A stretch of 32,000 nucleotides of DNA, taken from assembly GCA_003144275.1 (NCBI GenBank), contig NJBF01000039.1, forward strand, positions 1 through 32,000, written 5' to 3'. Origin of the DNA: Candidatus Heimdallarchaeota archaeon B3_Heim (GTDB taxonomy: Archaea; Asgardarchaeota; Heimdallarchaeia; Hodarchaeales; Hodarchaeaceae). Positions within the stretch are counted from its first letter, which is position 1, and each line of letters opens with the position of its first letter. The notes under the pieces were generated by a model that did not search any database, had not been told where the DNA came from, and saw only the letters and a program-made list of their open reading frames with translations. Of the stretch, positions 1-32,000 are shown in pieces. The translations under genes and the position numbers were made by a program.

Positions 1-1
1 A

Positions 2-406
2 AATCGATTTTATCTTGATCAAGCTGGTCAATTATTAGATAAGCTATTTAAAAAGGGACAAAGTGAGATTAAGGATCAATCCCTAGAGAAGAGCCCATTA
101 TTTCAAAAAATTATTGAGCTTATTAATACAAGAACTATTAGGAAGGAATTTGTTCTCCTTTTGGCAAATGAAATGAGAAAGATTAGAGATTGTAATGAAT
201 TTTTAACTGACTCTCTTGGTAGTGAATTAAACTTCTTTCTTGATCATCCTGAAGAGTGGACAGATCGCTTCCTTGGCATATCCTCTAACAAGAAGGAACA
301 AGAAGTTCAGATCTATAGGGTAAAAGCCACTTTGCTAGATTATTTGACTAAATTCATTGAAATAATGAAAATTCCCGAACTTAATACTTATTTACCTAGA
401 AATTAA
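2..406 (+). CDS. Hypothetical protein, 5'-truncated by the window edge (C-terminal part)
   Basis: The frame of track ORF 161..406 stays open back to position 2 (NRFYLDQAGQLLDKLFKKGQSEIKDQSLEKSPLFQKIIELINTRTIRKEFVLLLANEMRK...), so the TTG at 161 is probably internal. It ends 15 bp before the DUF58 gene. No recognisable motif. Confidence 0.7.
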   Translation, partial: NRFYLDQAGQLLDKLFKKGQSEIKDQSLEKSPLFQKIIELINTRTIRKEFVLLLANEMRKIRDCNEFLTDSLGSELNFFLDHPEEWTDRFLGISSNKKEQEVQIYRVKATLLDYLTKFIEIMKIPELNTYLPRN

Positions 407-421
407 TATTGAGGACTCCTT

Positions 422-1708
422 ATGAATTATTATAGACAATTAATATTCTTAATAACCTCTTTACTAATTTTTGTCGTTCTTTCATTGTTAACAGGTTCAC
501 CCGCTTTATCTGGGCTTGCTTTGCCCATTCTATGCTATATCTTCTTTATTTTGCTGACCCAAGAAGTGAGTTTAGACACGATTACAGTTACTCGTATAAT
601 TTCCAAAGATAGGGGTACCACTGGTGATGAAATAGAAGTAAGACTGATAATCCGAAATCAAGGGCCAGCAGTTCCACTCCTTGAAATTGTTGATCTAACA
701 GCAGAGAAATGCACAATATCATCTGGTAGTAATCATTTACAAGTACAAATTGATAAAAATCAAATTATTGAACGAAAGTATACATTAAAACTTCATCACA
801 GAGGACGGTATGCACTAGGCCCAATTTTCTTAAAAGGTAGTGATCTATTCGAAAAAAAATCAACCTATAGGAAAATCGAGGAAGTTAGAATAATTACTTG
901 TTTTCCGGATTTTATGAAGCTACAAACTTTACCAATTTCTCGTGACAAACTATTACCTCTAGGTGGGTCGATTCCCTCACGAATCTATAAAGGAAGAGAT
1001 TTTGATTTTCAGGGAGTCCGACCTTACCATCCTAATGACGAATTACGCGCTATAAACTGGCGAGTTACAGCTAAATTCAATTCTCTTGCAACTAACGAAT
1101 ATGCGTTAAATCAACAATCTCATATAATTATAATCCTAGATCACACCGCCTCAACAGAACATCTACTCGAGATTGCAATCAAGGCGACCCTCTCTATTGC
1201 TGAATGGGGGATAAGGCAACGGTCCAAAGTAGAACTTTTGGCAATTGGAGATTATGTAAGACAAATCAAACCAGCTGCAAATAAACGACAATTAATATTA
1301 ATAACTGAGCGTTTAGTTGATTTAGAAGCCATTTCTCCTCAATATGCAAATATTCTTGAATCCCAAATCGAAAATAGGGTATTCCCTAAACTGAGACAAC
1401 CTGGGATTTTGTTTATTGTCTCTCCTCTAGCTGAATTAACCATTATTAATTCGGTTAAAAGGATCGTTGAATCAAGATCACAGGTAATATGGGTTAATCC
1501 AAGTCTAGATTATTTGTACGAGAAAATTAACCCTTCAAAATTGCAAAAAAAGAATTCTAAAGAAATGGTTGAGACTTTCACTAACATATTAACTACTCTC
1601 ATTAGAATTAACACACACAAGGAATTCGAAAAAGTCCCGAAGTTTAATTGGTATCCCGAAGGTCCGGACTACAGCTCTCTAAACTCTCTGAATAAACTGG
1701 GTGTATAG
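422..1708 (+). CDS. DUF58 family protein (MoxR-associated, vWA-like) with N-terminal membrane anchor
   Basis: Signature GRDFDFQGVRPYHPNDELRAINWRVTAK matches the DUF58 consensus G-x-[ED]F-x3-R-x-Y-x-P-x-D-x2-R-x-I-x-W-x2-TA[RK]. The Ig-like segment HHRGRYALGPI precedes it, a vWA-like strand IIIILDHTAS follows it, and there are two N-terminal hydrophobic helices. Confidence 0.9.
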   Translation: MNYYRQLIFLITSLLIFVVLSLLTGSPALSGLALPILCYIFFILLTQEVSLDTITVTRIISKDRGTTGDEIEVRLIIRNQGPAVPLLEIVDLTAEKCTISSGSNHLQVQIDKNQIIERKYTLKLHHRGRYALGPIFLKGSDLFEKKSTYRKIEEVRIITCFPDFMKLQTLPISRDKLLPLGGSIPSRIYKGRDFDFQGVRPYHPNDELRAINWRVTAKFNSLATNEYALNQQSHIIIILDHTASTEHLLEIAIKATLSIAEWGIRQRSKVELLAIGDYVRQIKPAANKRQLILITERLVDLEAISPQYANILESQIENRVFPKLRQPGILFIVSPLAELTIINSVKRIVESRSQVIWVNPSLDYLYEKINPSKLQKKNSKEMVETFTNILTTLIRINTHKEFEKVPKFNWYPEGPDYSSLNSLNKLGV

Positions 1709-1710
1709 GT

Positions 1711-2316
1711 ATGCACTTATATATAAAATTATTACTGAGTAAATTGCTACTAATCATGACCTGGTTACCTTTCGGATACTTCCCTCTTTTTATAGGGGTA
1801 AGTAACTATATCTGGACACGAGGGTCAGATTTATTACCTGTATTCATAATTGAAGCTGTTCTGATTGCTTTAGGTTTAAATGGAATCATTGGACTCCTTA
1901 CTTTTAAAAAGCAATACCTTGCTAAAGAAATGGCCCTGACCATCCTTATTATAGGTATCATTACTAATTTACAAACTTCTGTTCTTGCTGCAATCAATGT
2001 CACCTTAATTTTCTTCTTCTGGAATATTTGGGTATTAGGAGAAAAATATGCGCAATTAGACAAAGAATATAATTACCCCAACGGTAGTATTGACAAACAG
2101 GACATTAATGATGCATACCAGAAACAACTTCAAGGCTTTTTTATTATCGGATGGTTGGTTCTACTGGGTTCATGGATGATCATTCTGATTAGTGAAAACA
2201 TTGTTGTTGACCTAGGCGCAACGATGACAATATCATTATTCTTGGGAGCAATAATACTTCTTCTAATTTTCCTATCAGAACGTCTAGCAATTTTTCCAAA
2301 ACTAAAGAAAATCTGA
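1711..2316 (+). CDS. Uncharacterised multi-pass membrane protein
   Basis: About 6 hydrophobic segments; starts 2 bp after the DUF58 stop, so probably in the same operon. Confidence 0.75.
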   Translation: MHLYIKLLLSKLLLIMTWLPFGYFPLFIGVSNYIWTRGSDLLPVFIIEAVLIALGLNGIIGLLTFKKQYLAKEMALTILIIGIITNLQTSVLAAINVTLIFFFWNIWVLGEKYAQLDKEYNYPNGSIDKQDINDAYQKQLQGFFIIGWLVLLGSWMIILISENIVVDLGATMTISLFLGAIILLLIFLSERLAIFPKLKKI

Positions 2317-2401
2317 TGGCAAATTCAGATATATTTTTATCATCGCATAGAGGGGAAAATAGGTATCTTACCTTCATTAGAGGACTAGTTAGGGTTTTCA
2401 C

Positions 2402-3781
2402 ATGTCGTGGTTATTTGAGAAGATTAGTGAATTTCAAGTATTGATTTTTGAACAATCAGAAGCAGAAGAGGTGCATCTCTCCAAACATAAATTTTTGATT
2501 CTTAGTTTGTACCTAAGTGCATTCGTACTTACATTCCTTCATTTCGCTAATATCCCAGCTGATGTTGCTCTAGATGTGCAAATAGCAGCAGCATCTAATA
2601 ATCCTATCACCATACCCTCCTCTCCCCGTTTGGGACTAGCTATACTTTTCTATTTTTATATCTCAATAGTCGCTTTCATAACCATATTTAAGGGGGGTTC
2701 AGTTCCGAATTTCATAACCCGTCCTCGTTTCCCTGTAATGAGAAGACGCTATAAAGTATTATCAGTAATAATAGGATTTATTTTTATCAATGCTATCTTA
2801 TTTGTTAGTTATCTTATAATAATCTCGTCGTCTTTAATTATTATAATTACTGGCCCCGTTTTGTATATTATCTGGACAATTCTAGAACCTTTTTTCTTAC
2901 TGAGCGGAATACTGGCAATTATTCGACTGATTGAAGCGGATTACCCTCAAAGTGGATTTTCTTCTCGTGGGAAACGTGCACTAATCCTGATTTTTGCTAT
3001 AGGATATTTTACCCCAGTAATATTTACTCTATTCCTTATTTCCTTTACGTCCATTGGCTCTGAATTCAGTGAAATATCGATTTTCGGCCAAACATTTTCG
3101 TTTTATATTCCTGCTATGGACTCTTTTTCGCGGACGTTTACTTCAATTCTGTCTATAACTCTCATATTTCTTCTTATATGGTGGATTAAGGATAAATATC
3201 GAGGCCCATCTCCTATAAGAGAAAGAAAAAAGGGAATGCTTCCATGGTTCTTGGGATTAACTTTAATCCTGATAATTCTAACAGTTGTACCTTTAATAGC
3301 TTCAACTCGCGGTTCGTTGCAAGAAATTACAAGCATTTTGGATATCCTAGGTCTTTTTACAGCTGTTATTATGGGATTGTGGAATGCACTTGGTGTGGAG
3401 CAAATTACTGAACCATTACGTGGACTCAAACGATTGAATCCTCTGGAGTACATTGGCCGGTTACATCCTTATACTAAAGCACTTTTTCTTTTAATAATAT
3501 CTATGTTTGCTTTTTTTTCTTCTATGGAAAGTAACACGATTGCAGCAATAACAGGCAATCCAGACACTCTTAAATTGCAAAAATTAAATTTACTGGCAGC
3601 TTTCATCGGAGCAGCCTATTTTATCCTATTGTGGAGATACAAAGGCCAAGCTCGTTCAACAATGCCTGGATTACTGAAAACCACTCAATATCAAATAGAG
3701 GGAGGTTTAGCTAAAATTCGATCTTTCATCAGCGGTGAACGTAGTGTCTTGGATATTCCTTCTTATGAGGAAGAAGAATAA
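2402..3781 (+). CDS. Uncharacterised polytopic membrane protein (roughly 10-11 TM segments)
   Basis: 459-aa ORF of alternating hydrophobic stretches and basic loops (RRRYK, RERKK) with an acidic tail (YEEEE). No family motif recognised. Confidence 0.75.
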   Translation: MSWLFEKISEFQVLIFEQSEAEEVHLSKHKFLILSLYLSAFVLTFLHFANIPADVALDVQIAAASNNPITIPSSPRLGLAILFYFYISIVAFITIFKGGSVPNFITRPRFPVMRRRYKVLSVIIGFIFINAILFVSYLIIISSSLIIIITGPVLYIIWTILEPFFLLSGILAIIRLIEADYPQSGFSSRGKRALILIFAIGYFTPVIFTLFLISFTSIGSEFSEISIFGQTFSFYIPAMDSFSRTFTSILSITLIFLLIWWIKDKYRGPSPIRERKKGMLPWFLGLTLILIILTVVPLIASTRGSLQEITSILDILGLFTAVIMGLWNALGVEQITEPLRGLKRLNPLEYIGRLHPYTKALFLLIISMFAFFSSMESNTIAAITGNPDTLKLQKLNLLAAFIGAAYFILLWRYKGQARSTMPGLLKTTQYQIEGGLAKIRSFISGERSVLDIPSYEEEE

Positions 3782-3821
3782 ACCTGCAAATCCAGAAGTG
3801 TAACACAGGGGAAAATGAATA

Positions 3822-4415
3822 TCACAGATCTTTTTTTTTAGATATAGTAATGTAAGTTCCTTCATCAACATAAGCCTGTCTAACGATATGCAGATTCGCT
3901 TTTCTATGCATTTTACGCATCTCGATAGTTGTAAAAAACTTAGAACCCATCCAAAAAAATTTCTCCATTGATTTAATGTAGTGTCCAAGAGGCCTAGAAG
4001 GATCAAACTCAACGACAATGGACAGACCTTGTTTAGGTTCAAGTACTCGTTCTATCTCTTTTAACCCTTTTAATTGGTCATCCCAATGATGTAACGAGTC
4101 AATAACAATTACTCGATCAAAGTAAACTCCATCAAAAGGTAATTGTTCCGCATAACCAAGGACAGGTTTCGCTGTTGGAAATTTCTGTATAGCTTGTTGA
4201 AGCATGGGTTGCGAGGGATCCAGTAACCATACTTGTCGTGCTAATGAAATTATGGAAGCAATACTTCTTCCCGTTCCAGCTCCTATTTCAAGAACCTTTT
4301 CCTGACCAGTCAATTCTAGTGCATCTATAATTTTAGAAGTTGGGTTATCCCGAATGAGAAAATCATACAAAGGACTAATCAAATCAAAAAACCGTTTGGG
4401 AATTCTTGTTACCAT
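3822..4415 (-). CDS. Class I SAM-dependent methyltransferase (UbiE/Methyltransf_11-like)
   Basis: Motif I VLEIGAGTG, acidic LLDPS, AEQLPF and post-II FDRVIVIDSLHHW. The start is placed at the ATG at 4415 (MVTRIPK); the track's start at 4451 is an alternative. Confidence 0.88.
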   Translation of the reverse strand: MVTRIPKRFFDLISPLYDFLIRDNPTSKIIDALELTGQEKVLEIGAGTGRSIASIISLARQVWLLDPSQPMLQQAIQKFPTAKPVLGYAEQLPFDGVYFDRVIVIDSLHHWDDQLKGLKEIERVLEPKQGLSIVVEFDPSRPLGHYIKSMEKFFWMGSKFFTTIEMRKMHRKANLHIVRQAYVDEGTYITISKKKDL

Positions 4416-4456
4416 CCTGTCATTGTTAAACGTCAATGTGCATACGATCATACTGA

Positions 4457-5770
4457 TTAATCAGAACTAGTAGTTTCAAGTAGTCGATTAGTCACTCTTT
4501 GAGCTTCATTTTTCACTTTAGTAATATCTAATGTCAAAAATTTGCCATTCTGATAAACGATCGATCCATCGATAATTGTCATAACGACTTGTTCCCGTCC
4601 TATTGCATAACAAAGATGACTCACGGGATCTATTACAGGTGTGGTACCAGGGGAGTCAAGATCAAGAACTGTTAGATCTGCACGCGTATTTTCAAGCAAT
4701 GTCCCTGAATAACAATTTTTTGGAAACAATGTCTGGGCATTACACGTGGCCATCCTCACTACTTCAGTTGAGGTGACAACTGTTGGATCTTTGTAAACTG
4801 CTTTGTGAATCAGTGCCTCAAATGACATCTCTTCAAACATATCCAGTTTATTATTGCTTGCTTGACCATCAGTTGCCAAGCACACATTTATATTTTCTTT
4901 CAGCAATCGAGGAGTGTCAGCTATTCCAGTTCCTATTTTTGCATTACTTTTAGGACAATGTAGAACATTTACTCTATATTTTTTCAGCAGATCACGTTCT
5001 GCTTGTGACAGATGAACACAATGAGCTGCACTATTTATAGTCTCCAAAACCCCTATTTTATCCATCCATTCAATGGGACGAAGAGAATGTGTTTTTTGGG
5101 ATTCATTGACCTCATATTCAGTTTCATTTAAATGTGTATGAATATTCGTTCCTCTATCTCTAGCCTCATTTGCAATTGTTTGGAACCATTCTTTTCCTAC
5201 AGTATATGGCGCATGTGGCCCAAATGCAACATAAAGGCGGTTGTTATTTCCATTCCATTTGTCATGTACATTTTTAGCATGTTTGAATGCTTCTTCCATA
5301 GAATTAGATTCAGGATTACCAGCAAAAAAGATACTCGGGGCAAGAACGGCTTTTATTCCTGTTTCGTGAATCGCTCGTGCAATTTGATCTGAATAAAAAT
5401 ATTGATCATTAAATCCTATAGTCCCACCTGCAAGCATTTCAGCAATTCCTAGCATCGTCCCCCAGTATGCATCCTCTGGAAGTAAATTTGGTTCTATACT
5501 CCATATATGCTGTAACCACGTTTGTAGAGATTTATTTTCCGAGATACCTCTTTGTAATGTCATGGGAATATGTGTATGGGCGTTAATCAAGCCTGGAATG
5601 ACTAAACCTTTTTCAAAGTTATAATATTCATGACCAGCTTTTTTGTCACTTTCTTTACCTCTGGGGCCAGAATAGATAATTTTCTTCTCTTCAATAACTA
5701 TCCGCCCGTTATTAATAACCTCTCCAGACAACGGATAATAAATCCATCTTCCATCAATAACTAAATCCAT
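4457..5770 (-). CDS. mtaD: Metal-dependent amidohydrolase, MTA/SAH deaminase (MtaD/DadD-like) family
   Basis: PGLINAHTH (HxH metal motif), FGPHAPYT, HTHLNET, AHCVHL, HCPKSNAK, LATDGQASNNKLDMFEEM and ADLTVLD are characteristic of the MtaD/AtzA/TrzA branch. Exact substrate is inferred. Confidence 0.85.
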   Translation of the reverse strand: MDLVIDGRWIYYPLSGEVINNGRIVIEEKKIIYSGPRGKESDKKAGHEYYNFEKGLVIPGLINAHTHIPMTLQRGISENKSLQTWLQHIWSIEPNLLPEDAYWGTMLGIAEMLAGGTIGFNDQYFYSDQIARAIHETGIKAVLAPSIFFAGNPESNSMEEAFKHAKNVHDKWNGNNNRLYVAFGPHAPYTVGKEWFQTIANEARDRGTNIHTHLNETEYEVNESQKTHSLRPIEWMDKIGVLETINSAAHCVHLSQAERDLLKKYRVNVLHCPKSNAKIGTGIADTPRLLKENINVCLATDGQASNNKLDMFEEMSFEALIHKAVYKDPTVVTSTEVVRMATCNAQTLFPKNCYSGTLLENTRADLTVLDLDSPGTTPVIDPVSHLCYAIGREQVVMTIIDGSIVYQNGKFLTLDITKVKNEAQRVTNRLLETTSSD

Positions 5771-5874
5771 GAAAAGACCCTTTAACTCTCTTTTTATATT
5801 TGTGATTCGAGTGAAATTTTTGCCTCTATCCTTCCTTTTTTAAAATTGCGATAGAATCTTGGAAGCGTATTTGA

Positions 5875-6438
5875 TTGAAGCAATTTCTATTCGAGGTTGT
5901 GGAATTGAAGAAAGGACTTTTATTAGCTATATTCATCATTATTACTTATTATTCCTCTGCATATCTCTATTACCAATATCTACTTCCCTATACAGTTGAA
6001 GAGGGCACAATCTCACTAAATAATTTAAACAAAACGATAGAAATTGATTATCATGATCCAGATATTTCATACAGAGACCTGCCTGTTGTAATAAAACTGC
6101 TCTCAGGTGATCCGCTTGAAATTACTTATATGAAATGTTCTGATGATTTTTCAATAAATTTAACTGAAGGTTCAGTGAGATTTACGCATAATTTTGCTGG
6201 GAATATTTACATCCGTTTGCTCAACGAAAATTCTTCCGCAATAATGAGTTACACAATTATCGATCGAGCATCATTATTTGTCCCTAAATCGGCCACAAAA
6301 GCATGTACTTCTATGCCTGGAATAGTATTTGGATTTAATATTACCATACTACTCATTTTATCTTCAAGTATCTTCATAATTATATATATTCTTATTTATA
6401 AGAGAGATTTGCTAATTGACAAAATAAGACTGAGTTGA
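5875..6438 (+). CDS. Hypothetical membrane protein (two TM helices flanking a probable extracellular beta domain)
   Basis: N- and C-terminal hydrophobic helices; N-glycosylation sequons (NKT, NLT, NSS) in the middle; the stop overlaps the next ORF. Confidence 0.65.
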   Translation: MKQFLFEVVELKKGLLLAIFIIITYYSSAYLYYQYLLPYTVEEGTISLNNLNKTIEIDYHDPDISYRDLPVVIKLLSGDPLEITYMKCSDDFSINLTEGSVRFTHNFAGNIYIRLLNENSSAIMSYTIIDRASLFVPKSATKACTSMPGIVFGFNITILLILSSSIFIIIYILIYKRDLLIDKIRLS

Positions 6439-7877
6439 ATAAGATGTTAACTAAATATAATTGTTCATTAGGCTTGATAATCACTTTGATGTTATTTTTA
6501 AATCTCGCATTTCTAGAAAGTAGTCGTAATGCCAAGATTATCTGGAGTACTTCAACAACAGACACAAAGATTTCAAAATCTATGTCAAATGATAATTTCG
6601 AATTCACTGGTACCTTAATTTGGAAGAACACCGATTCAACAGCATACATTCAGCATGTGATTGTAGGGGATTTGAATGGTGATGGAATCGATGATGTTTT
6701 AGCAAGAGATCATGAAACCCACGTCTATGCTATTGACGGAGTTTCAGGTGAAAGTCTCTGGATAAACATAGTTCCGACTGATATGGTTAGATCAATTTCT
6801 GTTGGTGACTTTAACAATGATGGATCGGATGATGCATTAGTAGGAGAGTGGGGAGGAATGGTTTACGCGATAGAAGGGAAAACTGAAGCTATGTTGTGGA
6901 ACAATTCAGACACGAATCAAAAAATATTCTCATTAGCAGTAGGAGATTTTAATAATGACGGAGTAGATGACGCCCTAGCGGGAAGCTGGGAGAAGAAGAT
7001 ATTAGCTATTAATGGATGGAATGGGGAAACCTTATGGAACTACTCTAATCCTTCTGAATATATATTACCTGTTACAGTGGGGGATTTCAACAATGATGAA
7101 ATTGATGATGCTCTTGCAGGAAGTCTAGATGGCAAAGTTTATGCCTTAAATGGAAGTAATGGGGAAATATTATGGATTAACACAGATCAAGATGATGCGA
7201 CGATTTCTATTGCCGTAGGAGATTTCAATAATGATACAATTGATGATGTAGTAGTAGGTTGCTTATCTACTTTGAAAATATATACAATTGACGGAAATAC
7301 AGGAGTAACATTGTGGAACCACACCAATATTGGGTCAGTTCAGTCTGTAGCTGTTGGTGATTTCAACAATAATGGAGTTGATGATGTTTTAGCTGGAAGT
7401 TCAGATACCTATGTATATTCATTTGATGGATTTACGGGAAATCAAATTTGGAACACAAGTACTCCTGAAAAAGAGGTAATTTCTGTCACAGTTGGAGATT
7501 TTGATGGTGATGGATTAGATGATGCCCTTGCAGGTTCCTATGACACCAATGTTTACATTTTCAATGGCTCGACAGGTGAAAATCTTTGGAAAACTGATGA
7601 ACCAACGGATTGGGTTGTTTCAGTAGCTATCGGAGATTTTAATGACGATGGTATTGATGATATATTAGCAGGGGGCTATGATAAATCAATCTATGCTTTC
7701 TCCCTTATTGAACCAAGTATAACTACTGATACCAGTTTATCAGCTGATTCATCGGTGACTACTACTTTAAATTCGACTACAGATGATTCAGACGTCACTA
7801 GTTTGACATTTCCAATATTTCTTATCGCCTTGGTTATATTAAACTTCATAAAACGAAATTATTATAAAAACGGGTAA
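6435..7877 (+). CDS. Secreted, membrane-anchored FG-GAP/PQQ-like beta-propeller surface protein (8 repeats)
   Basis: Signal-peptide-like N-terminus (ATG at 6444 is an alternative start). Eight [VI]GD[FL][ND]xxxxDD repeats, most followed by a G-x2-[LI]W segment, then a Ser/Thr-rich linker and a C-terminal TM helix with basic tail (FPIFLIALVILNFIKRNYYKNG). Confidence 0.9.
   Translation: MNKMLTKYNCSLGLIITLMLFLNLAFLESSRNAKIIWSTSTTDTKISKSMSNDNFEFTGTLIWKNTDSTAYIQHVIVGDLNGDGIDDVLARDHETHVYAIDGVSGESLWINIVPTDMVRSISVGDFNNDGSDDALVGEWGGMVYAIEGKTEAMLWNNSDTNQKIFSLAVGDFNNDGVDDALAGSWEKKILAINGWNGETLWNYSNPSEYILPVTVGDFNNDEIDDALAGSLDGKVYALNGSNGEILWINTDQDDATISIAVGDFNNDTIDDVVVGCLSTLKIYTIDGNTGVTLWNHTNIGSVQSVAVGDFNNNGVDDVLAGSSDTYVYSFDGFTGNQIWNTSTPEKEVISVTVGDFDGDGLDDALAGSYDTNVYIFNGSTGENLWKTDEPTDWVVSVAIGDFNDDGIDDILAGGYDKSIYAFSLIEPSITTDTSLSADSSVTTTLNSTTDDSDVTSLTFPIFLIALVILNFIKRNYYKNG
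6663..7700 (+). repeat. Eight intragenic tandem repeats with exact 138-bp (46-codon) period
   Basis: The [VI]GD codons start at 6663, 6801, 6939, 7077, 7215, 7353, 7491 and 7629, each 138 bp apart. The DNA copies have diverged, for example gttggtgactttaacaatgatgga versus gtaggagattttaataatgacgga. Confidence 0.92.
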
Positions 7878-8016
7878 TTGTAAGTAACTTTTCAATTCAA
7901 TTCGATCAAAGTTATAAAGTTATAAAAAGAAAAAAGAATCACTTCTCCACAATCGAAAGAAATTTAATTTTTAAATTTAAACAAGAATCCACTCCTTCTT
8001 TACGTGTGATTATATA

Positions 8017-8568
8017 ATGGTAGATCGAGAATATCTTGAACAATTACCTGATTCCGAACTAGATAAGTTATTTCAAGAAAAGAAAACTGATTATGACCAA
8101 CGCTCGACAAAGTACAAAAGGATTCAAGATTTATTAAGACGTAAAGTGACAACGAAGGAAAAAACCGTTAGAAATTATCAATCAGAAACCGATCTGCTTC
8201 GAGTGAAACATCCTGATGTTAATGTCGCCAAACAAGACTTTGACGACAATCCACAATTTCTGAGAGAGAGTATCCAAAAACACACAACGGCGGTATTAAA
8301 TCTTCAGACTCATCAAATTCAACTTAAGAAACTAATAAAAGAAGTCAATCTGGATTTTGCTAAGCTAAAAGCACAAGAAAAGTTTCTACAACAAGAAGTA
8401 GATAATTTAATTACATTAAATGATGAACTAAGTCAAGACCTAGAAGATCAATCTGAGAAAATGCAACTAGCTGTGATTACCTCAGAGTATCAATCTACTC
8501 ACGATCTTTTAGATACTCTATCTTTGGAGATTGAACATCTGCATAAACGTTTACACGATAGGAGCTAG
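8017..8568 (+). CDS. Uncharacterised long coiled-coil protein
   Basis: 183 aa rich in E/K/Q/L with heptad-like Leu spacing (LKKLIKEVNLDFAKLKAQEKFLQQEVDNLITLNDELSQDLEDQ). No TM segment. Confidence 0.8.
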   Translation: MVDREYLEQLPDSELDKLFQEKKTDYDQRSTKYKRIQDLLRRKVTTKEKTVRNYQSETDLLRVKHPDVNVAKQDFDDNPQFLRESIQKHTTAVLNLQTHQIQLKKLIKEVNLDFAKLKAQEKFLQQEVDNLITLNDELSQDLEDQSEKMQLAVITSEYQSTHDLLDTLSLEIEHLHKRLHDRS

Positions 8569-8574
8569 TACCAC

Positions 8575-9567
8575 ATGCCTTCAAAAATTGACGGAATCCT
8601 ATCGCTCCATACTCAGATAGAAAAGTTGTCATCTAACCATCTCCAAACGAAATATGATTTGACACAAGAGCTCAAAGAGCTTGCTCAACAAGAAAAATTA
8701 ATTAAAACTGAAAATGATGAGCTAAAGGAAGCAGTGGTACGGCTTCAGACAGAATCTAAACCTGAACGTAAGGTCGAAGATATAACGAAACTAATTACGA
8801 CCATCAATGAACTCGAAAGTGAAATATCAAAAAATGAATTACAAAATTCAGAATTGGAATCAGAGCTAACTGTTAAAAAAACTGAGCACGGAATTTTAGC
8901 AAATAAAATTAAGATATTGCAAAATGAGAAAGAGGAGCTTGAAACCTCAAGCAATCAAAAGAAAGCAGAACGCTCTCGTGCGAAAAAAACCAGTGCAAAA
9001 GTACGAAGTGAACGAGAACGACTTAACAGGTTACGACAGCAAATAGAAAGAAAAGAAGAAACAAAAAAGAATTTAGAGTCAGCTACACAGACATTAAGTA
9101 TAATAGAACAAGTGATAGTTTCATCTTCTCCTGTTTCTGATTCAGATTCAAAAGGTATACCACCAGAAGTCACTGCAGAGATAAAAGAATTGATTTTAAC
9201 ATCGAAACGTACTTTTGATGAGGCACAAACAAAGTTTTCTTCCACAGATCTGACTCCATTTCTACTTGATGCAGCTAAGGCTTATCGACTTGGCGTAAAG
9301 GCATTTATCTTATTATGCGACAGGATGGCTAACAAGATTGTAGAGCAACCATTAGGTGAACAGGCATTTGAAATTGTAAATTATGGCTTAATTCTTAATA
9401 CCCGGCACCTCAAAGCAGTGGATGCAATGTTACAAAAATTGGAAAAGGGGGTAGAAATTGCCCCATTAGCAAGCTTTGCCAATGAAGTTCGAGATTATTT
9501 CATAGAAAATTTATCCTTACTTAGACTTGCAGGTGAGACTCTAGATCTGGAATTGCTAAAAAAATAA
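8575..9567 (+). CDS. Coiled-coil protein with C-terminal helical (possibly HEPN-like) domain
   Basis: About 180 aa of heptad-rich coiled coil, a Ser-rich linker (SSSPVSDSDSKG), then a ~130-aa helical domain. Starts 6 bp after the previous stop. Confidence 0.8.
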   Translation: MPSKIDGILSLHTQIEKLSSNHLQTKYDLTQELKELAQQEKLIKTENDELKEAVVRLQTESKPERKVEDITKLITTINELESEISKNELQNSELESELTVKKTEHGILANKIKILQNEKEELETSSNQKKAERSRAKKTSAKVRSERERLNRLRQQIERKEETKKNLESATQTLSIIEQVIVSSSPVSDSDSKGIPPEVTAEIKELILTSKRTFDEAQTKFSSTDLTPFLLDAAKAYRLGVKAFILLCDRMANKIVEQPLGEQAFEIVNYGLILNTRHLKAVDAMLQKLEKGVEIAPLASFANEVRDYFIENLSLLRLAGETLDLELLKK

Positions 9568-9574
9568 AAAAAAA
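9568..9574 (-). terminator. Possible archaeal oligo(T) terminator on the minus strand
   Basis: An A-run on + (T-run on -) lies just downstream of the stop of the minus-strand gene at 9581, in a short convergent gap. Confidence 0.3.
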
Positions 9575-9580
9575 GGGAAA

Positions 9581-10672
9581 TTAGATTAGTGATTTCCGAT
9601 CACTAGCTTTCCAAGACCCAAATTTAAATACATCATAGAGTGCTGACACAAAAGAAGTTACAGCGGCTAATCCGATTATTACTCTCATAATCAAATCAGC
9701 ATTTTGGATAAATTGGTATGTAGTAGGATTAGTCAATATATCGGAAGGAGCAGTAGCAGTTATTGCCGCAAAGAGAGTAAAGGGGAAGTAAATTACCACA
9801 ACCACTCCTGATATTCCACCTACGATATTTTTCAAAGCTGAAGCTAGACGAGTAACCCTAATTCTTCCAAACAAAACCAAAAAGGCATTATATGCGAGAC
9901 TAACACTCAACGAAAAATAAACTGCAAACCCACTAATCACAAACCAGTTTGTATTAAACAAAGGGATATCGGATATTTCTAAATAAAGTAAAAAGGCGAT
10001 AGCGATTACAGTAAGTAAGCCACCAAGGAAACCTCCAAGATGTTGCCCAAAAGCAGGCCAAAAACTGACCTCAGAAGGTTTTGATTCATCTTTTACATAA
10101 TAAAAATCTAACGATTTTTTCGGAACTGGAGTTGTCCTTTTATTAAATTCTGTTTTAATATCCTCATATGACTTCTGGAATGAAACGCGTAATTTTAACA
10201 TTTGCTCCTTGAAGGTTTTTTCATCAGTGATATATAAAGCCATAATAAAGAATGCTATTCCAATAAAACCCATAACAAAAGATAAAAAAGCAACGAATGG
10301 ATCATTTGTAGCGATCTGGATGATCCATGCAATTATCATAATTCCAATAAATCCAGCCATGGCAAGTATGATAAACTGTTCATTCTGAATCTTGGATTCA
10401 GGTCGAGTTAATGGATTTTTCCATTCTGTAGCGATATTGGATTCCTCTTCAAGAAATTTCGTTGCTAGAATTTTAGGATCTTCCATAATCATTATAGCTT
10501 GTTCAAAGGATTCGTGAATAGTTAGTCCTTTCTCTTTTTCGGATATGTTATGAGCAAGATCCCAGATATGAGCTTGTAATTCCTTCAAAATTTGTTCTTT
10601 ATCAGCTAAAGGGTCTAAATATCTGCCAACCTCAGCTAAATAGTCATCAATTTCTTTATATGTCGTATTCAT
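9581..10672 (-). CDS. PadR-associated membrane protein (HAAS/DUF1700-like N-terminal signalling domain plus TM region)
   Basis: N-terminus IDDYLAEVGRYL...KEQILKELQAHIWD...AIMIMEDPKILATKF matches the 'YL..L...L.....EIL.E+..H+.D...A+..LG.P..+A' pattern typical downstream of padR. Two TM blocks follow; 4-nt overlap with the padR stop. Confidence 0.8.
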   Translation of the reverse strand: MNTTYKEIDDYLAEVGRYLDPLADKEQILKELQAHIWDLAHNISEKEKGLTIHESFEQAIMIMEDPKILATKFLEEESNIATEWKNPLTRPESKIQNEQFIILAMAGFIGIMIIAWIIQIATNDPFVAFLSFVMGFIGIAFFIMALYITDEKTFKEQMLKLRVSFQKSYEDIKTEFNKRTTPVPKKSLDFYYVKDESKPSEVSFWPAFGQHLGGFLGGLLTVIAIAFLLYLEISDIPLFNTNWFVISGFAVYFSLSVSLAYNAFLVLFGRIRVTRLASALKNIVGGISGVVVVIYFPFTLFAAITATAPSDILTNPTTYQFIQNADLIMRVIIGLAAVTSFVSALYDVFKFGSWKASDRKSLI

Positions 10673-11070
10673 TTTAGTTCACTTTCAGTGTTTTCAATTA
10701 AATCTTCAAGGATCCCATAATAGTGAATCCAATTCTGCCAAAGAGCTTGATAGGCCCGTTCACCCCTCTGAGTCAAACGGTAGTGCTTACGTGCAGGTCC
10801 GGAGGATGAAACTTTTAATTCATGTTCAACCATCTGTTCTTTTTCAAAACGTCTCAGAATTGCATAAAACGTGGCTTTGGTACCATCAAGCTCTCCTTGA
10901 GTGGCCTCGATTAGTTTTTCTCCAATTAAATAACCATAAATACCTTCATCTTGATATTTCTTTATAATAGCTAGTAATGCAAGACGATTAGCATTGTTTA
11001 AGAGATTGATAATCTCTTTGGTCACCCATTGAGTAATTTCATCAGTTTCTGTCAAAGCGTAATACCTCAA
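10669..11070 (-). CDS. padR: PadR family winged-helix transcriptional regulator
   Basis: LLAIIKKYQDEGIYGYLIGEKL...GTKATFYAILRRFEKEQMV...SSSGPARKHYRLTQRG matches the PadR pattern (YGY, LY..L.RLE..G.V, GP.RK.Y.LT..G). The start may be the TTG at 11055. Confidence 0.92.
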   Translation of the reverse strand: MRYYALTETDEITQWVTKEIINLLNNANRLALLAIIKKYQDEGIYGYLIGEKLIEATQGELDGTKATFYAILRRFEKEQMVEHELKVSSSGPARKHYRLTQRGERAYQALWQNWIHYYGILEDLIENTESELK

Positions 11071-11071
11071 A

Positions 11072-11089
11072 TAGTATTATCATCTACTA
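11072..11089. promoter_or_regulatory. Inverted repeat TAGTA-N8-TACTA just upstream of padR (candidate autoregulatory operator)
   Basis: tagta-ttatcatc-tacta, with 5-bp arms and an 8-bp spacer, directly adjoins the padR start. Short arms in AT-rich DNA could arise by chance. Confidence 0.35.
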
Positions 11090-11220
11090 ATAGCAACACT
11101 ATTCTATGCTTAAAAGTACTGCTGTTGAGGCATATAATTCATATCAATTAAACCCTGAAAATCATCAAATTTTCATGGTTCGATGTCCCACCAATTTCTT
11201 TTCATCCTTTTTGACGATTT

Positions 11221-11313
11221 TTTGTTGAAGCTCAAGGTGGTTCTCTTTGGGCAGAAAGTTAAGGAATTAGGCTAGGATCAACGTTTATATTAGAATTACC
11301 TCTTCTAAAATAA
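11221..11313 (+). pseudogene. Relic of a histidine-kinase HATPase_c C-terminus
   Basis: Translates FVEAQGGSLWAES*GIRLGSTFILELPLLK*, matching the kinase terminal consensus IVEAHGGxIWxES-x-G-x-G-x-GSTFxxxLP. It has an in-frame TAA at 11260-11262, and the upstream frame is closed. Confidence 0.75.
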
Positions 11314-11392
11314 AAAATTCACCCTTCTGATTAAACAAAGGTAGAGAGTAAGGATATCGGTAATAAAAGGGACTATATTAATAAAAAATCAT

Positions 11393-11416
11393 TATTTCGG
11401 GAAGACATCCGAAATA
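11393..11416. promoter_or_regulatory. Perfect 8-bp inverted repeat TATTTCGG-N8-CCGAAATA upstream of the ABC operon
   Basis: tatttcgg (11393-11400), gaagacat, ccgaaata (11409-11416); ends 85 bp before the ATG at 11502. Could be an operator or an RNA hairpin. Confidence 0.45.
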
Positions 11417-11501
11417 TATTACCCTCATCTTTAGTTTTTTATACTCATTTTTTAGCTGGTATATTTATTATCTAAAAATCTTTGATTAAGTTGAATTAAT
11501 C

Positions 11502-12431
11502 ATGAGCTCTGATATAATTACTACGGATCAGCTTTCTAAGTTTTATGGTTCCATTCTAGGTATACATGAGGTTTCAATCAAGGTTCCACCTGGAGGAGTT
11601 GGATTCCTTGGCCCCAACGGAGCAGGAAAGACAACATTAATCCGAACGTTGTTAGGAATCATTCGTCCAACAAAAGGAACCGCCCATGTCTTAGGATACA
11701 ATATCAAATCGGAAATAAATCAAGTTAGGGATCGGATTGGGTATATTCCTGAATTTAATACATCTTTTATTCCCGATATGACTGCTATGAAATTTGTAGC
11801 CTTCTGTGGTCGGATGAATGGTCTTGCTAATGCCGAATCGAAACAACGGGCAAGTGATTCTTTGTATTATGTTGGTCTCGGGGAGGAAAGATATCGAAAA
11901 TTAGGAACATTCTCCCTCGGAATGAAGCAGAAAGTTAAACTTGCATCTGCTCTGGTTCATGATCCAGATATCATAATTGCTGATGAACCAACAAATGGTT
12001 TAGACCCAACAGGTCGCAATCAGATGCTAGATTTAATAAAGAATTTACAGATAGATCAGAACAAGCACGTTATCTTAAGCTCACATTTATTAAGAGATGT
12101 AGAACAGACAACAGATTATGCAATTGTATTTTCTGAGGGAGAAATATTAGCTCAAGGCAAAATTAAAGAGTTAACCTCTGGTCAAAGAACTTCTATCAGT
12201 GTAAAAGTAAAATTCAACGAGGATCTGTTCATTAGAAATCTTAAGGATAAGGGATATGAGGTTTGGGATGAAGGAGGATTTATCGAAGTAAAAATTTCTA
12301 GTGATACAGAGAAAGCGATTTTCAATGCTGCTTATACCGCTGGAACTGAAATTAGATATTTTGGAAGTCGTTCTAACACACTAGAGGATGTTTTTGTTGA
12401 TTTATTCCAAAATAAGGAGGGGATAAAATGA
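11502..12431 (+). CDS. ABC-2 type transporter ATP-binding protein
   Basis: Walker A GPNGAGKT, signature FSLGMKQK, Walker B IIIADEPTNGLDP, H-loop SSH. Confidence 0.95.
   Translation: MSSDIITTDQLSKFYGSILGIHEVSIKVPPGGVGFLGPNGAGKTTLIRTLLGIIRPTKGTAHVLGYNIKSEINQVRDRIGYIPEFNTSFIPDMTAMKFVAFCGRMNGLANAESKQRASDSLYYVGLGEERYRKLGTFSLGMKQKVKLASALVHDPDIIIADEPTNGLDPTGRNQMLDLIKNLQIDQNKHVILSSHLLRDVEQTTDYAIVFSEGEILAQGKIKELTSGQRTSISVKVKFNEDLFIRNLKDKGYEVWDEGGFIEVKISSDTEKAIFNAAYTAGTEIRYFGSRSNTLEDVFVDLFQNKEGIK
12414..12420 (+). promoter_or_regulatory. Shine-Dalgarno site (AAGGAGG)
   Basis: 7 nt before the ATG at 12428. Similar sites: AGGAGG 13421-13426 (before TTG 13435), GGAGGA 14360-14365 (before ATG 14375), minus-strand GGGTGA 22558-22563 and GGAGGGGG 28805-28812. 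Confidence 0.7.
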
Positions 12432-13438
12432 GCGACCAATCAACAAAAAATGATGCCTATGTCAGAAAGTTTTCTTTTCGGCCGTTCACAGGATTACGGC
12501 GGGGACGAATTTTCCGAATGTGGTCAATTTCTTGGCAATGGTGGATTCACGAATGGGATCGATCTCGAGCAATAAAAGTTCTAATAGGTTTCCAAATTTT
12601 TATTCTTTTTTTAACCAACATTTTTGTCCTCACCTTCAAAGACATTCAGCTTCAAGCGGATCCAACCTTAACTACTGGACAAATCCTAGAGGACACATTA
12701 ATTCCTTTAGTACGCGGGATAGTGAGTTTTCAGACCAGAATTCGTGGAGAAAGTGCTGGCCATGGCGACGAGTTTGGAACATCTTTTTCCATTGGAGGAA
12801 CAAGTCTTTTCATTCTGCTACTTGCTGTTCTTGTTGGCTCAGGACTAATAGCTGATGATATTACAAATAAAACAAATGAGATTTATTATTCAAAATTAGA
12901 AAAATACGAATATATCATGGGTAAGTTTGGAGCGTTCTTTATATTCGGCAATGTCATGATAACTCTCCCTTACGTTTTAGAATTCTTTCTACTTTACATT
13001 GGATTAGGAAATATGGACTTTCTAGCTGTCTTACCAGTATTAGTTCATGTAATCCTCTTCACTGAATTAGTAAATATAACTTATGCGGCAATCATCCTAG
13101 CATTTTCTTCCTTGACTGGTAGACGGTTATATGCAGGTCTTACAACCTTCATGCTTTTATTCCTTGCAAATATGATTGTCCCCTCATTGGCTTTTGCTCA
13201 AGGAGGTGAAGTCGGACTTCAGCTATTAACTGACGTTTTAACTCTGCTTCTTGTCAGTTCCTATCTTTTAGACGGAGAATCGATAATTAGATTGGATCTT
13301 TTAGGTAGAGAACACACTCTAAATCTCGCGAACGGAATCGGAATTGAGGGATGGATGATTATAGGAAGTTTGGGATTATTCATCTTTTTAGGAATCTCGA
13401 TTGTAATTCTGCAGGTCTATAGGAGGCATAGCGCTTGA
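12428..13438 (+). CDS. ABC-2 type transporter permease
   Basis: Multiple TM helices; GSGLIADDITNKTNEIYYSKLEKYEYIMGKF matches the ABC-2 'G..LIA.D.....L.YxSxP+.R..Y+.GK' loop; 4-nt overlaps with both ATPase genes. Confidence 0.88.
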   Translation: MSDQSTKNDAYVRKFSFRPFTGLRRGRIFRMWSISWQWWIHEWDRSRAIKVLIGFQIFILFLTNIFVLTFKDIQLQADPTLTTGQILEDTLIPLVRGIVSFQTRIRGESAGHGDEFGTSFSIGGTSLFILLLAVLVGSGLIADDITNKTNEIYYSKLEKYEYIMGKFGAFFIFGNVMITLPYVLEFFLLYIGLGNMDFLAVLPVLVHVILFTELVNITYAAIILAFSSLTGRRLYAGLTTFMLLFLANMIVPSLAFAQGGEVGLQLLTDVLTLLLVSSYLLDGESIIRLDLLGREHTLNLANGIGIEGWMIIGSLGLFIFLGISIVILQVYRRHSA

Positions 13439-14355
13439 TCGAATTAGAAAACGTATCTAAATCATTTGGAGATGTTGTTGCAATATCAAATATGAGTATG
13501 CATGTTAAAACAGGCACGATAACTGGGTTCCTTGGCCCAAATGGAGCTGGAAAATCGACCACATTAAAAGTTGTTATGGGTGAGATTTTTCCAGATCTTG
13601 GAACCGTTAATGTTCTTGGTGAAAATCCTGTTAATAATATCAAGCTCAAACAAAGAACTGGATATGTTTCAGAACATGATGACTTGTATCAATGGATGAA
13701 AGGAAAACAATTCGTATCATCTCTTGCAAGATTACTGCTTCCTCGTGAAGAAGCCGAACGTGCAGCAAAAGAGGCATTAAAAACAGTTGGATTAGCAGTC
13801 AAAGGAAAAAAAATTCAAGCGTATTCGAAAGGAATGAGACAAAGACTGAAGGTAGCTGCCGCAATCGTTCACAATCCAGATCTACTTATCTTAGATGAAC
13901 CTTTTGGGGGCCTTGATCCTTTAGGTCGTCGTGAAATGAAAAAACTCGTTTCAAATCTCAATCAAGATGGTGTTACAATTCTAATTTCAAGCCATATTTT
14001 ATATGAGCTTGATCAAATGAGCACGAACATGATTCTCATTCATCGTGGACAAACTCTTGCTGAAGGCGCTCCCTCTGAAATTTTAGAATTAATTGATCAG
14101 TTTCCACATCAAATATTAATTCATGCTCCAATTGATCAACTTAAAAATCTTTCAAAACTAATGATTGATGAATCAATTGTTAATTCTTTGAAATTCGGTG
14201 CTGACAAATCCTCCACAGATTTAGTTGCAATTACAAACAATCCAAAGGAGTTTTATCCCAAAATTACTCAGTTGATTGCAGAGAATAATCTCTTTGTTGA
14301 GCATCTTGAAAGTAAGACTGACAACATCGAAGCAATTTTTGAGTTTCTAACATAA
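13435..14355 (+). CDS. ABC-2 type transporter ATP-binding protein (second ATPase)
   Basis: GPNGAGKS, YSKGMRQR, LLILDEPFGGLDP, ISSH; TTG start supported by an SD site. Confidence 0.95.
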   Translation: MIELENVSKSFGDVVAISNMSMHVKTGTITGFLGPNGAGKSTTLKVVMGEIFPDLGTVNVLGENPVNNIKLKQRTGYVSEHDDLYQWMKGKQFVSSLARLLLPREEAERAAKEALKTVGLAVKGKKIQAYSKGMRQRLKVAAAIVHNPDLLILDEPFGGLDPLGRREMKKLVSNLNQDGVTILISSHILYELDQMSTNMILIHRGQTLAEGAPSEILELIDQFPHQILIHAPIDQLKNLSKLMIDESIVNSLKFGADKSSTDLVAITNNPKEFYPKITQLIAENNLFVEHLESKTDNIEAIFEFLT

Positions 14356-14374
14356 AAATGGAGGAATAAGAGAT

Positions 14375-15181
14375 ATGGTGAACAAACAAAACAATACAAA
14401 ATACGAATATTCTCCTCCTCTGTTTTCACGGGGAATTTTCTTAATCCAAATATTCTTGAATAAATATGTCTATGATAAAAAGACATATATTCTAATACTG
14501 ATAAGTGTTCTCCCCTTATTAACGATTGGCAATATCCATCAACCTGGAATTGAAGATTACGTAGATCTCATTGGCCCCATATCCATTTTTACTTTTATTA
14601 TTATGCCTTTAATTTCCTTAATATTAGGTGTAACAGCCATCTCGGACGAAAAAGAAAATAAAACAATCAGTCAACTGTTAGCACGTCCAGTAAGACGAGA
14701 GGAAATAGTTATCTCCAAATGGATTACTATTATGATTATTGGCCTAATAATTACCACAATTAACAGTACTATTTTATATCTAGGATTTTATATCCTTCTG
14801 CCAGGATCTATTAGCCTACTCGGTAATTTATCTGTATTACTTGGAACGTGGATGTATTTAGGATTATGGTTTGGGGTTTACGCAACAATTTTCCTTTTCG
14901 TTGGGGTATTTTTAGATAAAAATGCTATTGGACTGGGTTTAGCAATTGCGTATTTTGAAGCTTTTTTTGGACAATTCATTTTTGGAGCCTTTTCTGGAAA
15001 TTCTCCTTTTTCAGTTGCAAACCATATTTACTACATTGCTTCAGAATTTTTCTTGAGCGATTATATCTCGTTTAATATAGCAAAATTCGAGCCAATCTCT
15101 TCTGTTCTTGTCTGCATTGGATTAGTATTTGGATTTCTATTTCTCGCTGCATTCACGATGCGACGTAAAGATTTCCCCTAG
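14375..15181 (+). CDS. ABC-2 type transporter permease (second permease)
   Basis: AISDEKENKTISQLLARPVRREEIVISKW is a classic ABC-2 permease loop; about 6 TM helices; ends RRKDFP. Confidence 0.9.
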   Translation: MVNKQNNTKYEYSPPLFSRGIFLIQIFLNKYVYDKKTYILILISVLPLLTIGNIHQPGIEDYVDLIGPISIFTFIIMPLISLILGVTAISDEKENKTISQLLARPVRREEIVISKWITIMIIGLIITTINSTILYLGFYILLPGSISLLGNLSVLLGTWMYLGLWFGVYATIFLFVGVFLDKNAIGLGLAIAYFEAFFGQFIFGAFSGNSPFSVANHIYYIASEFFLSDYISFNIAKFEPISSVLVCIGLVFGFLFLAAFTMRRKDFP

Positions 15182-16041
15182 TTTCTCTTTTTTTTCCTTC
15201 TAATAACAAAAGATACTGAAATTAATGCGCTGAATACCGCAAAAAAGTCAAATCTGCTAATATAATCTAATTCCTCTTCTCGTTCAAGTCGAATGTCTAG
15301 AGAAAAACTAGCAGAATTACTATTATTTACTGATCCCTCCATATCTGAATTGATATCGTAGAATACTAATACTCCATTCTTTTTCTCCCACTTAAATTCA
15401 GCTGCATAAACAAAGTCCAAAACAATTCCTGTAGATCTATCATTCATAGTACCAGAGTATTCTACTTCCATGATGAAATATTTCTTTGTTTCCTCATAAT
15501 CCAAATAAAGAACTGTCTCAATTCCTTCCAATGCTCCATCTAATTCTGGAATGGATTGATTCCAAATATTGAAAATTGATAACCAAGGTAGGGTGACGGG
15601 TATTACAAAAAATTCGTCTCCAGCTGATACTCCAGAAGAATTATCTAGGAAATTGACATCGTTTCCTAGGACACTGAGGCCTAATGCATTTTGAATCCCC
15701 AAAATGACTTGGGACTCATTACTTTCAATATTTACCTCGCTTATGCTTGATTTGAGTTGATACACAACATAAACTGGATCTTCATCATTAACGGCAACGA
15801 TACTGAGGTTAAATGTTGTTCCTACGGGAATGATTTCCTTTCCCAGCATATATCCTCTTGTTGAAATTTCCGTACTAAAGAATCCAAAGGAATAAGCAAA
15901 AGTTCTTTTTGCAGCTACTACTGTATAGGTCCATTGGTCTTCGGAATCAACATTATAGCTTGAAAAGCTAGCCTCAACTGTGAACGGAGTGAGAAGTACT
16001 AAGAGGAACAGGGAAAGAACAGAAATATACCTAATTTGCAA
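15178..16041 (-). CDS. Secreted/surface protein with C-terminal membrane anchor
   Basis: Signal-like segment (LQIRYISVLSLFLLVLLTPFTVEA) suggests a TTG start at 16041 rather than 16134. A beta-rich body is followed by TM plus basic tail FDFFAVFSALISVSFVIRRKKKRN. Many sequons (NLS, NSS, NQS, NNS). Confidence 0.75.
   Translation of the reverse strand: MQIRYISVLSLFLLVLLTPFTVEASFSSYNVDSEDQWTYTVVAAKRTFAYSFGFFSTEISTRGYMLGKEIIPVGTTFNLSIVAVNDEDPVYVVYQLKSSISEVNIESNESQVILGIQNALGLSVLGNDVNFLDNSSGVSAGDEFFVIPVTLPWLSIFNIWNQSIPELDGALEGIETVLYLDYEETKKYFIMEVEYSGTMNDRSTGIVLDFVYAAEFKWEKKNGVLVFYDINSDMEGSVNNSNSASFSLDIRLEREEELDYISRFDFFAVFSALISVSFVIRRKKKRN
15188..15195 (+). terminator. Possible oligo(T) terminator of the ABC operon
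   Basis: T8 run 6 nt after the permease stop. It also encodes the basic tail (KKK) of the opposite-strand gene, so it may be a coding by-product. Confidence 0.3.
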
Positions 16042-16174
16042 TGCTCGTTTAAGAACTCTCAAATCACTCACATAACCAAAATACTTTGAGATATAAAAAT
16101 ATTCAGATGTAGGATTCGTCAATATACTCTTCAAGTATAACTTAAGAGATTATAGTGATTTAACGTTAAGAAAT

Positions 16175-17335
16175 TCATCCCATATAATCTCTAATTCGCT
16201 TAAACGCTTCTTTAATCTCTTCTTCAGACCTAGAAAAAGCAACACGGAAATATCCATCTGCTGAATTCCCAAATGCCGTACCAGGAATTGTGGCAACATT
16301 TGCATTATTTAGAATTTCCTCTGCTACAAGCTCTGATGGCTTATCTGAATGGGAATATTTGACAAAGCCATAAAATGCTCCATCAACACTATCGAGTGAT
16401 AATCCATCTATCTTAGATATTTCATCTAGTAACAATTGTCTACGGACAGGAAATACTTCTTCAATTACTTTTTGAGCTTCAAACCTTTGTTCCAAAGCGG
16501 TTACCGCACCCCATTGGCAAAAAGTAGTTGCACAACTTGTACTTGCCTGTATAAATCGTAAAATACCTTGAGACAACGTTTCATTCGCAATAGAATATCC
16601 GAGACGGAAACCAGTCATGCTGTACGTTTTAGAAAAGCCATTCACAACAATAATGTTGTCTCTCCAGTTTTCCAATTCAGTTAAAATAGTTTTGAAGGAG
16701 CTGGGAATATACATATAGTCGTTATAGATTTCATCTGCAATTATCGTAAGATTCGTATCCTCGATCAAATCCTTCACAAATGAGAGCTCTTGGGAGGAAA
16801 TTATATGTCCAGTCGGATTATTTGGAGAATTTATGAGAAGTGCTTTAACGTCAGTATTTGAGATAGTTTCTTTGACCAACTCCTGATTAAGAGAAAAGTC
16901 ATCCTGCATGGGGATAGTCAAAAATTGTCCACCAGAGAGACGCGCCATATCGGGATAGGAAACCCAATACGGTTCAGGAAATAGAATTTTTTCTCCCCGA
17001 TTAAGTAGGGCATAAATTGATGCCAGAATACTCTGTTTTGCCCCTGAAGTTACAATAATTTCCTCATTTGGATTTATATCAACAGAAAAATCCTCTGCAT
17101 AGACAGAAGCTATCTTACTTCTTAATTCTGGGATTCCTGAACTGATAGCATATGTTGTTTTTCCTTGATTAATCGCTTCGATAGTGGCGTTCACAATAGA
17201 TTGTAAAGGTTGGAAATCTGGTTGGCCTATTTCCAAATGAATTATATTATGTCCATTGGCTTCTCTTTCTTTTGCTAATCGAAAAAATTTTGCCGTAGGA
17301 GACCCTTGAAGTTGTTTAAGCTGTTCTGATAGCAT
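16175..17335 (-). CDS. aspC: PLP-dependent class I/II aminotransferase (aspartate aminotransferase type)
   Basis: HLEIGQPDF, GIPELR, GAKQ, NSPNNPTG, ADEIY, PLP-lysine motif GFSKTYSMTGFRLGY, PGTAFG and YFRVAF. Substrate assignment is by family only. Confidence 0.9.
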   Translation of the reverse strand: MLSEQLKQLQGSPTAKFFRLAKEREANGHNIIHLEIGQPDFQPLQSIVNATIEAINQGKTTYAISSGIPELRSKIASVYAEDFSVDINPNEEIIVTSGAKQSILASIYALLNRGEKILFPEPYWVSYPDMARLSGGQFLTIPMQDDFSLNQELVKETISNTDVKALLINSPNNPTGHIISSQELSFVKDLIEDTNLTIIADEIYNDYMYIPSSFKTILTELENWRDNIIVVNGFSKTYSMTGFRLGYSIANETLSQGILRFIQASTSCATTFCQWGAVTALEQRFEAQKVIEEVFPVRRQLLLDEISKIDGLSLDSVDGAFYGFVKYSHSDKPSELVAEEILNNANVATIPGTAFGNSADGYFRVAFSRSEEEIKEAFKRIRDYMG

Positions 17336-17552
17336 TTAATTCACATCTAGATTTGAATCATGTTGATAAACTTATAAATCTTTAAGATAATGAGGACATT
17401 GTCATAAAAGAAATTTTAATTTACACTTTTGAAAACTATTCCCAAAGAATTTATTAATTCTAATCTTACTTAATTCCAAAAGTACTAGATTCATCTTCAA
17501 AGTCTATAATCTAACGTAATCGTGCTGATGAAATTAAACATATACACGTGAA

Positions 17553-18593
17553 ATGAGTATGAAAGTCGACCCAAATTGGTTTCTCTTTGTGGAGGAAAAA
17601 GAGATACGATGGAGTTTTGGAAACCCCGATGAGGAGTTTAAAGGCTTCGTGATTAATTTTCTTGCTGGATTAGCTCAAATTGGAGAGGAAATCTTTGGAG
17701 AGAATGGTGTAGCTTCGATAGAGTTTGATCTACCAAAGAAATCTCAAGTTCTATCTTCAGAAATATTCATTGTGAATTTGTCAAATAAATTTTTTATTAT
17801 TATGTCAGATCCAAGCATTACCATGAAGATGCTGAACCAACAAGGGGGAATAGCGCATGAAGTTGAGGAAATTTTATCAGCTGTGTTGGTTGGACAAGCA
17901 GCGATTTTATTTGGAACTAGTATTTCAGAAGTCTCATCAGATGATGAGAGTAGTAAAATTGAAAAGGTCTGGCAAAACATAATACTTGATATTTCAGCGA
18001 AGTATACTGATGATATTGACCAAATTGTTTCTTCGAACTCATCCAACTTTTCACGGCTTGCATTTGAAGATTTGTTATTTCTACACTATCATTTAAGAAA
18101 ACAATCAGAGCTAGGAAAGATTATTTCTCCCAAAGGATGGAGTCTGGTGTCTCATTACAGTGGTAGTGAAATCCCATTAGAACACAATATGGAATGGGAT
18201 GCAGTTGTTCTAGCAGGTTATTTAGGAATAATTATTTCTTTCATTACTGCACTCTTTAATTCTAAACCAAAATCTCTCACCTTTGGAACGCATACAGTCC
18301 AAACTCTTTGTTTTATTAATGGAAAAGATGAATATTTCATAGCTATTGATTCCCCATTTACAAAACTTATTTTAGATTCTGAATTTCAAACAAAATTCTT
18401 CGCACTTCAGGAAGAAGTTATTACGGATTTACACGATGCCCTTCGCAAGCGTATTATCGAAGAAATTTTAGCTGCAAACGCAGAAGAATTGGAAAATCAA
18501 AATTTAGTCTCACTACTTCAAGACAACGTTTTATCAAGAAAAACACTCTTTGAACGATTGTTTTCCCGTAAGAAACGACTTGAATTTCGGTAA
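17553..18593 (+). CDS. Uncharacterised protein with two longin-like (profilin-fold) modules
   Basis: Two segments resemble the Asgard longin helix-strand pattern L.[SA]G.L.AI..F..E.F....+.S+.F: FLAGLAQIGEEIFGENGVASIEF and DAVVLAGYLGIIISFITALFNSKPKSLTFG, the second preceded by LVSHYSG. Pattern recognition only. Confidence 0.55.
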   Translation: MSMKVDPNWFLFVEEKEIRWSFGNPDEEFKGFVINFLAGLAQIGEEIFGENGVASIEFDLPKKSQVLSSEIFIVNLSNKFFIIMSDPSITMKMLNQQGGIAHEVEEILSAVLVGQAAILFGTSISEVSSDDESSKIEKVWQNIILDISAKYTDDIDQIVSSNSSNFSRLAFEDLLFLHYHLRKQSELGKIISPKGWSLVSHYSGSEIPLEHNMEWDAVVLAGYLGIIISFITALFNSKPKSLTFGTHTVQTLCFINGKDEYFIAIDSPFTKLILDSEFQTKFFALQEEVITDLHDALRKRIIEEILAANAEELENQNLVSLLQDNVLSRKTLFERLFSRKKRLEFR

Positions 18594-18687
18594 AAACTTC
18601 TAATCAAGTTTACTACAATCGCAAACTATTTGAATAGGAGAGCCTGTTATGTGTTGTCTAATATCTGAAAAAATGAAGTAGATAAAA

Positions 18688-18936
18688 ATGGCAGATAAAA
18701 TTGGCGTTATAGAGAATTTTTTCGCAAAGATAAATGTGGGTGTTTTACATGTTACTAGCGGTGAATTGTCCTTAAACGACACGATTAGTATAAAGGGGTC
18801 AACAACCGATATCACAATGACTGTAAACTCGATGCAAATTGATAGAAAGGATGTAGAACTTGTCAAAACTGGAGAAAAAGTAGGTTTAAAAGTTCCAGAA
18901 CGTGTACGACCCGGAGATGAGGTTTTCAAAGAATAA
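18688..18936 (+). CDS. Stand-alone EF-Tu domain II-like / peptidase U32 C-terminal-like beta-barrel protein
   Basis: IGVIENFFAKINVG...GELSLNDTISIKG...SMQIDRKDVE...GEKVGLKVPERVRPGDEVF matches the small 'translation elongation factor-like' family. Confidence 0.8.
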   Translation: MADKIGVIENFFAKINVGVLHVTSGELSLNDTISIKGSTTDITMTVNSMQIDRKDVELVKTGEKVGLKVPERVRPGDEVFKE

Positions 18937-19158
18937 ACAATAGAAGTTTTATTTATTTTTTGATTCGATATTTCCTGAAGGTTTTCAATCATTTCGTCAG
19001 TAATTCTAGAAAGAGTCATTTCGTGTTGAGTGTAATCTATTTCATTCCATTTATATAATAGATCAAGTTTGAATGAAACACTTAACAAGTAAAAATCTTT
19101 AAGTATCCCTTAGAATCTGAAAGATTGTTATATTTTTCTCTGGATCAACGTTAAGGCA

Positions 19159-21546
19159 GTGAAAGAAATTTCTCAACCTAGTATCCAACCAAAAGATTTG
19201 AAACCAGCTGAAATTCTCTGTCTCGACGATGATGAGTGGTTCTTACGTTTATTAGTTAAAAAATTTCAGAGCGTTGATCCCTCTTTTAAGATAACAACAG
19301 CAATGAGTGTTGATGAGGCACTAGACTACTTAAAGGAACAATCATATGATTGCATTTTGTGTGATCATAAACTCCCTGGTACAATTAACATTCACGGAAA
19401 GGTCTTTCCTTCTGACGGTATCCATGTAATGCGGAAATTTAAAGATGAATTAGAAATTGATACACCATTTATCTTCGTGACGGGACAGGGATCAGAGGAA
19501 ATAGCCTCACAAGCACTACAATTAGGGGCAGCAGGTTATTTCATTAAACGTGTCCAACCCGGTTACTACAGCTTAATGGCAACCTCAATTCGCCAAATTA
19601 TTGATCGATATTGGTTACAGCGTGAATTAAAAGAATCTGAGTTCCGTTATAAGGATTTATTTGAAAATGCGACTGGTTTAATCTTTATTTTTGATACGAA
19701 AGGAAATTTACAAGAATCAAATCAAAACTTCTATACTATGTTCGGCTATAAAGAGGAGGAGAAGTTAGCTTACACCCAGATTGCTCATACAGCCGATTTT
19801 GATAAATGGCAGAACATGATTGATTCGATAATACTAGGGAATAATCAGATCCAATTACTCAGAGCTGTTACAAAAGATAATACCGTGCTCCATCTCGACA
19901 TTAACGCTCGTCCACTCTGGGATAAACGCCAAAAGACAATCATCGGGATCCAAGCCATTGCACGAGACATTTCAGATCAAGTTAAGACCCAACAAGCATT
20001 GATAGATTCAGAAGAAAAGCATAGAAAGATCGTTGAAGGCTCAATTGATGGGATAATTTTTCTTGATACTCAAGGTGGAGTCATCGATTGGAATCCTGCA
20101 GCAACTATAATAACAGGAATTGATCAAAATGACGCTGTAGGAAAAAAGATTGAAGAGATCATACAATCACTAAAGCCTTCTCAAATAAATGACCCTGAAT
20201 CTGTAGAGGTTGATCCTTCGGTTATTCGAAAGGAGTACGAAAAACTCTTCGCATCAGAAGCCGATCTTCAGACTCCAAAAATGATTGAATTCAGCTTAGA
20301 GAATATAAAGACGTGCAAAAGGCATTTAATTGAAACGGTCGGCTTTATTGTTGAACATTCAAAAGGAAATCGTGTCGCAATTGTAATGCGTGATGTCACA
20401 GAGCGTCGTAACGCTGAAGCAGAAAGTCGATCATTTGCACAGCGATTTCAAATTCTAATTGAACAAACAGCTATCGGTGTATGGGTAACTGATCTTACAG
20501 AAACTACTACATACGTTAATGAAAGTGTCGCACAAATTCTTGGTTATAGTAAACGAGAAATTATTGGAGCTTCAGTTTTGGATTTTGCATCTCCTGAAAG
20601 TGCAGAAATAATTAAATCCAAAACAAAAAGCCGATTTGCGCAAAAAACCGTCAATGATACTTATGAACTACATTTCTTTCATAGAAATGGGAAAATCATA
20701 ACCACACTTGTAACTGCAGCTGCAATTTATGATGAAAAAGGGAATCTTCAAGAAACTTATGGGCTTATTCGTGATGTTACGGATGAACGGGAGCGAGAAC
20801 AAGAATTAAAACGTACAAAAGAATATTTAGAGTCAATAATAGCTTCCATGCCCGCTGGTGTCTATTCTTATGATTTAGATCAAAAAATAACAATGGCAAA
20901 TCCTCGGTTAGCAGACATTCTTCAGTATACCTCCGAGAAAGAATTAATTGGCCGTTCAATTTATGATTTATTTCCATCTCGTGAACATACTAGAGTTGAA
21001 AACTTTGTTAAAGAAAGAATGACTGGCCAACGATCAAAGGAATATATTCCACTAAACTATCTAACCAGAAAAGGTGAAGAAGTGACTACTTCTGTTACTT
21101 CCATCCCATTAGTAATTGATGAAAAAGTTGAGGGTGCAGTTGTCACAGTTTCAGATTTAACGGAACAAAGACAAATAGAAGAATATGTGCATAAAATTTC
21201 TCACGAGTATAGGGTATTGCTAGAAAAACTTCCAGGGGGAATATTAAAAATCAATACTCTTGGACAAATTGTCACATATAATGAAAAAGCAGCTGAACTA
21301 TTGAATTTCATTGATGTAGTTGATTTAGGAACCTTAAATTTACTGGAATATCATCCATTCAAAGAAGCGGGGATTACAGAAAAATTTAGGAATTTGTTAT
21401 ACCAAAAAACTGATGAAGAGGTAATTGTAGCCGAAATTATTGATAATTTGGGGAAAAAGCATCTGTTAAAATTTCATTTCTTTCCTGTGAAGGATCAGTA
21501 CATGGAGAATCTTTCCTGGTTTTTAGTTGTTAATAAACCAGATTAA
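19159..21546 (+). CDS. Response-regulator receiver domain fused to five PAS domains, no output domain
   Basis: REC motifs: ILCLDDD, phosphoacceptor CILCDHKLPG, FVTGQG, FIKR. PAS starts: RYKDLFENATGLIF, KHRKIVEGSIDGII, RFQILIEQTAIGVW, YLESIIASMPAGVY, EYRVLLEKLPGGIL, with PAC-like ends (ARDIS, MRDVT, IRDVT, VSDLT). Confidence 0.9.
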   Translation: MKEISQPSIQPKDLKPAEILCLDDDEWFLRLLVKKFQSVDPSFKITTAMSVDEALDYLKEQSYDCILCDHKLPGTINIHGKVFPSDGIHVMRKFKDELEIDTPFIFVTGQGSEEIASQALQLGAAGYFIKRVQPGYYSLMATSIRQIIDRYWLQRELKESEFRYKDLFENATGLIFIFDTKGNLQESNQNFYTMFGYKEEEKLAYTQIAHTADFDKWQNMIDSIILGNNQIQLLRAVTKDNTVLHLDINARPLWDKRQKTIIGIQAIARDISDQVKTQQALIDSEEKHRKIVEGSIDGIIFLDTQGGVIDWNPAATIITGIDQNDAVGKKIEEIIQSLKPSQINDPESVEVDPSVIRKEYEKLFASEADLQTPKMIEFSLENIKTCKRHLIETVGFIVEHSKGNRVAIVMRDVTERRNAEAESRSFAQRFQILIEQTAIGVWVTDLTETTTYVNESVAQILGYSKREIIGASVLDFASPESAEIIKSKTKSRFAQKTVNDTYELHFFHRNGKIITTLVTAAAIYDEKGNLQETYGLIRDVTDEREREQELKRTKEYLESIIASMPAGVYSYDLDQKITMANPRLADILQYTSEKELIGRSIYDLFPSREHTRVENFVKERMTGQRSKEYIPLNYLTRKGEEVTTSVTSIPLVIDEKVEGAVVTVSDLTEQRQIEEYVHKISHEYRVLLEKLPGGILKINTLGQIVTYNEKAAELLNFIDVVDLGTLNLLEYHPFKEAGITEKFRNLLYQKTDEEVIVAEIIDNLGKKHLLKFHFFPVKDQYMENLSWFLVVNKPD

Positions 21547-22550
21547 ACGTCTAATTCAATAACTTTTCCAGTTTCAATACTTTTTCTGGTCGCTTCGACT
21601 AATTTCAGAGCATTAATACCATCATCAATTGTAACTAAAGGTTCACCATCACCCCTAATGCAATCTACTAGATTCCACAGTTCAGAAAGTAGTGGTTCGC
21701 CGTAAACTTTTATCTGTTCTCCATTAGAAAAGGGAATACGAATAGCTGATACTTCCTTATCCCCTCGGGCAATTTCTAAACTCCTTAATTCAAGAATTTG
21801 AGTAAGCAAATTGGCACACAATGTTGCTTTTGTACCTTCAATATCTATTGTCCGTAATTTCCCAGCGAATTCTCGACTCATCAAAAATGTTACTATAAAT
21901 TCTCCCTCTTGAGATGTTAATACAATAATACTAGAGTTTCCTACATTGTTTAACGTGAGAGCAGAAGAGAATAACTTCAATTTGCCTCGGGGTAGTAAAC
22001 GCATAGCTACATCAAAATCGTGGACTCCAATATCTTCATAAACATCACCGATTGAATCAAGACGTGCTTCAGCAACAGCTCCTCGCCTTTGAAATAGCAC
22101 TGATCGTGGTTCTCCGATTACTCCCTTGTCAAGAATTTCGATTATGCTAGATATAACAGGATTAAAAACTTCTACATGGCCAACGATAGTTTTTATATTT
22201 TTACCATGAATCTTACTTTTTAACTCAAGCGCCTGTTCGACAGAAGATGCAACAGGCTTTTCTATAAGAAGTCCTTTTAAAGAAGGTAAGTGAGAAACGA
22301 CTTCTAATGCAACCTTCGAGTGAATATTAGTTGGTACTGCAACAATAACGCCATTTGGTTTTCGTTCACTTGCTAACTCTTCTATAGTTGAAAAACTTGG
22401 AACTTTAAATTTTAGACTTACCCTTTCTGCTGTAGCGTTATCAGGTTCAACAATTGAATCTAGAAAACCCAATCTATGTAATAATCGCGCGTGGGAAAAA
22501 CCCATTCTTCCCACTCCTACAACTGTTATTCGTATTGAATCATTTGACAT
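21543..22550 (-). CDS. Gfo/Idh/MocA family NAD(P)-dependent oxidoreductase (resembles UDP-sugar 3-dehydrogenases)
   Basis: Rossmann VVGVGRMG, VAVPTNIH, LIEKPVA, VGHVEVFNP, DIGVHDFD, C-terminal DGINALKLVE; SD-like GGGTGA upstream. Confidence 0.88.
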   Translation of the reverse strand: MSNDSIRITVVGVGRMGFSHARLLHRLGFLDSIVEPDNATAERVSLKFKVPSFSTIEELASERKPNGVIVAVPTNIHSKVALEVVSHLPSLKGLLIEKPVASSVEQALELKSKIHGKNIKTIVGHVEVFNPVISSIIEILDKGVIGEPRSVLFQRRGAVAEARLDSIGDVYEDIGVHDFDVAMRLLPRGKLKLFSSALTLNNVGNSSIIVLTSQEGEFIVTFLMSREFAGKLRTIDIEGTKATLCANLLTQILELRSLEIARGDKEVSAIRIPFSNGEQIKVYGEPLLSELWNLVDCIRGDGEPLVTIDDGINALKLVEATRKSIETGKVIELDV

Positions 22551-22587
22551 TTCCTAATCACCCTACTAGCATTTGAAGAGTTCCACA

Positions 22588-23925
22588 TTAAGGCCGATAT
22601 GTTTCTTGTGCTACGATCGAGAGAACTTGAATAGAATAATAAAACGTGAGTAGGATGACTATTAGCATTATGAAGTATGCGACAATATTCCACTGTTTTA
22701 GCACACGATCATAGAAATCACCCAATGGTAAAATTAAGATTAACGAAATCCAAGTGGCTCCGAAAAAGACTGCGATAAAATGAGTCTTGAGAGAAAAGTC
22801 CTGGAATAAGAATCCCGAAAACTCTCCAACTAAACCCACTACCCCAATACTAAGGATTGCAAGCAGAAAAGTTATACAAACAGTATAGATTGATCCCCAT
22901 GAAATACCTTTGACGAAGGATTGATTTCTGATCCCCCTTTCTTCCGATGTTTTTATATCCCCTAAACGAAGGATTATTGGTCCTCCGCCAAAATAAATCC
23001 ATAAAAAGTTAAAAATAGCCGTAATAAGAACTCTTGAAGTATCTAAGCGATAATTTACTTGATAACCCGTCTTTCTGTACACGAAAAATGTAGCTAGCCA
23101 GATTGGCATCATTAACAAGGATGTCAGAAGAAAACCTGACATGATGCCAAACAAACCATCCAAAATAGGATCTGTTTCGATATTTAAGAAAAAATCACTT
23201 GTCGAATATCTGAAATACCAATAAAAGTAAATCATTGTAACCAATATAAGAGATCCACCATAGTTCAGCAAATTCTGCCGGTTAAACCCACCAAAATTTT
23301 TATTCAGAGAACTTAAGGTCTGGTGATTCCTGTGTACAACTCCGAAAGAACGTGAATGTGAAATTGTACTTTTTATAGGAAAAGATCTTGATGTCCCATG
23401 TCTGATTATTGTAAGTGGAATACTTGCAGGTTTTAATAATTGAGACAACTCTACTTGAAATCCTTCAAATGGTTTCTCAAGTAACAAAGAACGTTTCGTT
23501 TTCCTACCAAAATCAGTCGCTCCACAATGTACACAATATCCTGTATTCGGAGGATTTGGTTTCCAACAATGATTACAAATAACAGCTTGTGATCCTTCTT
23601 GAACGGAAGTTTGCAATCGAGCTCCACATAAATGACAAAATGAATGTCCTGTGGGGATTTCCTGTCGACATAAAGGACAATTTTGATTTTTGGCAATCAC
23701 TGGTGATTCAGTGTCGAGAGATTTCCCGCATCTGATACAAAAAATCGTTTTGGGAACTAACTCTTCACAATGTGGACATTTGATCTCACTAAATGAAGGT
23801 TGTTGAACCTTCTCCAAGGTAGAGCTCAATTTTTGCCCACAGGTAATACAAAATTCCGTTTTAGGGACGTTGTTATTACAATGAGGACAATTAATAAAAG
23901 TAATATCCGTATTATCTGAATTCAT
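22588..23925 (-). CDS. Membrane protein with four double zinc ribbons and a degenerate M50/site-2-protease-like TM domain
   Basis: Eight CxxC pairs (CPHC/CITC, CPHC/CIRC, CPLC/CHLC, CNHC/CVHC) in the first ~135 aa, then a hydrophobic C-terminal half resembling archaeal M50 peptidases but lacking HExxH. Confidence 0.75.
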   Translation of the reverse strand: MNSDNTDITFINCPHCNNNVPKTEFCITCGQKLSSTLEKVQQPSFSEIKCPHCEELVPKTIFCIRCGKSLDTESPVIAKNQNCPLCRQEIPTGHSFCHLCGARLQTSVQEGSQAVICNHCWKPNPPNTGYCVHCGATDFGRKTKRSLLLEKPFEGFQVELSQLLKPASIPLTIIRHGTSRSFPIKSTISHSRSFGVVHRNHQTLSSLNKNFGGFNRQNLLNYGGSLILVTMIYFYWYFRYSTSDFFLNIETDPILDGLFGIMSGFLLTSLLMMPIWLATFFVYRKTGYQVNYRLDTSRVLITAIFNFLWIYFGGGPIILRLGDIKTSEERGIRNQSFVKGISWGSIYTVCITFLLAILSIGVVGLVGEFSGFLFQDFSLKTHFIAVFFGATWISLILILPLGDFYDRVLKQWNIVAYFIMLIVILLTFYYSIQVLSIVAQETYRP

Positions 23926-24056
23926 TAGATCTAAATGTCCTGTTTCGATTATTAGTTGTTTTCATCTATTCATATACTTGTTTAAAAATGATGTTCTGTT
24001 AAAGCAACAACTATTCTTGTTTATTGCTGATTTCTCACAAAGTAAAAAGAATTTTC

Positions 24057-24509
24057 TTAGTTCCAAATGAAAGTGAATACTCCAAACAAGAAAATCATTA
24101 ACTCGACGACGATTATTTGTTGTTTCCTATAGTAATTCTTAATGAAATTCACAGGATTTGATTCTTCGAGAATTTCTAATGGATCTAAATTGAGAAGTGA
24201 CACTGAATAGTCGGAAAAAGGAGCAAATATATACACATTCCAATCAATCATATCACTCATGAGATGTATGAAACCACCAAGGAAAAACCAATAAAAATTT
24301 GATTTTAGGAGGAAGGAAAAAGAAGTAAGAAAAATCCATACCATTGGATAGTGGGGAAAATAAGTCCGATGGTTCTTTTTTTGAAGAATTCCTAAGAATA
24401 TATCTGCATCTGGAAGAACACAGCCTAGAATTAATAACATATTCGAGAACGAATCGATTTGAAGGATATTCACAAATATTATTCCGATTAAAAGATGGAT
24501 ATGAGGCAT
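24057..24509 (-). CDS. Membrane-bound metal-dependent hydrolase (YdjM/DUF457-like)
   Basis: MPHIHLLIG...GCVLPDAD...HRTYFPHY...GGFIHLMSDMID matches the family H...PD.D...HR...H...H...D pattern. The start is moved to the ATG at 24509. Confidence 0.82.
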   Translation of the reverse strand: MPHIHLLIGIIFVNILQIDSFSNMLLILGCVLPDADIFLGILQKKNHRTYFPHYPMVWIFLTSFSFLLKSNFYWFFLGGFIHLMSDMIDWNVYIFAPFSDYSVSLLNLDPLEILEESNPVNFIKNYYRKQQIIVVELMIFLFGVFTFIWN

Positions 24510-24636
24510 CAAATTGCATACCAGCTGGAAATCTATATACTGATGCAGAATTTTCGAGTTTACTATACGCATATAATTTAAAAACAAAATTCATTCTCTA
24601 ATAAAATGGTCAAATACATTTTGGGATAGATGTGCT

Positions 24637-25020
24637 ATGCCATACCGTCAACCTTTAGAAAAGTTGCTTGAAGAAAAGAAAGTTCTTGGAGTGGTAATTT
24701 TTGACCCTTCTGGCAATGATTGGTGGCATACAGGGTCATTCCCGCAAGCAAATGACAGACTTTTAGATGGATACTATTTAATTCACGAATGGGTAACATA
24801 CCCAGCTTCTGCTGAAATAGCTGGAGTAAAATATCTGACATTACTTAATGCGTACCCAGATTACTGGCTTTTGACAAATATGCAAGGCCAAGGATCCTTA
24901 ATTCTCCAAAAAGCTACTAACGGCTTTTATTTTTTCTGTTATCTAGATGAATCCATTGATCCACCTGACATCCAGAAAGAAGTAAAAGTAATTGCCGAGC
25001 TTTTCGCACAAGGCGTCTAA
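24637..25020 (+). CDS. Profilin (Asgard-type actin regulator)
   Basis: 127 aa with the profilin layout: N-terminal helix, GVVIFDPSGNDWW, AEIAGVKYLTL (cf. eukaryotic l.GxKY), TNMQGQGSLI (cf. Asgard profilin TN..GxGx++), FCYLD and a C-terminal helix. Confidence 0.8.
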   Translation: MPYRQPLEKLLEEKKVLGVVIFDPSGNDWWHTGSFPQANDRLLDGYYLIHEWVTYPASAEIAGVKYLTLLNAYPDYWLLTNMQGQGSLILQKATNGFYFFCYLDESIDPPDIQKEVKVIAELFAQGV

Positions 25021-25030
25021 GGGATTTATA

Positions 25031-26455
25031 ATGACATCAGGAAACGATTATTCGAGTCTAAGCCATATTTTTCGAGCTTATGACGTACGAGGAGTATATA
25101 ATAAAGAAATCACTGCTGCAGTCCATTATCGGATTGGTCTAGCCTTCGGAACATTCTTGCAGAGAAATCAAGGATTTCAGACCCAGGATCATTTTGTCTT
25201 TATTGCTTGGGATATTCGCCAAACAAGTTCACTATTAGCACAAGCTTTTGCTGCCGGAGTCATGTCTTCTGGAATACATATTGAGTATTCTGGGGAAGCT
25301 TTACAATTTGGTGCATGTATGTTTTCAGCTTGGAAACGGAATGCATTTGCTACGGCATATATAACTGCTTCTCATCTTCCTCCTGAATGGAATGGGGTCA
25401 AATTTTATTATGGTAATGGAGTGGGTTTTTCTGAAGAAGACAACATGAAAATTCGAGACATTTTTATTGAAGGTGATTTTCTTCAACCATCATGGACAGG
25501 GGTAGGACAAATGACTCGCTTGAATCTCAAAAATGAGTATCGTGATTATTTAAGTACAAAGTTTACACTTAAAAGACCATTAAAAGTTGTTGTCGACTGT
25601 GGGAATGGTTCCTCATGTTTGTCAGCTCCTGAAGTCCTAAAATCTATCGGTCTTGAGGTAATTCCCTTATACTGTGAAGTCAATCCTGCTTTCCCCAATA
25701 GGCCTTCTGAACCCAATGAACAAACTTTGACTGAGCTATCGAAAATTGTTATTGAAGAGAAAGCAGATTTTGGAGTGGGATTCGATGGGGATGGTGATCG
25801 TGCTGTTATTGCTGATAATACAGGCCGTGTCTTACTCGCCGATATTACAGGTCTAATTCTGGCCAAATATATGCTCTCGATTTTTCCGAAGAAGAAAAGG
25901 GTACTAGCGAATGTAGAATGTTCTCTTGCATTAGAAAAATCACTCCCTGAATCAACAATTGTTGACCGTATTAAAGTAGGCCATACATTCCTAACTGCAG
26001 ATGCACAGGATAAGAAAGATACATTAATTGGAATTGAGAGCTCTGGACATATGGTTTTTCCACATATATACCTATTTGATGATGCAATGATCATTCCTTT
26101 GATCTTAGCTGAAATGCTATCAACGCAAGATACTAGTCTCTCTGAATTGGTTGATCAACTGCCCTTATTGTATAAACGTAGGGTAGCTGTCCCAGCACCA
26201 GATAATATCAAATTTAACGCTATAACAAGTTTGTTACAAGAGATTAAAGCATCCCATAATTCTGTGACTGACATCGATGGAATTGGTATTTCTTTTGGTG
26301 TTGAATCTTGGGTATTAATTCGGGCTAGTAATACAGGACCAAAAATTCGCATCACTATAGAGGCAGAATCAGCTAATCAGGCAGATGAGTTACTAGTTAA
26401 ATATCAAAAGTTATTAGAAGATAAGCTTCAAGAGATTACCTCTACAATGGAATGA
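25031..26455 (+). CDS. manB: Phosphomannomutase/phosphoglucomutase (alpha-D-phosphohexomutase)
   Basis: IFRAYDVRG, phosphoserine loop ITASHLPPEWNGVK, metal loop FDGDGDR, sugar loop GIESSGH, IRASNTGPKIRI. The ATG at 25031 is preferred because the track start at 24992 overlaps profilin. Confidence 0.92.
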   Translation: MTSGNDYSSLSHIFRAYDVRGVYNKEITAAVHYRIGLAFGTFLQRNQGFQTQDHFVFIAWDIRQTSSLLAQAFAAGVMSSGIHIEYSGEALQFGACMFSAWKRNAFATAYITASHLPPEWNGVKFYYGNGVGFSEEDNMKIRDIFIEGDFLQPSWTGVGQMTRLNLKNEYRDYLSTKFTLKRPLKVVVDCGNGSSCLSAPEVLKSIGLEVIPLYCEVNPAFPNRPSEPNEQTLTELSKIVIEEKADFGVGFDGDGDRAVIADNTGRVLLADITGLILAKYMLSIFPKKKRVLANVECSLALEKSLPESTIVDRIKVGHTFLTADAQDKKDTLIGIESSGHMVFPHIYLFDDAMIIPLILAEMLSTQDTSLSELVDQLPLLYKRRVAVPAPDNIKFNAITSLLQEIKASHNSVTDIDGIGISFGVESWVLIRASNTGPKIRITIEAESANQADELLVKYQKLLEDKLQEITSTME

Positions 26456-26456
26456 T

Positions 26457-27164
26457 GTGTTAGAAATGATTGATAAAATCGGTTTAATAGGTGGCACTGG
26501 TCCATTAGGACAAGGATTAGCTTTACGGTGGGGATTAGTAGGCGAACCAGTCTGTATGGGTTCAAGGCAGCAGGAAAAAGCGGACAAAATTGCTCTTGAA
26601 ATAAATTCGAAGTTAAATAGTCAGATAATTCAACCTATGACAAATGAGGATTGTATTCAAGAAGCAGACATTATTCTCATCACTACTCCATTTAATTTCA
26701 TGATTAAAACGATAGAACCATTATTACCTCACTTAACGGTGGAAAAAATCCTTGTCGATGTCACTGTTCCTCTGAAACCGTTTGAAAAGGGAAAAATGGT
26801 TGACATTCTACCACCAATGGACTTAAAAGCTCAAAGTGCCACGGAACTCCTACGAAAAGTTGTTCCTCCTAACATACCTGTAGTAGGTGCCTTTAAAACC
26901 CTATCAAATTCCACATTACGAGATATTAACAGATTACCAACCTTATATCAGGATGTTTTCATTTTTAGTAAAGATAAAGAAGCTAAAAATAGAGTGAAGG
27001 AGAAAGCCCTTAAAATTGAGCACCTCCGACCTGTTGACGCTGGAGGAACGCTTTCAGCAAGACATGTGGAAAGATTTACTGCCTTCCTCATTGGTCTCAA
27101 TCGAAGATATAAAACACATGATTCTGGAATTAAAGTTTCAGGACTACCTACACGAAAATGGTAA
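26457..27164 (+). CDS. npdG: NADPH-dependent F420 reductase (F420H2:NADP+ oxidoreductase)
   Basis: IGLIGGTGPLGQGLALRW, GSRQQEKA, ILVDVTVPL, VVGAFKTLS, RPVDAGGTLSARHVERFTAFLIGLNRRYK. ATG at 26466 is an alternative start. Confidence 0.9.
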   Translation: MLEMIDKIGLIGGTGPLGQGLALRWGLVGEPVCMGSRQQEKADKIALEINSKLNSQIIQPMTNEDCIQEADIILITTPFNFMIKTIEPLLPHLTVEKILVDVTVPLKPFEKGKMVDILPPMDLKAQSATELLRKVVPPNIPVVGAFKTLSNSTLRDINRLPTLYQDVFIFSKDKEAKNRVKEKALKIEHLRPVDAGGTLSARHVERFTAFLIGLNRRYKTHDSGIKVSGLPTRKW

Positions 27165-27168
27165 TTAT

Positions 27169-28794
27169 TTAGATGCTTGGTTTAAAAGTATCTATTATCT
27201 GTTTTTGTGATTTAGAGATATTATAATGGTTGAGGATAAACTCGTCCAATTGAGTTATTTCCTCATTTCCCAAACATTTTTCTCTCTCTATCTTCATTTC
27301 TTCGATTTTTTGTTCCTCTAATGCGGAAAATGGTAATTTAATGGGAAGTCGCTTCAAATAGTTGATTGCTATTTTAGGAAATATTTTCTTTACCGTTTTA
27401 AACTTATGGTTAAGATAAAAAGTCAATAACGAGGAGTTTAATATGATTTCTAAGTGTTTTAAATTGAAATGAGACCATTGTGGGTTGAAGGTAATTATAT
27501 ACACATCGCACACACAAAAAAGCCTGTTTGGATCATAAACTGCTATAAGCTCACGACCAATTCTTCGGAGGAGCAATTTAGGTGTCATATACATTGATTT
27601 ATCTTTAAAAATTGATTTCCTGTTCGAATCGAAATCAATATATCTCTTATCTCCTACTATGGAAAATTTACTGATATTTCTCCCAGCTATCAATGGTATA
27701 GAATCCTTTGTAGAAGGTGTTTCGCTAGTTAAGGTTGACTTAAATCCTAACTCGATTCCACGTGTAATAGATGCAATATCCTTTAGAAATAGCGAATCTA
27801 TTTCCATAATCTCAAGAATTTCAGTAATTTCTGTAGCCATATCAGGTACAATGTACCTAAACTTCTGATCCATAATCATACTTTGGTCATTCTTTTTAAT
27901 CTGAGAAATTCCACTTTCAACTGAATACCTACTGAATTCAATGATATTGGAAAGACTCTTCTCGGCTTCAGTTTTCTTATATCCCATTACAATGCATGTT
28001 TCAACAGATACTGAAGGAAATACATTGTCATCCAACATTATGATTTTCTTGATGTAAATCTGATTGAGTAATAAATCCCTGAATGCTTGATATCGAAAGT
28101 TTGTAGTGAAGTTATTCGGAATAAGGAAGATTAACGCTCCTCCTTCTCGTAATAGATGTATTGACCGTTCCACAAATAGAAGATAACTTTCTATTTCGGG
28201 ATCAACACCTTCAAAAATTCTTCTATAGATATTTTTCTCTTCTGAAGTAAATGAAATCCCAAAGGGGGGATTTCCTATACAAATATCATATCCCTCTTTA
28301 GTATTAGGTAAGGGCCATTCATAAAACCAATGAAACGCATTTTTAACCAAACTTATGTCTGGCTGAGTAATGTTAAGATCATCGAAGAAATAACGAGTTA
28401 ATTTTTCTTCTGTATAATAATTCTTCATGGTTTTAGGAGGTTTAATATACCCAATTAACGCATTACCAGTTTTAAACGAAATTTCAATATCCTGATTAGT
28501 CGCTAATTCCCTTTTTTTTGACTCACATAAATTTATAGATTCATTATTTATATCTAAACCATGCAAAATTAGTTTAAAGTTTTTTAGATCACTTGCTCTG
28601 ATGTTGTTCCGGTGTTTCATAATTTCAAATAAAAATCTACCATCTCCAACTGAATTATCAAGGATGCTGATACTTCTAGAACCAAGTGGTTGGTTCAGAA
28701 TCTTGTTAATAAAATCGAGAGAGAGATTGACCATTAATTTTACAATTGCTTGTGGAGTTGGGATCGCTCCTAGTGGTTCTTTTCCTTTATTCAC
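27169..28794 (-). CDS. N6-adenine DNA methyltransferase (Eco57I/TaqI-like, with TRD), no nuclease domain
   Basis: GAIPTPQAIV (motif X), ILDNSVGDGRF (motif I), GLDIN, GNAL, FHWFYEWP, DICIGNPPF (28261-28272), DNVFPSVSVETCI; TaqI-C-like PKLLLRRIG and FPKIAINYLKRLPI. GTG start with SD. Confidence 0.9.
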   Translation of the reverse strand: MNKGKEPLGAIPTPQAIVKLMVNLSLDFINKILNQPLGSRSISILDNSVGDGRFLFEIMKHRNNIRASDLKNFKLILHGLDINNESINLCESKKRELATNQDIEISFKTGNALIGYIKPPKTMKNYYTEEKLTRYFFDDLNITQPDISLVKNAFHWFYEWPLPNTKEGYDICIGNPPFGISFTSEEKNIYRRIFEGVDPEIESYLLFVERSIHLLREGGALIFLIPNNFTTNFRYQAFRDLLLNQIYIKKIIMLDDNVFPSVSVETCIVMGYKKTEAEKSLSNIIEFSRYSVESGISQIKKNDQSMIMDQKFRYIVPDMATEITEILEIMEIDSLFLKDIASITRGIELGFKSTLTSETPSTKDSIPLIAGRNISKFSIVGDKRYIDFDSNRKSIFKDKSMYMTPKLLLRRIGRELIAVYDPNRLFCVCDVYIITFNPQWSHFNLKHLEIILNSSLLTFYLNHKFKTVKKIFPKIAINYLKRLPIKLPFSALEEQKIEEMKIEREKCLGNEEITQLDEFILNHYNISKSQKQIIDTFKPSI

Positions 28795-28799
28795 CTTTC

Positions 28800-30542
28800 T
28801 TATTCCCCCTCCAAAATTATCTGCTTTTCATTTTGAGATAATTCATAAAGATTGAAAACAATTTCGTCTATAATGGACCTAACATATTCCATCCTTGAAT
28901 ATTTTCCAAATATCCCTTCGACGTAAGATTTATTGACTTTAATTCCTATTTGTTTTCCTAACCATGATAAGTCGTCTACATTTCTTGTTCGAAAAAACCT
29001 ATCAATCTGCTTCATTAACTTAAAGGGATTACTTGTATGATTTTTCTGATTATATATTGACTGATTAACCATTTCATCTAGCAGTTGTTTTAGCTCCTTC
29101 CCTTCATTAAGATACAATTTGAAGATTTCTCCAATCACGAAGAATTGGTCTACGTTTGATTCCTTTTTTGCTGACAAACAAATATTGGGAAGCTGACTCT
29201 TTTCTACCATTTTCTTAATTTTACTACGGAAGTCAGAATTCGAATCACCATCCAAACGAGGAATTATTAGTTTATTTAGATATGGTTTATCTAAATCTTT
29301 GCTTGTTACAAATCGTTTAGTATATACTGCATTTTGTAACCACCAATTTATAAACTTAGATTGAAGTAAAGCACCATATGCATAAATATCATTAGACGAA
29401 GAATAAGGAGGAATTATGTTAATGACAGTTTCATGAGTAAGGTAGACACCTAAGGAATCAACCCAAATTGGAAGATCCAGTTGGAATTTTGGTTTGGTTT
29501 TATAAGCAATAATACGTTGTCCAATTATTTTAGGTTGTTTTAACCTTTTAAACTTAATTTCAGGAACAGCTTCATTTACATAATTACGTTCTGGAAATAA
29601 AAATCCGTGTGTAAGCGAAACTTTTTCTATTAATGGAGTAGATACGTCTTTTACACGAAATCGACTACTTAAACCACGAAAAGCAGTCCATTCGATTCTT
29701 CTGTGATCTTTTAGGAGCTTTTCCATTAGTTTCTGCTCTGAGGGAGTGACACCCACTAAAAAATTATCGAAACGAATCGCGTTTTGAGTCTTTACGGTTG
29801 AAATGAAAGCTAGCTTTTCATTCACAGGATCCCAGATCCCTGTTCGGAACTCTAAAGATGGAGAGATTTTTTGTAGTGTGAGGGCAACTTGCTCTTGCAA
29901 TTGACCAGAAAATTGATTTGCTAAATCAAATACTTCTAAAAGACGAACCTGGGTTAGACATAATTGTCGAAATATTTTCCATTTATTAGAGTAAATAAAA
30001 GGTTTAGGTAAAATAAATGAAAGGATACCCCTGTCTTTCAAGAGATTAATTGACTTCAGTACGAAATAAAGAGCGGATTCTGACGGAATATTCTCTTGGA
30101 CATCTTTAGGACGCAATTTTCTTATTTTATCCCACTCTTGTGGAGAATATTTCGCATGATGAGGAGGGTTAGATATGATTAAATCGTATTTTGTTCCTTG
30201 ATTCTCTGTATCAAATTCAGTCAGAAAATTTTTGAGATGAAAAACAACAGAACATCTATCATCTTTAACAGAGTTAATTACTAATGATTTAGCTCTTGAG
30301 AGCGCAGAAGGGTCAATATCTAACGCATCGATATTGATAGAACAAAATTTATTCTTTAATATCTGAATAAGTGTTCTACAAAAAATTCCTTCTCCAGCTG
30401 ATGGGTCTAACACTGAGAGAGTATCATTATCTCTTGGGTCATCAAGATAATAGACAATGTTTCCAATTATTGCCTGTACAATGTTTTCAGGTGTAAAATA
30501 TTGCCCTTTTTCGCGCTGAGTACGTGACAAGCTGAGTCCCAA
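28800..30542 (-). CDS. N6-adenine DNA methyltransferase (TaqI/Eco57I-like, with TRD), NPPH variant
   Basis: KGQYFTPENIV, VLDPSAGEGIF, ALDID, NFL, DLIISNPPH (30159-30170), LKDRGILSFILPK, FRGLS, PKIIGQRI, LLQSKFINWW. Confidence 0.88.
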   Translation of the reverse strand: MGLSLSRTQREKGQYFTPENIVQAIIGNIVYYLDDPRDNDTLSVLDPSAGEGIFCRTLIQILKNKFCSINIDALDIDPSALSRAKSLVINSVKDDRCSVVFHLKNFLTEFDTENQGTKYDLIISNPPHHAKYSPQEWDKIRKLRPKDVQENIPSESALYFVLKSINLLKDRGILSFILPKPFIYSNKWKIFRQLCLTQVRLLEVFDLANQFSGQLQEQVALTLQKISPSLEFRTGIWDPVNEKLAFISTVKTQNAIRFDNFLVGVTPSEQKLMEKLLKDHRRIEWTAFRGLSSRFRVKDVSTPLIEKVSLTHGFLFPERNYVNEAVPEIKFKRLKQPKIIGQRIIAYKTKPKFQLDLPIWVDSLGVYLTHETVINIIPPYSSSNDIYAYGALLQSKFINWWLQNAVYTKRFVTSKDLDKPYLNKLIIPRLDGDSNSDFRSKIKKMVEKSQLPNICLSAKKESNVDQFFVIGEIFKLYLNEGKELKQLLDEMVNQSIYNQKNHTSNPFKLMKQIDRFFRTRNVDDLSWLGKQIGIKVNKSYVEGIFGKYSRMEYVRSIIDEIVFNLYELSQNEKQIILEGE

Positions 30543-30557
30543 AAATCGTTTTTTTCA

Positions 30558-32000
30558 CTAAGAGCTGACATTCAACATATCTTTAATTTTCTTCGCAGTG
30601 AAAGTCTTACCAGTAAGTACATTACCACTCATTATAATAAGACGATGATTATTTTTGTTGATCATTGATACCAAATTTTTCACCTTCAAATCGTAATTAT
30701 CTGATCTAGTCGATAGCTCAACAACGTGACTCTTACTCGGAACATAGAGAGAAGATTCATACGTCCTAATTAATTTTTCATAACGCACAAAAATTGAGAG
30801 ATCTGCATCGCTCTTGGTTAGAGATTCTTCTTCTTGACCTCTGGCGTCGAAATTTAATTTCAGAGCTTCCTTAGATACATTAATATGGACAAAAATCGGA
30901 TTGAAAACTCTAAATTGCTTGATTAAATTCTCTCGATGATTTGGATGTGAGGGGGAATTAAAATTAGTTCCATCAAAAAATACGACATTGGATTTATTTC
31001 TACGTAGATGACAGGAAATAAGCCATATTGCGAGTCGATAAGTATGGGTACTCTCCCAAGTGGAATAATTTGGTTTATTCATACGATATAATTTTCGAAT
31101 ATGATCTGTTGATATTATATTGATCTTCGGAATTTTTAACGCAGTACATAAGTTTACAACCATTTTAATTCGATTGAGAATTTCATACAACTCTTTTTTT
31201 GAATTAAGTGATGGTTTAACCTCGACTTGCTCACGTAATAGGGTTAAACAAATTCCAATAAACTCTCGTTGTATAGCTTTTGTCTTATCTATGTTTAAGT
31301 AAGCAACAACATCATTTCCATTGATCTTCAAATCTTTCAAATAAATTGGGCTTTGTGAGGCACTTCTCAGTTTTATATCCTTTAACAATGCTTCAATGGG
31401 ATCAGCCTCATTCCCTAACAACTTCCATGCTTTGATAAAATTAAGGTAATCTTCAAGGAATCTAGGATCGATTCTGAAAAGGAATTTCCTTAGTGCATAG
31501 TTTTTTGAAATTTCAGGAGCTAGAGTAGAATAAGGTAAAGGGACCGAATAAATTGTTAAAATGTGTATTATATCATCAATTTGCTTGTTTGGGAATTTGA
31601 GTCCTTTAAGGATACCAATAATCAACTTCTTGTCTAATTTAGGGACAGCATGTGATAACTTATAATCAGTAGCTGATAATTGATGAATAAGAACAGAAAA
31701 TCTGAGATTTACTGAAGAATTGTTGGTAAGATTGTCTATAATACGAAAAGTAATTTCTAATCGTGATAAACCTAAACCTGATATGAGAGTATGCATGAAT
31801 TCAGTATTAAATTGAGGGATTAACTTAGCTAGTACCCCTGTAGTATGTAAGAAGTGCACAGCTTGTTGCCAATATCGCCCCGACATCAATTTCTGTAATT
31901 CAGTTCCAATTCGTTCCTTTGCAACTTGATCAAATACATCTAAATGTCTAGGAACCGCTGCAAGAGATGAATTCTCAACAGAATACCCTAATTCTGAAAC
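30558..32000 (-). CDS. cca: Class II CCA-adding/tRNA nucleotidyltransferase (5'-truncated) fused to a C-terminal P-loop kinase-like domain
   Basis: The frame is open from 32000: VSELGYSVENSSLAAVPRHLDVFDQVAKERIGTELQKLMSG...FLHTTGVL matches the class II 'LGF.I...T..A+...VS.ERI..EL.K+' neck. LRFSVLIH, LKFPNK and LKINGNDV...IG..L..L.E.V...P.LN.KKEL match the Bacillus/Clostridium-type tail. The last ~190 aa carry kinase motifs ISTDHIRK, FDGTNF and GNVLTGKT. Confidence 0.85.
   Translation of the reverse strand, partial: VSELGYSVENSSLAAVPRHLDVFDQVAKERIGTELQKLMSGRYWQQAVHFLHTTGVLAKLIPQFNTEFMHTLISGLGLSRLEITFRIIDNLTNNSSVNLRFSVLIHQLSATDYKLSHAVPKLDKKLIIGILKGLKFPNKQIDDIIHILTIYSVPLPYSTLAPEISKNYALRKFLFRIDPRFLEDYLNFIKAWKLLGNEADPIEALLKDIKLRSASQSPIYLKDLKINGNDVVAYLNIDKTKAIQREFIGICLTLLREQVEVKPSLNSKKELYEILNRIKMVVNLCTALKIPKINIISTDHIRKLYRMNKPNYSTWESTHTYRLAIWLISCHLRRNKSNVVFFDGTNFNSPSHPNHRENLIKQFRVFNPIFVHINVSKEALKLNFDARGQEEESLTKSDADLSIFVRYEKLIRTYESSLYVPSKSHVVELSTRSDNYDLKVKNLVSMINKNNHRLIIMSGNVLTGKTFTAKKIKDMLNVSS

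Follow-up and report, generated by a model that had tools for sequence, protein, structure and literature searches.

A predicted circularly permuted P-loop kinase domain fused to a class II CCA-adding enzyme in Hodarchaeales

Results

The window (the whole 32,000-nucleotide stretch of DNA that was analysed) ends in a run of genes on the reverse strand, the first of which, the CCA2-kinase gene, runs off the window. It encodes a protein of 652 amino acids in the contig, with its start beyond the window at contig position ~32516 and its TAG stop at 30558-30560. A class II CCA-adding enzyme makes up residues 1-464, and a P-loop kinase domain the remainder, residues 465-652. The original prediction had described a kinase-like extension opening with IISTD, followed by DxTN and a terminal Walker A at 30603-30626, and closing with a stop at 30558. 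All of these elements were located in the CCA2-kinase ORF, and the features of the region are as follows.

27169..28794, reverse strand: 541-aa Eco57I/N6_Mtase/TaqI_C methyltransferase, the run's third gene, seen at 3 of the 7 loci compared
28800..30542, reverse strand: 580-aa N6_Mtase/Eco57I-like methyltransferase, 15 bp downstream of the CCA-kinase gene and co-oriented with it
30558..32000, reverse strand: 3' part of the CCA2-kinase gene (residues 173-652 and stop)
31671..31691, reverse strand: degenerate HD motif LIHQLSA in the CCA body (residues 276-282), aligned with LFHDxGK in bacterial relatives
31125..31229, reverse strand: final CCA-tail helix with a short linker (residues 430-464), aligning with the C-terminus of 450-aa bacterial CCA enzymes
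31092..31124, reverse strand: strand beta2 with the S-T-D-H-I-R motif (INIISTDHIRK, residues 465-475), here the first element of the kinase domain
31050..31076, reverse strand: P-x-Y-S-x-W-E motif (residues 481-489), common to the canonical 200-aa relatives
30963..30986, reverse strand: strand beta3 with the DxTN motif (VVFFDGTN, residues 511-518)
30933..30962, reverse strand: family-specific conserved segment FNxPxHPxHR (residues 519-528), missing from the canonical relatives
30876..30896, reverse strand: strand beta4 (IFVHINV, residues 541-547)
30801..30854, reverse strand: lid region with NxxxR (residues 555-559) and the KSDAD motif (residues 568-572)
30654..30728, reverse strand: strand beta5 (residues 597-601) and helix alpha7 (residues 608-621), the C-terminal end of a canonical domain
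30627..30644, reverse strand: relocated strand beta1 (RLIIMS, residues 625-630), joined to alpha7 by a loop of 3-4 residues
30603..30626, reverse strand: Walker A / P-loop GNVLTGKT (residues 631-638), 14 residues before the stop
30561..30602, reverse strand: remainder of helix alpha1 and the protein C-terminus (residues 639-652)

The canonical order, in which beta1-Walker A-alpha1 comes first and the xSxDxxR strand follows, is not found here, as that first element is C-terminal. A regex scan for GxxxxGK[ST] returns a single occurrence in the whole 652-residue protein, at residue 631, confirming that no Walker A precedes IISTD.

The CCA part carries PF01743 (PolyA_pol head) at the N-terminus of the gene, with PF12627 also matched in the protein, and its class II motifs GGxxRD/DxD (A), RRD (B) and EDxxR (D) are invariant in comparison with bacterial CCA enzymes. 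With these motifs intact, the long form is a predicted class II CCA-adding enzyme. The multifunctional bacterial HD-domain CCA enzymes (E. coli type, and the 450-aa spirochaete and myxobacterial proteins) share 34-38% full-length identity with the Asgard CCA part, and represent a precedent for a CCA enzyme with a second tRNA-end-repair activity. Compared to them, the Asgard protein has HD changed to HQ, a deletion at that place and an added C-terminal kinase domain; PF01966 is missing in all Asgard orthologues while being present in the bacterial relatives. The long form scores 254.9 bits against PRK13299 over profile positions 10-236, short of the equivalog cut-off of 290. A short CCA2 paralogue of 387 aa is also found in nearly all genomes of the genus. 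A CCA2 from Hodarchaeum sp. adds full CCA in vitro, according to a 2026 preprint on Asgard CCA2 enzymes (10.64898/2026.05.29.728689) that does not specify whether the long or the short paralogue was used and makes no mention of a kinase or P-loop.

We assessed the conservation of the layout with two queries. The CCA region, among its 120 best relatives, identified ~57 orthologue clusters from Hodarchaeales/Heimdallarchaeia, all of 650-680 aa with the same layout kept, and the kinase region identified 28 orthologue clusters, 18 of which were aligned and are 41-72% identical to the window's protein there. The long CCA-kinase form is present in 16 of the 21 genomes of the genus, and in two cases the layout is carried by a closed chromosome. 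All the orthologues found retain this architecture as well as the SGNVLTGKT block. This block is the best-conserved one of the kinase domain among the 18 aligned orthologues, with its G, N, V, L, G and K invariant, in agreement with the expectation that homologs should keep the terminal GxxxxGKT. Such invariance across divergent orthologues rules out a chance occurrence of the terminal Walker A. Residues D471, R474, D515, T517, N518, R559 and K637 are invariant in the same set.

Each of the 18 aligned orthologues, drawn from independent assemblies, ends 12-22 residues past GKT. Because the layout is kept in all orthologues, including the two closed genomes, truncation, chimera and frameshift are excluded, and with them the assembly error in 30558-31150 that the original prediction had envisaged. 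An apparent split form (a 470-aa CCA protein plus a 183-aa ORF, P0064/P0171) was rejected as a one-base frameshift in the linker, with VISTDH readable in the other frame.

An exhaustive profile search against 1.84 billion representatives gave 33 hits, the short ones (99-170 aa) looking like fragments at contig ends. Outside the family, only canonical ~200-aa AAA_33 proteins matched; residues ~50-170 of these relatives align with profile positions 38-160, and in most of them another stretch matches as well. A profile of the canonical relatives matches in turn PSTK (2e-18) and the Pnkp kinase (3e-15). In native order, the Pfam and PDB matches of the domain are split, with AAA_33 (profile 19-124) first and the 6PF2K P-loop (profile 9-39) last, as expected for a permutant. 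The native-order AAA_33 score of 18.0 bits, from profile positions 19-124 alone, misses the Pfam gathering cut-off of 27.

Moving the C-terminal tail to the front, a manipulation predicted to strengthen the match, raises the best collinear score against the HMM of canonical relatives from 54.4 bits to 83-84 bits, a value that holds in the circular-shift test for a new N-terminus anywhere in residues 585-625. With the same HMM, the means of 18 orthologues are 61.8 bits in native and 85.6 bits in permuted order. No evolutionary intermediate, whether a tandem kinase, a canonical-order CCA fusion or a stand-alone permuted domain, was found among the 33 profile hits and the 120 best relatives of the CCA part.

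Structure models were examined by several approaches, all of which depend on predictors trained on canonical P-loop folds. The AF2 model has a pLDDT of 85.9 and a pTM of 0.84, with five strands assigned and the terminal strand modelled as beta. VIA-align of this model retrieves the three families to which likeness had been proposed: PSTK (3a4l, Z 9.7, rmsd 2.7, 134 aligned), Kti12 (6qp0, Z 9.1) and the polynucleotide kinases, namely the Pnkp kinase (4gp6, Z 8.2) and T4 PNK (1ltq, Z 7.8). The matches span model residues ~34-195 and begin at target residue ~24-33 or later; in the targets they thus lie after beta1-P-loop-alpha1, from strand 2 on, which supports permutation. An ESM Atlas search agrees with this picture. 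Foldseek against the PDB returned no match at E <= 0.001, its top rows being unrelated folds, as can be explained by an order-dependent aligner facing a permutant.

In a split-chain prediction with ATP and Mg, residues 465-620 and 621-652 were modelled as separate chains and obtained an ipSAE of 0.82, compared to 0.02 for the best of 3 controls. Among solved complexes, 58 of 80 attain that mark, as do 2 of 110 mismatched pairs, although our own alignments and ligands depart from the calibration of the tool. The good score may largely reflect P-loop folds on which the model was trained, and it indicates likeness, not binding. The runs show at least 92% contact agreement with a partner pLDDT of at least 85, and the lowest-error contacts (expected error 0.4-0.6 A) connect residues 625-629 with residues 512-514 (beta3) and 538-543 (beta4). 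The terminal strand, whose failure to pack would have spoken against a permutation, is therefore seated between beta3 and beta4 in the model, and the sheet is predicted to be the canonical 2-3-1-4-5 arrangement of five parallel strands with the P-loop strand central.

PSTK and Kti12, the best fold matches of the permuted domain, have in common with it the P-loop, S-x-D-x-x-R, DxTN and the distal lid Arg, and like the Asgard protein they combine a kinase domain and a tRNA-binding module in one chain. Their kinase is N-terminal and in canonical order, followed by the tRNA-binding domain, whereas the Asgard chain opens with the tRNA-binding enzyme and closes with a permuted kinase. Alignment through the canonical-relative profile (PSTK GSDLIRE segment) shows D471 and R474 to be the equivalents of PSTK D41 and T4 Pnk D35/R38. 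The Asgard catalytic residues align with D41, DxTN and R120 of PSTK, which are needed for activity according to mutagenesis (PMC2275090). The RxxxR lid motif reads NFDAR: an invariant Asn stands in for the proximal Arg, and R559, the distal Arg, is invariant. Of the two arginines, it is the distal one on which PSTK depends more (PMC2275090). We rejected a PSTK identity for the domain, as the 94%-complete genome gave no SepSecS (PF05889) and no PSTK-level match, with nothing near the TIGR03574 cut-off of 290.5 bits. Given that no SepSecS was found in the genome, a role in the PSTK / Sec pathway is unlikely.

The kinases of bacterial Pnkp (Clostridium thermocellum) and phage T4 PNK also have the fold and motifs of the Asgard domain, and like it are fused to another RNA-end-processing enzyme. 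They differ from it in that the Asgard order is permuted and its partner is a nucleotidyltransferase, not a phosphatase or ligase. The closest sequence relatives outside the family are the stand-alone ~200-aa AAA_33 (PF13671) proteins of unassigned function, which share the P-x-Y-S/T-x-x-E and SDAD motifs and become collinear once the Asgard domain is re-permuted, but are canonical in order, unfused and without FNxPxHPxHR. Natural precedent for permutation within the P-loop NTPase fold is given by the circularly permuted GTPases of the YlqF/YjeQ/Lsg1 group. These are TRAFAC GTPases with the order G4-G5-G1-G2-G3, in which the P-loop is not at the extreme C-terminus; they belong to another class and are unrelated in sequence to the Asgard kinase domain. 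An AAA_18-type kinase gene upstream of a CCA2 gene of a sister family (G034) is AdkA/UPF0200-like, without STDxxR or DxTN, and was set aside as unrelated.

Finally, we compared the gene neighbourhood. A core trio, formed by a divergent ~860-aa methyltransferase gene, the CCA-kinase gene and a downstream ~570-610-aa methyltransferase gene, is present in 7/7 loci examined, while the outer flanks vary. Wherever the contig of a related genome runs on, the 580-aa methyltransferase gene adjoins the CCA-kinase gene, and full-length orthologues of this methyltransferase occur only in genomes having the kinase domain.

Discussion

Our results indicate, with a probability of roughly 85%, that residues 465-652 form a single compact domain, a natural circular permutant belonging to the 'DxTN' P-loop kinases (Pfam AAA_33); this estimate applies to the permuted-kinase architecture and not to the substrate. 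The proposed permutation of a PSTK/PNK-like NMP-kinase fold, with new termini in the alpha1-beta2 loop and the domain hung from the CCA tail, is supported by conservation, circular-shift HMM, fold matches and split-chain model. The domain order would be beta2 - helices - beta3(DxTN) - beta4 - lid - beta5 - alpha7 - beta1 - Walker A - alpha1. The old termini would be closed by a loop of ~4 residues and the new ones would lie in the alpha1-beta2 loop, so that beta2 is welded straight onto the end of the CCA tail.

Of the alternatives, the one that survives best concerns the role of the protein. The long CCA2-kinase could be, not mainly a housekeeping enzyme, but a component of a nucleic-acid-modifying or guarding module with 2-3 nuclease-less Eco57I-like methyltransferases, leaving routine CCA addition to the 387-aa paralogue. 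The invariable trio within variable flanks, the confinement of the full-length methyltransferase to kinase-domain genomes and the near-universal short paralogue all point this way. The long form is however the more complete CCA enzyme, with full body and tail and intact motifs, and scores higher against PRK13299 than the short paralogue (177.7 bits); the in vitro activity of the Hodarchaeum enzyme, whichever paralogue it was, also weighs against this reading. Some wider synteny is conserved too, and inherited gene order could account for part of the adjacency. We consider such a dedicated role doubtful.

It is improbable that the permuted element acts in trans, with beta1-P-loop-alpha1 completing the kinase body of another protomer and the enzyme active only as a dimer or oligomer. 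The very short alpha7-beta1 connector would fit such an exchange, and the confident docking of the separated pieces is equally compatible with cis and trans. On the other hand, loop closure in the AF2 monomer is in cis, with a pLDDT >90 around the loop, and the split-chain model brings residues 612-620, where chain 1 ends, into contact with the beginning of chain 2, as expected for a cis connection.

Even less credible is a dead pseudokinase, in which the AAA_33-like body would serve as an RNA-binding or structural module and the C-terminal GxxxxGKT would be unrelated, the two forming no joint active site. This explanation could draw on the sub-threshold native-order Pfam score, the degraded RxxxR and the lack of a Foldseek match in the PDB, but it conflicts with the invariance of the STDHIR Asp and Arg, DxTN, the distal lid Arg and the P-loop Lys, with the gain of ~24-30 bits in collinear score upon re-permutation, and with models that seat the P-loop strand between beta3 and beta4, touching the lid Arg. 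Lastly, the ORF stops shortly past GKT, the methyltransferase gene begins 15 bp on and one metagenomic orthologue has a frameshift (though in the linker before beta2), yet a stump of a second kinase domain cut by insertion of the methyltransferase genes, or an assembly chimera or frameshift, can be dismissed in view of the common end point in 18 orthologues and two closed genomes, the lack of longer forms among 1.84 billion representatives and the terminal piece that completes the kinase domain in the models.

The permuted kinase domain is most likely active, because the residues needed for ATP binding and phosphoryl transfer (K637/T638, D471, R474, D515 and R559) are all kept. Its nucleotide binding may differ from that of PSTK and Pnk, and the FNxPxHPxHR segment may shape the acceptor site. 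The tRNA-binding CCA body would bring an RNA substrate to the kinase. The domain could be an RNA or tRNA hydroxyl kinase of the 5'-OH type, a polynucleotide activity suggested by its likeness in fold and motifs to Pnkp and T4 PNK; with about the same probability, it could be a tRNA-stimulated ATPase or a kinase acting on a different acceptor. Targeting to tRNA is suggested, by analogy, from the fusion and from the tRNA-related nearest families. The co-inherited downstream methyltransferase-like proteins probably work with the CCA-kinase. More speculatively, and rather unlikely in its full extent, the vertically inherited CCA-permuted kinase and 2-3 nuclease-less NPPY-type methyltransferase-like proteins might constitute an as yet undescribed Hodarchaeales module for end-processing and modification of RNA, probably tRNA, in which the kinase phosphorylates an RNA hydroxyl or gates by tRNA-stimulated NTP hydrolysis.

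Literature searches returned nothing relevant on a circularly permuted P-loop kinase or a CCA-kinase fusion. The statement that no described example is known thus stands for the literature, but the fusion had already been named in the automatic IMG annotation of one orthologue ('tRNA nucleotidyltransferase/poly(A) polymerase/predicted kinase'). The fusion is therefore visible in databases, while the permutation is not. The permutation would explain why domain databases give no annotation for this domain in nearly all orthologues, P0070 being one that carries a precomputed PF13671 match. As far as we found, no natural permutant among P-loop kinases has been described with the Walker A strand as the last element of the protein. 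Its existence would mean that the beta1-P-loop-alpha1 nucleotide-binding unit can be relocated as a cassette.

Hodarchaeales are among the closest archaeal relatives of eukaryotes. In this group the archaeal CCA enzyme has been replaced by a bacterial-type one, and the kinase welded to it, together with the co-inherited methyltransferase-like genes, points to undescribed tRNA/RNA biology in Hodarchaeales.

Domain architecture and conservation of the CCA-kinase protein

A minus-strand ORF that extends past the edge of the window carries the kinase domain at its 3' end. The window spans positions 1–32000 of contig C94, which belongs to a 3.95 Mb genome (94% complete); read in the contig, the complete ORF encodes a protein of 652 residues (P0002). 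Pfam matches PF01743 at its N-terminus and PF12627, the class II nucleotidyltransferase RNA-binding domain, in its in-window portion. For the 200 C-terminal residues, Pfam returns just two matches, weak and split: AAA_33 (profile 19–124) over the first part, with an E-value of 0.004 and 18 bits, below the cut-off of 27, and the P-loop region of 6PF2K (profile 9–39) over the last 30 residues. The coordinates of the original prediction proved exact, and a pattern scan of P0002 found no Walker A besides GNVLTGKT.

31092–31124, minus strand: INIISTDHIRK, strand beta2
30603–30626, minus strand: GNVLTGKT, Walker A
30558–30560, minus strand: stop codon

With the C-terminal region as query, a word-indexed search retrieved 28 proteins of 599–679 residues, each covering 95–100% of the region and labelled Hodarchaeales, Heimdallarchaeota or other Asgard. 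The CCA part as query gave about 57 clusters with the same layout. At the whole-genome level, 16 of the 21 genomes in the window's GTDB genus carry the domain, and it was not found in the 19 searched genomes from other families of the class. The expectation that the terminal GxxxxGKT would be conserved holds: 18 aligned orthologues (41–72% identical to P0002) show no variation at G, N, V, L, G and K of SGNVLTGKT, and all of them terminate 12–22 residues past the motif. Two of the CCA-kinase orthologues are carried by closed chromosomes. Because layout and end point are kept across orthologues, genomes and closed chromosomes, truncation by the downstream methyltransferase genes, an assembly chimera and a frameshift are all excluded.

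One metagenomic orthologue (P0064/P0171, L033:2380-3051) is called as two genes of 470 and 183 residues owing to a one-base frameshift in the linker directly before beta2, after which the VISTDH motif goes on in another frame; an error of sequencing or assembly, or a pseudogene, is the probable explanation. P0165 and P0163, which fall within the 90% cluster of the protein P0070, form a comparable split pair. A related metagenome-assembled genome, G018, has two copies of the CCA-kinase gene paired with a 580-residue methyltransferase gene (contigs C59 and C190). Their kinase domains share 58% and 48% identity with that of the window, and the two copies could be a true duplication or strain mixture in the bin.

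Evidence for circular permutation

When 1.84 billion representative proteins were searched exhaustively with a profile, all matches outside the family were proteins of about 200 residues, which align profile positions ~38–160 to their own residues ~50–170, mostly with a second matched stretch. These relatives are canonical AAA_33 proteins (E-values down to 1e-31), with KTI12, 6PF2K and Zeta_toxin also matched. They begin with beta1-GxxGxGKS-alpha1, followed immediately by xIxTDxVRK, and a profile built from 22 of them matches PSTK over nearly its whole length (2e-18) and the Clostridium thermocellum Pnkp kinase domain (3e-15). When all 188 circular shifts of residues 465–652 were scored against the HMM of the canonical relatives, the native order reached a best single-domain score of 54.4 bits, whereas a new N-terminus anywhere in residues 585–625 gave 82–84 bits; means over 18 orthologues were 61.8 bits for the native and 85.6 bits for the permuted order. 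The re-permuted sequence HRLIIMSGNVLTGKTFTAKKIKDMLN + INIISTDHIRK aligns with PALILLCGLPASGKSFVARRIARKLPAVIISTDRVRK with no gaps over the junction.

An AlphaFold2 model of residues 430–652, computed from an 18-sequence alignment (pLDDT 85.9, pTM 0.84), presents the order CCA-tail helix, beta2, helices, beta3, beta4, lid helices, beta5, alpha7, beta1, P-loop, alpha1. Foldseek, which depends on sequence order, returned no PDB match at E ≤ 0.001 for this model. Comparison with 48,161 chains by VIA-align placed PSTK first (3a4l, Z 9.7, rmsd 2.7 over 134 residues), followed by Kti12 (Z 9.1), 6PF2K and putative kinases, with the Pnkp kinase (Z 8.2), chloramphenicol phosphotransferase and T4 PNK (Z 7.8) among further matches. 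For all these targets, model residues ~34–195 pair with the target from residue ~24–33 or later, that is, past its beta1-P-loop-alpha1, and the final 28 residues of the model stay unaligned. A search of the ESM Atlas agrees, its matches being canonical AAA_33 clusters; it showed no full-length permuted look-alike among clusters with at least 50 members.

The chain was also cut at the alpha7-beta1 loop, and residues 465–620 and 621–652, each with its own alignment, were co-folded with ATP and Mg. The two pieces gave an ipSAE of 0.82, compared with 0.02 for the best of three controls. Among solved complexes 58 of 80 reach this mark, and among mismatched pairs 2 of 110. Custom alignments and ligands lie outside this calibration, and the pass may reflect the predictor's memory of P-loop folds; it shows likeness and not binding. 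Contact agreement between runs was at least 92% and partner pLDDT at least 85. The lowest-error contacts set residues 625–629 (RLIIM) between 512–514 (VFF, the DxTN strand) and 538–543 (the start of beta4), and the shorter piece also contacts the invariant lid Arg. The terminal GNVLTGKT strand thus packs into the central sheet in the model, as anticipated, and the predicted sheet is the canonical 2-3-1-4-5 with the P-loop strand central.

The observation is confirmed, and its interpretation as a circularly permuted DxTN-type kinase is supported by homology, the shift test, the predicted fold and the split-chain packing. Neither the profile search nor the CCA-part search revealed intermediates of a duplication followed by trimming or of a fission followed by fusion. 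Among P-loop NTPases, permutation has its known precedent in the cpGTPase group; our literature search turned up no report of a P-loop kinase that is naturally circularly permuted, nor of a CCA-kinase fusion.

Catalytic residues

Every residue invariant in the canonical subfamily (G/G/K of the P-loop, D and R of xDxxR, P and E of PxYxxxE, the DxTN Asp, the lid Arg, and S and A of SDAD) is also invariant in the Asgard family. Their counterparts in PSTK are G14/K17/S18, D41 and R120, mutation of which abolishes or lowers activity, and D41 aligns with T4 Pnk D35, the proposed general base (PMC2275090). The proximal Arg of RxxxR stacks on adenine in Pnk and GntK (PMC2275090), whereas the Asgard family has an invariant Asn (NFDAR) in its place; therefore, the nucleotide preference may differ. 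An invariant, family-specific segment after DxTN, FNxPxHPxHR, may shape the acceptor site.

The sole canonical AAA_33 protein of the window's genome (200 residues, SDA motif; contig C50, L016:301-2995, plus strand) is encoded between two aminoglycoside-phosphotransferase-like kinase genes, an arrangement resembling the bacterial 'bifunctional APH/ATP-binding protein'.

The CCA part and its paralogue

Over their full length, the N-terminal 440 residues share 34–38% identity with 450-residue HD-domain CCA enzymes of spirochaetes and myxobacteria, whose C-terminus falls at about the start of kinase beta2 in the alignment. The CCA motifs GGxxRD/DxD, RRD and EDxxR are all intact. In all Asgard members the HD signature is degenerate, LFHDxGK having become LIHQLSA with a deletion, so that these proteins have probably lost the phosphoesterase activity by which their bacterial relatives repair tRNA 3' ends.

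31671–31691, minus strand: degenerate HD motif (residues 276–282), HD to HQ plus deletion

A second class II paralogue of 387 residues, without the tail domain, is encoded on contig C43 (L015:1405-2568, plus strand), and its loop between motifs A and B reads YG-QPP versus YxDGRRP. Such a long and short pair occurs in nearly all genomes of the genus and recalls the split CC-adding and A-adding enzymes of some bacteria. Class II CCA enzymes of Hodarchaeales, A and B paralogues included, are reported in a 2026 preprint in which one recombinant Hodarchaeum enzyme added the complete CCA; the preprint treats the termini as variable and mentions no kinase or P-loop (10.64898/2026.05.29.728689). One orthologue is labelled 'tRNA nucleotidyltransferase/poly(A) polymerase/predicted kinase' in IMG (automatic) and 'AAA family ATPase' at NCBI, so that the fusion, not the permutation, is already visible in databases.

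A sister-family genome (G034, L032:4325-6634, minus strand) encodes a 536-residue class II CCA protein that has no kinase domain but another C-terminal extension, which is unannotated. Its neighbour 7 bp upstream is an AAA_18/AdkA-like P-loop kinase gene (230 residues), which appears unrelated to the permuted domain.

Gene neighbourhood

We compared the window with six orthologous loci, at identities down to 41%. All seven share a core trio: a divergent Eco57I/N6_Mtase/TaqI_C protein of ~860 residues on one flank, the CCA-kinase gene, and on the other flank a co-oriented N6_Mtase/Eco57I protein of 570–610 residues whose gene abuts or overlaps it. A third methyltransferase (~545 residues) follows in three of the seven, and the outer neighbours vary.

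27169–30542, minus strand: methyltransferase-like genes (Pfam)
L001:3554-4441, plus strand, outside the window: divergent ORF starting ~95 bp past the CCA-kinase gene start

Full-length orthologues of the 580-residue methyltransferase occur solely in genomes with the kinase domain, adjoining the kinase gene wherever the contig goes on, and are absent from all five genus genomes without it. Its motif IV is NPPH, versus NPPY/F, and Pfam finds no nuclease domain in the two methyltransferases of the window.

Proposed function

Sequence and prediction show a conserved, permuted architecture with intact catalytic motifs, whose nearest families are all tRNA- or RNA-directed kinases or ATPases. We put the probability of an RNA or tRNA hydroxyl kinase of the 5'-OH type at about 35%; the same share goes to a tRNA-stimulated ATPase or to a kinase that uses a different acceptor. 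The remaining share falls to some other function, possibly linked to the neighbouring methyltransferases. With neither SepSecS nor any match at PSTK level found in the genome, the domain is unlikely to act as PSTK. The CCA body and tail would provide tRNA binding, and the kinase would either act on an RNA hydroxyl or hydrolyse NTP in response to tRNA.
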